A stretch of DNA of 64,000 nucleotides. Source: a virus. The position numbers and the translations under genes are program-made. Numbering within the stretch: position 1 is the stretch's first letter; each line of letters starts with the position of its first letter. This document shows, in pieces, positions 1 through 64,000 of this stretch. The stretch lies in IMG/VR virus record IMGVR_UViG_3300012932_000063; one strand, 5' to 3'. The notes below the pieces were generated by a model, which was given only the letters and a program-made list of their open reading frames with translations, had not been told where the DNA came from and did no database searches.

Positions 1-32
1 TTTAACATGAAAAGAAACAGGAGGATTTTACA

Positions 33-371
33 ATGCTCAAAAACGTGATATGTATTTTGTTCTTGATAGGCTGTATTGTGGGATTTGTTTTTGATTTGAT
101 ATGGACTATCAACTCCAGCAATGCGTGGATGGGATTTTTCAGTATGGTTTTATACGCCGTAGGCGTGTATGTCTCATTACAAGCTTTAGCACGCAAAAAC
201 TTTAGCACGCAAAAAATAAAATCATCGTGTATTAATTTGCTTGTAATGGAAATTTATGATACAATGTCTTTGTTTGAATGTAGTAAACCAACTAATTTTT
301 CTACTGATCAAACAATTGGTGATATACCTAAAGGCACAGGTTGTTTACGACAATCAAATCTGTGCCTTTAG
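33..371 (+). CDS. Small membrane protein, read through by a 16-bp tandem duplication
   Basis: Two hydrophobic segments; CTTTAGCACGCAAAAA duplicated at 184-215 shifts the frame past an otherwise adjacent TAA. Confidence 0.55.
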   Translation: MLKNVICILFLIGCIVGFVFDLIWTINSSNAWMGFFSMVLYAVGVYVSLQALARKNFSTQKIKSSCINLLVMEIYDTMSLFECSKPTNFSTDQTIGDIPKGTGCLRQSNLCL

Positions 372-398
372 TTATGTCAAAATTAAAAGGAGAAAATT

Positions 399-818
399 AT
401 GAAAACATTAAGTTTAAGTTTCGCTATGATGTTCTTCATCACGAGTGTCTATGCACAAGAGACTTATAATTTTACGGTGCCGGAATTAACAGAAGCGGAT
501 ATGCCAAAAACGGATGAAGCTAAAGCCGTTGAGGATGCCAAAAATGATGTAAAAGAGCATATTCACTCAATACGATGGTTTATGGGCGGATGCATGTTTT
601 CTGTTGTAGGATTAATTCTTGCACAAAGAGAACCTAAGAAAATACCCGTAGCAAGATTAATCGGCAAAACCAAAGAATATGTTACGTTCTATACTGATAC
701 CTATAGAATAGAAATGCGAAAAAAGCGTTATAACTACGCTCTCGGCGGATGCCTTCTGAACGGGATAACCTTGGGTGGTATAGCAACAGCAATTGTTTTT
801 AACCGTTACGAATTTTAG
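399..818 (+). CDS. Secreted/membrane hypothetical protein
   Basis: AGGAG RBS, signal-peptide-like N-terminus, two further hydrophobic helices, downstream hairpin. Confidence 0.75.
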   Translation: MKTLSLSFAMMFFITSVYAQETYNFTVPELTEADMPKTDEAKAVEDAKNDVKEHIHSIRWFMGGCMFSVVGLILAQREPKKIPVARLIGKTKEYVTFYTDTYRIEMRKKRYNYALGGCLLNGITLGGIATAIVFNRYEF

Positions 819-823
819 CCAAA

Positions 824-858
824 TTTAGAGGGTATTGCATTTGTGCGATGCTCTCTAA
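824..858 (+). terminator. Intrinsic terminator-like hairpin
   Basis: TTAGAGGGTATTGCA..TGCGATGCTCTCTAA inverted repeat followed by a T-run. Confidence 0.6.
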
Positions 859-875
859 ATTTTTAACCGCAAAAT

Positions 876-904
876 TTGCTTTTAATAGCATTTTGTGGTA
901 TAAT
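876..904 (+). promoter_or_regulatory. sigma70-type promoter
   Basis: TTGCTT-17-TATAAT; same design recurs at 15991-16019. Confidence 0.65.
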
Positions 905-910
905 TTAAGC

Positions 911-1004
911 GAGGCACGAGGTCCACTGCTATAGCGACGATGCTCCTTGTGTCTCAAAAATGAGGCACGGGCCCACAATTAGCCATAATTCCGTGTCTCA
1001 TTTT
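911..1004. repeat. Two tandem GAGGCAC..GTGTCTC hairpin units (candidate ncRNA)
   Basis: Units 911-955 and 962-999 share stems but have different loops; third unit at 16031-16076. Confidence 0.6.
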
Positions 1005-1067
1005 GAATATCGCAACAAGCCGGGCTAAAGCACCGTCCGCTATTTCAGTTGAGATATATCATAAATT

Positions 1068-1096
1068 AGTGTAACATAGAGATTTGAACCTGTCAA
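1068..1096 (-). promoter_or_regulatory. sigma70-type promoter pointing left into the hairpin units
   Basis: Minus strand TTGACA-17-TACACT. Confidence 0.6.
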
Positions 1097-1138
1097 GACC
1101 TTTTCAAGGTGCAATCATCTAAAAAGGAGATTCAACAC

Positions 1139-1369
1139 ATGGCACAACTCACTAATCATGAAAAAGAAAGATTGAAAATGCTTCTTGAGAACCATATAGA
1201 CGAAATAGGACAGCGACTTAATGGTTCAGAAAAAAGCATATATGAAATTAGTCAGAGATTAGATAAAATCCAAAAAGATGCTAATAAAGTCCAAACAGAT
1301 GTAAAAGAAATTAGAAAAGATCTTAACCAAGTCAAAAACGAAGTTAGGAGTATTCTTGGTTTAGACTAA
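1139..1369 (+). CDS. Small coiled-coil protein
   Basis: AGGAGA RBS; heptad-like C-terminal half. Confidence 0.7.
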   Translation: MAQLTNHEKERLKMLLENHIDEIGQRLNGSEKSIYEISQRLDKIQKDANKVQTDVKEIRKDLNQVKNEVRSILGLD

Positions 1370-1388
1370 TTAAAAGGAATAATGTGAA

Positions 1389-1619
1389 ATGTATTTGGAT
1401 ATTGAAACAGCAAGACAAATAATAATTGCAGAATTTGCCGGACAAAGCCGTGTTCCTACATGGAAAATTATTGAGCATGTGGAAACAGAACATTGTAAAG
1501 GAGCTAGGTATCTATCGCCAAATGAAAAACAAATTGTCCAAGATGCTCTCACAACTCTTCGGAGTAGGAACCATGCAAATAATTTTGAGAGGGGGTATTG
1601 GACTTTTAAATCAATTTAA
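1389..1619 (+). CDS. Small winged-helix-like hypothetical protein
   Basis: RBS; helical body ending in GYW strand. Confidence 0.6.
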   Translation: MYLDIETARQIIIAEFAGQSRVPTWKIIEHVETEHCKGARYLSPNEKQIVQDALTTLRSRNHANNFERGYWTFKSI

Positions 1620-1831
1620 TTTTTCGTTAATACCAAAGGTGAAATAATCATGAAATTTGTAGTGATAACTTCATTATGCTTTTTATCTATATTTTTGATA
1701 TGTTTTTCTTTTGTTTCTTGGTCTTTTCTCAATTTCCTAATCTCACTTATAAATTTATGTCTCATTTTTATATGGATTGAAGAAATATGGCAAAATCGCA
1801 AAAAAAAAGATAAAAACAAAGGATAGGAATT

Positions 1832-1951
1832 ATGAAATTGATAAAACGTATTATAGAAATCTTTTTTGATACTGCGTCTTACAAATCTAGTACTATAACA
1901 AAATTACAACTAGAAAAAATAAACGCCTTTTTAATGATGTTTCCGTTTTAA
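1832..1951 (+). CDS. 39-aa peptide MKLIKRIIEIFFDTASY..NAFLMMFPF
   Basis: Hand-translated; paralogue at 16824-16943 with conserved FFD and NAFLMxFPF. Confidence 0.65.
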   Translation: MKLIKRIIEIFFDTASYKSSTITKLQLEKINAFLMMFPF

Positions 1952-1978
1952 ATTAATAGATTTAGAGGAGGTATACAG

Positions 1979-2191
1979 TTGTCTAATTTTATGAATATTA
2001 AAGATGCTCAAAATATTAAAAATTTAGAAAAAATAATTGAAGAGTGCGATGAAAAACTTCAAAAAATAAAAACTGGACATTATTCAATAAAATCAAGAAG
2101 TCATATTAATTTGATTCGATCCAACAAAAGGTTAGCTAGTAGCATTCTTGAATTAATTCATTCTGATAATGATATTCAAAGCATTCTATGA
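1979..2191 (+). CDS. Hypothetical protein
   Basis: GAGGAGG RBS, stop overlaps the next start. Confidence 0.6.
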   Translation: MSNFMNIKDAQNIKNLEKIIEECDEKLQKIKTGHYSIKSRSHINLIRSNKRLASSILELIHSDNDIQSIL

Positions 2192-2604
2192 TTCAAAAAG
2201 ACGATTATGTTTCTCTTGTAAGAATACCGCGCAACTGGTTTCATATATTCGTTTTGATTTTTTCAACCTCAATCATAGTCAACACTATTTGTGAATTTTT
2301 GTATGGTTGGGCATGGGAGGAACTAGGCGAAACAACATTAACGCGTAATGCAGTTCTAATGACGCTAATAGTTGGGTGGTTTTTTATAACAGCTCATTTA
2401 TGGGGTGTGATTATGTTAGGATATGCAAAGCTATTTAAAGAAAAAGTTTTTAACGAAGGCAAAGCCGAAGGCAAAGCCGAAGCTGAGGCTGAAGCCGAAG
2501 TCAAAATAGAAGAACTAATAAAAGAATTTGAAGAAGCAGAAAGAAACGGCATGTCTATAAAAGAAGCGGTGGCACAATACAAATTGAAAAATGGTGAAAA
2601 ATAA
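2188..2604 (+). CDS. Membrane protein with EGKAE-repeat C-terminus
   Basis: Two TM-like segments then EGKAEGKAE; C-terminus homologous to 16130-16558. Confidence 0.75.
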   Translation: MIQKDDYVSLVRIPRNWFHIFVLIFSTSIIVNTICEFLYGWAWEELGETTLTRNAVLMTLIVGWFFITAHLWGVIMLGYAKLFKEKVFNEGKAEGKAEAEAEAEVKIEELIKEFEEAERNGMSIKEAVAQYKLKNGEK

Positions 2605-2686
2605 ACAAAAAAGAGATGTTTTCTAATACTATTTCCTTTTTGATGTTGTTTTTCACTAACAAAATCCAAAATTTGGAGGAAGCATT

Positions 2687-3478
2687 ATGTCGAGATTAAG
2701 AGTTTTTTTTGATAAATGGACGATAGGTGCCATAATTTTTTCCCTTGTTTCTTTGTTGATAATGTGGCTATATCAGAATTCGAGTAAAGAACTTGAAGTT
2801 ATTACTATCTACAAAACAACGCCGTATTCTCTCAAAGAAAAAACAAAAAACAAAGAAGCAAAAACTCAAACACCTATTCTTTCAGAACAACACAAGGAAA
2901 ACAACCTTAACGATTCCAACACCGATTTGAAATCAGAAGAAGAATCTTTTATTCAGGAAGAGGAAGAACCTTTGTTGGATACGTTTATGGAGGGAATCTT
3001 ATCTTCAACCACAGAGGAAGAATCTGATATAAGGATTTCGCCCTATGGTTTCGGCCCATATCCAAAAATACCAGAGGATTATCCGGGGACAGAACCTGCA
3101 TGGGAAAGTGATCTTGATTCATTAGGTTACTCAGATTCTGATAAAAAGGACGCGGAACTGCTCAGTCGCGTTCTTATCAGATTATGGGTAGATCAAGGTA
3201 TAGGAAGCCGTCTTGGAGGCTCTATTGATGATAGAACAAAAACCGTCTATCCATATTATGAGAACACTATTTACGTGAAAAGAGATGTTTTAAGGAGGGA
3301 TGAAAACGGAAAACCAATATCTTTTTCTGCTCGCATACATGCTCCAGGCAATATAATTATTACGGCGGAAGACTTAGAAATATTTCGCCTTACAGGTGAG
3401 ACCCCGCCTGGAGTCAGGGTCTTACAATTAGAAACTGATGGAATTGATGCTTATCAATTTCTTAACCTCCAACCATAA
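2687..3478 (+). CDS. Membrane-anchored protein, paralogue family A
   Basis: N-terminal anchor FFDKWTIG..; SPYGFGPYPKIPEDYP motif shared with 4587-5345. Confidence 0.85.
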   Translation: MSRLRVFFDKWTIGAIIFSLVSLLIMWLYQNSSKELEVITIYKTTPYSLKEKTKNKEAKTQTPILSEQHKENNLNDSNTDLKSEEESFIQEEEEPLLDTFMEGILSSTTEEESDIRISPYGFGPYPKIPEDYPGTEPAWESDLDSLGYSDSDKKDAELLSRVLIRLWVDQGIGSRLGGSIDDRTKTVYPYYENTIYVKRDVLRRDENGKPISFSARIHAPGNIIITAEDLEIFRLTGETPPGVRVLQLETDGIDAYQFLNLQP

Positions 3479-3489
3479 AGGAAAATTAA

Positions 3490-3915
3490 ATGAACATGAA
3501 AACCATGCTGAAAAGCATTTTTTTGATAGCCCTTACATTTGCGTTAGCTCTTAATTTTACTGGATCTGGCGAAACACAATCACCTAGCGGTGATGTGGCT
3601 GCTTTTGCAAATGCTTGGTCTATTGAGGTGAATAAAGACGAACAAGACAGAAGACAATGGAACGTTTACGCTTCTGCCTCTGCTTATGCTGATTCAACTG
3701 AACATGGTGCTGGTAACAAAGGCAACCTTTCTGTATCCGCGTACGCTTATATGGAAGGCGATTCTAATAGTTTCAAATTTGAAAACGGTGGAAGCGATTC
3801 TATGTCATTTGGTGACGACTACTTATTTCAAGCCAGTGCGTCAGCTGCTGCAAATGTCACTTCTGTTCTTGGGTCAGACTCTTCATCACAACATGCACCT
3901 GATCCAAACAACTAA
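3490..3915 (+). CDS. Secreted Ala/Ser-rich protein
   Basis: Signal peptide, co-oriented after family A gene, terminator follows. Confidence 0.75.
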   Translation: MNMKTMLKSIFLIALTFALALNFTGSGETQSPSGDVAAFANAWSIEVNKDEQDRRQWNVYASASAYADSTEHGAGNKGNLSVSAYAYMEGDSNSFKFENGGSDSMSFGDDYLFQASASAAANVTSVLGSDSSSQHAPDPNN

Positions 3916-3936
3916 TCAGAACGAAATTACTACTTA

Positions 3937-3982
3937 AATCAATGCCAGCCTCTTCGCATTTGTAGAGGCTGGCATTGATTTA
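3937..3982. terminator. Intrinsic terminator hairpin
   Basis: AAATCAATGCCAGCCTCT / AGAGGCTGGCATTGATTT 18-bp inverted repeat. Confidence 0.75.
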
Positions 3983-4289
3983 AGAATCTGAAAGAGAAAA
4001 AACCAGTAAACTTTGAGATAACTTCTGGTGATGTGAAAGGCATACTCAAAAGCAAAGAGTATTTGGTGGCGGTAAAACATTTGGCTATGATTACAAGAAC
4101 AATGAGACAGCGCAAAAAATGGTTAGAGGATTGGCGAAATTATTTACATCAATTCTGCAAGGTAAATTACACAAAATTACCATTAACTAATCAAAAATTC
4201 CTTGTTGAAGTAGGATAAATTCCAATTTAATCACTAATTCTGCACATTTAAGTTGACAAAATTCCGTATATGTTTTACAATATATTTTG

Positions 4290-4361
4290 AGGCGGAGGCG
4301 GGAATCGAACCCGCTCATCCTTGGTTGCAACGCAAGTGTGTTCCCATTTCACCACTCCGCC
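4290..4361 (-). tRNA. tRNA-like gene, anticodon TGC (Ala) on a Cys-like acceptor stem
   Basis: Cloverleaf GGCGGAG/CTCCGCC, T-arm GCGGG TTCGATT CCCGC, loop GT-TGC-AA, U73. Confidence 0.75.
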
Positions 4362-4383
4362 TTAATACCGCTGAATATCTTTA

Positions 4384-4454
4384 TGGAGGCGTGGGGAATC
4401 GAACCCCAATCTTATGGCTCGCAACCAAATGTTTTACCATTAAACTACGCCACC
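4384..4454 (-). tRNA. tRNA-like gene, anticodon GCG (Arg)
   Basis: Cloverleaf GGTGGCG/CGCCTCC, loop TT-GCG-AG, TTCGATT T-loop; one mismatch in each of the acceptor and anticodon stems. Confidence 0.65.
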
Positions 4455-4586
4455 ATATTTTGATGTTCGGCGGTGTTTTAATTCTAACATATTCAACTAA
4501 AAATTTACATCTTAAATCAAAATATGTAACCTATTCTGATATTTTTCGTTAATTCTTAATCAAAACCTCTATTTGGGAGAGAAGTT

Positions 4587-5345
4587 ATGTCTAAATTCAG
4601 GATTTTCTTTGATAAATGGACGATAGGTTTAATAATTTTCTTTTTGGTTTCTGTTCTATTAATGTTTCTGTATATGAATTCGCGTAAGGAACCTGAAGTA
4701 ATTACTATTTACAAGACTACTCCCTATTCTGGCCGTATATCTACGAAAGAGAAAGGTATAAAAGATCAAGAATTTTCTCTTTCAGAACGGCAAGAAGCAA
4801 ATATATTATCTGATTCCGAACACAATATAGAATCAGTCCAACAATCTTTTGCCACTGAAGAGGAAGAATTGTTATTGGACACATTCATGGAAGAATTCTT
4901 ATCTTCAATGACAGAAGAAGGCGAAGGTGTTGATACTCCAGTTTCGCCTTTCGGTTTTGGCGAGTATCCGGACATACCTGCTGATTATCCATGGGATCCG
5001 ATTTGGACACTTGATGATGAATCACGCGCTCATTATTCTCAAGTTCACCCCAACGGAGAACGATTTTTAGAATTAATGGGCAGAGTCGGCATCAAAATGT
5101 GGAATAATGGTTACCGGTTCAAAGGCATTTCTTATTCAGAGGCAACCGGTAAATTTTACTTTAACTTTCCTGACACTGTCTATATTAAATCAGAAGAAAT
5201 AAACGGTGTTACTTCAGTGGAAGTTATTGGCAGCCCAATATCAGAGAAAGATATTGATATAATAAGGAATGGCGGAACACCTCCCGGGATAACCGTATTG
5301 GATATGTCAGAAGGTGTTGAACCTATGAGTTTTCTTGATTTATAA
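4587..5345 (+). CDS. Membrane-anchored protein, paralogue family A
   Basis: Clear homology to 2687-3478. Confidence 0.85.
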   Translation: MSKFRIFFDKWTIGLIIFFLVSVLLMFLYMNSRKEPEVITIYKTTPYSGRISTKEKGIKDQEFSLSERQEANILSDSEHNIESVQQSFATEEEELLLDTFMEEFLSSMTEEGEGVDTPVSPFGFGEYPDIPADYPWDPIWTLDDESRAHYSQVHPNGERFLELMGRVGIKMWNNGYRFKGISYSEATGKFYFNFPDTVYIKSEEINGVTSVEVIGSPISEKDIDIIRNGGTPPGITVLDMSEGVEPMSFLDL

Positions 5346-5373
5346 TCAATAACACCATCGGAGGATATACACA

Positions 5374-5880
5374 ATGTTAGGAAAAATGAAAATCGCATTA
5401 TACGTGATTTTGATTGCGTTATTATGCGTCGCAATTTCAGAATATGCTTCTACCCACACGAACCAAGGACAACTACATGTTACCGTTCATGCTGCTGCCG
5501 GAGTTAATGGACATGGCCAAGATATATTTGGTGAATATACTGAATATTGGACATTCGGAAGCACCGCATTATCTACGCCTACAAGAGTGCACGGCGATAA
5601 TCTTTATATAGGAAGTTGCGATCAAACCATAGTTGTTCCAGGGGCACCTTTTTTCAACCACACTTATTATTTCCAAGGCGAACAATTTTTCACCAAGGTT
5701 TTAAGAGGCTCTTGGAAAGACTATACGGCTCGCAATAACACATCATCAGCAAGCTGCATACAAGAATCTGTGGTTTTCTACAATGATGCTAATGGGCGCA
5801 GAAGAAGATTAGATCATGACCACAGTGCTGATGTAACTATACCACCAGGTGGTTCAAGGGTTAATGAACCTTGGCCATAA
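5374..5880 (+). CDS. Secreted hypothetical protein
   Basis: GGAGGA RBS, signal peptide, terminator at 5906-5942. Confidence 0.75.
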   Translation: MLGKMKIALYVILIALLCVAISEYASTHTNQGQLHVTVHAAAGVNGHGQDIFGEYTEYWTFGSTALSTPTRVHGDNLYIGSCDQTIVVPGAPFFNHTYYFQGEQFFTKVLRGSWKDYTARNNTSSASCIQESVVFYNDANGRRRRLDHDHSADVTIPPGGSRVNEPWP

Positions 5881-5905
5881 TACCAATTTTGACAAAGTGA
5901 AAAAC

Positions 5906-5942
5906 AATTCGAGCCTCGGATCTCTTACAGAGGCTCGAATTA
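5906..5942. terminator. Intrinsic terminator hairpin
   Basis: ATTCGAGCCTC / GAGGCTCGAAT inverted repeat. Confidence 0.65.
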
Positions 5943-5963
5943 TTTAATATACAGGAGATGTGT

Positions 5964-6119
5964 ATGAAAAAACAACTTGTTAAACAGGTGTTGAAATGTA
6001 CTCAATGCGATTTTCAAAAAATTCACGAGGTTTATGACTCTGATATTGAGAGCAAACTCATTGCAGAAGCACGACAGCATGCTAAAGAAACTGAACACTC
6101 TGTAATGGTTCAGTCTTGA
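5964..6119 (+). CDS. 51-aa C2H2-type zinc-finger-like peptide
   Basis: Hand-translated: CTQC..HAKETEH, AGGAG RBS. Confidence 0.6.
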   Translation: MKKQLVKQVLKCTQCDFQKIHEVYDSDIESKLIAEARQHAKETEHSVMVQS

Positions 6120-6242
6120 GATGATAACACCAAGGTGGTGAGTATCATCACTTATCAATATGGAGAAACTGGCTCTGCCATTTTACAAAAACAGAATTAA
6201 ACTGATTTACAAAATTCATGTAATTTGATATAATATATGTTG

Positions 6243-6314
6243 AGGCGTAGGCAGGAATCGAACCTGCTCATGCTCCCTTGCCAAAGAAGTGTGTTCCCAT
6301 TTCACCACTACGCC
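6243..6314 (-). tRNA. tRNA-like gene, anticodon GGC (Ala) on a Cys-like acceptor stem
   Basis: GGCGTAG/CTACGCC, loop TT-GGC-AA, GCAGG TTCGATT CCTGC, U73. Confidence 0.75.
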
Positions 6315-6569
6315 CAGGAAAGTGTGTGTGAATTTATTCACACACACTTTTTCTTAATTTAACATGTTAATTCAATTTTATCAATACTGAAAGTTTGTAA
6401 AGAAGTTAACCCATCTACCAGCTAAACAAATGGTAAATTTATGCACAATGCTACACAGTAGCAAAAGAGGTGTCACTTATCAACATTGCGAAACTGAGGT
6501 TTGATATTTCAGGAAGGTTAAAACAATGATAGTCTCTTCAACAGGACAGAGACTATCATTTTATTATTT

Positions 6570-7835
6570 TTAGGACTTATGCCATTTATACTTACCACCC
6601 GTGCAAGTACCATTGCCTTTTGAACAGTTGGTGTAACTTGCACCACAATTTGAACGCAAACATGGGTGAGGTGTTTCATGCCAAGAAACAGCCGAAGGGT
6701 TACAAGACCAGTAACCATTACCACAACCTGAAGCACATAATTTTACACGATGCTTGTCTGAATGACTCACTTTTACCTTGCAAGCTGTTCGTCCACAATC
6801 CACAAGTTTGGGTTTTGGAGTCGGATTATTACTGGGTGGGGGTGATGACGCTGTACCACCACATGTGCCTGAATTTGAACAAACACATGGCGATGAACAA
6901 TCTGATGTGCAATCCTGACAATTTGGGGTGTTATCAGTCGTCTGTGGCGGCGTGCTACCCGACCAGTGCGTGTTACTTTTTGGACACTTTGAATACTGGC
7001 ATGTGTAATACTCCTCATCACAAGTTGCATTCGGATTCCAAAAATCGTAGATATTTTTCTCACACTTCACATAATGCGGTGAGTTGGCGACGTATTCATA
7101 ATTCCCTTGCCCTCTATTGATGCGTTTCGGTGCATACCTATTGCCACAAGTGCCACCGCAGACAAGCCAATGCTCCGCCGATCGACTGCAAGACCCGGAG
7201 CAAAGATAAAAACGCACACCCGTTGTACCTGAAGAACCATGTTTTTCAGTACAATATACTTGATGTGAAACCTGTGCTAATGATGCTGTTTCAAATCTAG
7301 CATCACAAGAACCTTGACACAAAAATATCGGCGTCGCAGCATATTCCGACGGCTGCTGAATCGAAATCTGCTCTTCGGGACTCAACTGAGGGTGAGAGTT
7401 ATACGCCGCTACAGCATCGTAGTATGCATACCATGCCTTTAGGACTTGATCAATATAGAAGAAAGAGGCTTCATTCCCCGCTGTATCTATCTGTCCTAAC
7501 AGAGTTCTCAGGGTGTCGTTCAAGTAATACGCCGTTATGTTTTTATCAATACCAGCTACAAGGGTACTTGTCCAATCAAAATTCGTATGCAACCTTATAC
7601 CTATCAACTTATTATGTTCTGTAATGAACTTTTGAATCTTACCCTCATAAAAATCGAACTTTGCCTTATAGCGCGGCCACGCACCATGCGGCTCCAAGTA
7701 AAGTGCGTCCTCCTTTTGCTTCATTTCGTTTTCAAGTTGGCGAATAGACTTCTGTTGTGAGACCCCAACCAACGCTATAAAACTACAAAGTAGCACCAGA
7801 AATAAGATGCCGAAAGTCAAATGTTTACGTCGCAT
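6570..7835 (-). CDS. Secreted Cys/His-rich protein
   Basis: Signal peptide MRRKHLTFGILFL..; Cys-rich C-terminal repeats; TAATG overlap with the upstream gene. Confidence 0.8.
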   Translation of the reverse strand: MRRKHLTFGILFLVLLCSFIALVGVSQQKSIRQLENEMKQKEDALYLEPHGAWPRYKAKFDFYEGKIQKFITEHNKLIGIRLHTNFDWTSTLVAGIDKNITAYYLNDTLRTLLGQIDTAGNEASFFYIDQVLKAWYAYYDAVAAYNSHPQLSPEEQISIQQPSEYAATPIFLCQGSCDARFETASLAQVSHQVYCTEKHGSSGTTGVRFYLCSGSCSRSAEHWLVCGGTCGNRYAPKRINRGQGNYEYVANSPHYVKCEKNIYDFWNPNATCDEEYYTCQYSKCPKSNTHWSGSTPPQTTDNTPNCQDCTSDCSSPCVCSNSGTCGGTASSPPPSNNPTPKPKLVDCGRTACKVKVSHSDKHRVKLCASGCGNGYWSCNPSAVSWHETPHPCLRSNCGASYTNCSKGNGTCTGGKYKWHKS

Positions 7836-8536
7836 TATTCCCCCCCCCATTGATGTTTCTGTCGTTCTAACAATTCTTCGGAGGCAATCCGACCCGCTTC
7901 CTCTCTTGTATGCCCTTCATTCATGAGCCGCGGAATGTGCCCGCGTTCAAAACCTTGAAAATCCAGTAATCCCTGACGTAACCTATTTAACTCCAACGCT
8001 TGCTCCGGTGTGTATAATCCCAACTGTGTCGCACGCGCAGCATTGGCGATATTATGCGTGATTGCGTCCGCTATGCTGACTTCCCGGTTATATTCAAACG
8101 GGTGCCAGTTCTCCTTGACGAAGTTGATGTTCTCTATCATCGCGGCTTTCGTCGCCTCAAAGTCCCAAAGGTCTAAAGGCAATTTATCAAATGGTGGTGG
8201 GTTGTTATATTGCCTTCGCTCAGACACATCTTTCCATTTTATATCCGAATTGAGCGTGTCAATCACTGTACGCGTTACAGGCTGGACAGGCTGAACTTCA
8301 GAACTCGGTTGTTCTTCCTGTGAAGCATCAAGAGCAGGAATGATAACAGGCTTAACAAATGGATTTATTCCCTTCGGTTTTATAGGTTCTAAAACCTCCG
8401 GCACAGCAAGATGATCAAATTCACGCTTGACTTCTTCAAGTACATGCCACTGATACAGCAGACTCCCGCCAACACAGAACACAAAGAATACTAACGATCC
8501 TATAAAAATACGTTTCGTAAAAATGTTAGCTAACAT
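7835..8536 (-). CDS. Membrane-anchored protein (family A-like N-terminus)
   Basis: AGGAGG RBS; IFTKRIFIGSLVFFVFCVGGSLLY anchor. Confidence 0.8.
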   Translation of the reverse strand: MLANIFTKRIFIGSLVFFVFCVGGSLLYQWHVLEEVKREFDHLAVPEVLEPIKPKGINPFVKPVIIPALDASQEEQPSSEVQPVQPVTRTVIDTLNSDIKWKDVSERRQYNNPPPFDKLPLDLWDFEATKAAMIENINFVKENWHPFEYNREVSIADAITHNIANAARATQLGLYTPEQALELNRLRQGLLDFQGFERGHIPRLMNEGHTREEAGRIASEELLERQKHQWGGE

Positions 8537-8549
8537 ATTAAATTCCTCC

Positions 8550-8738
8550 TTATTGTAAGTCGTTGTATGGACATATTGATTCACACGGCGGCAATTCTTG
8601 TAAAGGATAACAGATTTTATTAATTTGTTGACAAGAAGATTGAGCCGTATCTATGAAGTAATTTGTCATAGTCAAAAATACTATAGCAAGACAAAAAACA
8701 ATAAAACAAACACATTGTAACCGATTTAGATTCAACAT
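8550..8738 (-). CDS. Secreted Cys-rich peptide
   Basis: AGGAG RBS, hydrophobic signal, 4 Cys in mature part; TTGCAG-17-TATAAT promoter at 8847-8875. Confidence 0.65.
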   Translation of the reverse strand: MLNLNRLQCVCFIVFCLAIVFLTMTNYFIDTAQSSCQQINKICYPLQELPPCESICPYNDLQ

Positions 8739-9000
8739 GTTTTTCTCCTGAGTTTTGCTGGAAATTGCCAAAGGTGGGGAGATCAAGGCTTCCAGCATAT
8801 AAACATGATCTCCCCATATTTATTAGGCTGGAAACCTTTAAATGAATTATAACTTAATTACACTAATTCTGCAACATAAATTATACAAAATCCCTTTTAA
8901 CTAATAAAAATTCCCTTCTGAAGCAGGGTAAATTCCGATTTAAGCACTAATTCTGCATATTTAAGTTGACAAATTTCCGTATATGTTTTATAATATATTG

Positions 9001-9072
9001 AGGCGGAGGCGGGAATTAAACCCGCACTTCTTCCGTGCAAGGAAAGCGTCTTAACCATTTGACCACTCCGCC
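9001..9072 (-). tRNA. tRNA-like gene, anticodon TGC (Ala) on a Cys-like acceptor stem
   Basis: GGCGGAG/CTCCGCC, loop CT-TGC-AC, T-loop TTTAATT, U73. Confidence 0.75.
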
Positions 9073-9092
9073 TTAATACCGGCATTCAATTA

Positions 9093-16943: not shown

Positions 16944-17417
16944 GATGGTAAATTAAGATTGATGATCCGGTTCTAACTTTGTCATAAAACAAATTGGGTT
17001 CAAAGCCTTGTTTTCGCTTGGCTTTGCCGCCAGTTTGTGATACACTACTTCATGATTAATTCTACAAAAACTTTGAGGAGAACAGCAAAAATAGCGGTTA
17101 ACACCGTCAATGCTATTTTCCACCTAAAATTGGATCTCGCACGTTTTTCTGCTCGGATTCGTGTTACCTAAATTTTTACTAAAGTTTCAATCATCATGAC
17201 TGCTTACTCCAAAAGTGAAAGTGATTCTGAGTTTACGTGGTTGTTTCTCATATATCCTAACACTTAATTAACGGAAAAGCAATCAAAAGGATTAATCATA
17301 TACAGCTACAGCATGGGTGACACCATGCTGTCTCTCGTGCTATATAATATTCGGGGGCACAAACAAAAGGAATATCCATGCTTTAGATTCCATCCTTTAT
17401 ATTTAGGAGTTTAAATA

Positions 17418-19151
17418 ATGAACAAATTATATTTTGGCGACAATTTAGAAATTATGCGGGAAATGCCATCAGATAGTGTGGACTTGATTTGCACCGATCC
17501 ACCTTTCAACAGCGGGCGCACCTATAACATTTTCCTCGGCGACTCACTCGCACAGAAAAAAGCATTTGGCGATATATGGGTATGGGACGATGCCGCTGAA
17601 GAAACCAGAATGGATATAGACAGCATAAGAAAAGGAAAATCAGATCAATATCGCGCCTTGTCTGACACCCTGAAAGGACTAGACTTCATATTAGCGGATG
17701 GCATTAATGGCCCCGCTGTAAAAGGGAACAAAGGTGCCATGCGATCTTACCTTAATTTTATGGGGCCGCGTTTGGTTGAAATGCACAGATTACTGAAAAA
17801 AACTGGTAGCATATATCTACATTGTGATCCAACAGCGAGTCATTATTTAAAAATTATTATGGATGTCATCTGGGACACTAAAAATCACAGAAAAAATGAT
17901 TATTTTAGAAATGAAATAGTTTGGCATTACTCTGCGGGCAGATCTCCAAACACCGACTTCAAGAAAAAACATGACATTATTCTTAGATATGTTAAAGGAA
18001 AAAATTTTGAATTTAATCAACCTTACATGCCTTATTTAGAAAAAGACAGATTCAGATTTACATTTACTGATGATAAAGGCAGATTATATCGTATAAATTA
18101 TGAAAAAGATAATGATGGTCAATACAAGAAGTTTTATTGGGACACGGGAACACCTGTTGACAGTGTGTGGACATATCTAAGAGGGAAAGAATTAAACCAA
18201 ATCGGGTCTACCAGTAAGGAAAGATTAGGATACCCTACACAAAAACCACGCGAACTATATGAACGCATGATAAAAGCATCAAGTAACGAAGGCGATATAA
18301 TCATGGATCCATTCGCAGGTTGCGGAACTTCTATTGATGCTGCACATACATTAAAACGCAATTGGATTGGAATAGATTTAACTATACTTGCTTTGGATCC
18401 TATGAGTAAACGCCTTAAAGACAGACATGGTCTAGTAAATTATAAGGATTATGAAACTGAGGGGTACCCTACCAATATGCAAGAGGTTAAAAAACTAGTG
18501 AAAAACGAAAAAAGATATAATGATTTTGCTAATTGGGCTGTTACAAGATTAGGTCTTAAACCTACACAAAATGTTAGAGATGGTGGTAAAGATGGTGTAG
18601 GTCAGATAGAAATTTGGGACCCCAAAATAATGAAGTCTATTTCTAAAAGAATGTTGTCCGAAGTTAAAGCCAAGAAAAAACCGACATTAAATGATGTTAG
18701 ATCTTTTTGTCATGTTATGAATAAAGAGGATGCTATTTTGGGTATATTTATCACTATAGAATCCATCAGTAAAAATATGAAACAGGAAGCACAATCTATG
18801 GGAACTTTTGAACACAATGGTGTTAATTATCCAAGGTTACAATTCTGGCAAGTGGATGATAATTATTTCAACAATACTGAGATTATTAATCAAATCATCA
18901 AATTGCCAAGAGAATGGATTAAGGATCCTATACCTAAATCTGACAGACATTTTGAAGATCAACAAGGGGTTTTTGATTGGAACGAAGAAGTTAAAGATCC
19001 TATAGATCCAAGAAATTTAAGCGTTAAAGAGATGGAAACTATGCTCGCAAATGAACAATTGTCTGAACTGCTCCAAATTGTAAAAGAAAGCAATCTGGAT
19101 GAGAAAGAAATGGATGAATTTTGGGAGAAATTGAGACAAGCCGGAGATTAA
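17418..19151 (+). CDS. Site-specific N6/N4 DNA methyltransferase fused to an Mrr-like restriction endonuclease domain
   Basis: GDNL, DPPF, YPTQKP, DPFAGCGT motifs; C-terminal DGGKDG..EVK. Confidence 0.88.
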   Translation: MNKLYFGDNLEIMREMPSDSVDLICTDPPFNSGRTYNIFLGDSLAQKKAFGDIWVWDDAAEETRMDIDSIRKGKSDQYRALSDTLKGLDFILADGINGPAVKGNKGAMRSYLNFMGPRLVEMHRLLKKTGSIYLHCDPTASHYLKIIMDVIWDTKNHRKNDYFRNEIVWHYSAGRSPNTDFKKKHDIILRYVKGKNFEFNQPYMPYLEKDRFRFTFTDDKGRLYRINYEKDNDGQYKKFYWDTGTPVDSVWTYLRGKELNQIGSTSKERLGYPTQKPRELYERMIKASSNEGDIIMDPFAGCGTSIDAAHTLKRNWIGIDLTILALDPMSKRLKDRHGLVNYKDYETEGYPTNMQEVKKLVKNEKRYNDFANWAVTRLGLKPTQNVRDGGKDGVGQIEIWDPKIMKSISKRMLSEVKAKKKPTLNDVRSFCHVMNKEDAILGIFITIESISKNMKQEAQSMGTFEHNGVNYPRLQFWQVDDNYFNNTEIINQIIKLPREWIKDPIPKSDRHFEDQQGVFDWNEEVKDPIDPRNLSVKEMETMLANEQLSELLQIVKESNLDEKEMDEFWEKLRQAGD

Positions 19152-19154
19152 TTT

Positions 19155-19300
19155 AAAAGTATCAGGGAGTTACATCCCTGTAGCGGGTGCTATGGCACAC
19201 CCCATTGTATATACTATATACAATGTTGCCCCACCTGAGTGGGGAATGCTCTCATGAAGAGCAAAGGAATCTCTATGCTTTAGCATGGAGAGGATGTCAA
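19155..19300 (+). ncRNA. Orphan omegaRNA scaffold 3 with intact IS605 right end
   Basis: Core motif plus GGAATC-TCTATGC TTTA GCATGGA-GAGGATG-TCAA. Confidence 0.8.
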
Positions 19301-19314
19301 AAAGGATTAAAATA

Positions 19315-19752
19315 ATGAAAATTAACGATCCTCTCAAATTAAATGATTTACCTTTACCAGTTATACCTGTATTAGAAGAATTGATTAAAAAACATAATCT
19401 GCTTGTTGATATGGTTAGAAAAATGAACAAAGATTTAGATATTATTGTTGATTCTTTACCTGTTAAAAGAGACGAATATGGTCAGTTAGAATTAATTAAA
19501 TACAAGTGTGTTTATTGTCAAAATTATTTCGCCAATATAACTAAAGATCATATTATACCTAAATCTAAATTTCCCAAAGGCATTCATAATGTAGAAGAAA
19601 ACAACGTGTTATCTTGTGAAGAATGTAATCAGAAGAAATCTGACTTGTTTCCTCATGAAATACAAAACAAAGAAATGAGAGATATTGCACTGTATAACGC
19701 TATAAAAATAGATTGGATATGGTTATATCATGTTGTTTTTAGCAGGATATAA
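19315..19752 (+). CDS. HNH endonuclease
   Basis: CVYC..TKDHIIPKS..NNVLSCEECNQKK. Confidence 0.8.
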   Translation: MKINDPLKLNDLPLPVIPVLEELIKKHNLLVDMVRKMNKDLDIIVDSLPVKRDEYGQLELIKYKCVYCQNYFANITKDHIIPKSKFPKGIHNVEENNVLSCEECNQKKSDLFPHEIQNKEMRDIALYNAIKIDWIWLYHVVFSRI

Positions 19753-19776
19753 TTAGAAATTTGTAAGGAGATATAA

Positions 19777-21172
19777 ATGAAAGTAAAAACACAATCTTTT
19801 GAAGAAATGAATCAAGAAACTTATAACAAACATAAAAATGGTGAAACTATTAGAGATCCACATATTAGCATCTATTTCCTACAACAATTATACACTATTG
19901 GTGATCTAAAAGCAGGTAAACCACGTGTCAAAATCATTCATTGTCCTTCGGATGATGAATCTTTTCTTAGTGGAGGTATATCATGAACGCAAATAGTCAC
20001 AAAAGCGTAGATGAAATCATAAATGAATTTCACAATAATGGTAAATCTTGGGAGCATAACATTAAAGAAACAATAAATTTTGATGATGTAGATATTACTA
20101 TAGATGAGAAGCATTGTCGTTTGTATATTAAACTCTATGGAGGTCATATTTGGATTGGTGGCCCTACAAGAAAATATTACGTAAATAAAGAAGGCAAGAT
20201 TAAGGCATTAGTAATCAATCATTTACCTTATATATCAGAGGAAACAGATTTTTGGTTAGGAGTTTTTGGTGAACCTTTGTTAATAGCATGTTTTCTTTTA
20301 ATATTATGTTTAATAATATACGCTTTAAACTCTTAGTAGAGGAGTAATAAAAATGTACAGTAAAAACAGATGTCTACCACCTATGACGAAACAACAGGTA
20401 CAACAATTTAATGGTTTAAAAAGTGATATATTGGATTCAGCACCTAACGCTGAAGAACGCACAAAACGACATATAAATATTTTGGAAATACTATTGTGTG
20501 AAACAGCTGCTAAAGATGCTAACACTTTAATATTAGCATTAGAAGCACTTAATGAAGTTATCAAAGAAGAAGGTATACAACATTGAAATTTTTACTTAAC
20601 CTGTTTTTTAGATGGCCAACTGAAGCAATTATTATAGAACAATATACTCAAAAAATGTCTTTGGAAATCACTCAAGGTGGTTTACATGCACATAGAGATG
20701 CAGAAGGCATAACCACCATAGAAATATCTCGTGCTATCTATAATAAAAGTAACAATACATGGTTTTTGTCTATACCTAAAAAAATATGGGAAGGTAAACT
20801 ACCTAGAAAAATTGATAAAGTATATTGGCGACATTCGCCTAGAAGGAGACACAAACTATGATGGAACGTGAACATATACATGGTAAACCACCTATGAAAG
20901 TGTATAAAATGCACCTTGAAAGTGGTTACAAAAGAACTCTATCTGACTGGACGCTTGAACAATCTAATGTGTTTTATATACCCAGAGGAGAACATGTAGA
21001 ACACATGCAGGATATCTCCTCTGAAGAGGAAGGGTTCAAAATGATATTGACTCTTGAATCGGGTACCGAACGCATTATCACGCAGCATGATTTAGATAAT
21101 GACTGCTTAGAATACTGCAAATATAGAGAATTCATCAGAAAAATAACCAGAAATGAGCATGAACAAATTTAA
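19777..21172 (+). other. Run of 5 small phage hypothetical genes (19777, 19983, 20353, 20583, 20858)
   Basis: Head-to-tail ORFs with RBS and overlapping stop/start codons. Confidence 0.65.
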
Positions 21173-21187
21173 TAGGGGGAGTTTCTT

Positions 21188-21808
21188 ATGGAACAATTAG
21201 AGTTATTATCAACTCAGCGACCAGTAAATAATGATGAAGCAATTAAACAAATCAAAGGACTTCAATATATACCAGACTATATTAGTGAAGAACAAGAAAT
21301 CTGGTTATTAAATAGAGTAGGTGAGCAAAATTGGATTTCAGATTTGAAACGTCGTGTTCAACATTATGGTTTCAAATATGATTACCGGGCTAGAAAAGTA
21401 GATTATGATATGCGTATTGGTGAATTACCTGAATGGTTAAAAAGGCTCAGCCAAAAATTACATAAAGATAACCACATGCATGACATCGCGGATCAGGTAA
21501 TTGTCAATGAATATCAGCCTGGACAAGGCATTTCAAGCCATATTGATTGTGAACCTTGTTTTGAAGACACTATTATTTCTTTGAGTTTAGGTTCCAGTTG
21601 CGTCATGAATTTTACAAATAAATCTGATAAAACTCAAAAGATACGTATTTGGTTAGCACCAAGAAGCCTTGTTATTTTGAGTAGCGAATCCAGGTATGAA
21701 TGGTTACATGGTATATCTGGGAGAGTAAAAGATATATGGTATGGTAAAAAATATATGCGTTCAAGACGTGTGTCTCTCACTTTTAGAAAGGTTATCATTA
21801 ATGATTGA
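21188..21808 (+). CDS. AlkB-like 2OG-Fe(II) dioxygenase
   Basis: RRVQHYG, NEYQPGQGISSHID, WLHGI, RVSLTFR. Confidence 0.9.
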   Translation: MEQLELLSTQRPVNNDEAIKQIKGLQYIPDYISEEQEIWLLNRVGEQNWISDLKRRVQHYGFKYDYRARKVDYDMRIGELPEWLKRLSQKLHKDNHMHDIADQVIVNEYQPGQGISSHIDCEPCFEDTIISLSLGSSCVMNFTNKSDKTQKIRIWLAPRSLVILSSESRYEWLHGISGRVKDIWYGKKYMRSRRVSLTFRKVIIND

Positions 21809-21816
21809 AAAAGTTA

Positions 21817-21862
21817 CTTTGTCGTGCCAGAGCAACTTTCGGCACATGAGCAAAATTTGGGA
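21817..21862 (+). repeat. Intergenic motif TGTCGTGCCA..TTTCGGCACATGAGCAAA, copy 1
   Basis: Copies at 34988-35035 and 58623-58668. Confidence 0.65.
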
Positions 21863-21870
21863 TTTCATAA

Positions 21871-24800
21871 ATGCTTAAATTAATTTGGGTTTCTCAAACA
21901 GAAGAGAAAAATATAAACAAACTAAAGAAAAAAATCTTGAAACTAATTGACGAATCAACTTGCAGACATAGAGATTTATTTACAAATTTTTGTGTTAAGG
22001 GTAGATATAGTGCTAATATATTAACAAAAGCCACTGAGGAACTTATACATGAACGACGCATCAAATTAACAGGAACTGACACTTACTCAAAAAAATTTAA
22101 AAGAGGAGATAATCAGTAAAATGGATAGATTTATGGTAAAGATAAGACGCCCATTGGTAGAAGATATAAAAGGCATGAACCATGCAAAAAAATATAAATT
22201 GTTAAAAGAAAATTCTATTGCTATCAGGCGTAAAATTATAACATGGATAGATAAACACGGATTATATGACCAGGTTTATGAAATTACAGAAGCTACTGTT
22301 TTTAATATTTTATTTATTACTTGCACACATAAAGTTGCTAAACACATTGAAAATATGAACGAAGTGGTTAGCATTTCAAAAGATATAGAATTTAATTTAC
22401 TGGGGTGATTTAATATGAATCTTATTCGCGATTTTATGAATATATGGAAAATTTTGAAAAGGCAAGAATTAGATAATATTTACGAAAATAGTTTTGTAGA
22501 TAAAACCTTTGAAAACACCAAAGGTACTGATAAGTCTTACAAATGTAGGTTTATACTTAGAATCAAAACAGAAACAGGTAGAGGTTTTGATTCAGATACG
22601 TATTCAATATACGAAACAAGAGATCATAGAATTATTATCCATATCAAACATTATTATTTTAACACTAAATATTCTTCAGGTTGGTTCAGCACTTATAGCC
22701 TGATTGAATTAGAGAATATGGAAGAATTCTATGAATTTTGTATGAATACTGAAACGACAAGCAGGTTAGAATTGAAAAGAAAAACATATAATCTCTTTTC
22801 AGAATTAGGTTGGCCTGATAAACCTATAGATAAACTACCAAGACAATTACAAGGAGATGAATAACTGTGGAAAACAGCATAGTTAAACAACCAGAACTCA
22901 TCGATTGTGAAGAATATGAAGTTAGATATAAACGTAGAGATCCAAAACATCTTTGTCCTTGTGGTTGTGAGGATTATCAAGAAATTATTACTGGTGATCC
23001 ATATAGATTTTATATAGTTAGAATCGCTTGGTGTTATATTAGAGACAGAGAGGAAAACGATGATTATACCAACAGAATACCGGAAGAGATTAGAAATGAT
23101 ACTTGAACAATATGAAGAAGGAATCTGGTATGATAGAATCAAACATCATTTTAAACATCCTGACACCAGACATCATTACTCTGAAATTGTAAGAGGACTT
23201 AAATGGATTATCAATGCTTGGAAAATCATAGAAGAAAAACAAATTACTGATACTGATATACTTGACGCAATCTATATATCTACAGATATATCTCTCGAAA
23301 TGTATAACGGCAAAATTGTAGATCACGGCGTTTTAGATGCACAAAATATATCACATTATGTGCTTGATATAGCAGCAATTGCTATACTTGTTAACTAAAC
23401 TAAATAGAGGGTATTAAAATGAAAGTACATGCAAAATCTCAAAAGTGGTATTGGGGTTATCGATACAGAATTGTAGAACGGCATATTACTGATGATTTAA
23501 CATATTTCAAGGTTCAAAAGAAATGGTTTATATTCTTTTGGACAGATTTAAACTCTGAAACATATCATTCTTTAGAGGAAGCAATAAACCATTTAGAAAC
23601 CCATAAAGATGTTATAAAGAAACGACCTAACATTTATCATTATATAGAGGAGGATAAATAATGATTTCTATGAGGATTCGAGAGGTGGGTTTAGATAATC
23701 TTAATACTATGGATGAGCATGACGAAATATGTTATGTATATTATCAAAAAGAAAATATAAGGGTACATATAGGTAGTATATTACACGCACCGCGACAATA
23801 CTGGATAATTCCTCAAGATGATGGCACATTTAGATTAGACATTCGCCTTGAAAGGACAACTTCTTGGGAATTTTTACCAGTAGCTGTATTTAACAGAATA
23901 TCTGAAGCAGAAAGAGTCAAAAGAGTTTTGCGTAAACATGATCCTATTAAGGGCAAAATTTTTGACCAAAGATATTTAAGAGAAGCTGCTATCACCACAT
24001 TGAATCTTAGCGAGATGTGTGGTGAAGTTAGAGAAGTAGTTTTTCCACATTTACGGAATTAAATTATATAGGGAAAAATTATGAACCAAGACACGATTTA
24101 TACTGAAGCTGAAATTGATAAAATTATGCTTGATGATTTTTTGGATACTTTACTTCCAGAAATTAGGGATGTCCTTACCTCCAGAGGTGTAACCACTAAT
24201 GAAGATTTAAAGCAATTCAAAATGACGTTAGAAATTAACGGTGAAGAAGTTCCTATAATTACCATGACAAAAGGTAAAAGGATTGTTAGAACAATAATGC
24301 ACCAATGGGAATACGATCCCAAAACAAGAACAACAACAAGGAGGACTTCATGAACATCTATAAATTTAAACATACTTCTACCACTACAGGAGGAAGCAGA
24401 ACAACACTTACTAATCAGTTTAGAACTCTGTTGAAAGAACCTTATATAGATTATAGTGCACATAAAGCTGCACAACAGATTGCCGTTAAAATGGCATCAC
24501 TCACTAAAAACTCTATAGGAGATTGTGGTGTTGTGACTTTATCAAATGTAGTATATGCTGTATTCACACCTGGTAAAGATTATTGGAACAATCCTTGCAG
24601 AATTCAATATGGTTTATATCCTATTGATTATAAAGAATTTATCAAACCTGCGAGAACCTCAATTCAGGTACAAAACGATACTCTTATCTTAGATTTGCTT
24701 TACTTTAGAAATCCGACCAATTTTGCAGTGGAAGACCTGCAAAAAGCGTTTGTAACCAGATTCGGCAAGCAAATAAAAAAGTTACAAATCATTCATTCAT

Positions 24801-24889
24801 TGAATAGATTTCGCCAATCTGGTTACACTGATTACAATGAGAAAAAAGAAACATGGCTCTATAAAGGCCATAGAAAAATTGTGGTGTAA
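21871..24889 (+). other. Run of about 9 phage hypothetical genes (21871, 22121, 22415, 22867, 23060, 23419, 23661, 24081, 24350)
   Basis: Tightly packed co-oriented ORFs. Confidence 0.65.
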
Positions 24890-24893
24890 TGCA

Positions 24894-25145
24894 ATGCTTA
24901 TACTCAATTACTCAGATATTACTGACGATATAGCCGATATTTGTAAAGAGGAAAAAGTCATATTGGATTTGAAACTTTGGGATATAGAATCCACTATGGT
25001 AAGAAATGTAAAGATATGTGCCAAATTAGGTGCCTATGCTGTTACAGTGACAGATCATCCTCTGAACAGTGAAGGCATTATTGCAGCAAAACAAGCCGGC
25101 AAAAAATACGGCATAAAAATTATAGTAGGAGACATTTCATGCTAA
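24894..25145 (+). CDS. Miniature OMP-decarboxylase-like protein
   Basis: VILDLKLWDIESTM matches the PyrF DxKxxDI motif; GAYAVTV follows; only 83 aa. Confidence 0.55.
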   Translation: MLILNYSDITDDIADICKEEKVILDLKLWDIESTMVRNVKICAKLGAYAVTVTDHPLNSEGIIAAKQAGKKYGIKIIVGDISC

Positions 25146-25372
25146 AAGCAAAAGCGATTTTGAAATATGAAAGCGGTGACTCAGAAGTCAAAACACTTCA
25201 ACTATCAAATGAAGAACCGCGTGTCAGGGTAAATAGAGAAGAATTAGATTCTAATAGTTTAGCCTCAGCTAAATTTTTCAGTTATTGGTGCATGACAGCT
25301 TTTAAGGATGCATTAGAAGCACTGGGTATAGAGGTTATTCAAACCCTTGCCAAAAAAGGTGCTACTAAATAA
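25139..25372 (+). CDS. Hypothetical protein
   Basis: Overlapping start, RBS. Confidence 0.55.
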   Translation: MLKAKAILKYESGDSEVKTLQLSNEEPRVRVNREELDSNSLASAKFFSYWCMTAFKDALEALGIEVIQTLAKKGATK

Positions 25373-25383
25373 ATATTGCAAAG

Positions 25384-25550
25384 CGTGAGACTCATGTGTA
25401 TGAGTCTCATCCGTCTAGTCGTAGATGGCGGTTAATGGGTGCCAGTGGCACTTAATCTTCGACGCGAGGCACCGGAATTGTTCCGGCGGTCTCTTAAATT
25501 AAGGTTTCACAACTGGTGATAGAAAGGCGGTCTAAACAACCGCCTTTCAC
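25384..25550 (+). ncRNA. Multi-hairpin intergenic RNA or attenuator candidate
   Basis: Five hairpins in a GC-rich 170-bp gap. Confidence 0.4.
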
Positions 25551-25570
25551 ACCCTATAAAGGATATTGGA

Positions 25571-28500
25571 ATGACAACAATTATCGTTCTCTGTGTTTTG
25601 ATACCGATTCTATTACTTGTTTCATATAAAATCTATCGTAATATGAGATGGGTTATCAAAAAGTGGTCAATAGAAATTCTGTTGAAACTGGATAAAAAAT
25701 ATTATCCTCTAAAAGTGGGAAACAGATATGAAATAGAAAATTTGGTTAAAAAACATAGTTCATTATGCGATGATCTTTGTAAATTAGAACCTCTGTTCCC
25801 ATTTTATCTTACCGAAGATAAAGCCACAGAATTCAATGATATAGCGGAACAGATAAACGATACCATTTCTAAAATTAGAAATTTTGGTTTATTTGAGGAG
25901 GAAAAATAATGGGCGTTACAACAAAATTAAAAGCGGATGATTTTTATTCGGCTATACGCGGTATAGATATAGTCTATTTTGCTACACGTAAGATCGACTA
26001 TGAAAAACTTGTTAGGATTCTGATAGATCAAAGACTGATACCTGAAAATTTTGATGCCGAAGATTTCTTTGACAATGAAATAGTTAAGGCACAAAAAATT
26101 CGTACAAAGGAAACTCATGTAAGAATAGCTTTTGAAAAAGCAGGTATTGAATTGGAAGACGGTGCTCTCAATAAAGTCGTCAAAGATATTGTTGACCGAC
26201 TTGGATAATAAAAAGGAGATTATTAATGCTTAAATTAACAATTGAGTTAAGAAGAGATGAATATGTCGTAACAGAACCATCAGCCAGTGAAAACACTGGC
26301 GTTATCCTTGGTTCGTTTTCTTCGTTGGACAAAGCACTTAACTACATGAAAAGAATTATGAAAACAGAAGTTAAATGTAGAAAAATGCGTGAACAAGTGC
26401 GAAAGGAATTAGACGAGGAAAAAGATGAATGAAAACAAAGACATGGAATGGATATCCAGATTAGATATATTAGAAAGGTATCTAAACTCTATTCAGCAGA
26501 TAATTAGATTTGAAGACCTGCCTGAGAAAAACATCGAAATGCTCAGGCAGGGCATTCAACCTTTACAAGAGGAATATGATAAAATCGTCAAAGAACAAAA
26601 CTTAGGTGTTTGCATAGGATGCGGACACCAATTTGTAATGGACTTTGAAGGTGATGATGAATGTGGATGGTGTGAAGAAACATATAAAGAAAGGAGTGTA
26701 TCATGAATATAGATAAAAATCAACGTGAGAAAATTCATAGTCTACCCTACACTATGAATGATCTTGATAGGATATCAAAATACATAGATACCCTAATGGA
26801 AATTATTGATATGGCATATCTTACAGAAGAACAGACTATAAATTTAGAAGTTGCTATGCAACCACTTTGGGACATACAAGGACAAATCATGGAAGAACAA
26901 AACATTTCAATATGTGAAAAATGTTCACAATTCTATGTAAAAATCCCTAAAGATGAACATAAATGCAATAAGTGTACCATGGAGAATTCTTAAATGAGAG
27001 AAATTGAAGGCAAAGATATTGTAAATATGACAGACGAAGAATATAAAAAATATATGCAGCAGAAAATCAAACAAGTTTATACATATCAAAAAGCATTAAT
27101 TACGTTTCAAGGTGAAAGGAATAGTATCTCTAATATATTAGGTTTACTATCAGTAGGAAGAAGTGAAATGAATGATTATGAAAAAAATGAATTCATTTTA
27201 GTTTCTTCTGAAGTTATAGATTAATATGCGTATTCAATTTAAATCCAAATTTCAAAATTAAAATGGGAGATATACATATTTATGATTGAACCTATGACCC
27301 AAAAATTTAATTGTTCAATGTGTTCCAGATCTATAAACCCAAAACAGCCCATACACTAAAAAAGGATAAATCTAATGATTAAAATTATATTTTTCGGTAT
27401 ATCTATTGCAGCCACATCAGGTGCGTTTATGGTGTCATACCGCACTTTTCTAAATCAGGCAAAGTGGTCCTTTTAGAAAATAATCACCCACTTGATAAAA
27501 GAGAGGAGAAAAAATGGATTTATCCATAGATCAAATAGCATATCTCAAGGCGTGCCTTGATACGGTTATCTTGGAAGAAGCACCTGAATTTGAATATCCT
27601 TGTTATTTCTCTTGGCCTGATATATCAGAGGAAGAACATAACGATTTACAAGAAAAAGAGTTGATTGGCTGGCACGACGGCTGGCAAATAACAAATGATG
27701 GTGTAAAAGCGTTTCACGCGCAGAAACACAAACTTCCATATTACACAAAAGATTATGCAGGTGTATATGGGAAGGAGTAAATTATGTATACTATATTTGA
27801 AAAGTTACTGTTTGTTATACTCTTATTTATCAGAGAACCAAATGATGAAAAAAGAGATATGTATATATCAAGATATGAAGAATGTTGTCGTCGAACTGGT
27901 AAATATTACGATCCTTTTAGTGAAAAAGTTTATAGACTTTACCAAAAAGTGGTCTTTAAGAAATATAACAAGGAATTACAAATGAAAACTAAATGTCCAT
28001 TTTGTGGTAACAGTGGTGCTATAGGACCTATTTCATCACCCGTTGAATACAGAGGCGGCTATTTGTGCGGTGGTTGCCGTTCTGTTCACCACGTCCCCGA
28101 AGCAGAACATAAATTAGGTAGTGGCACTATTATTAAAACAGAACCCGGACACCACAAAAGCACTGACCGCCTCATTGAAAATGCCAAACATGGTAAACGT
28201 GCAATATATCAAGATTCATAGGTGGTTATATGTATAGAAGAACTAATAAAGGTATTATTAAGATTAATACACCTGTAATAGAATTAGATTTAGGCATGCG
28301 TGCCGCTGAACGCGAAAGATATGTTATAGAGGCACTAAAATTATACAAAAATAAAAACGGATATACCTGGTTTCACATGCATGTACCTGAAGCCATTGCA
28401 GGCGGTAACTCAGCTTGGGGACATCTGCCATACCCACAAGAGCGAGTTAATACCAAAAACGACTGGTCAAAAAACAGAGATATTAGCAGAGCAGTAAATG

Positions 28501-31500
28501 ACTTGAAAAATTGGGGTATCTTTGAACAAGACGCTCAATATCACTATAGGACACATTCTGATTTCTATAGACTTCGAGAAAACAGGATAAAAGATATAGA
28601 ATTTGGATTATATGCCTCTAAACGCATATATAGAGTATTAGCAGAAATATCTAAATATCAATCTATTAAAGATTACAAGTTGTTCGGCAGAACTGTTTTA
28701 TCCAAAGGAACAAAACACACAAAACCAATATATGTGAGAAGATGGAAATGTAAAATCAGAGGTTATTACTTTTCAGAAATAGATGATTTAATTGAGTATG
28801 GATTTATTACCACAACTGACGGTAGCAAAGGGTACAAGTTATATACTATCACTGCTGCTGGTAAGGCATTCATGGTAAATAACCAACAATATCTAAATGA
28901 GGATTATAGAATATGAAAGAAACTTGTTTTTCTTGTAAATTTATGAGAACGATAAATCATCCAGGTGGCTTGTGGAAAGGCGGTCGTGAAGATGATATGA
29001 CACATGAACAAGTCAAAAACAACTACACTAAACCATCTATAACTTATCATTGTTGTTTTTATCCAAAACATATTGAAGTGGATAAAAACCATTGGTGCGG
29101 ACAATACGAATGTGATGCAATACGTATAGAAACCTTAGATAGTGAAACTGAATAACAGGAGATACAATGTCAAATAACAATTCCGAACTATGGATGTCCG
29201 AGAAACATGGTGCTATCTTAAACATTCAGAAGCCTAGTGAGAAAACTATATTATGCCTTGATTATATGGCGCATGATGAGTCTTTCAAAGTTTATGAATC
29301 AACCATAGATCACTTCAGAAAACAAGTGCTAAGATTTGATATGGTGTTAGGATTTGAAGGCTTAACCATAACGGAGATGATTATGCAGGATCATCATAGT
29401 AGAATGAAAAAAGAAGACATAAATGAAAGAGCTGCAGAAGCTACTCAAATTTTATGCTTCTGTAAGATTATGGAATTTTTACGCGAACTTGTATTAGAGA
29501 AATACACTGAAGATGAATTTGTGAAACGTCATGAACTAACAATTGATATTCATAAAAAAGCGACAGATATAGATATAGCATCCGAACTCTTAATGAAGGC
29601 GGATGATGGTAAATTAGCGGAAGTAGCAAGAGCAGCTATTACCAAAGTCAATTTATACAAACAACATGTTTTAGAGAATGTGAAATCTATTGAAGATGGT
29701 GATGCTAATTTTCAAAAGATTGTAACTGATGTTACATTAGAATTTGCGGATTATGTTATGCAAAGGAGAATTAAAGCGGTAATGAACTACTGCAAATCCG
29801 CAGGTATTAAAGTTATGGATTTAAGGACAAAGAAACGTTACAACCAATATAAAGGAGAATAATATTATGGGTTTAACCGTTTATGCCTATTGTTCTGATA
29901 GAGAACCTAACGCAGATACTAATTGCAGAACCCCTTGGGAATATATTCAAGAAGGTCAACATGCAGGATTAATGAAAGATGCTGGTGTTGACACTAAAAT
30001 TTTTGAATGGGACAGATATTGGGATATCCAGTGCTGGTTTCATAATTTATTCCTAGAGAAAGGTGGTATTTATACAGATAAATCTTTGCCATTTGCGCAT
30101 CCTGATAGTGTTGAACTCAACGACGATGATTTAGACAGATTAAAACAAGTCATCTTAAATTTAAGACTACCCACATGTGATTCTTATTTAGATGTAAAAC
30201 CCGAAGGTGTTTCTTTATGCAAAACTTGGTTTAGCATGAATGAAAAAGCAAAACTTGCCATGACTCGCGATTTTGGCAGGCACCTTGACTGGCTAGAAGA
30301 AACTATTGGATTTATCTATAACGCCAGTGTATTAATCGGCGAAGGTAAATATATCTATGTATTTTGCAGCTATTAGGAGGAGAATCCACAATGCAATGTT
30401 ATGTGCATTATTTCGAGCCAACTGATGAATGGTTAGTTATAGAGAAAGGCAAAATACTCATAATCTGTCAAACAGAGGAAAAAGCGGAAGAGTATATTCC
30501 TAAGTTTAAAGTGGGGGATTATGTGGATGCACCTTATGAATCTAAAACCAACTTTGTAATCAAAGAAGTGGGCAGATGCGTAGAAGGCGATTTGTTTTAT
30601 GATGTCTTCGGAATTAATTATTATTCTTTTGAACCTATAGAACTTATACCGGCTGTTAATCCACCCAGAGATTAAAGGAGACGTAAAAATGGCAAGCAAG
30701 AAAACCAAAGAGGAATTAGAACAAGAAAATGCTGCTTTGAAAGCGGAACTCAGAGCATACAATCTTAAGGAACACAGTGAACAAGGGGTTGTAAAGATGC
30801 TACAACTCCTTGAACAATATAATATACAACTAATTTTTGATTCAGGTGATTATGATGAACCTGCTAGAATTACGTTTATATGTGATGGCAAAGAAATATA
30901 CTCTGGTTATATACCAGACACACAATGGTTTTATGACTTAATGAAGGATTAATTATGAAACAATATAAAATTAGAGTGTTGTTCATAGAAGTTAAATCCA
31001 ATTATAATCAAGAGGGGTTACTTCATGAAGAACAAATAGAAGCACAAGACGTATATGTAGATGTGCCTCAAACTATGGACGGCGAATTTAGAATGATATA
31101 CAATAAAACTTTGATATATCTGTTTAAATTAACTAGCAAGTTTATTAAGAAAACTAACAGATTGAAAAACAAGTTAAAAAAGAAAGGAAAACTGAATGAA
31201 TATTGATGACTGCTGTGGTTATTGTCCTAACTGTAAAGAATTCAAAGACGACGACTATGGTCAATGGAAAATATCAGAAGATTCAAGGATAGAAACAGTG
31301 CGTGGTTGCCGCGATTGTGGACATACACTTACAAGCATGGAAACTGTTAAGGCAATATTGCCGGAACTTCTAAACGACCTTGAAAAACAGGAGAAAACAT
31401 GCACCAAGAAATTTTGAGGATAAAAACTGATTTTGACACCGTTGTTGATGAAAACGACAAGAAAGGCATAGTGGTACATTATGACAAATATAATCATCAA

Positions 31501-31671
31501 GTGGTGGTACAATATCATGCGCGTGGCAAAAACAGCGCACATTATGTTATTTATAGCATAGTTAACAGAGAAGATGTAGATGATATGTCAATCTTGCTCG
31601 AAGTAGTATCAATGATGAGTTTTCCATCAAGCAGGCCTAGAAAGGGCTATGAAATAAAATGGGAGAATTAA
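25571..31671 (+). other. Run of about 17 phage hypothetical genes (incl. CxxC paralogues 26425/26703, and 28230, 29167, 29867)
   Basis: Tightly packed co-oriented ORFs with RBS. Confidence 0.65.
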
Positions 31672-31674
31672 AAA

Positions 31675-32061
31675 GTGAAAACTTTTGAATTGCATGTCTT
31701 TCTTAACTACAAGAGAATAATCTCTTGTTCCACTATACTGCATGAATTTATTTATGCAGAAAATGTGGAAGAGGCTAGATCCAAAGCAAAGAAATTTGTG
31801 AGAAATCAAGAAGAACTATCTAAACACATAGTAGGTGACACACAAGTAGAAGAACTATTATGGAATCAATGGGGGCCAAGCGACAGATGGGGCGACATGG
31901 TAGACCAAATAGAAACAGAATGGTTTATCATAGAGGATGGTCTTAATCATCTGCCGCGAATGGTACCACACGAAGGCTGCTTTCGCATCTGGTTACAAGA
32001 ATATATTATGAAAGAACCGGAAGCATGCCCAGAATGTGGGAGATATTATGAGGAATACTAA
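31675..32061 (+). CDS. Hypothetical protein with C-terminal CPECG
   Basis: ORF in operon. Confidence 0.6.
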   Translation: MKTFELHVFLNYKRIISCSTILHEFIYAENVEEARSKAKKFVRNQEELSKHIVGDTQVEELLWNQWGPSDRWGDMVDQIETEWFIIEDGLNHLPRMVPHEGCFRIWLQEYIMKEPEACPECGRYYEEY

Positions 32062-32488
32062 AGATCCTATGCCACCACCAGAGGCAACACCTGAAGAAAT
32101 CGGGGAATTTTGGGACACGCACTCTTTAGCAGATTATTGGGAAGAAACTCATGAGGTAGAAATGGAGGTAAATTTAGTGAAACATCATAAATATGCGCAT
32201 CACGAATTGCGCAAACTAAAAATGATTGAGTTATTCAGCATGAAAGGCAAAGACGGTGCCTATATCTGTAAAAAGTTATTCGCAAATATGCGAAAAAACA
32301 AGGAAGATATAGATGATGTAGAAAATGTTTGTCCTTATGGTGATCGGTGGTTAGTATGGACATTAGATCGTGTTTATATGTTACAAGAAGATTCTTTAGG
32401 AATACTAATAATTAACTCTGTAGCACGACATCCTATTGCAGGTTCTATCAAAATAAATCGTTTTAATCAAGATGAGGTGAAATCATGA
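32048..32488 (+). CDS. Protein with N-terminal CopG/BrnA-type antitoxin motif
   Basis: PEEIGEFWDTHSLADYWEE matches the EFWDTH..DY antitoxin signature. Confidence 0.6.
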   Translation: MRNTKDPMPPPEATPEEIGEFWDTHSLADYWEETHEVEMEVNLVKHHKYAHHELRKLKMIELFSMKGKDGAYICKKLFANMRKNKEDIDDVENVCPYGDRWLVWTLDRVYMLQEDSLGILIINSVARHPIAGSIKINRFNQDEVKS

Positions 32489-33411
32489 AACCATTGACTG
32501 TTCAAATCATGGAATACATAGATGAATACCCAAGACCGACTATTGAAGAATTACATCAAGTATTTAGCAACCACTCTAATCTTGCAGTAAGTCTGGCGGT
32601 AGCAGAACTGTATCGTGAAAATAAAATCACAAGCATTACTTCTTATATCATAATGCCTAATGCTTCTGAAGAGGAATAATATGCGATTTATACATTATTC
32701 TGATGAACTTATTGATGCTGTGCGGCCTGCTTGTTATATTCAAGAATTGAATCATAAGCCGCACGGTTTCTGGTTTTCAGTAGAACATCAACATGAAAAC
32801 CTGAATTGGAAGCAGTGGTGCGAATCTGAAGAATTTGCTTTAGAAAAACTTAAGTATCCTCATCTGCTTCATTTACATAATAACGCTAACATACTTTGCA
32901 TTAAAAGCATTGAAGATATGTTCACATTTAACAAACTTTATCTAGAGATACCAGATAAACTGAAAGGTCATAATTTTAGAATAATAACTAATTTTCATAT
33001 CAATTGGAAGAAAGTATCCTCTGATTATGACGGCATCATCATCACACCATACCAATGGACTTGTCGATTACATAATGATTTTTTCTGGTATTATACTTGG
33101 GATTGTTCTTCAGGTTGTGTGTGGAATTTAGAAGTTATTAAATCTATATATAAATTAGAGGAGAACATTAAATGTCCAAACCAATACATGGAAAAGTCTT
33201 AGCAGTCACTGAAGACGGTAATTTGGTTATCAAAATGAAAGATAATCGTCTATTAAAAGTGTCATCTATATATTGTTCTATTGATCCTCATGAGTATGTT
33301 AACAAATATTATAGCTTCTTACAACAGGATATCCTTGAAAACCTGAGTACTATGGACTACGCAAAATTACTTATCAAAAAGATATTTAATTATAAGAAGG
33401 AATTATATTAA
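32485..33411 (+). other. Three phage hypothetical genes (32485, 32681, 33172)
   Basis: Co-oriented ORFs. Confidence 0.6.
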
Positions 33412-33467
33412 ACTTGAAGATTGTTGTTAATCGTGCTATAATAGCACAACTCAAAAAGGAGAACACT

Positions 33468-33914
33468 ATGATTAAGTTAAACAAGACGTATATTTTTATA
33501 TTCGTCTTAATCTCTCTTACACCAATATCGTGTATGAGAGCATGTAATGAAGCAGCAGACGTCGCACACGAGGAATTTGGTCCTCGAGAACTACTTAGAA
33601 AATATGAGTGGTTCAAAGATGCATCCAGTCAGCTGGATAAGAAGAAGTCTGACATTAAAGTATATGAAACCCGGCTGAAAACTATGTCTGACACTTATGA
33701 AGGTGTTAAGAGAATAGATTGGCCAAAGGAAGACAGAGAACAATATAACCTTTGGACTTCTGAAGTGGCTGGTGTGAGAGCAAGTTATAATACACTCGCT
33801 GCCGAATATAATTCACAGATGTCCAAATTTAATTGGCGATTCACTAACGCAGGCCAGTTACCAGAAGGTGCAACAGAAACCCTGCCGCGTGAATTCAAAC
33901 CTTATGAGGAGTAG
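33468..33914 (+). CDS. Conserved phage membrane/lipoprotein-like protein
   Basis: TM then LLRKYEWFKD..LAAEYNSQM; paired with the next gene. Confidence 0.7.
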   Translation: MIKLNKTYIFIFVLISLTPISCMRACNEAADVAHEEFGPRELLRKYEWFKDASSQLDKKKSDIKVYETRLKTMSDTYEGVKRIDWPKEDREQYNLWTSEVAGVRASYNTLAAEYNSQMSKFNWRFTNAGQLPEGATETLPREFKPYEE

Positions 33915-33918
33915 ATTA

Positions 33919-34557
33919 ATGCCAAAGAAAAAGTTTCATTTCTTCGCGTCTGATTACTATAGAGAAACAGACAAATTTCCATACGTGCAATTAACAATAC
34001 AACTAATTGTGGTAATTGCCGCTTTAATCTATTTGGTAATACATTTTACTGGTTGCGAATATAGAAGTGAAGAGCCGACTTCTGCATCCGGTATAAAACC
34101 TATTACTGCCAAAGTGCAAACTAACGCAGAAGGTGTCACGGTGGAACAACAAAACATACGTGACAGATTGTTAATGGACAATAAACCGGGTTCAATCAAA
34201 CACTTGTATATTATATCCGCGTACAGCGGTCAAGTTTTGATCTATAGCACTGTTAGAGGCAAAGTAACATCTTCAGGCAAAAGGTTACAACCGACACGTA
34301 TTGTTGTTGGTGCTTCTGGCGAATGGCGAAGACCTGGTTTCTTCTTCAAAAAGACTGAGGGCAGAGATATGATAACTGATGAAGTACCTCAAGATGATGG
34401 TTCATACGGCAGTTCCATACCTTATCTATATTGGTGGGATGCCGCTGGAAGATACCATCAGCATTATATTAGTGGTGGTCAAATCTTACATATATCTGAC
34501 CAGCCTGTTCCTGTGAAAAACGTTCAGATCAACATGACTCTCACAACAAAAGAGTAA
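33919..34557 (+). CDS. Conserved phage lipoprotein-like protein
   Basis: FTGC; KVTSSGKRLQP..DGSYGSSIPYLYWWD. Confidence 0.7.
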   Translation: MPKKKFHFFASDYYRETDKFPYVQLTIQLIVVIAALIYLVIHFTGCEYRSEEPTSASGIKPITAKVQTNAEGVTVEQQNIRDRLLMDNKPGSIKHLYIISAYSGQVLIYSTVRGKVTSSGKRLQPTRIVVGASGEWRRPGFFFKKTEGRDMITDEVPQDDGSYGSSIPYLYWWDAAGRYHQHYISGGQILHISDQPVPVKNVQINMTLTTKE

Positions 34558-34682
34558 ACTGATTTTATCAATGCTGTGGCAGGTTCAAAAAGCCTGCCCA
34601 GTATATCATGTCACATTTTCATTTAAAACCAATCCTGTGCCAACCTGGCAAACCCTAATATATCTTACAGAGTCATAAACAC

Positions 34683-36676
34683 ATGGCAAAAAATAAAAAC
34701 ACAAAAGATACGGGCTATATACGTAATATATATACAGCATACTGTAAATGTGGTAAATATGCTGCTAGTTCTTTATATCACTATGAAATTGACAGAATGG
34801 CTATTGACCATGCTGAGATATGCGGACACAATGTGGTTATCAGGAGAAACGACTCCGCTATTAATTGGGTCTGTCCAGATGAACGTGAATACAGAAGGAA
34901 AAAGAAAGAGGAATATGAACAAGCGCGTTATGTGTGTATCCAAAGAGTAGGTTCATTTACACAGATTGTAAGATTCTAAACAAGAGACTTTGTCGTGCCA
35001 CTGCATTTTTCGGCACATGAGCAAATTCTCAAGATTGATATATCAAAACAAGGAGATATTATGTCTGCTGAAGAAACAAAAATCGGTTTGCCAACTGAAG
35101 AAGAATTGACACAGGCGATTAGAATCGCTAACAGAGGTGCTGGTGCTATACATATACTTTGTGATATGCTTGATGCACTTCGTGAAGGCAGATTAGAAGT
35201 AAAAACTTACGAAGGTTATTTACATGGTTATATTGAAACCCCATATAAAAACATCAGAATTCGCAAAAAGATGGATAGGTAGGTAAAAATATGTTTATAA
35301 TATATGTGAGCACACCCATGACCAAGAAAACTGATACTGGTGCCACGGAACAATTTTGTGAAGTTCACGGCATACAAGGCACTGGTAGAATTAACTTAGG
35401 TATCTTATTATTAGATACCATTAACAAAGAAAGAGGTGTAGAATTTATACCTCATAATAAGTCCGAAGATAGAATTGAATTTTTTACTCTTCGCGATGCT
35501 ATGGACGGACTGAACGTCCTTTATAACAGACAGGAGATTGAAAAGTGAGTTATGATATTGATATTTTAGACGAAAACGGCAATGTTATGATATGCAATGA
35601 AGGGCACATGTTAAGTGGTGGCACAGTAAGAGTGGATAGAAACTTAGAAAGAATACCTATACAAGAAGCTTCTATTAACATTACTTATAACTACTATCAG
35701 CAATATAAATTAATTTGGGAGGAAGGTTCTCTTAATCAATTTGATGGCAAACGTGCCGCAGATATTATACCTCAGTTAGAAGAAGGCATTACTAAACTTG
35801 AAAGTTTTTGTGATGAAACATTTATTAAAAGTAAAGGTATATCAATGGAAGAAATTGATTATTGGACTGCTGCACCTTCTAATGCTTGTAAAGCATTGAA
35901 AGACCTCAAATTCTTATGTGAGGAATGCCCTGATGGCACGATTGCTGTACATTAATCAGCATCTGAATATGCGGCGGACAAATGTTCGCCGCAATAACAT
36001 GGAGGACTAACATGGATAAATTAAAAGAATTGTTAAATAATACCACCCAAGAAATAAGACAATATATTGACACAGGGGGTAATAAACATGAATTTGAAGA
36101 CGACATATCACAAATTACTATACATGTACCAGAACAAGAGGAAATGATAAAATTAATATCTAGTGGATACCCTGAAGCCATAGAATATATGAAAATAGGA
36201 AAAGATAGCAGAGTTACTTTTTATACTACTCCTATACAAAAAAATATGTCAACCAATAAATTTGCTATGTTTATGACAGATTTAAGTTTGTTTTTTCTGA
36301 AAGGATTATAAGACGAAAAATGAAAGATGATTTGAAAAAATTATTACAAGAGACTAATGATATATTAAACGACACTATTAACATATTGAAAAAACCGAAA
36401 GGCGATGTTGGTAGGGTACCACCTAAACCTCTCACTTATAATTATACTATTAGCGAAATTCAAAAAGAGAATTTTATTAAATTAGTCGCATGGAAATATC
36501 CAGAGTTAGCACAATTTATCAAAGTGAAAGTAAATGAGTTTGAACCACATGGGGCGCATGGATTACATTGTAACATGGATGCTATAGAAAACAGCATGGC
36601 TGCAGATAAATTTAGCTTATTTTTAATAGATTTACAACACGCTTTAGTGAAAGGATTAGGTGACAAATGGGAATAA
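34683..36676 (+). other. Six phage hypothetical genes (34683, 35061, 35291, 35545, paralogues 36012/36320)
   Basis: Co-oriented ORFs with RBS. Confidence 0.6.
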
Positions 36677-37038
36677 ATGTGGGGGTGACATACTTGAATT
36701 GTTTAAACGTGAGAAGTCTTATTGATACGAAAATCGCGTCCTTTTCAGGGCAAGGCGATGTTGTTTTTAGAGAAATTAAAATTTTTTTTGATAAAAACGA
36801 AAAAGTAGTCTTATCATTCAAAGATATGGAATTGATAACACCTACTTTTTTAAATGCCGCTATAGGTCAACTCTATGGTATATATCCGAGACATAAAATA
36901 AAAGAATTATTATCTGTAGATGATATAGAAGATGATGACCTATATATTATCAAAAGAGTAGTAGATAACGCTATAGAGTTTTTCAAAAGGAGAAATGTAT
37001 ATGAAAGAAATCAAATTCCCTCTCAAGATAATCAATAA
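36667..37038 (+). CDS. STAS-like (DUF4325) protein
   Basis: VVLSFKDMELITPTFLNAAIGQLY..IKRVVDNA. Confidence 0.75.
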   Translation: MGINVGVTYLNCLNVRSLIDTKIASFSGQGDVVFREIKIFFDKNEKVVLSFKDMELITPTFLNAAIGQLYGIYPRHKIKELLSVDDIEDDDLYIIKRVVDNAIEFFKRRNVYERNQIPSQDNQ

Positions 37039-37101
37039 TATTAAAATCGATATAGAAGAAACCGTATCAAAAGAAGAAGCTATAAAACGGGTAAATGTTA
37101 T
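37001..37101 (+). pseudogene. 5' part of a small ORF interrupted by the TnpB element (3' part at 40069-40090)
   Basis: Joining 37101 to 40069 gives MKEIKFPL..KRVNVIEIGVIE-stop, with ATGA overlap to the next gene. Confidence 0.65.
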
Positions 37102-37223
37102 CAAAGTCTTCCATTTCAAAACTCCATGCTTTAGCTTGGAGATGTAGAAATGGCGCAGGGCGTGTTTCATGGAACTGGACTTGGTATGATAAAAAACATA
37201 GCCAAGCCCAATCTTTTTGCAGG

Positions 37224-37520
37224 TTACACTGCCTTCCATTTTCTGCCTATTCTTACAACTTTTCTTCGTTCAAGTAATCTAAACAGTGATTCTCTGACGG
37301 TAAGGTTGTAAGGTGCTGTTGGGTGCGTATCCAATTTTGTGGGTATAGACAATCTCAATGTAATCTCACCTTGGGTGAGACACTGATTCCATTTTCCTTT
37401 AACTTCTAACAACACTTCCAAAACCGCAGAATCAAGAATTAATAACGCTATTTCCGATTTAATCTGCGGATCCATATTCATAAACAAATCATAATCGGCG
37501 TTATCCAAGGGCTGTTTCAT
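37224..37520 (-). CDS. Winged-helix-like hypothetical protein (cargo)
   Basis: AGGAG RBS; helical body ending in VVRIGRKWK hairpin. Confidence 0.65.
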   Translation of the reverse strand: MKQPLDNADYDLFMNMDPQIKSEIALLILDSAVLEVLLEVKGKWNQCLTQGEITLRLSIPTKLDTHPTAPYNLTVRESLFRLLERRKVVRIGRKWKAV

Positions 37521-37657
37521 TTCAACAGTTCTCCTATAATGCACTTGTATATTAACAATTTTCGCGCGTTAATCATTGACTAAATACGCGAAAAATGCTA
37601 ATATACAAGTTAGGTTAAGTTACATTTAAGTTGCAAGTACAAAACACTTGTAACTTC

Positions 37658-37719
37658 AAGGCAGCTGATTGCCAAGAATTGTTGGTTCTTGGGCGGGGTT
37701 TAATTCCCCGCTTGCCTTT
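37658..37719 (+). ncRNA. D-arm-less tRNA-like RNA
   Basis: AAGGCAG/TTGCCTT stem, CCAAGAA-TTGTTGG-TTCTTGG arm, GCGGGG-TTTAATT-CCCCGC T-arm; promoter TTGACT-17-TAATAT at 37576-37604. Confidence 0.55.
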
Positions 37720-37827
37720 TTCTACAAAAAATTCTACAATATTTGTGGATTTTTCGCAATACTGAAAGTTTAATAAGTGAATATATGGTAGGTAATTGGG
37801 CGATCTGTTTGGATCGTCTATTTTAAT

Positions 37828-37856
37828 TTGACATGCTATTGTAAATCGCGTATAAT
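37828..37856 (+). promoter_or_regulatory. Consensus sigma70 promoter
   Basis: TTGACA-17-TATAAT. Confidence 0.75.
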
Positions 37857-38018
37857 AGTATTTGTGAAAGGGAGGCAAGGATTGCCGTCCATACCTCCCG
37901 ATGCTAATTTTCAGGAATATGGCTGTTTTTGTGGAGTCGCCAGCAAGTCCCCGAAAAAGAAAAGTTAGAATAACCACTTGGGGTGCAATGAAACGGAAAT
38001 AAAAGAGGTGTGTAAAAT

Positions 38019-38120
38019 ATGGAAGGGAATTTTGGGTATGTTTTACTAGTATTTAATGTGATTAACACAATTATACTTCTTTACGTGCTTAAGTTAACAA
38101 AAGACGAAAAAGACGAATAA
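38019..38120 (+). CDS. 33-aa single-TM peptide
   Basis: Hand-translated MEGNFGYVLLVFNVINTIILLYVLKLTKDEKDE; GAGGTG RBS. Confidence 0.6.
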   Translation: MEGNFGYVLLVFNVINTIILLYVLKLTKDEKDE

Positions 38121-38344
38121 AAGTGTTTCTGACCCTAATTCTGAAAAAGTGATATTGAAAACGAAAATCTGAATTACTTAAAGAATGGATTAATACTGGA
38201 GGATGGTAATTTTTTAGAATTTTCATTTTAACTGGATTAACTCTTGAAAATGCGTTAAAATTGAATTAAGTTGTCGTAAATTCAGGTCAGTGTCACGACA
38301 CACTGACCTGAAAAATATCAATACGTTATTTTTAGGAGTTAATT

Positions 38345-38584
38345 ATGTTGAACCAATCACGTACCGATATATCTGTTACTAAAGAATTGCAGAAAATTTC
38401 ATATATTTTCCAGCAATTCCAGCAACAAGAAAAAGCATTTAGAGAAATTGAAAAGATTCTTTCAAGACCTCTCGCTATTTCGCAGATTGAATCCTCTTCC
38501 CGCAAAACAAACGAAAAAATTGTTGAAATGCATAGGAAAAGGATAGAATATTGCTTGAAAATTGGATTCTCACCTTTTCTTTAA
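38345..38584 (+). CDS. Hypothetical protein (cargo)
   Basis: AGGAG RBS. Confidence 0.6.
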   Translation: MLNQSRTDISVTKELQKISYIFQQFQQQEKAFREIEKILSRPLAISQIESSSRKTNEKIVEMHRKRIEYCLKIGFSPFL

Positions 38585-38652
38585 TAACGGCTATATTTTA
38601 CAATAAATCTGGATTGGTGTCAAGTGTAATGCGGTACCAAGCCAGATTTTTG

Positions 38653-38779
38653 TTGACAAAAATATGTAATTGTGATATTATATGTTTTACCAGTTTGGCA
38701 GGCATTGTTAGCTTTGCCGCAAGGCATTGTGCCTGCCTCCCACTAACAAGGGGATAATCAAACTGGCACTGGTAATTCC
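38653..38779 (+). promoter_or_regulatory. Promoter and pseudoknotted 5' leader of tnpB copy 2
   Basis: TTGACA-17-TATTAT, then three-way junction with 7-bp loop-loop complementarity. Confidence 0.55.
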
Positions 38780-40003
38780 ATGAGATTAGTAAGAACCAAA
38801 AGGCTTAAGATACAAAGGCAATCTATCTTTTCTGAGATTAATGCCGCGTCTGCTGATGTATGGCGTGAATGCTGTGATTTGATGGATATGTATCAGTGGC
38901 GGCGTGGTTATGGTCATGCTCACATGGATTTCTATATTGGTGAGGATTGTGAGGGTTGGGTGGATAAGAATTTGTCTAAGTCTCAGCCTTTACATTCTCA
39001 GAGTATACAGGCGGTGCGTGCCTCATATTTTAAATCTTGGGCGTCCTATGCAGTGCTTAAGAAAACAGGTGGCATCAGGAAACCTAAACCGCCTAATAAG
39101 AAAAAGAAATATCGTACCACCCACTGGAAGAAGTCCGCCATCAGATTTTATGAAAGTGGATTATTAGGCAAACGCGTTCTGCTTTCTATGGGTGCCGGCA
39201 GACCAAGATTAGATATAAAGCTGCCAAAAAACTTTGATATGTCCACAAATCATTTGATTGCAACTATTGAGTTGGTCTATGATTATGGGCAATGGGAGTT
39301 ACATTTCACATATTATGAAACTATAGAGAAGCCAGAAGCTGGTAATGGTGTTATAGGTATTGATTTGGGTGAGGTTCATCCGATGGTATGTTTTGATGGT
39401 CAAGTTGCTCTAATTTTTAATGGACGCTATATCCGCTCGCTATATCGCCTTAGAAATAAAGTTCTTGCAGGATTCAATGCTGCCATTAGTAAATGTCAAC
39501 GCCATTCCAAACGCTGGTGGAAGCTAACGCGTCGCAAGTGGAAGCGCATCAGAAGGATAGATAATCAAATCAAGGACGGCTTACACAAACACACGCGAAA
39601 GTTAATGGATGAATGTGAGGTAAGAGGTATTGGGACCGTTGTTGTTGGTAATTTGACGGGCATCCGCGATCATATAGATTACGGCAAAAAGTCAAATCAA
39701 AAACTGCATCAGTGGCCCTTCGCTAAGTTGATAAACATGATAACCTACAAAGCAAAAGCATTAGGTATCAAAGTGAAACATATCAACGAGGCATATACCT
39801 CCCAAACTTGCCCGAAATGCGGCAATAGAAAGAAACCTAATAAACGTGAGTATAAATGTAAGTGTGGTTTCACATATCATCGTGATGGTGTGGGCGCAAT
39901 CAATATAAGACAAAAGTATCTGGGATGCCTCGGTGTCCCCGTAGTGGCGCACATGGCGGCGCCCCAGGGCTTCAGATTAGAAGTCCCGGTTGCCTTGACT
40001 TAA
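38780..40003 (+). CDS. tnpB: TnpB (IS200/IS605-family RNA-guided endonuclease), copy 2
   Basis: GIDLG, VVVGNL, INEAYTSQTCPKCG, HRDGVGAINI. Confidence 0.93.
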   Translation: MRLVRTKRLKIQRQSIFSEINAASADVWRECCDLMDMYQWRRGYGHAHMDFYIGEDCEGWVDKNLSKSQPLHSQSIQAVRASYFKSWASYAVLKKTGGIRKPKPPNKKKKYRTTHWKKSAIRFYESGLLGKRVLLSMGAGRPRLDIKLPKNFDMSTNHLIATIELVYDYGQWELHFTYYETIEKPEAGNGVIGIDLGEVHPMVCFDGQVALIFNGRYIRSLYRLRNKVLAGFNAAISKCQRHSKRWWKLTRRKWKRIRRIDNQIKDGLHKHTRKLMDECEVRGIGTVVVGNLTGIRDHIDYGKKSNQKLHQWPFAKLINMITYKAKALGIKVKHINEAYTSQTCPKCGNRKKPNKREYKCKCGFTYHRDGVGAINIRQKYLGCLGVPVVAHMAAPQGFRLEVPVALT

Positions 40004-40088
40004 CAATCAAGGAATGTTCCTACAAGGAACAAAAGGAATCTCCAGTCTTTAGACTGGAGAGGGTTCAAAGAAATAGGAGTTATTGAAT
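39912..40088 (+). ncRNA. omegaRNA (reRNA) of tnpB copy 2; predicted guide AGAAATAGGAGTTATTGAAT
   Basis: Overlaps tnpB 3' end; GAAT-hairpin-TCAA right end as in IS608/ISDra2. Confidence 0.75.
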
Positions 40089-40548
40089 GACAAAAACAAA
40101 TTTTGATAAAGCCATGGAATTTAAAAATTCTATAGAATCAAAAATTCATGAACATATTGAATTAGAAAGTGTAGATCCAAATGTGCATCCGGATGATTTG
40201 AAATTCAGAATCTATCATCCGTTTCATTTTAACGATGGGGATTGTTTCTCTATAGTTTTAAAACGCATAGGTAAAAAGTGGTGTATTTCTGATGAAGGTA
40301 ATCTATATTTTCACATGGGTATATTTTTTGATGACAGGCTATTAGATCAAGAACCATGTAAATCTTATATAGATAAATGCCGCACACAGTTTAATATAGA
40401 AGATAGAGACACTGAGCTTGTTTTATTTATAGAAGATAATGACTATGATACAGCTATCTATGACTACTTACAGTTTTGTCTGCGGTTTATGCACGTATAT
40501 ATATTAGCTGAACCTGAACTTTATGGACTACAAAAACTCGAGAAATAA
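40087..40548 (+). CDS. DUF1828-like protein
   Basis: HPFHFNDGDCFSIVL..WCISDEG. Confidence 0.7.
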   Translation: MTKTNFDKAMEFKNSIESKIHEHIELESVDPNVHPDDLKFRIYHPFHFNDGDCFSIVLKRIGKKWCISDEGNLYFHMGIFFDDRLLDQEPCKSYIDKCRTQFNIEDRDTELVLFIEDNDYDTAIYDYLQFCLRFMHVYILAEPELYGLQKLEK

Positions 40549-40552
40549 TAAT

Positions 40553-42356
40553 ATGGAACGTATACCAGGCTATGATGCGTGGAAATTAGCAGAACCAGAC
40601 TATATAGAACCAGCACCGCAATATTGTGAAATTTGCGATTGCAGATTATATGAAGATCGAGAATTAGAAAATGAAACATGCAAGGATTGTCATATAAAAT
40701 ATTATTGCGAAGAATGTGGTGAATATAGTGAAAATATCACACTAGTAGCGGAAACAGAAGGTTACTGCCCTGACTGCTACAATGTTGAGGAGGAAGATTT
40801 TGAAATATAAATGCAAATTCAAATTTCCAATAGAAAGAGTTAAACAAGCATTAGATCAAGAATTTAAAATTGTAGAGGATGATCGTATTAACAAAAGGCT
40901 TGTTGGCATATCATTCAAAGAAGGTGAAAATAGCAAGAAAAATCCCACAATTGTTTGGACTAGAGACATAGTTCAACCTTTATATGATAATGCTTTAGTA
41001 AACAATGAAGACGTAGTTATCATACCTTATGAAAGTCCTTCTGAGGAAGAATTCCTAAGTATAGGATTTATAAGAGAAGGCGATTTCATGGTTCTTAAGG
41101 AAGATAATAAAACCACTTGATTAATTTTTCAAAATATGATATACTCCTAACACTATATTATAATTGAAAGGAGCATATCTTTATGTATAAAGCAGTCTTT
41201 GATCTAAAGGTGAAATATAAGAACGAAGAAGTGGACAATAGAAAATTAGAGTTTTTCGTTCAAATTACGGATCCTATAGAAGACGTAGTGAAAGCAGCAC
41301 ATAGCTGGCTTTTGGAAACAAGTGAATTCAAGTCACTCGCTATTGATTTTAACATTCTTGATATTACATTAAGTCTAGTTAAATGTGGAAGAACAGACGA
41401 AGGTATTTTCTTTATACCTCAATAAATTTAATTTGCCTGAAGATACACCGTGCTATTGCGGTTATATCTTCAGGCAAAATTGGAGAATTCTATGTTTAAA
41501 ATTAAAATAATATTCTTTAAAGGCGACGACAAAGATGTGAAAGAAGACGTTATCTTTAATGGTGTAATTGATGTACCAGATATACAGGTGGGTAGGTCCA
41601 ACTGTATAGAATTTGCGTTTGATGCTCATAGAGAAAGCAAAAATTTTATTATCAAGTCGGTTACCGGTCCTGTTAATATTAAACAATCATTCTTTGAACA
41701 AGAAGGGATTAATATTACTCTTTACAGGCATGTTGACGCTTTAGAAAAGATTGTCAAAGGTTGCGGTATTAGATTAGAAATGACAAAACTTGATTCTGGT
41801 AAACATAGACAATTTCACGCTTTTACAAGAGCTGTTGATACAGAGGAATTGGAAACAATGACAAACGAACTGGATTATGAAGAAGTAGCAGATGATATTG
41901 AAGAGGAAGAATAGATTATGCTAAATCAAATACAGTTGTATCTGATATTATTAAGTATCAGATGGTTCTTTGATTTTTTTAAACCTAACGAAACTTTTGC
42001 CAATCTTGTCATAAGAAGCGAAGATCAAAGAACTCAAAAAGAAAATTTTTTAGCAGGTGCATCTGGTTTCTTCGTTTTTGTTCACTACATACTTTTGTAT
42101 TTTGTATGTGGTTGGATCCTGCCTTATGTTAATGCCGCTTTAGATAAGCTTTTGAAAGGAGAGTAAAAATATGTGTGAAGAAATAGAAAAAGAAGAAACG
42201 CATTTTGAAATATGGATTCGCGAAGAAAAAGGCGAATTACGAAAACGTGAAGATATACCTGAAGAAGAGCTGCTGCTATATTTAGATGAATATTTTGACG
42301 GTGCCGGATTTGATTATGAATACGGTGATGAGGTGGGCACTTGGGGTGTATTATAA
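40553..42356 (+). other. Six phage hypothetical genes (40553, 40782, 41183, 41492, 41918, 42171)
   Basis: Co-oriented ORFs; promoter TTGATT-17-TATACT near 41118. Confidence 0.6.
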
Positions 42357-42366
42357 GGAGAGAAAT

Positions 42367-42714
42367 ATGCCAAAAACTTACATAGGCAATAAGAATTTGG
42401 GTCGCACACAAGACGGCGGATATTATGTATCCGTGAGTAGTGACAGAGAAGAAGAAGGAAGATGGTTAGACCCAAAAGAAAGCCAAGATATTATTAACCA
42501 TAGCCCCGATGGATTTAATTGGGGCTATACTGGTAGTGGGCCTGCACAGCTAGCTCTATCTTTGTTATATGATATAACAAAAGACAAAGATTTAGCATTT
42601 CAATATTATCACGATCTTAAGTTCGACATCATAGCACGTTTGGACGATAAATGGCTATTAGAAGAAAACCAGATATTACACTGGCTGGTTAAAAAACAAA
42701 AAAGGACATATTGA
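42367..42714 (+). CDS. DUF6166-like protein
   Basis: NHSPDGFNWGYTGSGPAQLALSLL. Confidence 0.75.
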   Translation: MPKTYIGNKNLGRTQDGGYYVSVSSDREEEGRWLDPKESQDIINHSPDGFNWGYTGSGPAQLALSLLYDITKDKDLAFQYYHDLKFDIIARLDDKWLLEENQILHWLVKKQKRTY

Positions 42715-42715
42715 T

Positions 42716-42937
42716 ATGGATTTTGATATGGATGATGTAAACATATTTGATGAGGTTTATATAGAACGATATATTAATCAACCAGAACTTGTGCCTGTTA
42801 TTAGAAAAGAACATAACTGGGAACAAGGTGTATGCACACAGTGCGGGCTATCTCAAGATCCTGAAATTAAAAAGAAACCACCCAAATGTAGACCTAGGTT
42901 TATCAGGGTGTATCAAGCAAAAGAGAAAAAATTATGA
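42716..42937 (+). CDS. Hypothetical protein
   Basis: ATGA overlap with ligA. Confidence 0.55.
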   Translation: MDFDMDDVNIFDEVYIERYINQPELVPVIRKEHNWEQGVCTQCGLSQDPEIKKKPPKCRPRFIRVYQAKEKKL

Positions 42938-44961
42938 ATATCCAATCTAAAATAGGCGAATTAAGAAGTGTTATACGACATCATGAGCATGCGTATTATG
43001 TATTAGCGAAACCTGAAATCAATGATTCGCAATTTGATAGTTTAATGCGTGAGTTAGAAAATCTTGAAACACAAAGCGGATTACCTATACCTACCAGTTC
43101 ACCTACACAAAGAGTTGGTGGACAAGTAGTCTTAGGACAAAGAATCAAGCATAGAAAACCTATGCTCAGTTTAAGCAATTCTTATAATAAAGAAGAAATC
43201 AAAGATTTTAGAGACAGAACGCGAAGATTACTAGGCCATGATGATTTTGATTATATCTGTGAATTAAAAGTAGATGGTTTAGGAGTATCTCTTATCTATG
43301 AAAATGGTGTATTTACACAGGGTAGAACTAGAGGCGATGGCATATATGGTGAAGATATAACCAATAATCTTCGTACTATTAAATCTATTCCTTTGGAACT
43401 CTGGTTAGTTGAAGATGCTAAATATGATTATCTTCCTGAAGAAATGGAAGTTAGAGGCGAAGTCTATATACCTAAGTATAAATTAGAAGAAGTTAACCAG
43501 GAAAGAATAGCTGATGGTGAAGAACCTTTTGCTAATACCAGAAACGCTGCAGCCGGCTCTTTAAGATTACTGGATCCAGAAATAACAGCAAAGAGACCAC
43601 TAGACATAGCTGTTTATTCTGTAGAATATGCTACAGGATTTGAATTTACACATGGAGATACGCATCATAAATTTCTGAAAGATTTGGGTTTCAAAACACT
43701 TCCTCATTTATATAGAATGAACAATCTCATTGAAATTGAAAATCTTTACCAATTTATGACAAAACACAGAGAAGAACTACCTTTTGATGTAGACGGCATA
43801 GTTATCAAAATTAACGAAATATATCACAGAGAAAAATTAGGTAATACTTCTAAATCGCCAAGGTGGGCTACAGCGTATAAATTCAAAGCTGAGCAAGCTG
43901 AAACTATGATAAAAGACATTGAAATCCAAGTCGGAAGAACCGGTATATTAACACCGGTTGCTATATTAAACACTGTAAATATAGCAGGTGCAAACATTAA
44001 CCATGCCACGCTTCATAATGAACAGGAAATTATGTCTAAAGATATAAGAATAGGTGATACTGTTATTGTAGAACGAGCAGGTGATGTTATACCTAAGATA
44101 TTATCCGTGGTAAAATCCAAAAGAGACGGTACTCAAGGAAAGTTTAATTTTCCAGAACAATGTCCTGTTTGTACATATCCTGTATATAAAACACCAGGTG
44201 AAGTCGCTATTAGATGTTCTAATAATAACTGTGTGGCACAGTTAAAAAGAAGAATAGAACATTTTGTGTCCAGAAATGCTATGAACATAGATGGCTTAGG
44301 CCCCGCCGTAGTTGAACAACTCATAGATAATCATCTGGTCAAAGATATTGCAGATCTATATTTCTTATCCAAAAATGATTTATTAAAGTTAAACAGAATG
44401 GGCGAAAGTTTAGCATCTAAACTTATTGAAAACATAGAAATAAGCAAAAATATGCCGTCAGAAAAATTATTATTCGCTATGGGAATACCGCATATTGGCG
44501 CATCAGTTGCTGAAACTTTAATATTTCATTTCAGTTCTATAGAAAATTTAACTCGTTGTTTCAGAGAAGATTTTGAGCGTATAGAAGGTATAGGACCACA
44601 AATTGCTGACAGCCTTGTGATGTTCTTCAGATATAGAGAAGGCCTATCAATTGTTGAAAAACTAAAAGATGCAGGCTTAACGTGTCTAACTGTTAATATA
44701 TCAAATACGCCTTCAAATTTCAGCGAAGATGCGTTTTTCTCCGGCAAGAATTTTGTTTTAACGGGCACTTTATCTACTATGAAAAGAACAGAAGCCTCTC
44801 AACACATAAAATGCAGAGGTGGTAGAATTAGTTCCTCTGTATCTAAAAAGACAGATTTTGTCATCTGCGGTGAAAAAGCAGGTTCTAAACGTGACAAAGC
44901 ATTGTCTTTAGGTATTACTATTTTAACAGAACAAGAGTTTATAGAATCTTTAGGTGAGTAA
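42934..44961 (+). CDS. ligA: NAD-dependent DNA ligase
   Basis: ELKVDG adenylation motif, TRGDG, VGRTG, Zn finger, HhH, BRCT. Confidence 0.97.
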   Translation: MNIQSKIGELRSVIRHHEHAYYVLAKPEINDSQFDSLMRELENLETQSGLPIPTSSPTQRVGGQVVLGQRIKHRKPMLSLSNSYNKEEIKDFRDRTRRLLGHDDFDYICELKVDGLGVSLIYENGVFTQGRTRGDGIYGEDITNNLRTIKSIPLELWLVEDAKYDYLPEEMEVRGEVYIPKYKLEEVNQERIADGEEPFANTRNAAAGSLRLLDPEITAKRPLDIAVYSVEYATGFEFTHGDTHHKFLKDLGFKTLPHLYRMNNLIEIENLYQFMTKHREELPFDVDGIVIKINEIYHREKLGNTSKSPRWATAYKFKAEQAETMIKDIEIQVGRTGILTPVAILNTVNIAGANINHATLHNEQEIMSKDIRIGDTVIVERAGDVIPKILSVVKSKRDGTQGKFNFPEQCPVCTYPVYKTPGEVAIRCSNNNCVAQLKRRIEHFVSRNAMNIDGLGPAVVEQLIDNHLVKDIADLYFLSKNDLLKLNRMGESLASKLIENIEISKNMPSEKLLFAMGIPHIGASVAETLIFHFSSIENLTRCFREDFERIEGIGPQIADSLVMFFRYREGLSIVEKLKDAGLTCLTVNISNTPSNFSEDAFFSGKNFVLTGTLSTMKRTEASQHIKCRGGRISSSVSKKTDFVICGEKAGSKRDKALSLGITILTEQEFIESLGE

Positions 44962-44963
44962 TT

Positions 44964-45200
44964 ATGCAGCAGAGCAACAAAATTAAAGGCGTACCTCTCA
45001 ACTTTGAAGGTATCAGAAATAGTGCAATACAAGCAAAGATGGATGGTTTATCGTTTGATGAATTTTGTGAATTGATAGCAAAAGTAATTATATCTGGTCA
45101 ATCCTTCGATCAAATAAAACAGATGCTAATAAACGTTGCTATTGATACGATTTTTGATGAAGATCAAGATGATAATTTTTTTCTTGACATCTTGCCATAA
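44964..45200 (+). CDS. Hypothetical protein
   Basis: Follows ligA. Confidence 0.55.
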   Translation: MQQSNKIKGVPLNFEGIRNSAIQAKMDGLSFDEFCELIAKVIISGQSFDQIKQMLINVAIDTIFDEDQDDNFFLDILP

Positions 45201-45360
45201 ATGGTTTACAATTTAACCAGTTAGATTGGTATATTTCTCACTTAGCGCACGCGGCGGTCGCCTGGATGAAAGTTCCAAAAAACACCGCGCTCACATGAAA
45301 TTCGTTTCTTATCTACATAAAAACCTAAGTCTGATGAATTTCAGACTTAGGTTTTTATGT
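45184..45360 (+). ncRNA. Candidate small RNA: promoter, non-coding body, terminator
   Basis: TTGACA-17-TACAAT at 45184-45212; GC-rich stem-loop; 20-bp perfect inverted repeat at 45315-45360. Confidence 0.45.
45315..45360. terminator. Bidirectional terminator
   Basis: ACATAAAAACCTAAGTCTGA / TCAGACTTAGGTTTTTATGT between convergent units. Confidence 0.8.
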
Positions 45361-45365
45361 TTAAT

Positions 45366-46751
45366 TTAATTAGGTTTGCTAAACAGATCTTCTCTTTCAC
45401 GCATTTCTAGCTGCTGATCAAAATATGCTTGTGCCTTTTCTTCTGTCATAAAACCTTCTTGTTTAGCAGCAGCAACAGCATCAACCAAGGTTTGTAAATC
45501 ATCAGAACCAGCCTTCAATGCTTCTTTCTCTTTCATGTAAACTTCCGCTCTCTTAATATGTTCCTCAAATAACGCAAAGTCTAATTTAAAATTAGCAACT
45601 TCACGAGAATTATTGCGTCTCAAGATAATATTAAAATAAGTTGTTAGAACTCTATTAATAATTCTCTGAACATCTCTAATAAAATAGCCATAGTTTATCA
45701 TCTGTGTGTCTACATGACTTTCTGCTAATCCTTCATTTCTACCGAATAAAACTGGCTCCGTTTCTAAAGCCCTGATAATCTCACGGTCCATTATATCTAC
45801 ACAATCCATGACTGCACCAAGATTTGTGCGATTCATACCTGATATAAAGTCACCAACTTTTACTTCTGAACCATATATCAATAATCCGCCCGGACCTAAT
45901 TTTTCGATCTCTTTTTTAATTTCAAGTGTTAACGATTTTACCATTTCGTTAGCGTCATCATGGTGCATATTACCAAGCTGTTCTCTATCTATAGTCATCA
46001 AAAGATTCGGCCATATAATACTCGCAATAGCTTGCTTAAAAGATTGAAAAAATCCACGCACCATATTTAGATGATAAATACCAGGATCTATGATAGTTCT
46101 TCCATAAGGATTACCCGTCTCAGGGAAAAGAGGATCATAAGATATAGTTTCATCACCGGCTAAAGACTTAAAATAATCTTCCTCATCAACATTATATTGA
46201 CCTAATTCAGGAAACTCACCATCTTCGTCTCTACTATATCTAAATTCCGCAGTATATGCTGGTATGCTGCATATATTTTTAGGTTGCCCATCATCATCAA
46301 TTACAAGTTCGGTAAATGCTGCGCCATCGACAGCAAGAGAATATACTATTTCTCCAAGAAGTGTGTCAAAGTTTCTGTTCTTTTTACGCATATTATCAAA
46401 AAGAACATCAAACAAAGGATGACCTTCAGGTTCCAAAGTATAACCAGCTAAAGTAAATTTCTTTATATCATTCACAACCCTAGCTACAGCTGGATTGTTA
46501 ATAACCATAAGTCGCCTAGCTTCCTCAGCAGGCAACTTATCTATAACCTCTTTAGATAATTCCTCGTACTCTCTATAACCTGGTGAAGAAGTTGGCCTGG
46601 GTATAATCCGCCTGAAACCCATCAGATTATTAGTATCTTCAAATAGCCTGGTATTAGCACTTCCACCGATTGCTTTAACCAAAGGTGTACGAACTTTATT
46701 ACTACCAAAAAGAACTATTGATGCTGATCTTATACGTCTTAAGATGTTCAT
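45366..46751 (-). CDS. Phage portal-like protein
   Basis: About 460 aa; NPAVARVVN, LAVDGAAFTELV, PYGRTII, clip/stem pattern typical of portals. Confidence 0.6.
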   Translation of the reverse strand: MNILRRIRSASIVLFGSNKVRTPLVKAIGGSANTRLFEDTNNLMGFRRIIPRPTSSPGYREYEELSKEVIDKLPAEEARRLMVINNPAVARVVNDIKKFTLAGYTLEPEGHPLFDVLFDNMRKKNRNFDTLLGEIVYSLAVDGAAFTELVIDDDGQPKNICSIPAYTAEFRYSRDEDGEFPELGQYNVDEEDYFKSLAGDETISYDPLFPETGNPYGRTIIDPGIYHLNMVRGFFQSFKQAIASIIWPNLLMTIDREQLGNMHHDDANEMVKSLTLEIKKEIEKLGPGGLLIYGSEVKVGDFISGMNRTNLGAVMDCVDIMDREIIRALETEPVLFGRNEGLAESHVDTQMINYGYFIRDVQRIINRVLTTYFNIILRRNNSREVANFKLDFALFEEHIKRAEVYMKEKEALKAGSDDLQTLVDAVAAAKQEGFMTEEKAQAYFDQQLEMREREDLFSKPN

Positions 46752-46804
46752 ATTTTGAAATCCCAATAAAAGCATTAACTTAAATAAAAGTAACTTAAAA
46801 CTAT

Positions 46805-46895
46805 AATATAACACGTTAACAACGAAAAGTCAACAGAATTATTGAACATCACTGAAAATTAAAATCTTGACTTATTTTTCAAATTATGATATACT
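46805..46895. promoter_or_regulatory. Divergent sigma70 promoters
   Basis: Minus TTGACT-17-TATTAT (46805-46833); plus TTGACT-17-TATACT (46867-46895). Confidence 0.65.
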
Positions 46896-46935
46896 ATACT
46901 CATATAGAATCATATATTAAGAAAGGAGTAATATA

Positions 46936-49396
46936 ATGCATTATTGCGTATTAACAGAACAAAACAAACCACCTTTCAAGTCTGGATCTGACGGTCTATT
47001 AGAGTTAGAAAACGATACAAAACTAATTGGATTTGAAAATCAACCTGATATGGTATTCGCATTCAATTCTGTGAGATACTATAAAAAAACATTGTGGGCA
47101 ATTAACGAAGGTCTATTAAAAAGACACAACATTACTATAGATGACCATATAGTCGTGTTTGATAACTATAATGTTTTTAATAATTATATTAGAGGTAATT
47201 ATGTGGGCGACACCTAAACATAATATAGAAGATTGGATTAAATACTATTTTATGCGTTACAGAGGTAAACCTAAAACAGTACACGTCAATGAATTAAAAG
47301 AATCTTTTGCTTATGATTTCGCAGATAATCCTGACTTCTCAAAATCTGAGTTAGAAACTCAGCTGATGAACACTTTGCATCAACTAGCAAAATCAGAAGA
47401 AGAAAAACTTATTATACAAGATGCAAAAGTGACAGGAGATTATTTTTGGCCGGAAGAAAGACTTAATTGGAAACCAACAAGTATAAAAGAAAAGGAAAGT
47501 TTTGATGAGTAAAAATAAAAGAAATAATATTACTACTACTATGGGCATGGCTACACCTCGCAATCCTTTACCTATAAAGGAAATAGTCATAGCAGAGTTC
47601 CAGCCTAGTAATGCTAATTCGCCTAAAGAAGTTCATTTGATTATTACACCCTCAGGCATAGATGCTAACTTATTTATGAGATTTAAATCACCAGATACCC
47701 TTGGCGATCTTATAGAACAACTTAATTTCTATAGAGACAGAGTATTTCCTGGTTCTGATCCTATAAATTTAGACAGGGACTTTTATGATGAACAAAACTA
47801 AATATACTTACGAGAAAACTGATGATATAGAAGTTATAGTGGAAATTGGAGATGGTCAATATAGCAAACGCACTCTTAACAAAGTTTATGATGTTTTTGG
47901 TGTTATACCTAATTGGTTCAGTTTGGTCGTGCATAAAATGTTACCGCATGAGGAATATAAAGAATCCTGGGTAGTCTCTGAAAAAAGCACTGGTATGCTA
48001 TTGGTACACCCTGAACAAACTGGTAAAATTTTTAGAACAAGAGATGCTGCCGTGGAAATGGCATTAGAAAATATTAAAACAGCATGCCCCACGGCAGAAG
48101 CAGCAGATCTGCTTCTTAGCACTGCTCAGGAAGAACTTAGACACCAAAAACAATCATATATAGACAAGGTGCTTAATGAAGAATCCAACTGAATATTTTG
48201 AACCTCAAAAGAAAAGAAAACCTGCCGCCCAGAAAAAACTAGACAGCATAGAACACCTTAGAAAAGGTTATATGAAAGTTACGGTCGACGGCTTACCAGG
48301 TAGATGCATACCTATTATGGTAACAAGCTGTTATACTTGTGGTGAACCAGCCCCTATTATAGCGGATGGTAGATTTGTATGCAGAAAATGTGTTTTAATT
48401 TTTCCTAAATTTAAGGAGAAACATTACAAAGGAGTGAAATATGTCAGCGAAAAACAATCCTCTTGATTCTCTGGATTTAATGACAATAGAAGAAAAGCAA
48501 GATCTTTTCCACAGAGAACTTGAAACCCCTCAATTCGACGAGAATGGTGTTGACGAACTTGGCATTAAACCAGAAGAAGTTTTAGTTGATATGATGTCTG
48601 ATAAAGAAGGTGATACTTTCACAGTAAAAGAATTTGCAGATGCTTATAAGATGGCAAGATTTGAAAAATCTATTGAGATAGCTATGCAAAATCTAGTGGA
48701 TGAAGGTAGAGCGGAATATGGTACCTGTTCAGAAACAGGCGAACAAACTTTTAGGGTATTTTCTGATGAAGAACTTGAAGAAAGACAAGAAAACACCTAA
48801 AATCGCTTATACAGAAGTGATGGGTGAAAAAGAATTCATGATGTTTGATATTAATACGGGCTCCGCTGTGTTATATCGCAATGGTGAGATAGTGGCTCAA
48901 ATCACTATCTCACGTGCTGATATTCGCAAAGCTTTAGAAACCTATAATGTAAAGGAAAATTGAAATGCTAGAATTTGATTTTAAAGAAACTGGCGAGTAT
49001 TCGCTTATGATTTTTGGTGATGACGACTCAGATCATTTCCACTTTCATGGTACGCAATTTGCTGATATTATCCAAGATGAAAGATGCTTGATAACAGATC
49101 AAGACGGTACATGGCCAGCCACTATATTTGACCTGAAAGGCTCTTATGAAGAGTGTTTAAAACTATTTAATGATATTGAAACACATTTGAAATCACAAGG
49201 GTTTTCTGTGTGGTCTTTCAGTAAAGACAAGTCTGATGTTTCCAGCATGCGAATGTTGGTTAATTTCCCTGACGAAGATGTAGCATATTTAGAAGCAAAC
49301 AATCTGATGTTTTTGACGGATGACAACGAAGAAGATAATATAGCCGGGCAAAACATTGAAGATATAGTAGACGGTGAAACGCGTGAAATTGTTTGA
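46936..49396 (+). other. Eight phage hypothetical genes (46936, 47201, 47505, 47785, 48176, 48441, 48700, 48965)
   Basis: Co-oriented overlapping ORFs. Confidence 0.6.
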
Positions 49397-50219
49397 TGAT
49401 GATTTTAATAAGAGAATTACTGTCAAATCGCCTGTGCAATATTCAGGAGGCAAACATTATGCACGTCAAACTTTGTCAGATTTTATACCCATAGGTATAA
49501 ACAAACTAGTAAGTCCTTTTTTTGGTGGTGGTAGTTTAGAATTATATTTAACCAGACGAGGTATCAAAATATTAGGATTTGACGCATTTGAGCCTTTAGT
49601 TAATTTCTGGTATGTGATAACATCTAAACCAGACAAATTATACAAGGAGGTAGATCATTATCTTAAACTTTATGACAGAGAGTATTTTCAAAAAATGCAG
49701 CAGGGTGGATTTAATAAGTTAACTTGCAGTTTAGAAAGAGCTGCACTGTTTTATTTGCTACAAGGATTATCCTATAACTGCCGCGGTTTTCGCGGTAAAG
49801 CCATAAGAAATTATCAATTGGTAGATGGCAAACTTATTAATCCGTCACGCAAATCCTGGGGACAGTTATTTGACATTGAAGAAATCAAAGATTTTTATAA
49901 TCCGTTTTTCAGTGTAAAACACATGGATTTCAAAGAATCTCTCACAAGGTATAAAGATATTTACGCCTATTGTGATCCACCCTATCCAGAGGTTACAGGT
50001 ATATATGGCGATTCCAAAGAATACCATGAGAATTTTGACCATGAGGCATTGAAAGAAATATTAGATATGCGTACTGTGGAATATACACTAAGTTACAATA
50101 ACTGTAAAACAGTACGCAAATTATATCCTGAAGATAAATATAGATTATATTTCCCTGATTGGAAACAGGGTAGCCGGGCGTCCGGACGCGGCAATGAAAT
50201 CTTAATCAAACCCAAATAA
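49374..50219 (+). CDS. Dam-family (D12 class) DNA adenine methyltransferase
   Basis: YSGGK, SPFFGGGS, YCDPPY. Confidence 0.88.
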   Translation: MKRVKLFDDDFNKRITVKSPVQYSGGKHYARQTLSDFIPIGINKLVSPFFGGGSLELYLTRRGIKILGFDAFEPLVNFWYVITSKPDKLYKEVDHYLKLYDREYFQKMQQGGFNKLTCSLERAALFYLLQGLSYNCRGFRGKAIRNYQLVDGKLINPSRKSWGQLFDIEEIKDFYNPFFSVKHMDFKESLTRYKDIYAYCDPPYPEVTGIYGDSKEYHENFDHEALKEILDMRTVEYTLSYNNCKTVRKLYPEDKYRLYFPDWKQGSRASGRGNEILIKPK

Positions 50220-50420
50220 AGGCAATGCCCTTATTTGGACACTTTTAGCCATTGAGAAGCAAGAAGCTAGGCAAGCTTCGTCAGAAAACAACCTGCACTT
50301 TGTGCGTTCAAAAACGTGCATGGGCGTGAGTGGGGTGGTATCTCCAAGACGGGTAGTCAGGTAAGAATCCTGAATGAGTTTCTCAACAGTCGGGTACCCA
50401 TGCGCCCGCATTTTATTATC

Positions 50421-52328
50421 ATGAATACTATACTTGACAAAGCACATAAATTAGATATATCTCTCTATGATTTCCAAGAAGAAGTGATCATGGAGTTAGA
50501 GTTTTGCGAAAATAACAGGAAGCTATTAACACAACCCACTGGCACTGGTAAGACGGTAGTTTTCATCGCTTATGCTATATTAACCGGCAAACGCACCCTT
50601 ATCATTGTACACAATGATGAGTTAATAGAACAAACTTTGAAAACCATCAAGATGATAAGTCCTAACGTTAAAGCAGGTAAATTCGTAGGCAACCACCGTG
50701 ATTGGGATGCTGATATATTAGTAGCATCCTTACAAAGTATCAAAAATCCGCATAATTTGGTTTTATTAGATAATGACTTTGACCTAGTAATATATGACGA
50801 AGCGCACCATGCTACTTCTGAAACTTCTAAACGTGTGTTGTTTAGATTTGGACTTTGTGATTTAGATACGGCTGGATATAAAAACGTAGAACTATTTCAA
50901 TCGCATTTTTCTGACACCAGAGAACTCATAGGTGTAACAGCTACACCTGAAAGAACAGACGGTACACCGCTTGGTAAAATATTTCATGATAGGATAGATG
51001 CACCACCTATAGAGTGGTTTATTGCTAACGACTACTTATGCGACTTGAAATTTGTGTCTATAGAAACAGGTGTAGACTTATCAGATGTCAGAAGTTATAT
51101 GGGTGATCTCAAAGATTCAGAAATAGCACAAAAATTAGAAGAATCCGGTTATATTAACGAGTTAGCAAGAGTTATCAATGAATACTGCACTGACAGAAAA
51201 AGTATTATTGTATATCTTCCTAACGTAAAAACTGCAAAACTAGCAGCCAAATTAATCAACGAATCCGGCATTTCAGCTGATTATGTCATAGGTCAAGAAC
51301 GCAAAAGACGCAAAGAAGTTATTAAGAAATTTAAGTCTGGTGAAATACGTGTATTAGTAAATTGTTTAGTTTTAAAGGAAGGGTTTGATGCACCTAATGC
51401 TGATGCTATTTTAATATGCAGACCTACTAAATCGCCGTTATTATTAACACAGATGATTGGTAGGTTAACCAGAAGATCACCAGAGACTGGTAAAACCATA
51501 GGCATAGTTTATGATTTAGTCTTTCAAAGACGACAGGAAGATATTATCAGTGCTTCTGATATTTTCGGAGATTTTGAACTCGCTGAATCCGAAAAAGAAC
51601 AGTTAAGTATTAAAGAAAGAATGGATAAACAAATAGAAAGAAAAGCATTAATAGAAACTTTGATTAATAAACTAGATCGTATTAGACACCAAAAAGAATT
51701 AGTACAAGAAGAAAATGAAAGAGAACAAGAAGAAGCCAGAAAAAAGAAACGCATCCTCAAAGAACTCTTAGAATCAGATATGCCCGACTCTGTACAACTA
51801 TTAGTGGATACGCGTATCTTAAATAAATTAGATATGTCATACAAAGAATTCTCTTTAGAATTTAGAAACGAAATTCAAATCTTAAGACTCAAACAAAAAG
51901 GTGATGACTGGATTGACGAACAAGCTGTACCCAAACAAATATCAGAACTTTCACAATTAATGGACTATAATCACGAAGATCTATCTATAATTTCTTGGAT
52001 AGAAGCACAAGTTCTTATAGAACTATTTAAATCCAGTGAACCTATTACTGAACGACAGTTAAAATATTTACGTTTTAAGAAAAATCGTTCACAGGATTTA
52101 GAAAAATATGGTATACCTAATGATTGGGAGATACCTAAAACTAAAAAAGCTGCTAGTAAATTGATTAGTCAATTAGATGGTATAAAAGATAAACCTGAAA
52201 CAGATAGTAATAGTAAACGTAATAATAAAAATTTCAGATCAAGAAATACGTCCAATAGAAATTTCAGGTCAAGAAACACAACTAATAGAAATTTTAGATC
52301 AAGGAGAATCAAATATGGAAAAGCATAA
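50421..52328 (+). CDS. Superfamily 2 DEAD/DEAH-box helicase
   Basis: PTGTGKT, DEAHH, TAT, EGFDAP, QMIGR. Confidence 0.92.
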   Translation: MNTILDKAHKLDISLYDFQEEVIMELEFCENNRKLLTQPTGTGKTVVFIAYAILTGKRTLIIVHNDELIEQTLKTIKMISPNVKAGKFVGNHRDWDADILVASLQSIKNPHNLVLLDNDFDLVIYDEAHHATSETSKRVLFRFGLCDLDTAGYKNVELFQSHFSDTRELIGVTATPERTDGTPLGKIFHDRIDAPPIEWFIANDYLCDLKFVSIETGVDLSDVRSYMGDLKDSEIAQKLEESGYINELARVINEYCTDRKSIIVYLPNVKTAKLAAKLINESGISADYVIGQERKRRKEVIKKFKSGEIRVLVNCLVLKEGFDAPNADAILICRPTKSPLLLTQMIGRLTRRSPETGKTIGIVYDLVFQRRQEDIISASDIFGDFELAESEKEQLSIKERMDKQIERKALIETLINKLDRIRHQKELVQEENEREQEEARKKKRILKELLESDMPDSVQLLVDTRILNKLDMSYKEFSLEFRNEIQILRLKQKGDDWIDEQAVPKQISELSQLMDYNHEDLSIISWIEAQVLIELFKSSEPITERQLKYLRFKKNRSQDLEKYGIPNDWEIPKTKKAASKLISQLDGIKDKPETDSNSKRNNKNFRSRNTSNRNFRSRNTTNRNFRSRRIKYGKA

Positions 52329-52854
52329 TTTTGATATTCAAAACTGGAATCTTTGGCTTACAGAAGTTGATAATATAAAAAAAATATCTGATAGTGAAGA
52401 TACTGTCAAGAAATATGCGGAAGAGTTTAACCTACCAGAAGAACTGATATATTATAGCCTTAAAAAAGAAAAAGAACGATCAGTTAACTCTAAAAGAATT
52501 AATGATTTGAGAACCAATTCTGGCGAATATGTAAAAAACGCAACTAAATTATATAAAGAAGGCTTAGCAGCTATAGAAAAAGAAACAGAAAGAGCTGACT
52601 CTGCTGAGTTAGAGTTATCTGCTGTTAAACGTCAACTTGAATTCGCTATGGATATATTAAGCAAAGACGGCAATGTCTCTGAAATAGAGTTATATCTCTC
52701 TGTGTTAGAAGAAAAAACCAAAAAATCACTTATCAGAGCAGTACAAAAATCGCTACATCCTGACAAACATCCTGGTGTAAATCAGGATACTAATAGAGCA
52801 CTTAATAGTTTTTTTGGTATTATTAACCGAATATTTGAAAAGGAAAGAATTTAA
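52315..52854 (+). CDS. Coiled-coil protein with C-terminal J-domain-like HPD motif
   Basis: KSLHPDKHP flanked by helices. Confidence 0.55.
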   Translation: MEKHNFDIQNWNLWLTEVDNIKKISDSEDTVKKYAEEFNLPEELIYYSLKKEKERSVNSKRINDLRTNSGEYVKNATKLYKEGLAAIEKETERADSAELELSAVKRQLEFAMDILSKDGNVSEIELYLSVLEEKTKKSLIRAVQKSLHPDKHPGVNQDTNRALNSFFGIINRIFEKERI

Positions 52855-52856
52855 TT

Positions 52857-53658
52857 ATGAAATACGAAGAAATTATTGAAAAATCCGTAGCACAAGCCAT
52901 CTCAGATAACATAGGTTCACTAATTGTGAAACAAATTGAATCACATGTTATTTGTTATTCCAGCATGGATGGTGTGAAACCAATCACTGAAATTATAGAT
53001 GATGCTAGAACCTTAAGAAAAATCATAGGGAAAAGCAAAGATGATATATATGCACATGTGACTTTTGATAATTTTAGCGACTTTATTGACGATGCATCTC
53101 GATTTCACATTATGAACTGTCAACTACTTTTCAGATCTATGGAATTTAAGGATAACCAATTTAAACAGAAACCTGAATTTTCTGATATAGAAAAATATAT
53201 TGAAAATCAGGATTTAAAAACAGGACATTCATATAAGTTAAACCTTATAGGCATAGATTTTATAGAAGAAAACGTGCCTGTAAAAATATTAGAAATATCA
53301 AAAGAGAGTCTAATTTGTGTGACTCTTGACCCGCGAGGACCTTATGATGCCAGAATCGAAGACGATATTAAATACGAACTCACAGCACCAACTTTGTACG
53401 GTATGTCAAACGAAAATCTGTAATAACACATCTGATCTTGTAGATGATATTATTAATTTCATTGGTAAATATAGAGACAAAGCTTCTGAAGAAGTTAAAA
53501 CGCATCCTACAGGAGCCGGTTTCTATAAATTATATTTGCGTATAGGCAAAGAAGAAGCTGCTCAAGAAATTGCGAAAGAAGTAGCTTCATTGATTATAAA
53601 CCATGCGCAAGAAACTATTTTAAGAATGGAACCCCAAAAATTAAACATACATGGCTAA
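52857..53658 (+). other. Two hypothetical genes (52857-53423 and about 53400-53658)
   Basis: Co-oriented ORFs. Confidence 0.55.
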
Positions 53659-53668
53659 AGCCTGAAAG

Positions 53669-54313
53669 GTGTCTATGAACAATCCATTTTTTGATGAATT
53701 GAAACAATTTAAGTTCTTTCAGTCTATAGAAGATCATAGAACTCAGACTTATGATAATGCCGAAACATTTGAATGGAACATAGAAACTTTTTATGACGAA
53801 ATGAAAGTGACTTCTCATAGAGAAAGATTAAAAGAAAAATACTCTTATGCTATACCTAATGCTGAAGCTATAAAAGTTATCTGCCACCATTCTCCTATCA
53901 TGGAAATAGGATCAGGCACTGGTTATTGGTCGAACTTAATATCTCAAGAAGGTGGCGAAATAATAGCCATAGAACACGCTGAAGAAAGTAAAGGTTATTT
54001 TAAACCTGAAAATATAGGTAAACACCACCCCGTAAAGATTATAGAAAAACATAACGATGAAATATTATCTGTACCTGATCTATTCACTCTATTTATCTGT
54101 TGGCCGCCTTATGATACTAGTATGGCTTATAAATATCTTAAGGCCTATAAAGGCAACACTTTTATTTATATAGGAGAAAGTCGTGGCGGTTGCACAGCTA
54201 ACGAATCTTTCTTTAATCTCTTAGATCAAAAATGGTGTTTAGAAAGAACGGTATCTATACCACAATTTCCTTCTATACATGATTACTTAGCTGTTTATAG
54301 GAGAATTTCATGA
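53669..54313 (+). CDS. Class I SAM-dependent methyltransferase-like protein
   Basis: EIGSGTGYW glycine motif, LFICWPP, YIGE. Confidence 0.7.
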   Translation: MSMNNPFFDELKQFKFFQSIEDHRTQTYDNAETFEWNIETFYDEMKVTSHRERLKEKYSYAIPNAEAIKVICHHSPIMEIGSGTGYWSNLISQEGGEIIAIEHAEESKGYFKPENIGKHHPVKIIEKHNDEILSVPDLFTLFICWPPYDTSMAYKYLKAYKGNTFIYIGESRGGCTANESFFNLLDQKWCLERTVSIPQFPSIHDYLAVYRRIS

Positions 54314-56124
54314 AAGTATATTTGACAGAGAAAAAATTTATGCCACCCATCGGCACTTTTGAATTTGCGCCTTTAAGTCCGGGGCAAACCAAATTTATGA
54401 TCAAATTTGCAGAAACAGATAACAGTCTTATTAACCTGATAAGAGATGATGTAGTTTGTTATCACTTAGCTACGCAACTAAAAACTACTATACCACTTTT
54501 CTCTTTGACTTCGAACGTCCAGATGTATAATAATTGGGATTTTGACAAATCAGATGACAAGAATCTATTTGACAACGAAATTATTATACCAACTGATAGA
54601 GTGTTGTTTTGTGAACCTGAAAGAGACGAAGATAATAAAATTATAAATTTCAGTTTTACTATAGCAAGTTTTTTCGGCGGACCTATACCAGAAGATATAG
54701 CTTTATATCTTTTTGAATCTTGGAGAGGTAAACCTAATAATCATCTAGAAATAAAGAAATTTCTACAGATTTGCTTTAAGAATACAATGCGTATCCATGA
54801 ACAATATGTGGAAGTGAAAGAGAAAGCAGACAAAGAATTTAAATCTGCTGAAGATATGATTAGAAATTACGACGAAAAAGAATTTAAAAAAGGTTTGAAA
54901 AACTTTGATTTTGACGAGGAATAATAAACATGGCTATATTCGTAGACAATCAAAATAAAAAGTCTTTTAACACTGTTAATTTTGACGGTATGGATATTAC
55001 GAAAGCAGATGAACAGGATCTTATTAGGGCAGGATTATATTCAGTTAATTTGTTAAGACAACATATCTCAGGACTCAAAGCAACACCTATGTTTGTAGGC
55101 CCCGAAGAACAAGCATCTGAGATATTTAGCCTTGTTAACAATTTCTGGTTTGCAGAAAGAAAACTTGATTTACCTGAAGCTAAACATCTCTCTTTTGAAG
55201 ATATTAACAATTCTTTTAATGAAATTATAAGAGGGGACTCTGGTGCTGAGCCAGGTGAATTTGGTATCTATAAAATTAGCGGTAAAGTTGTATTATTTGT
55301 AATTAACAGAGGAGGTTTATTAGAAGACGGGTTCACGGATCAAAGATTCTTTAATATTTATCTTAAAGACGGTAAAGACACTCTATTTGACTTTATACAA
55401 CCTTTGATACATCCTGATTTATTTCAGAGGTTTCGTAAGTATATATTAGGCAAAATAGATTTACAACAGTTTAAGAAGACTGTTAATTACCTTCGTAATC
55501 AAAAGATTAATATTAGAAACGAAGAGTTTATTCCTAATCAAAGGTAATATAGGAGAATAAAACATGTGCTTAATCACAGTAGACAATATAACTGTTAATA
55601 CTGAAACAATTTCAGGTATTCAAATCGAACAATGTTTATCACCTTATGACAGAGGCAAAAGCAGAATTATAGCACCACATCCTATACATGATGATGATGT
55701 CTTTAAGGTTTTTGAAGGACCACATGAGCAGGTAAACGATTTACATAAAAAAATAAGAATGGCTTGGTTTATTAAAACACCACTATATATACCTGAATCA
55801 CGTGCCCTTACAGAAGAAGAAAGAATAGTAGCATTTTCAGAAGTATATCAAAATTCTGACCCTCTTATTTATGACGGTTTAACTTGGTTAATCTATAAAA
55901 CCTGTAAAGATATTTTAGTAGCCAAAAGAATTGTTATTCATGGATCATCAAACCCTGAAATGCAAAAACCTGATATTAGAGTATATACAGAAGTTAACAA
56001 TTCAGAAGAAAGATTGATTAAACTCAACACAGAACTCTCTGAAATTATACCAAAAGAAGGATATAGGGACAAAATTATACGAAGAATCAAAGGCGAATTT
56101 CACACAACCGTGCGGCCAAATTAA
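54310..56124 (+). other. Three hypothetical genes (54310, 54930, 55564)
   Basis: About 200-aa co-oriented ORFs. Confidence 0.65.
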
Positions 56125-56169
56125 CAAAATGAGAAAAAACGTTTACATATATTTTTATTCACATTTGTG

Positions 56170-56455
56170 ATTTTTATGTCGGCCTTATATGATTTGGTAG
56201 GCCTCTGTCGGCCTAATTTTTTGAAGGCCGACAAGCCCAGAATTCAATGGACATATATATTTGTGTACCCTTAGGTCGGCCTCGTAGGCCTTAAATAATT
56301 AGATACGTAGAGGGATATATAAGACAATATAAGAGGGTACTGATCTAGGGTAGGTTTGGGGGAGGCCGTTAGGCCATTAAGGCCGTCCAAAGTCAATGGG
56401 CATCAATGCCGGTGCGCTCCATAGGCCGACAAAAGGGCCGACCAGGCCTCCCAAA
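56170..56455. repeat. Candidate replication origin: 12 GGCC-core iterons around an AT-rich centre
   Basis: GGCC at 56181, 56200, 56210, 56226, 56278, 56287, 56364, 56372, 56381, 56424, 56436, 56445 in a non-coding gap. Confidence 0.6.
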
Positions 56456-56749
56456 TTTCATAAAAAGTTTTCACATTGTAAATATAAAATAAACCGTACA
56501 AATTTCTAAGGCTCCTGTGGCGCATTTCAGATGCCTGTCCCCTGTCATATATCACATTTTTATCTGAAACCATTTTTAGATATGATTGTGATGCTCCTGT
56601 GATATAATCTGCGCCGTATCAGTATGATGTATTTTAAGATATATTTTTCAAGTTTTTGCAGTGCCTGATACCTCAGATTTTTGTTGACTTTTTTCTTTGA
56701 AGAGTGTATGATTTAGGAAAATATAAATTATTGTTTTAGGAGTAATTCT

Positions 56750-57226
56750 ATGAAAAAGATAGATGAAGATTTAAGTAAAATAGTTAGTGTACCTACTTTA
56801 AGAATTTCACGTGATTACGTTATGGATCGTTCACCTGAAGTTATTAAGAAAGAGTTTGAGGAATTATATGACATTAGAGATAATTTAAAAGATGTTTTCG
56901 CTGTTAGTTTTAAAAATAAAACGCATCTTGTCAAAAGGCAAGATTTGTTTAATATTAGAGTCAATTGTCCTGATTGCTCTTTCAATGCTGATTTTGTAAG
57001 TAAACCTAATTTTGGAACATGTAGACGCAGAAAAACATCTATACCAAAAGAGTCTTTGAATTATCTCAAACAAGTAATTAATGTTTCTAAATCACATGCA
57101 AAGATGTATTGTCACACAATTGAAATTGATATGGTATTTCCTAAAAGTTTTATTATAGTAAAACCTAGTGTTTTTAATAGACTCAAACATATATTAATAG
57201 AATTATATTGGTCAATATGCAGTTAA
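56750..57226 (+). CDS. Hypothetical protein
   Basis: AGGAG RBS, promoter TTGACT-17-TATGAT upstream. Confidence 0.65.
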   Translation: MKKIDEDLSKIVSVPTLRISRDYVMDRSPEVIKKEFEELYDIRDNLKDVFAVSFKNKTHLVKRQDLFNIRVNCPDCSFNADFVSKPNFGTCRRRKTSIPKESLNYLKQVINVSKSHAKMYCHTIEIDMVFPKSFIIVKPSVFNRLKHILIELYWSICS

Positions 57227-58086
57227 AATTAATAGAAAATATCAAAACACCTAGCATAGCAACACCTTTGAGATATACTGGTGGTAAGCGAGTGATTGCG
57301 AGAGAAGTTAGAATGCTGATGCCAGATAGTGCTAAAGAAATATTTTCGCCCTTTTTAGGAGGGGGTGGACTTGAGTTACGTATTGCAGCAAGCGGTATTA
57401 ATTTATATGCTTATGATCTAAGCAAGTTTGTTGTTGATTTCTGGAGGGGGTTTCTCAAGGATTCTCATCAGGTATGTCAAGAAGCTTTTACTTTTTATGA
57501 TGAATTAAACAAAATAGATGATATTAAAATAGTTAAGCCTAAGATTAATAAATTATCTAAAGAAAGAAAAGTATTTGACGTGCAGGATATTTGTAAAAGA
57601 GCAGGAATTATTTGGGTTCTAAACGCTGTAACAAGAGATGGTAGACCAGGCGCAACATTTTGTAATAATAGGACTGAGAGCGGTCCTAACAATGGCAAAT
57701 ATTGGGGTATGCGTAGGTTACATTATTTTTTAGAACAGAGATTTACAGATTGGTGGAATCCTTATATAGCAGAAATAGACAGATTAGATTGGCGTGAATC
57801 TATGCATAAGCATCCTAATAAATTTATGTATGCTGATCCTCCTTATGTAGGTAAGGATCGCATGTATGATAGAGATAACGAAAAGTTTGCACATGAAGAA
57901 TTTGCGGCAGAAGTAAAAGCAAGAAATTCTTACTGGATATTATCTTATGGTGAGAATGAAATGATAAGAGATTTATATTCTGATTATAAAATATTAGAAC
58001 CCAAATGGACTAAAAAAGCTATTGCACCTAAGAGTCCACGTCAAGAAAAAGTTGACGGTGATGAATTATTAATTCTTAATATATAG
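57208..58086 (+). CDS. Dam-family (D12 class) DNA adenine methyltransferase
   Basis: YTGGK, SPFLGGGG, YADPPY. Confidence 0.88.
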   Translation: MVNMQLKLIENIKTPSIATPLRYTGGKRVIAREVRMLMPDSAKEIFSPFLGGGGLELRIAASGINLYAYDLSKFVVDFWRGFLKDSHQVCQEAFTFYDELNKIDDIKIVKPKINKLSKERKVFDVQDICKRAGIIWVLNAVTRDGRPGATFCNNRTESGPNNGKYWGMRRLHYFLEQRFTDWWNPYIAEIDRLDWRESMHKHPNKFMYADPPYVGKDRMYDRDNEKFAHEEFAAEVKARNSYWILSYGENEMIRDLYSDYKILEPKWTKKAIAPKSPRQEKVDGDELLILNI

Positions 58087-58104
58087 TAGGGAGAGTATTA
58101 AGTT

Positions 58105-58620
58105 ATGAGCAGAAGATGGTTGGCTGAGGAAATAAGAGATGTCTTGGGTTATTCTAAAGAGAAATTTGATGATATAGAAAGGCTTATCATTTTGCAGAAG
58201 GCATCAAGTATAAAGAACTCCGTGCCTACATATTCCACTTACAAAGGAAGAAGATTGACGGAAGAACAAGTCAAACAAGCATTTGCATCACAGGGTACTT
58301 CTTTGGATGATATTTCCCAATATGTTGAAATTAAGATTGACAAAGATAAAGTAAGCAATTTTCAGGTATATACTGAAATTGAAAACATTAAAAAAATTGC
58401 TAATATCTGTTATTTTGATGCTTATGATCATCATAAAGCTGATCCTAATGATAGGATTATAGTATCTTGTATTTTTTACACGAAAAAATATGTTTATTTT
58501 ACGGTGGTGTATGATGGCTATTATCATATAGATTTTCTACCCCGAAATCCTATTGATTGTTCTGTGGGTGATATGAAGGCTTTTGGTGGCGGTTCGGGAA
58601 GCACAGATATTTGTTCCTGA
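58105..58620 (+). CDS. Hypothetical protein
   Basis: GGAG RBS. Confidence 0.6.
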   Translation: MSRRWLAEEIRDVLGYSKEKFDDIERLIILQKASSIKNSVPTYSTYKGRRLTEEQVKQAFASQGTSLDDISQYVEIKIDKDKVSNFQVYTEIENIKKIANICYFDAYDHHKADPNDRIIVSCIFYTKKYVYFTVVYDGYYHIDFLPRNPIDCSVGDMKAFGGGSGSTDICS

Positions 58621-58682
58621 GTCTGACGTGCCAGAGATTTTTTCGTAACTTGAGCAAATTCTGAGATTTGATATTTTGAAAT

Positions 58683-59228
58683 ATGGAGATTAAGATGTTT
58701 GAAGATTTGCAGGGTAGAAAATTTGATTTGATATATGCGGATCCGCCATGGTCATATAGGCGTCCTGTAAGTAATTCGCGTAAGATAGAAAATCATTATC
58801 CTACCATGGACACTGCTGATATAATTGCTATGCCAGTGTCAGACATCTGTAATGAAAATTGTTTATTATATTTATGGGCTACTGCACCGCAATTATATGA
58901 TGCTATGCAAGTAATAACAGGTTGGGGTTTTGAATACTTAACTTGTGCAATATGGGACAAAAAGAATTTGGGTATGGGTTATTGGTTTAGAATTCAGCAT
59001 GAGTTGCTTTTATTATCTCGCAAAGGTGACATGAGTCCGCCTGCTAAAGAGGTTAGAATAAGATCTGTGATTCGTGTGAAAAAGACTTCTAAACATAGTC
59101 AGAAACCTAAGATACATTCTATATTGGACGATTATCATCCTGATTTGACAAAAATAGAGTTATTTGCTCGTGAAACAGATATGATTATGGATGCTAATAA
59201 TTGGACGGTATGGGGTAATGAGGTATAA
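58683..59228 (+). CDS. MT-A70-family adenine methyltransferase
   Basis: IYADPPW, YPTM, LWAT, HSQKP, IELFAR. Confidence 0.9.
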   Translation: MEIKMFEDLQGRKFDLIYADPPWSYRRPVSNSRKIENHYPTMDTADIIAMPVSDICNENCLLYLWATAPQLYDAMQVITGWGFEYLTCAIWDKKNLGMGYWFRIQHELLLLSRKGDMSPPAKEVRIRSVIRVKKTSKHSQKPKIHSILDDYHPDLTKIELFARETDMIMDANNWTVWGNEV

Positions 59229-59232
59229 TATT

Positions 59233-59517
59233 ATGTCAAAATCAAAAGATGTAAGAGATATGTATATATCTGCTCTTAAGAATTCTCTTAAGAAATCTAA
59301 AGAGGATTATGAAGATGCGGATTTGAGAATTATTTGTTCGGATCCCAAATGTGGTTTTCATATAACGCCTGATTTATCTAGTCATAAAATATCTGGTTAT
59401 GTTAGAAAGCGTGAGAATATTATGACTGTGGCTCAATGTTTCTTTGAAGAATTGTGGTGGGAAGGTTTTAATCATTTCAGAGAAACGGGTCATGAATTAG
59501 GTTTTGAACTTTACTGA
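59233..59517 (+). CDS. Hypothetical protein
   Basis: GAGG RBS. Confidence 0.55.
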   Translation: MSKSKDVRDMYISALKNSLKKSKEDYEDADLRIICSDPKCGFHITPDLSSHKISGYVRKRENIMTVAQCFFEELWWEGFNHFRETGHELGFELY

Positions 59518-59595
59518 CCGGAAGGAGTAATACTCTGGTGGTTCACCGGATATGGTAATACAGTGTTTTCATCTGAAGATGAGGGTGTTTAATTT

Positions 59596-60021
59596 ATGGA
59601 AGATATTAGATTTGAGTTACGATGTGCGCAGTTGCTTTTTGATAAAGGCATCAAATTTCACAATAATAGAGATTATCAGCGAGCTATAGATATGTTTAAT
59701 ATGTCTTTGGCTATATGTCCAGCAAATGTAAGAGCTTGGATTAATATATGTCAGTGTAAAAAGGAATTAGGTGTAGAACATCAAAAGTATCTGGATATTA
59801 TGTCTGATATGTCCTTGAAAGGGCATGTGGAGATAAGTCAGTTTATTTCTGGTGAGGCTGCTATGGAAGATTATGCACCAGATAAGCCTTATGCAATTCC
59901 TGAGGAATTGCGAGATTCTATTGTATCTTGGCATCATCAGGATTTTATTGATGATGTGGATATTATGGATGTTTTTGCGCAAAGTTTTTTTGAGGAGGTA
60001 TTTCCAGATGCAGCGTCCTAA
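59596..60021 (+). CDS. TPR-containing protein
   Basis: KGIKFH..YQRAIDMFNMSLAICPANVRAWINI repeat. Confidence 0.7.
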   Translation: MEDIRFELRCAQLLFDKGIKFHNNRDYQRAIDMFNMSLAICPANVRAWINICQCKKELGVEHQKYLDIMSDMSLKGHVEISQFISGEAAMEDYAPDKPYAIPEELRDSIVSWHHQDFIDDVDIMDVFAQSFFEEVFPDAAS

Positions 60022-60328
60022 TATAGATTTGTGTTGGCGACATAAAAGAAGGTTGTTTTCAATTGTGTCTATATTAGCACAGTCTCAAGGTTATAGTATG
60101 TATGCCAAAGATATTCGTAAATTGGTTGAGATAAACAAATCTGAATTTAAGGTTGCCCTAAAAGATTTAGAATTTTATAATTTAGTAGAATCGAGTATTC
60201 CTCGTGATATGTTTGAGGTGGATCCTTTAACAAATAAAGAAAAAAAAGTTCGTGACAAATTTCTTGTTTTAACGCCTAATGGTATAGATTATTATAGGTA
60301 CATGGAATCAGGTTTTGATTTAGAATAA
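60008..60328 (+). CDS. Winged-helix-like protein
   Basis: LKDLEFYNLVE..LVLTPNG. Confidence 0.55.
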   Translation: MQRPNIDLCWRHKRRLFSIVSILAQSQGYSMYAKDIRKLVEINKSEFKVALKDLEFYNLVESSIPRDMFEVDPLTNKEKKVRDKFLVLTPNGIDYYRYMESGFDLE

Positions 60329-60331
60329 TTT

Positions 60332-60880
60332 ATGTGGGGGGTTTATGAAATGCTAAATGCAGCAAATTTGGATAAGTCACAATATTTGTTATATGCGTGG
60401 CATCGTCAGGATAGTGATCAAGAAATAAAAATAGGTAAATCTACAGCAGGTAGATTATATGGTAGGATTGTCACAGCACAAACAGACAATCCTTATCCTA
60501 TAGTTTTTTTAGGTGTTCAACTTGTAGATGCTGAAAACGAACATGAAATTAAAAGCTATGAGAATAGTATTTTAAAAGAGTTTAATAAAGTGAGAGATGA
60601 AGGTGAATGGGTTTATAGAGATGAAGTGGTAAACGAATGGTTAACACAGAACTGTATACCTGTTGCTTTTGAGGATTTCAAAGGATTTCATAGAGATAAA
60701 ACTCGTGAATTGCGAAAAAAACCTGCGTTTGTTGAAAGAGAACGTAGAAAAACACGTGAACGTAGAGCGCAGCAGAAAGCTATAAAAGAGCAGGGTTTAC
60801 CAGAAGTAGTTGATATTTCGGAAGACAATTCTAATATTACTGATAGAAGATCTTCTGGTATGTTCAAAAAGAGAAAATAA
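60332..60880 (+). CDS. GIY-YIG / T5orf172-like protein
   Basis: EIKIGKS..R..QTDNP..E..GEW. Confidence 0.65.
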   Translation: MWGVYEMLNAANLDKSQYLLYAWHRQDSDQEIKIGKSTAGRLYGRIVTAQTDNPYPIVFLGVQLVDAENEHEIKSYENSILKEFNKVRDEGEWVYRDEVVNEWLTQNCIPVAFEDFKGFHRDKTRELRKKPAFVERERRKTRERRAQQKAIKEQGLPEVVDISEDNSNITDRRSSGMFKKRK

Positions 60881-60921
60881 CTTCAGTTTATATTTTAACA
60901 TCTATGTTAGGATAGTTTACC

Positions 60922-61080
60922 TTGACAAATTTTTTAGTTTTGTATATAATGTTTGTTTAAATCCTCCGGTGCGGTTGAGTAATTTTGTGATATGCGCATA
61001 TCACAAACCTAAGTGTTGGTGTGTTAATAGCATCAGCACTTATCTTAATCGCAAATGTAGAGGATTTATTATTAGGAGGA
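60922..61080 (+). promoter_or_regulatory. Promoter and structured 5' leader of the primase gene
   Basis: TTGACA-17-TATAAT, then four long stems, then AGGAGG RBS. Confidence 0.65.
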
Positions 61081-61086
61081 TATATA

Positions 61087-64000: not shown

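Follow-up and report, generated by a model that had tools for sequence, protein, structure and literature searches.

Positions 37102-40068 of the window (the whole 64-kb stretch of DNA analysed) constitute a discrete mobile element of 2,967 bases, IS200/IS605 in type and IS608-like, which lacks tnpA and which jumped into a phage from sponge-symbiont Poribacteria. Taken as a whole, the reading we hold to be likely is that of a non-autonomous IS200/IS605 element with IS608-type ends, originating from Candidatus Poribacteria (the probable lineage of the phage's host), inserted 3' of TTAT in a small phage ORF and belonging to a cargo-bearing sub-lineage. The cargo of the phage copy is an eroded version of a passenger cassette of this Poribacteria IS family, and the payload was not assembled in the phage.

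The element starts at C37102, immediately downstream of the insertion motif TTAT (37098-37101, plus strand), which is also the predicted TAM. Its left end (37102-37215, plus strand) comprises the tetranucleotide AAAA at +17 to +20 (37118-37121), a hairpin at 37122-37141 whose 8-bp stem has one mismatch, and a conserved extension with a second hairpin, common to loci L010, L012, L013, L026 and L032. At the right end, GAAT (40036-40039) precedes a hairpin with a perfect 8-bp stem (40040-40059), and TCAA (40065-40068) supplies the final four bases. Both ends carry subterminal imperfect palindromes, terminal inverted repeats being absent. The hairpin motif common to the two ends occurs at three places in the 64-kb window, the third being 19271-19290, and was matched five times with both strands counted, against 0.04 expected by chance. 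In a sequence-level test, the pairing of the guide tetranucleotides, AAAA with TTAT and GAAT with TCAA, was found to be kept across the family. As in IS608 of Helicobacter pylori and in ISDra2, subterminal hairpins replace inverted repeats, and insertion occurs 3' of a tetranucleotide with no duplication. The TCAA right cleavage site and the GAAT before the hairpin are identical to those of IS608, and, as in that element, the left guide tetranucleotide co-varies with its target, the pair being AAAA/TTAT in the window and AAAG/TTAC in IS608.

The same rule holds throughout the family. TTAT lies directly 5' of all 22 independent left ends examined (the window and 21 Candidatus Poribacteria loci), and every right end stops at TCAA, followed by a variable base. 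The same hairpins recur in at least 20 host copies, with compensatory changes in their stems, and copies with the same ends occur in differing flanks. The left end is 96% identical over 52 nt to that of host copy L002, whose joined flanks align gap-free with four related genomes; these orthologous empty sites read ..TTTAT|TGA.. in three of the four and ..TGTAT|TGG.. in the remaining one. The boundary rule is proven for the family, because the L002 empty site is held by four related genomes without duplication. The limits 37102-40068 proposed in the earlier note, with insertion after TTAT and termination at TCAA, were thereby confirmed: each end feature lies where it had been placed, the family follows the same TTAT/TCAA rule, and TTAT is further backed by the four real empty sites of the host copy.

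The insertion splits a small phage ORF (36995-37147, plus strand), recognised from the sequence and the ORF list. The empty site of the window is a reconstruction obtained by joining the flanks: with 37101 joined to 40069, the ORF reads ..KRVNVI-EIGVIE-stop, and its TGA overlaps the ATG of the DUF1828 gene at 40087. Excision thus restores the small ORF with its TGA/ATG overlap, as had been claimed. Portal, primase, ligase and methylase genes give the window as a whole a phage-like character. That reads from a multi-copy host IS were misjoined into a phage contig might be suspected from the abundance of this family in Poribacteria genomes of the same sample kind and from the window being a metagenome contig. 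Such an artefact is extremely improbable, since each junction coincides exactly with a boundary of the family, TTAT| on the left and TCAA| on the right, excision restores the phage ORF with its start-stop overlap, and the copy is unique, being 82-88% identical to the nearest host copies.

The search for an empty allele in relatives that the earlier note had suggested came back negative. Neither the empty phage site nor close relatives were found in IMG/VR scans with the DUF1828 protein, TnpB2 and the ligase, and a degenerate empty-site pattern had no match in IMG/VR. A JGI metagenome scan for relatives returned only 26-36% identity, while exact-protein look-ups with both flanking genes and blastn against INPHARED phages gave no empty allele or close phage relative. 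A second phage copy of the element was not found in the collections searched, and look-ups of public sequencing runs listed none. None of 61 genomes contained an orthologous, unoccupied version of the site where L010, the host copy with cargo, is inserted. In one related phage fragment, L005, the two flanking genes abut with no element between them, and this fragment also lacks the target sequence and the small interrupted ORF.

A tblastn search of the 64-kb window with two TnpA proteins from the host gave no tnpA homologue (best E-value, 2), and the copy is therefore non-autonomous; the description of the element as tnpA-less was accurate. A tnpA acting in trans had also been suggested as something to look for, and this was answered in part: none is present in the window, but a PF01797 TnpA is encoded by the same-ended host relatives L026 and L031. 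These are more distant, 5-kb, tnpA-bearing relatives that have the left end and the dockerin-protein cassette in common with the family, in the order left end, tnpA (PF01797), dockerin protein, tnpB and right end; their dockerin protein is 48% identical to that of L010. The family accordingly comprises a series of forms, namely autonomous elements with tnpA, cargo and tnpB, elements with tnpB and cargo, elements with omega RNA and cargo (L010 being such a derivative, with no tnpB), and plain tnpB elements. The absence of tnpA and the reliance on TnpA in trans are features of tnpB-only IS605 elements and PATEs (Meers et al., 10.1101/2023.03.14.532601), which likewise include derivatives keeping the ends and the omega RNA, here represented by L010 and by orphan scaffolds in the window. 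Unlike the elements of Meers et al., which hold no extra protein genes, the tnpB-only and omega RNA-only forms of this family carry a multi-gene cassette.

Canonical copies of the family are 1.40-1.54 kb long, with 120-240 bp from the left end to tnpB, whereas about 1.5 kb of extra DNA lies in this interval in the phage copy. This extra DNA is genuine cargo travelling with the ends, because the same left end and cargo occupy at least three different TTAT sites. Homologous cargo flanked by both ends is present in the window and in L010, with 82-83% identity from the left end through the tnpB promoter. In host genomes, matching ends at other sites enclose the same left end, the winged-helix (wHTH) gene described below, a structured RNA and an ORF of 76-79 aa; the left end and the wHTH gene recur in L012 and L013 at further TTAT sites, with a tnpB 5.3 kb away in matching orientation in L012. 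The recurrence of the same cargo with the same ends upholds the earlier reading of the interval from left end to tnpB as cargo. Two other origins were considered and ruled out. Capture of the cargo from phage DNA is excluded by its homology, left-end junction included, to host elements; a fusion of two elements is excluded by L012, which has the same order of left end, wHTH gene and tnpB, and by L010, which shares the tnpB promoter.

The full host cassette consists of a divergent wHTH-like gene, a structured small RNA, genes for a secreted HExxH/dockerin protein and a lipoprotein-like protein, and an ORF of about 76 aa. In the phage copy, the first cargo gene (37224-37520, minus strand; an ORF with host homologues) is read towards the left end and encodes a 98-aa protein, probably a winged-helix DNA-binding protein, with 75-86% identity to its host homologues and no match in Pfam or PHROG. 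Its AF2 model is poor (pLDDT 47) and not usable for fold search, but consists of helices followed by a C-terminal beta-hairpin, and atlas features point to wHTH families, as a lead only. Cargo with this gene is rare, being found in 2 of 151 related genomes searched. A divergent promoter region within a long inverted repeat (37545-37610), found by sequence and kept in L010, is a candidate operator and includes a promoter-like site at 37576-37604. It is followed by a structured small RNA (37611-37725, plus strand) with a terminator-like hairpin (37690-37714) and a T-run, in which the outer stem and the middle arm show compensatory changes relative to L010. The earlier note had called this RNA tRNA-like; identity as a tRNA was ruled out, as neither ARAGORN nor Rfam made a tRNA call, but a structured RNA with compensatory changes relative to the host copy does exist there. 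Neither the cargo RNAs nor the omega RNA matched an Rfam family. The last cargo gene is a 79-aa ORF taken from the ORF list (38345-38584, plus strand), with a hairpin 3' of it, no match in Pfam or PHROGs, 72% identity to the 76-aa ORF of L010 and a dN/dS of 0.46.

Between the small RNA and this ORF, the cassette is eroded. A consensus promoter (TTGACA-17-TATAAT, 37828-37856) with its 5' leader, together spanning 37828-37942 on the plus strand, is homologous to the DNA that precedes the dockerin-protein gene in L010, L026 and L031 and is a remnant of the deleted dockerin-protein cassette. A stub of the last ~16 codons of the HExxH/dockerin protein gene follows (37955-38002, plus strand), about 1.15 kb having been deleted relative to L010, and then the remains of a 136-aa lipoprotein-like cargo gene (38004-38209, plus strand), made up of a 33-aa ORF (38019-38120) and a C-terminal stub reaching 38209. 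The dockerin-protein gene, which is the most conserved gene of the payload, and the lipoprotein gene have thus been mostly lost, whereas the wHTH gene, the small RNA, the 79-aa ORF, tnpB and the omega RNA are kept. Since these two genes are stubs, the "TM peptide" and one of the "several strong promoters" listed earlier as cargo are remnants: the former, being the 33-aa ORF, is the leftover of the lipoprotein-like gene and falls away as cargo, and the promoter at 37828-37856 belongs to the lost dockerin cassette.

Erosion of this kind is what would be expected of a dead-end insertion, in which a host IS hopped once via host TnpA during infection and persists as a neutral or slightly costly, decaying passenger, with no TnpB activity that matters to the phage. 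The internal deletions in the cargo, the lack of tnpA in the 64-kb window and the other omega RNA and TnpB relics of the phage (tnpB1 and the orphan scaffolds), which show repeated acquisition and decay, all fit this account. Set against it are the intact tnpB2, promoter, omega RNA, wHTH gene and ends, together with dN/dS values of 0.07-0.22, though these are averaged over the host lineage too; a dead end is possible but seems to us somewhat unlikely.

The tnpB2 gene (38780-40003, plus strand) encodes 407 aa with the Pfam domains OrfB_IS605 (PF01385) and Cas12f1-like_TNB (PF07282), and is preceded by a promoter (TTGACA-17-TATTAT with a TG extension) and a structured leader (38653-38779, plus strand) that are the same in canonical host copies. 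TnpB2 is 85-92% identical to Poribacteria TnpBs. The dN/dS is 0.07-0.10 for tnpB2 and 0.16-0.22 for the wHTH gene, values that average over the host lineage too and that, at the level of the compared sequences, show both genes to be under purifying selection. Residues D195, E337 and D369 are invariant and the CxxC..CxC zinc finger is kept, whereas G290 occupies the canonical RuvC-II Glu position, with Glu337 as an invariant alternative. This pattern matches the "rearranged" RuvC-II class of TnpB, predicted to be active from structural prediction (PMC10691335), and the TnpB2 nuclease is likewise predicted to be active, its site being non-canonical. Position 291, which is N in TnpB2, is D in about 87% of the relatives compared. 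Since 11 of 88 relatives, host copies included, have N here as well, a change specific to the phage that inactivates the enzyme was ruled out.

The omega RNA scaffold (39912-40068, plus strand) overlaps the 3' end of tnpB and the right end, and includes GAAT, the hairpin at 40040-40059 and TCAA. In an alignment of 20 sequences, the window included, compensatory changes at 15 of 30 predicted pairs show the predicted structure to be conserved. An omega RNA that overlaps the tnpB 3' end and a guide that corresponds to the right flank are features shared with IS608 and ISDra2. Since the element closes with TCAA, the guide is predicted to comprise the 16-20 nt from 40069 onwards; the stretch predicted as guide and target (40069-40088, plus strand) covers the ribosome site and the start of the DUF1828 gene. 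The earlier assignment of the guide to the right flank agrees with its position relative to the right end and with the rule, known from published work, by which the sequence flanking the element on its right serves as guide. Within the window, the guide matches at the occupied site alone; with TCAA instead of TTAT before it, this site would be protected. Judging from their sequences, TnpB2 and the omega RNA seem to be in working order, as does the wHTH gene. Elsewhere in the same phage, orphan omega RNA scaffolds lie at 13569-13688, 14150-14241 and 19155-19300, and tnpB1 has neither ends nor an omega RNA of its own.

These additional components raise the question of domestication, whereby TnpB2 and TnpB1, loaded with stand-alone omega RNAs, would work for the phage as RNA-guided nucleases or repressors, fending off competitors or controlling genes, the transposon ends being incidental. 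Three to four orphan scaffolds fit the RNA structure of the family, tnpB1 has no omega RNA of its own, and the literature describes omega RNA arrays as well as TnpB repressors that are nuclease-dead. By alignment, however, the orphan scaffolds are of tnpB1 type and not of tnpB2 type, the catalytic triad pattern is that of mobile host copies, and both transposon ends and the standard guide position are kept, which makes domestication quite improbable. For the preferred reading, a mechanism can be proposed.

In such a mechanism, the Y1 enzyme of autonomous, same-ended host relatives would move the element in trans by single-strand "peel and paste". TnpB2 with the omega RNA (guide of 16-20 nt from 40069, TAM TTAT) would then cut element-free copies of the site, and repair from the occupied copy would keep or spread the whole element, cargo included. 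TnpB-driven retention and spread have been published for IS605 on chromosomes and plasmids, and spread into empty copies of a multicopy replicon has been published for plasmids and proposed for phages. By analogy with the Arc protein of IS605 elements, the wHTH protein may serve as a repressor encoded by the element itself, with the inverted repeat 37545-37610 as its site of action. Arc is also a small DNA-binding accessory protein inside a transposon beside strong intergenic promoters (Moon et al., 10.64898/2026.09.24.754181), an arrangement predicted here, but it is a ribbon-helix-helix repressor, whereas the window protein is a predicted winged helix with no sequence relationship to it.

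Spread of the element between phages is plausible. As no empty phage allele or close relative was found, RNA-guided homing of the cargo between phages is something we can only infer. An active gene drive in the phage population, with TnpB2 cutting element-free co-infecting relatives and recombination copying a useful payload, would be in keeping with a TAM, guide, omega RNA, promoter and selected tnpB that are all present and look intact, with the protection of an occupied site that has TCAA in place of TTAT, and with the literature, in which IS605 is driven through plasmid populations by TnpB without TnpA and homing into co-infecting phages has already been proposed. It is countered by the lack of any empty allele or polymorphism in the collections searched, by the only related phage fragment (L005) being without the target, by two cargo genes being stubs, which speaks against selection for the payload as a whole, and by the non-canonical catalytic site of TnpB2; we regard such a drive as rather doubtful. 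A broader proposal, that the Poribacteria IS605 lineage is a natural RNA-guided gene drive with cargo, is unlikely in our judgement; in it, TnpB and omega RNA would copy a multi-gene/ncRNA cassette into empty sites, on sister chromosomes and in co-infecting phages, omega RNA-only cargo carriers shed by the lineage, such as L010, would borrow TnpB in trans and the wHTH protein would be the element's own repressor.

The element differs from IS608 and ISDra2 in being without tnpA, in carrying about 1.5 kb of passenger DNA before tnpB, in its phage residence and in a TnpB2 with rearranged RuvC-II (Gly at the canonical Glu position and the alternative Glu337). Cargo in IS200/IS605/IS607 TnpB transposons has been described as rare and previously unknown (Altae-Tran et al., 2023, PMC10691335). 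The example given there belongs to the serine-recombinase branch (Ser-3) and has helicase or WhiA-like cargo (PMC10691335), whereas the present family is of Y1 type, with a cassette of dockerin-protein, lipoprotein, small-RNA and wHTH genes, and is documented by derivatives that are autonomous, tnpB-only or omega RNA-only, as well as by a copy residing in a phage. With the IS605 plasmid gene drive (Mears et al., 10.1101/2025.02.20.638934) and "non-restorative homing" (PMC13565253) it would share a guide that is made by insertion and targets element-free copies of the replicon independently of TnpA, as predicted here; the system of Mears et al. is a plain IS on plasmids, while ours is a cargo-bearing element on a phage replicon.

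IS200/IS605 elements are usually treated as minimal insertion sequences. Here, one family offers exact boundaries, real empty sites and a documented series of cargo-bearing forms, with one copy caught in a phage. With its defined sequences, two questions become directly testable: can single-strand Y1 transposition cope with a passenger load of 1.5-4 kb, and can cutting by TnpB carry linked cargo through a replicon present in many copies, such as a phage? If cargo drive proves true, nature would offer in it a parallel to engineered cargo gene drives and to the plasmid gene drive shown in 2025; if the element is only a decaying passenger, it would still represent a clean case of host-to-phage IS traffic in an uncultured sponge symbiont.

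Within the stretch 37102-40068 (2,967 bp), described in the earlier note as a cargo-carrying TnpB element with IS608-like ends, both ends are real. The element starts at C37102, directly after TTAT (37098-37101), with AAAA (37118-37121) preceding a left-end hairpin (37122-37141; 8-bp stem, one mismatch), and it finishes with GAAT (40036-40039), a right-end hairpin with a perfect stem (40040-40059), and TCAA at the right boundary (40065-40068). A motif common to both hairpins has five matches at three places in the window, against 0.04 expected by chance. In IS608, the tetranucleotide pairs are AAAG/TTAC and GAAT/TCAA; the phage element obeys the same recognition rule, with AAAA before the left hairpin pairing with TTAT and GAAT before the right one pairing with TCAA. 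The empty site proposed in the note could likewise be rebuilt exactly: joining 37101 to 40069 allows an ORF starting at 36995 to run on for eight codons to a TGA that overlaps the DUF1828 start codon (ATG at 40087), and the site reconstructed from the window sequence by removing the element reads GTTAT followed by AGAAATAGG. The 407-aa ORF at 38780-40003 is tnpB2, carrying OrfB_IS605 and Cas12f1-like_TNB domains, and the element is TnpA-less as claimed, no tnpA homologue being detected in the 64-kb window by tblastn with two host TnpA queries (best E = 2). The surroundings are phage-like, comprising a portal protein, primase, NAD-ligase, helicase, several methylases and many co-directional small genes.

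The window forms part of a 95-kb JGI contig. More than 1,300 relatives of TnpB2 were found, the closest of which (85-92% identity) all belong to the sponge symbionts Candidatus Poribacteria, and the comparisons with host loci show the element to have originated in the host. The canonical copies there (L002, L004, L016-L018, L021, L025 and L033) are 1.40-1.54 kb long, with just 120-240 bp between the left end and the tnpB start. TTAT followed by C was found at all 22 independent left ends, including that of the window, and TCAA closes every right end examined, the next base being variable. The joined flanks of host copy L002 aligned without gaps to four related genomes (L062-L064 and L066), three of which read GAATTTAT up to the junction and TGA after it, the fourth reading GAATGTAT and then TGG. 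These four orthologous loci are true empty sites without target duplication, and the boundaries drawn in the earlier note are therefore proven at the family level.

The extra DNA between the left end and tnpB is, on sequence comparison, real cargo, as the note had held, since homologous cargo lies within the same ends at other TTAT sites in host loci. By BLAST of the element against these loci, window 37098-37942 and 38158-38683 are 82-83% identical to the Poribacteria chromosomal locus L010, the match spanning the left end itself through the tnpB promoter, with the L010 left end at a different TTAT site. The 3.4-kb L010 element (L010:3037-6424, minus strand) has both ends and the full cargo cassette, with neither tnpB nor tnpA; past the matching stretch come a scaffold resembling an omega RNA and then a right end stopping at TCAA. 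As a cargo carrier, it would need both TnpB and TnpA in trans. At further TTAT sites, L012 and L013 have this left end and the wHTH gene too, with compensatory hairpin changes; in L012, a tnpB of matching orientation lies 5.3 kb off, beyond two unrelated IS insertions. The more remote relatives on Poribacteria chromosomes, L026:954-6256 and L031:1249-6254, are autonomous IS605-type elements of 5.0-5.3 kb, ordered as left end, small minus-strand ORF, tnpA (PF01797), dockerin protein, small membrane ORFs, tnpB and right end. Their dockerin protein (360-552 aa) is secreted, with an HExxH motif and a C-terminal dockerin domain, and is 48% identical to that of L010. In the related locus L032, the slot adjoining the left end is filled by a 128-aa minus-strand gene unlike the others (L032:4219-4605), and tnpB is frameshifted (L032:4830-6223). 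The element and these loci therefore make up a family with a passenger region, whose derivatives are autonomous, tnpB-only or omega RNA-only.

Other variations were observed among the relatives. In host copy L003, an IS630-type (DDE_3) transposase gene (L003:6325-7479) sits between tnpB and the right end, stretching the element to 2.7 kb. The closest TnpB2 relative (92% identical), in L014, has no left end in the 754 nt upstream (L014:1-754), where the contig stops; the small ORFs in this stretch are unrelated, have a promoter and terminators of their own, and may represent another cargo variant. In the related phage fragment L005 (~72% identical), the DUF4325 and DUF1828 genes abut, the element and its cargo both being absent from between them, which agrees with the whole unit having inserted; L005 was rejected as an empty allele because the small target ORF is missing there too.

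Judged against L010, the phage copy is eroded. A stretch of about 1.15 kb that contains the dockerin-protein gene has given way to 12 bp (37943-37954), leaving the gene's promoter and leader (37828-37942) and its last ~16 codons (37955-38002), and only fragments of a 136-aa lipoprotein-like gene persist (38004-38209). The TM peptide listed in the earlier note is thus a remnant of eroded host cargo genes and, among its strong promoters, one is left over from a deleted cargo gene, the tnpB promoter and its leader being intact. Also intact are the 98-aa wHTH-like gene (dN/dS 0.16-0.22), the 79-aa ORF (0.46) and tnpB2 (0.07-0.10), the ratios showing that tnpB and the wHTH gene are under selection. 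The RNA at 37611-37725, read in the note as tRNA-like, matched no tRNA or family in ARAGORN or Rfam, though it is structured and, like the genes just named, intact. Set beside the L010 copy, it shows compensatory changes in two helices and no difference in one hairpin or in the T-run.

In an alignment of 20 right-end regions, 15 of the 30 pairs in the consensus fold of the omega RNA show compensatory changes, and the window's copy fits this fold. TnpB2 and the 16 relatives aligned with it share D195, E337, D369 and the zinc-finger cysteines without exception, and carry glycine (G290 in TnpB2) at the canonical RuvC-II glutamate position. By alignment, TnpB2 has the 'rearranged RuvC-II' configuration, and such TnpBs are predicted to be active via an alternative glutamate (Altae-Tran et al., PMC10691335). 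Most relatives have D where TnpB2 has N291; N291 recurs in 11 of 88 relatives, host copies among them, and so is no lesion particular to the phage. TTAT plus 16-20 nt from 40069 is the predicted target and has no second occurrence within the window; since the occupied site follows TCAA, it would not be cut.

Elsewhere in the window, omega RNA scaffolds without adjoining tnpB lie at 13569-13688, 14150-14241, 14749-14765 and 19155-19300, the last following a methylase/Mrr-fusion gene (17418-19151) and closing with a complete right end, its hairpin at 19271-19290 being followed by TCAA. Their sequences are of the kind found with tnpB1-like host genes and not of the tnpB2 kind. The second tnpB, tnpB1 (10302-11483), shares 58% identity with TnpB2 and 78% with the TnpB of L031, the autonomous element with tnpA and dockerin cargo; it has a consensus promoter after its stop codon, without transposon ends or cis omega RNA, and the orphan scaffolds may serve it in trans. 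A 96-nt 'tRNA-Met' called by ARAGORN over one scaffold (13616-13711, minus strand) is probably a false positive, because Rfam calls no tRNA there. Positions 13693-14740 form a tandem duplication of ~560-600 bp units; every unit contains a promoter, an omega RNA scaffold and ORFs that overlap across the two strands.

Host TnpA could mobilise the element in trans, as the host has autonomous relatives whose ends are the same. TnpB2 would then cleave copies of the site lacking the element, with repair from the occupied copy, as published for chromosomal retention of IS605 elements; TnpA-independent spread through plasmid populations has also been published (Mears et al., 10.1101/2025.02.20.638934), and TnpB homing between co-infecting phages has been proposed. 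The wHTH protein, whose winged helix is putative (poor fold model, pLDDT 47), may act at the inverted repeat 37545-37610 as a repressor of the divergent promoters there, by analogy with Arc of IS605 elements (Moon et al., 10.64898/2026.09.24.754181). Scans of IMG/VR, JGI metagenome and INPHARED data and exact-protein look-ups of the flanking genes returned no close phage relative and none of the empty alleles sought in the earlier note. As a hypothesis, homing of the cargo through phage populations would fit the anatomy of the element. The deletion of two cargo genes speaks against selection acting on the whole payload.

Elements with tnpB and no tnpA are the norm, omega RNA-only PATEs have been described (Meers et al., 10.1101/2023.03.14.532601), and tnpB on phages was already known; cargo in IS200/IS605 elements was reported as rare in 2023, some branches carrying an extra HTH protein (PMC10691335). 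The novelty lies in a family of Y1 type that carries a defined passenger cassette of several genes and an ncRNA, with exact boundaries for its autonomous, tnpB-only and omega RNA-only forms, one reduced copy of which resides in a phage.

What the first reader, a model, noticed from the sequence alone, without database searches (positions are those of the whole stretch)
37545..37725. D-arm-less tRNA mimic inside the TnpB cargo
Seen: a 62-nt fold (37658-37719) with a 7-bp acceptor-like stem, a 7-nt linker instead of a D-arm, a 7-bp arm with loop TT-GTT-GG and a T-arm with TTTAATT (the same loop as the tRNA at 9001). It is preceded by a promoter within a long inverted repeat and a hairpin, and followed by a T-run. 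Inference: a tRNA-like decoy (e.g. for anticodon nucleases or uncharged-tRNA sensors) or an RNase P/Z processing signal.
Basis: partly seen in the sequence, partly recalled or inferred. Interest (0 to 1): 0.65.

Follow-up and report, generated by a model that had tools for sequence, protein, structure and literature searches.

The report
Anticodon-free mini-tRNA carried by a transposon
A transposon in a phage that probably infects sponge-dwelling Poribacteria carries a small RNA gene that copies the top half of a transfer RNA but cannot read codons; it is most likely trimmed by the host's tRNA-cutting enzyme RNase P and lies antisense to the message of the neighbouring cargo gene.

Summary
The fold at 37658-37718 is real. 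It is conserved with compensatory changes in related IS608-like elements and belongs to a wider family: 56 copies in 32 of 151 Poribacteria genomes, none in Rfam. The conserved core is a 12-14 bp acceptor/T stack, a T-loop and a miniature D-hairpin, so 'D-arm-less' is not quite right. The middle arm is optional and its loop is not conserved, which rules against an anticodon decoy. The RNA has its own conserved promoter. A second conserved promoter fires back through it towards the divergent cargo gene, here a winged-helix protein. The module is optional cargo and is not tied to TnpB. Best reading: a non-decoding tRNA-elbow mimic, matured by host RNase P, that damps the cargo gene as a cis-antisense RNA. 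The processing and the antisense role are inferred; no RNase Z ortholog was found in five host genomes. This scan has already reported anticodon-less phage mini-tRNAs on other DNA; the transposon-cargo setting and the convergent promoters are what is new here.

The parts
37102..37150 (+). Left end of an IS608-like IS200/IS605 element (TTAT| junction; subterminal hairpin 37122-37141)
   Evidence: Same junction in L001, L003, L012-L017, L274, L275; empty-site ORF restored
37224..37520 (-). Divergent cargo gene, 98-aa winged-helix protein of no Pfam family
   Evidence: Homologues P0002-P0004; model pLDDT 86; weak Foldseek matches, mostly winged-helix domains, best E 0.013
37543..37610 (.). 24-nt inverted repeat with CGCG half-sites around the -35 box (operator-like; also a long hairpin in the antisense leader just before the cargo RBS)
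   Evidence: half-sites kept in 7-8 homologous modules
37576..37604 (+). Sense promoter TTGACT-17-TG-TAATAT; start near 37611
   Evidence: -35, 17-nt spacer, TG and TAnnnT kept in all 8 operator-bearing modules
37628..37656 (+). 11-bp leader hairpin, ending 1 nt before the acceptor-like stem
   Evidence: a hairpin of variable inner sequence sits here in homologues
37658..37718 (+). Mini-tRNA: acceptor-like stem 37658-37663/37713-37718, mini D-hairpin 37664-37672, optional middle arm 37673-37691, T-arm 37692-37712 (T-loop 37699-37705); no encoded CCA
37717..37721 (+). Five-T run; a weak terminator at best, not kept in all homologues
37731..37759 (-). Convergent promoter TTGCGA-17-TAGAAT, start near 37724, reading antisense through the RNA towards the cargo gene
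   Evidence: present in 7 of the 8 operator-bearing modules; shares its upstream 12-mer with the promoter of the phage tRNA at 6243
37797..37826 (+). Conserved intrinsic-terminator-like hairpin of the IS backbone; would stop read-through from the sense promoter
38780..40003 (+). tnpB (OrfB_IS605 + TNB domain), with its own promoter at 38653-38681
40032..40068 (+). Right end, hairpin then TCAA|

Best explanation
A non-decoding tRNA 'top-half' (elbow) mimic on its own small-RNA gene, forming a portable divergent-promoter module that IS608-like elements of Poribacteria carry as cargo. Shown from sequence and comparison: conserved sense promoter, leader hairpin, a 13-bp acceptor/T stack with T-loop and mini D-loop, no conserved anticodon, and a conserved convergent promoter whose transcript is complementary to the RNA over about 113 nt before reaching the cargo gene's RBS. 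Inferred: (1) the sense transcript is cut by host type-A RNase P at 37658 or 37659, giving a stable ~61-nt RNA and a ~47-nt leader (about 0.7); (2) the 3' end is made by weak termination and exonucleases; (3) the stable RNA and the opposing polymerase damp the antisense-led cargo mRNA by pairing or transcriptional interference (about 0.45). It works like phage P1 C4 or mascRNA in processing logic and like a cis-antisense RNA in placement.
For: Covariation: 13/13 pairs intact in 4 IS copies, 5 pairs with double changes, 0/500 shuffles for % paired and covariation score; 97.3% paired and 107 double-change cells in 55 sequences. The stack is 12-14 bp in the 12 closest copies. T-loop consensus UUYRAUU. 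D-hairpin of 2 or more WC pairs in 51/53, mean 4.2 vs 2.0 shuffled. In prophage copies the +1 base is the last A of an upstream stop codon in 8 of 9 cases (64-107-codon ORFs), and about 35 copies form the 5' end of a longer RNA: both are placements expected of a cut site. RNase P RNA is present in 4/5 host genomes. Bacterial RNase P tolerates large truncations and extra base pairs (PMC4919922). Convergent promoter in 7/8 modules against a 2.8% background. In L274, L275 and L276 the RBS lies 5-10 nt from the operator half-site, leaving no room for a nearer promoter.
Against: No expression or cleavage data. In the window the cargo gene may also have a nearer TG-TAATAT promoter, which would bypass the antisense leader. 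L275 lacks a clear convergent promoter. L003 and L004 have lost the T-loop, so tRNA mimicry is not required in every module. Similar convergent promoters follow two ordinary phage tRNAs of the window, so they may be a general habit rather than specific to this RNA. The D19/T56 covariation test was inconclusive (p 0.06).
Confidence: 0.45

Rival explanations
1. A trans-acting shape decoy: the matured RNA (perhaps CCA-added) titrates a host protein that reads the tRNA elbow or acceptor end, such as a tRNA-cleaving defence nuclease or an uncharged-tRNA sensor, and so benefits the mobile element.
For: Stand-alone gene with a strong conserved promoter; elbow features kept; A1-U and G3-C invariant in the 11 closest copies; similar RNAs recur in unrelated phages.
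Against: No encoded CCA (1 of 44). Prophage copies overlap stop codons and others head a long RNA, which fits cutting better than decoying. The T-loop is lost in L003/L004.
Confidence: 0.2
2. A processing or insulating leader that controls the transposition genes downstream (tnpA or tnpB), with no effect on the divergent gene.
For: In L275 tnpA starts 93 nt after the RNA; in L276 a tnpA remnant follows; in L274 tnpB follows.
Against: tnpB has its own consensus promoter. In the window a conserved terminator at 37797 and 1 kb lie between. tnpA elements L014 and L016 lack the RNA.
Confidence: 0.12
3. A tRNA relic now serving as a plain terminator or stability hairpin.
For: The T-arm plus T-run scores as a terminator; the 5' end, 3' strand and T-loop resemble the phage's own odd tRNAs; T-loop lost in two modules.
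Against: The outer stem covaries with a strand 13-28 nt upstream; the U-run is not conserved; T-loop consensus and D-hairpin are kept across the family.
Confidence: 0.1
4. An RNA partner or antitoxin that binds the product of the divergent gene (type III-like, or a Y-RNA-like tether).
For: Gene and RNA always sit back to back; one partner type looks like a GIY-YIG nuclease by eye.
Against: The partner gene changes (winged-helix, GIY-YIG-like, others) while the RNA core stays; a distant winged-helix homologue has no RNA nearby (L280); no Ro60 next to it.
Confidence: 0.08
5. A decoy for anticodon nucleases that displays a GUU (Asn) anticodon loop.
For: The window loop has 7 nt with U33 and a purine at 37.
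Against: The closest homologue (83% identical region) has a 6-nt loop of unrelated sequence, L004 a 6-nt loop, and the other 54 aligned copies have no such arm.
Confidence: 0.04

Closest known systems
mascRNA/menRNA and plant mitochondrial t-elements (tRNA-like RNase P/Z signals; PMC4919922)
   Same: About 60 nt, tRNA-shaped, non-decoding, acceptor and T-arm kept, placed behind a structured RNA
   Different: Bacterial/phage mobile DNA; 13-bp stack; own promoter; optional middle arm; no RNase Z ortholog found in the hosts; no Rfam match
C4 antisense RNA of phages P1/P7 (PMC5320573; Hartmann 1995 as cited there)
   Same: Multi-stem small RNA cut from a longer precursor by host RNase P at the base of the closing stem; regulatory RNA on a mobile element
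   Different: No Rfam match; has a true T-loop and D-like loop; no a'/b' loop targets found in the window; here the overlap is with an opposite-strand transcript
Bacterial Y RNAs YrlA/Yrn1 (PMC4201824)
   Same: tRNA-like domain with D/T features; Yrn1 has a partial D arm, a 6-nt 'anticodon' loop and no variable arm; M. smegmatis YrlA is cut by RNase P
   Different: No Ro60-binding motif and no adjacent Ro60 gene
tmRNA tRNA-like domain (own knowledge)
   Same: Acceptor, reduced D region and T-arm, with a variable helix in place of the anticodon arm
   Different: No G3-U70, no CCA, no reading frame; not called by ARAGORN or Rfam
Anticodon-less phage mini-tRNAs noted earlier in this scan (e1-3634301, e1-3290562, e1-3642987)
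   Same: Same acceptor + short D-loop + T-arm plan; my model scores several such viral RNAs at 22-39 bits
   Different: 13-bp stack, optional middle arm, IS608-like cargo setting, convergent promoter

Membership tests
Canonical tRNA (RF00005) | Cloverleaf recognised by the tRNA model or ARAGORN | tested here: not met
Canonical tRNA (RF00005) | Conserved 7-nt anticodon loop on a 5-bp stem | tested here: not met
   Arm absent in 54 of 56 aligned copies; loops of 7, 6 and 6 nt where present
Canonical tRNA (RF00005) | 7/5 acceptor/T arrangement | tested here: not met
   6/7 or 7/6, 13 bp
Canonical tRNA (RF00005) | T-loop consensus and G18/G19 D-loop (elbow) | tested here: met
   UUYRAUU loops and UGG/UGA/UAGG D-loops; the window has the A19/U56 variant
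tRNA-like RNase P processing elements (mascRNA, t-elements) | Coaxial acceptor+T stack of about 12 bp with a T-loop, no decoding role | tested here: met
tRNA-like RNase P processing elements (mascRNA, t-elements) | Cleavage by RNase P at the 5' base of the stack | not testable with these tools
   Host RNase P RNA present in 4/5 genomes; cut not shown
tRNA-like RNase P processing elements (mascRNA, t-elements) | 3' cleavage by RNase Z | tested here: inconclusive
   No match over the TIGR02651 cut-off in 5 host genomes; best 85 bits against 293
Bacterial Y RNA (YrlA/Yrn1) | Ro60 (TROVE) gene adjacent | tested here: not met
   TROVE in 2 of 5 genomes, on other contigs; none among the large window ORFs scanned
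Bacterial Y RNA (YrlA/Yrn1) | GNCGAAN(0-1)G Ro-binding motif | tested here: not met
C4 antisense RNA | Match to the Rfam model; loop seeds with targets in the same operon | tested here: not met
   No C4 hit at E<=10; no convincing target
tmRNA | G3-U70 acceptor, CCA end, tag reading frame | tested here: not met
   G3-C pair in all 11 closest copies; ARAGORN negative
IS200/IS605 (IS608-like) element, as carrier | Tetranucleotide left junction, subterminal hairpins, TCAA right junction, tnpA and/or tnpB | tested here: met

The most novel reading that the evidence does not exclude
Poribacterial transposons and phages use a family of anticodon-free mini-tRNAs as general RNase P-operated control parts: as a stabilised cis-antisense RNA that tunes a swappable cargo gene (this locus), as a cut inside the stop codon of prophage genes, and as the 5' cap of an unannotated ~330-nt RNA; in one lineage the tRNA elbow has been swapped for a kissing-loop closure.
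Probability: 0.25. Interest if true: 0.75.

Novelty: new variant of a known kind. Interest (0 to 1): 0.5.

Why it matters
tRNA finders and Rfam miss these RNAs, yet they are conserved by compensatory change and common in Poribacteria and phages. If RNase P cuts them, mobile elements use the host's tRNA machinery to punctuate and stabilise their own transcripts, a bacterial counterpart of mascRNA and t-elements. This locus gives a compact test case: two opposed promoters, one 61-nt RNA, one reporter-ready gene, with natural variants that lack the middle arm or the T-loop. It also shows that IS608-like TnpB elements move regulated cargo modules, not just tnpB.

Tried and rejected
No genome is held for the window. 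Exact-pattern scans of viral contigs and metagenome contigs, a blastn of phage records, a protein scan of viral contigs and exact look-ups found no close relative; homologues came through the 98-aa protein. Rfam at E<=10 gave only chance miRNA-type hits to the inverted repeat. A viral test of A19/U56 against A19/C56 was confounded by tRNA-Ile/Asn genes and by GCUG acceptors. The automated test within the family gave p 0.06; by eye its four A/C cases have a GACGG loop, so I saw no true A19-C56, but this is only suggestive. No trans-antisense target above chance length in the window. CGCG is not depleted in the window (67 seen, 69 expected), so a methylation switch has no support. First structure model of the 98-aa protein was unusable (pLDDT 47); the ESM Atlas gave unnamed clusters only. 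Literature searches found no description of this family or of tRNA-like RNA in TnpB cargo; the library is incomplete. Y RNA, tmRNA, C4 and canonical tRNA membership were rejected as listed.

Full report
Observation. The window is phage-like DNA (ligase, helicase, primase, methylases, portal, seven tRNA genes). The 62-nt stretch folds as described, with z -3.1. The T-stem has 6 bp, so the acceptor+T stack is 13 bp. That architecture arises 0.02 times per shuffled window. ARAGORN and Rfam do not call it. The promoter, inverted repeat, leader hairpin and 5-T run are present. The surrounding element runs from TTAT|37102 to TCAA|40068, and joining the ends restores a 42-codon ORF, so this copy does lie in the cargo of a TnpA-less TnpB element.

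Homologues. The divergent 98-aa ORF (37224-37520, minus) led to a Candidatus Poribacteria protein and related contigs. L001 matches 37098-37942 at 83% and has both IS ends but no tnpB; L003 has tnpB. Searches of Poribacteria genomes added L274 (left end, GIY-YIG-like gene, RNA, tnpB, right end), L275 (left end, GIY-YIG-like gene, RNA, tnpA), and L276 and L277, where no IS end was found nearby. Sister elements L012-L017 have the same left end but no RNA. The module is therefore optional cargo, its partner gene is exchangeable, and it is not specific to TnpB. The host assignment to Poribacteria is inferred from these matches.

Structure. In the four closest copies all 13 pairs are intact and five show changes on both sides; no shuffle reached the observed pairing or covariation score. 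With 11 copies the values are 98.6% paired and 28 double-change cells. A second model found 56 matches in 32 of 151 genomes; over 55 distinct sequences 97.3% of cells pair and 107 show double changes. These alignments were fitted to the model, which biases the counts towards the structure; the first, a plain MAFFT alignment, was not. The middle arm occurs only in the window, L001 and a degenerate L004 copy, with loops of 7, 6 and 6 nt, so GUU is not a conserved anticodon. The 'linker' holds a small D-hairpin: GC-UGAUU-GC here, GC-UGGUU-GC in L274 and L275, and 4-5 bp in other subgroups; 51 of 53 copies have at least 2 WC pairs, mean 4.2 against 2.0 shuffled. In the window the 2-bp stem is at chance level and rests on homology. 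The window, L001 and one distant copy have A at the D-loop 19 position and U at T-loop 56, which would keep the elbow pair, but the test was inconclusive. CCA is not encoded; the phage's own tRNAs lack it too.

Promoters. The sense promoter keeps its -35, 17-nt spacer, TG and TAnnnT in all eight operator-bearing modules, giving leaders of about 42-91 nt. A second promoter, TTGCGA-17-TAGAAT at 37759-37731, points back through the RNA. It is found 2-11 nt from the RNA's 3' end in seven of those eight modules, against a 2.8% background, and also after two phage tRNAs. It shares its upstream 12-mer with the promoter of the tRNA at 6243. In L274, L275 and L276 the cargo RBS lies only 5-10 nt from the operator half-site, so those genes must be transcribed from further upstream. 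The cargo mRNA would then carry a ~200-nt leader whose first 113 nt are the exact complement of the small RNA. The 98-aa protein models as a winged helix (pLDDT 86; weak Foldseek matches) and may bind the repeat, but the repeat is kept beside unrelated genes as well.

Family context. Besides this IS type, Poribacteria copies fall in two other settings. In prophage operons the first base of the stack is the last A of an upstream UAA in 8 of 9 cases. About 35 copies form the 5' end of a conserved ~330-nt RNA with no Rfam match. A loose scan of viral contigs returned many 6/6 minihelices with a UGG linker in unrelated phages, none in Rfam among 20 loci tested; several score on my model. Earlier agents of this scan reported the same kind of RNA on other DNA; those notes are unchecked and I use them only to judge novelty.

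Mechanism. Shown: a conserved non-decoding tRNA top half under its own conserved promoter, overlapped by a conserved convergent promoter. Inferred: host RNase P cuts at 37658 (13 bp) or 37659 (12-bp ruler). Type-A RNase P RNA is present in four of five host genomes, and bacterial RNase P tolerates truncated substrates and extra base pairs (PMC4919922). P1 C4 RNA is a precedent for an RNase P-matured regulatory RNA (PMC5320573), and M. smegmatis YrlA for a tRNA-like domain cut by RNase P (PMC4201824). No RNase Z ortholog passed the cut-off, so the 3' end probably comes from the weak T-run or the terminator at 37797 plus exonucleases. The stable product and the opposing transcription would damp the cargo gene. 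Against this: no expression data, a possible nearer promoter in the window, no clear convergent promoter in L275, and loss of the T-loop in L003 and L004, where two complementary loops (GUGA/UCAC) may replace the elbow.

Verdict. Observation confirmed; interpretation partly supported. It is not a tRNA, tmRNA, Y RNA or C4 RNA by the features tested, but probably works like an RNase P-read tRNA-like element. I found no published description, although the library is incomplete, and this scan has met the broad family before. New here are the IS608-like cargo setting, the convergent promoters and the three Poribacteria contexts. Novelty: new variant of a known kind. Interest 0.5.

Noticed in passing
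L279:7010-7342 (-), L281:1230-1557 (-), L038 and about 30 more: An unannotated, conserved, highly structured ~330-nt RNA in Poribacteria genomes that begins with a mini-tRNA; about 35 copies, no Rfam match in the loci tested.
   Followed up: partly
L278:8615-8671, 10124-10182, 12103-12159 (-); L282, L283, L285, L296, L307: Prophage mini-tRNAs whose first base is the last A of the upstream gene's UAA; an RNase P cut there would split the stop codon.
   Followed up: partly
L003:9785-9845 (-) and L004:1140-1205 (-): Variant module with the same 12-13 bp stack, but the D- and T-loops are replaced by complementary loops (GUGA/UCAC), a possible kissing-loop substitute for the elbow; one event, no covariation.
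   Followed up: partly
window 4253-4281 and 8966-8994 (+): Consensus promoters fire antisense through the phage tRNA pairs, the same layout as at the mini-tRNA (also noted in e1-5349283).
   Followed up: partly
window 37797-37945 (+): Second IS backbone module: terminator hairpin, 12/12 consensus promoter at 37828-37856 and a structured leader with a GGA-TTGCCG-TCC hairpin; conserved in several Poribacteria genomes.
   Followed up: no
L274:4733-5116 (-), L275:5772-6149 (+): 126-128-aa cargo proteins with a GIY-YIG-like pattern by eye but no Pfam hit and only 2 hits in the protein database, the query included.
   Followed up: partly
window 9707-9765: 26-nt inverted repeat with CGCG cores directly upstream of the two tRNA-Gly-like genes, recalling the operator/hairpin of the cargo module.
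   Followed up: no
window 10302-11483 (+): A second tnpB, 57% identical to the first; further right-end-like fragments near 13592, 14173 and 19263.
   Followed up: no
L215 (viral contig, match 132-160 on -): A phage RNA with the window's plan: short linker in place of the D-arm, a middle arm with a 7-nt loop, no variable loop, and a T-arm.
   Followed up: no

Follow-up and report, generated by a model that had tools for sequence, protein, structure and literature searches.

Cas12 is descended from TnpB, itself a compact genome-editing nuclease. In the window, the whole 64,000-nucleotide stretch of viral DNA analysed here (IMG/VR record IMGVR_UViG_3300012932_000063), the nuclease gene tnpB2 is preceded by a folded RNA of ~90 nt at the 5′ end of its predicted message, and the question raised by this locus is what such a structure does in front of a phage-borne nuclease gene. 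The window is phage-like, with a weak match to a portal protein family, an NAD-dependent ligase, an NrS-1-type polymerase domain and seven tRNA genes, and it also holds tnpB1 (10302-11483), to which tnpB2 is 58% identical.

A folded leader inside a tnpA-less tnpB element

Comparisons of multiple copies within single genomes gave the order of these elements as target site, left-end (LE) hairpin, promoter, leader, tnpB, guide-RNA region, right-end hairpin and a GTTCAA or GTCAA end, and the right-end architecture of the tnpB2 locus recurred in these comparisons. Since the element boundaries come from such multi-copy comparisons, the leader lies inside a tnpA-less IS200/IS605-type tnpB element and is not one of the TnpA hairpins (Table 1). 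The flank 37098-37150 was closely similar to the left end of L003, and related loci had a comparable promoter at equal distance. Judged from the promoter position, transcription would start at ~38688-38689. We also considered the leader as the left-end hairpin itself and ruled this out, the true LE and right-end (RE) hairpins being located elsewhere.

Table 1 Features of the tnpB2 element and its leader (window positions).
Feature	Position	Strand	Description
LE subterminal hairpin	37122-37141	+	IS200/IS605-type TnpA recognition hairpin; exact match to CTCCANNCTTTAGNNTGGAG
tnpB2 promoter	38653-38681	+	sigma-70-type; TTGACA, 17 bp spacer, TATTAT, upstream TG; 11/12 consensus matches, extended -10
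Shared 5′ strand of both closing helices	38687-38697	+	P1 takes 38690-38697, P1′ takes 38687-38694; covariation with both partners in 35 sequences
P1	38690-38697 and 38759-38766	+	CCAGTTTG with CAAACTGG; read directly
P1′ (alternative closing helix)	38687-38694 and 38768-38775	+	TTACCAGT with ACTGGTAA; read directly
Proximal 3′ strand of P1	38759-38766	+	used in centroid structure
Distal duplicate 3′ strand (P1′)	38768-38775	+	-12 to -5 relative to ATG; used in minimum-free-energy (MFE) structure
P2 (8 bp)	38697-38704 and 38730-38737	+	GGCAGGCA with TGCCTGCC; read directly; 100% paired in 35-leader alignment
P2a	38712-38729	+	inside P2; TGCC 38715-38718 with GGCA 38723-38726, GCAA loop 38719-38722
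P3	38738-38741 and 38751-38754	+	TCCC with GGGA; read directly
Pseudoknot (7 bp)	38743-38749 and 38705-38711	+	P3 loop CTAACAA with TTGTTAG in the 5′ strand inside P2; read directly
tnpB2	38780-40003	+	407 aa; Pfam OrfB_IS605 and Cas12f1-like TNB domains
Right-end hairpin and right end	40040-40068	+	hairpin 40040-40059, right end ~40068 (...GGTTCAA); 3′ part of omegaRNA scaffold

The interval between the LE hairpin and the tnpB2 promoter measured ~1.5 kb in the window (37142-38652) and just ~60-130 bp in relatives, so that the window copy carries cargo; its small open reading frames (37224-37544 and 37615-37977 on the minus strand, 38345-38584 on the plus strand) had no Pfam match. Within 38595-38653, the minus strand carries a strong promoter-like site in divergent orientation (TTGACA/17/TAAAAT, 38623 to 38595), placed inside an inverted repeat, AAATCTGG...CCAGATTT (38605-38649), that adjoins the -35 of the tnpB2 promoter and whose loop motif, GTCAAGTGTAAT, was also present upstream of the promoter in L041. 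Elsewhere in the window, a stand-alone right-end-like sequence at 19200-19307 (CTCTATGCTTTAGCATGGAG then AGGATGTCAA) was preceded by hairpins resembling the 3′ guide-RNA scaffold and overlapped the start of an HNH endonuclease gene (19285-19752).

All the pairings of the original prediction (P1, its alternative partner by the ATG, P2, P3 and the pseudoknot) were found in the window copy where it had placed them. Two details changed: P2 extends to 8 bp, and the GCAA tetraloop proposed as its cap closes the inner helix P2a, which contains two U-U mismatches. G38697 is compatible with P1 or P2. The claim that no Shine-Dalgarno (SD) sequence precedes the ATG at 38780 also held, and by a loose motif test an SD was found at 21 of the 36 large open reading frames of the window. 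Folded as a single sequence, the leader had an MFE of -36.6 kcal/mol (z = -1.97), with 8 of 200 shuffles equally good, and the MFE structure used the ATG-proximal partner (P1′) while the centroid structure used the other (P1). The window fold alone is modestly better than shuffles; the pairings are established by covariation among relatives.

TnpB RNAs normally lie at the 3′ end, as had been stated, and this holds here: the omegaRNA/right-end hairpin is in its usual place 3′ of tnpB2, and the leader therefore comes on top of the guide RNA instead of being a guide that has moved. The leader is found 5′ of the open reading frame, whereas an omegaRNA would be expected 3′, overlapping the right end and followed by a guide drawn from the flanking DNA. 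In eight elements, the final 260 nt and the flank were searched for complements to the P1 strands, and none was consistent. The Rfam search suggested as a check (Rfam 15) returned tRNAs only in the window at the gathering threshold, nothing overlapping 38682-38782 when 38500-40200 was searched at E ≤ 10, and no match at E ≤ 0.1 in nine related loci spanning the leader subgroups, consistently with an unrecognised RNA.

Relatives, spread and covariation

Close homologues of TnpB2 numbered in the hundreds and came nearly all from Candidatus Poribacteria, which are sponge symbionts. In the tnpA-less copies, the ~90 nt 5′ of the start codon had the same architecture with changed sequence; copies with tnpA directly upstream were without leader, and the leader occupies the place of tnpA, between promoter and tnpB. 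Seven leaders served to build a covariance model (R1), which had exactly one match in the window, at 38688-38785 (95.8 bits), with none at tnpB1, and a search near tnpA gave no match. The tnpB1 locus (10240-11560) has a promoter and a GGTGG/GGATGG-type SD with no structured leader, and no right-end hairpin was found 3′ of the tnpB1 stop codon.

A model of the main subgroup matched all five genomes tested, with 1 to 63 matches each (14, 40 and 63 in the three richest), and at least 62 of the 121 Poribacteria genomes sampled, where the scoring of up to 34 candidates per genome gave at least ~970 matches, with dozens of copies per genome. Among viruses, a 15-mer core pattern hit 80 stretches of IMG/VR, of which the model recognised a true leader in L141 only, the rest being chance hits; a protein search of IMG/VR gave one partial relative, and megablast of the region against phage records gave no match. 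In L141 (1795-1919, minus strand), the sole further IMG/VR viral contig found with the leader, there is a long P2a insertion and an apparent TTG start codon, and the TnpB N-terminus resembles that of the L084 protein.

The same leader type (84-96 bits) stood 5′ of TnpBs that share just 24-32% identity with TnpB2 and among themselves, and frameshifted or truncated tnpB copies were still preceded by an intact leader. As a separate observation, three loci of genome G005 (L083, L088 and L091), a 4-Mb genome with 63 model matches, have intact leaders before a third TnpB clade (MRNTKHKLF...) whose reading frame is broken after 127-140 codons. In L086 (787-1602, minus strand), a divergent leader with a weak score of 33.6 bits was seen before a 239-aa open reading frame that had no Pfam match and is no recognisable TnpB.

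To the covariance model we aligned 35 distinct leaders from many genomes. Over the entire structure, 98.8% of cells were paired, compared with 32-45% in a control with partners shifted by 1-3 columns, these cell counts not being independent events, as the element copies are kin to each other. Both sides had changed at 21 pairs, a value reached in none of 500 shuffles. The pseudoknot was paired in 99.6% of cells with changes on both sides at five of its seven pairs, and each of its four central positions showed all four Watson-Crick pair types; P2a was 97.1% paired and covaried at six of seven pairs. Both closing helices covaried as well. The distal helix, P1′, was paired in 98.8% of cells with five of seven pairs covarying (GC 10, UA 9, AU 8 and CG 8 at one column pair), in an alignment whose model contained P1′ and whose counts therefore lean toward it. 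The proximal helix, P1, which was absent from the search model, was paired in 88.2% with five of eight pairs covarying (AU 8, GC 8, UA 8 and CG 7 at one column pair).

In a second subgroup, aligned with MAFFT without regard to structure, the pseudoknot was 100% paired, again with covariation at five of seven pairs, and the proximal and distal helices were paired in 98.4% and 95.3% of cells. P1 and P1′ varied little in the SD-bearing subgroup, with both-side changes at just 2-3 pairs. Five subgroups have the common design, and direct parsing gave at least 13 different pseudoknot sequence pairs among them. Moreover, G-U cells were frequent (for instance, 24 of 35 at one P1 pair), which indicates that the folded strand is the sense strand.

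The G-U pairs bear on a reading that we consider very improbable, in which the leader is a single-stranded DNA transposition signal, its folded top strand being used by TnpA in the manner of the IS200/IS605 end hairpins. These elements do transpose as single-stranded DNA, and the active strand is the top strand in IS608 and ISDra2, here the folded (sense) strand. However, G-U pairs are weak in DNA, and the TnpA-type hairpins at the LE and the RE resemble each other and not the leader, which is placed between promoter and start codon; autonomous tnpA-tnpB elements, moreover, carry an end hairpin of the same type yet have no leader. Equally improbable is a small self-cleaving ribozyme that would remove 5′ read-through sequence from the tnpB message. 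Ribozymes are known at the 5′ ends of mobile-element transcripts in retrotransposons, and a compact junction with a pseudoknot is a typical trait of small ribozymes, but the core nucleotides of the leader are not conserved across subgroups, no Rfam ribozyme model matched even at permissive thresholds, and a promoter belonging to the element lies directly 5′ of the leader.

The duplicated P1 strand and proposed control of tnpB

Every subgroup has two copies of the complement of the 5′ strand. A second complement of at least 6 bp was present in 23 of 23 leaders examined, with a mean run of 8.1 bp compared with 4.95 ± 1.15 in shuffles; the evidence for the duplicate rests on these shuffles and on the column counts, a cross-sequence P1′ control being contaminated by shared P1 classes. 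In the main subgroup, which includes the window, the copies are in tandem and the second ends 4-7 nt 5′ of an AUG without SD, so that masking by P1′ would be partial there. In the SD-bearing subgroups the SD lies between the two copies and the second copy spans ~-5 to +5, start codon included, while where an SD is absent it lies at -15 to -4. A conserved pairing that takes up the SD, the start codon or the landing region of the ribosome marks the masking leaders of IS genes, and P1′, paired in 95.3-98.8% of cells, is of this kind.

The two closing helices are also close in energy. In the window, the P1 state had -36.5 kcal/mol and the P1′ state -35.9 or -33.8 kcal/mol, depending on the assumed start (a gap of ~0.6-2.7), with the pseudoknot and tertiary contacts uncounted. 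In most relatives the two states were a few kcal/mol apart, with the pseudoknot likewise uncounted and the values for L002, L071, L072 and L075 disregarded because wrong P1/P1′ helices had been used; parsing of the helices by program assigned none for L002, L012, L032, L036 and L038 and mis-parsed L005 and L062. The leader has the mutually exclusive helices linked to gene expression that characterise riboswitches: P1 and P1′ share their 5′ strand, both covary and their energies are close.

With moderate confidence, we read the leader as a cis-acting, bistable 5′-UTR translational gate of tnpB in tnpA-less (IS1341-type) IS200/IS605 elements. In such a gate, transcription from the promoter of the element would start at the strand able to pair with either copy of its complement. 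In the P1 state, the compact three-way junction (P1, P2/P2a and P3) would be closed and locked by the 7-bp pairing between the P2 internal loop and the P3 loop, leaving the final ~20 nt 5′ of the AUG single-stranded and translation on. In the P1′ state, the core would stay folded while the ribosome landing region (-12 to -5) would be occupied, turning translation off, and in SD-bearing relatives the AUG itself would be covered. We infer this assignment of on and off, and likewise any trigger. Since the states are near in energy, a modest input could set their ratio, candidate inputs being the ribosome, ions, temperature or a host factor; and since the 5′ end would be base-paired in both states, the message should also be protected. 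One leader type precedes highly divergent TnpBs without tracking their clades and without a complement in the guide region, which makes the ribosome or a host factor a likelier partner than a specific TnpB or omegaRNA.

The original prediction had offered a riboswitch, a ribozyme or a translational control element. An unrecognised but conserved pseudoknotted RNA with a covarying partner in the start region fits the last of these, whereas the first two find neither a conserved core nor a model match. Among further candidates, a conserved upstream open reading frame in the proximal copy was rejected on inspection of the sequences, its frames and lengths being inconsistent. Protection against read-through only, in the style of IS10, was rejected as well, as the predicted native start already takes in nearly the whole shared strand.

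Control by a sensor RNA, of riboswitch or operator type, in which a small molecule, an ion or a protein (host factor or TnpB) chooses between P1 and P1′, is in our judgement rather unlikely. The leader does have the architecture of an aptamer with an expression platform and two exclusive helices; its fold is more elaborate than masking alone requires, and it may have a role in sensing or binding that escaped notice. In the main subgroup the A before and the G after the pseudoknot strand and the UAAA of the P3-to-P1 junction are invariant unpaired nucleotides. From one subgroup to another, however, neither the junctions nor the loops keep their length or sequence, the P3-to-P1 junction being UAAA, U/G, UCUU or UAUA and the P2a loop variable, so that no common pocket is visible. 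A search for ligand-pocket nucleotides conserved across divergent members found none among the five subgroups, the invariant unpaired bases being those of the main subgroup only. The sensor reading also finds no Rfam riboswitch match, and the use of one leader for TnpBs 24-32% identical argues against specific recognition of TnpB or omegaRNA, as does the lack of complementarity between the leader and the omegaRNA region.

Were the knotted junction a true sensor of a host metabolite, an ion, a physiological state or a host protein that flips P1 and P1′, which we hold to be unlikely, nuclease synthesis would be licensed under defined conditions only. This would be the first riboswitch-type control of a nuclease of the TnpB/Cas12 lineage, present in about a thousand copies across the genomes of sponge symbionts and carried into their phage.

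We give a low probability, too, to a stability or processing element, in which the 5′-terminal helix and the knot would shield the tnpB-omegaRNA precursor from 5′-end-dependent decay, or the leader would be released by cleavage to act separately as an abundant small RNA. Consistently with this, the predicted transcript start lies at most 1-2 bases from the paired 5′ strand in all copies, the leader stays intact before broken tnpB genes, and promoter-driven copies are present by the dozen per genome. The RNAs derived from the IS200 5′ UTR, which is treated in PMC5435999, offer a precedent. Such a function leaves unexplained why all subgroups have the second complement placed on or next to the start codon, and neither a terminator nor a conserved cleavage motif is found 3′ of the structure. 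It is, moreover, compatible with the translational gate and need not replace it.

Meaning and comparison with known systems

A literature search found no paper on a structured tnpB leader, on 5′-leader control of TnpB synthesis or on TnpB in Poribacteria. With its very strong covariation, the leader represents a previously undescribed RNA family and, coming from an uncultured phylum, a well-supported candidate for the RNA family catalogue. It is a small, portable module whose two-state design, aimed at the start codon, is common to TnpB clades 24-32% identical. It is present only where tnpA, and hence translational coupling, has been lost. This suggests that elements with tnpB alone have been under selection to limit or time the production of the nuclease.

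The nearest RNAs by location are the omegaRNA (reRNA) and the Rfam motifs IS605-orfB-I (RF03065), HEARO (RF02033) and RAGATH-18, which, like the leader, are structured pseudoknot RNAs on the same kind of element and the same transcript. The omegaRNA differs in lying at the 3′ end, overlapping the right end and carrying a guide, whereas the leader has no guide and does not match the IS605-orfB-I, HEARO or RAGATH-18 models. In purine and THF-I riboswitches, likewise, P1 closes a junction of two touching arms, and alternative pairing of a P1 strand sets access to the start. The tnpB leader differs from them in having no ligand pocket across subgroups and no Rfam match, and its arms touch through a freely varying 7-bp Watson-Crick helix.

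By function, the closest parallels would be transposase leaders. A stem-loop in the 5′ UTR of IS200 tnpA hides the Shine-Dalgarno sequence, and IS10 uses fold-back inhibition. Both, like the tnpB leader, are cis structures that pair the translation start and limit a potentially harmful element protein, an effect that in our model would apply to TnpB, and IS200 belongs to the same IS200/IS605 superfamily as the leader-bearing element. No sequence or model similarity to either was found. The IS200 and IS10 leaders, moreover, are simple hairpins before a transposase gene, whereas the tnpB leader precedes the gene of an RNA-guided nuclease, only in elements without tnpA, and has a three-way junction in which a loop pairs with an internal loop as a pseudoknot and two closing helices compete.
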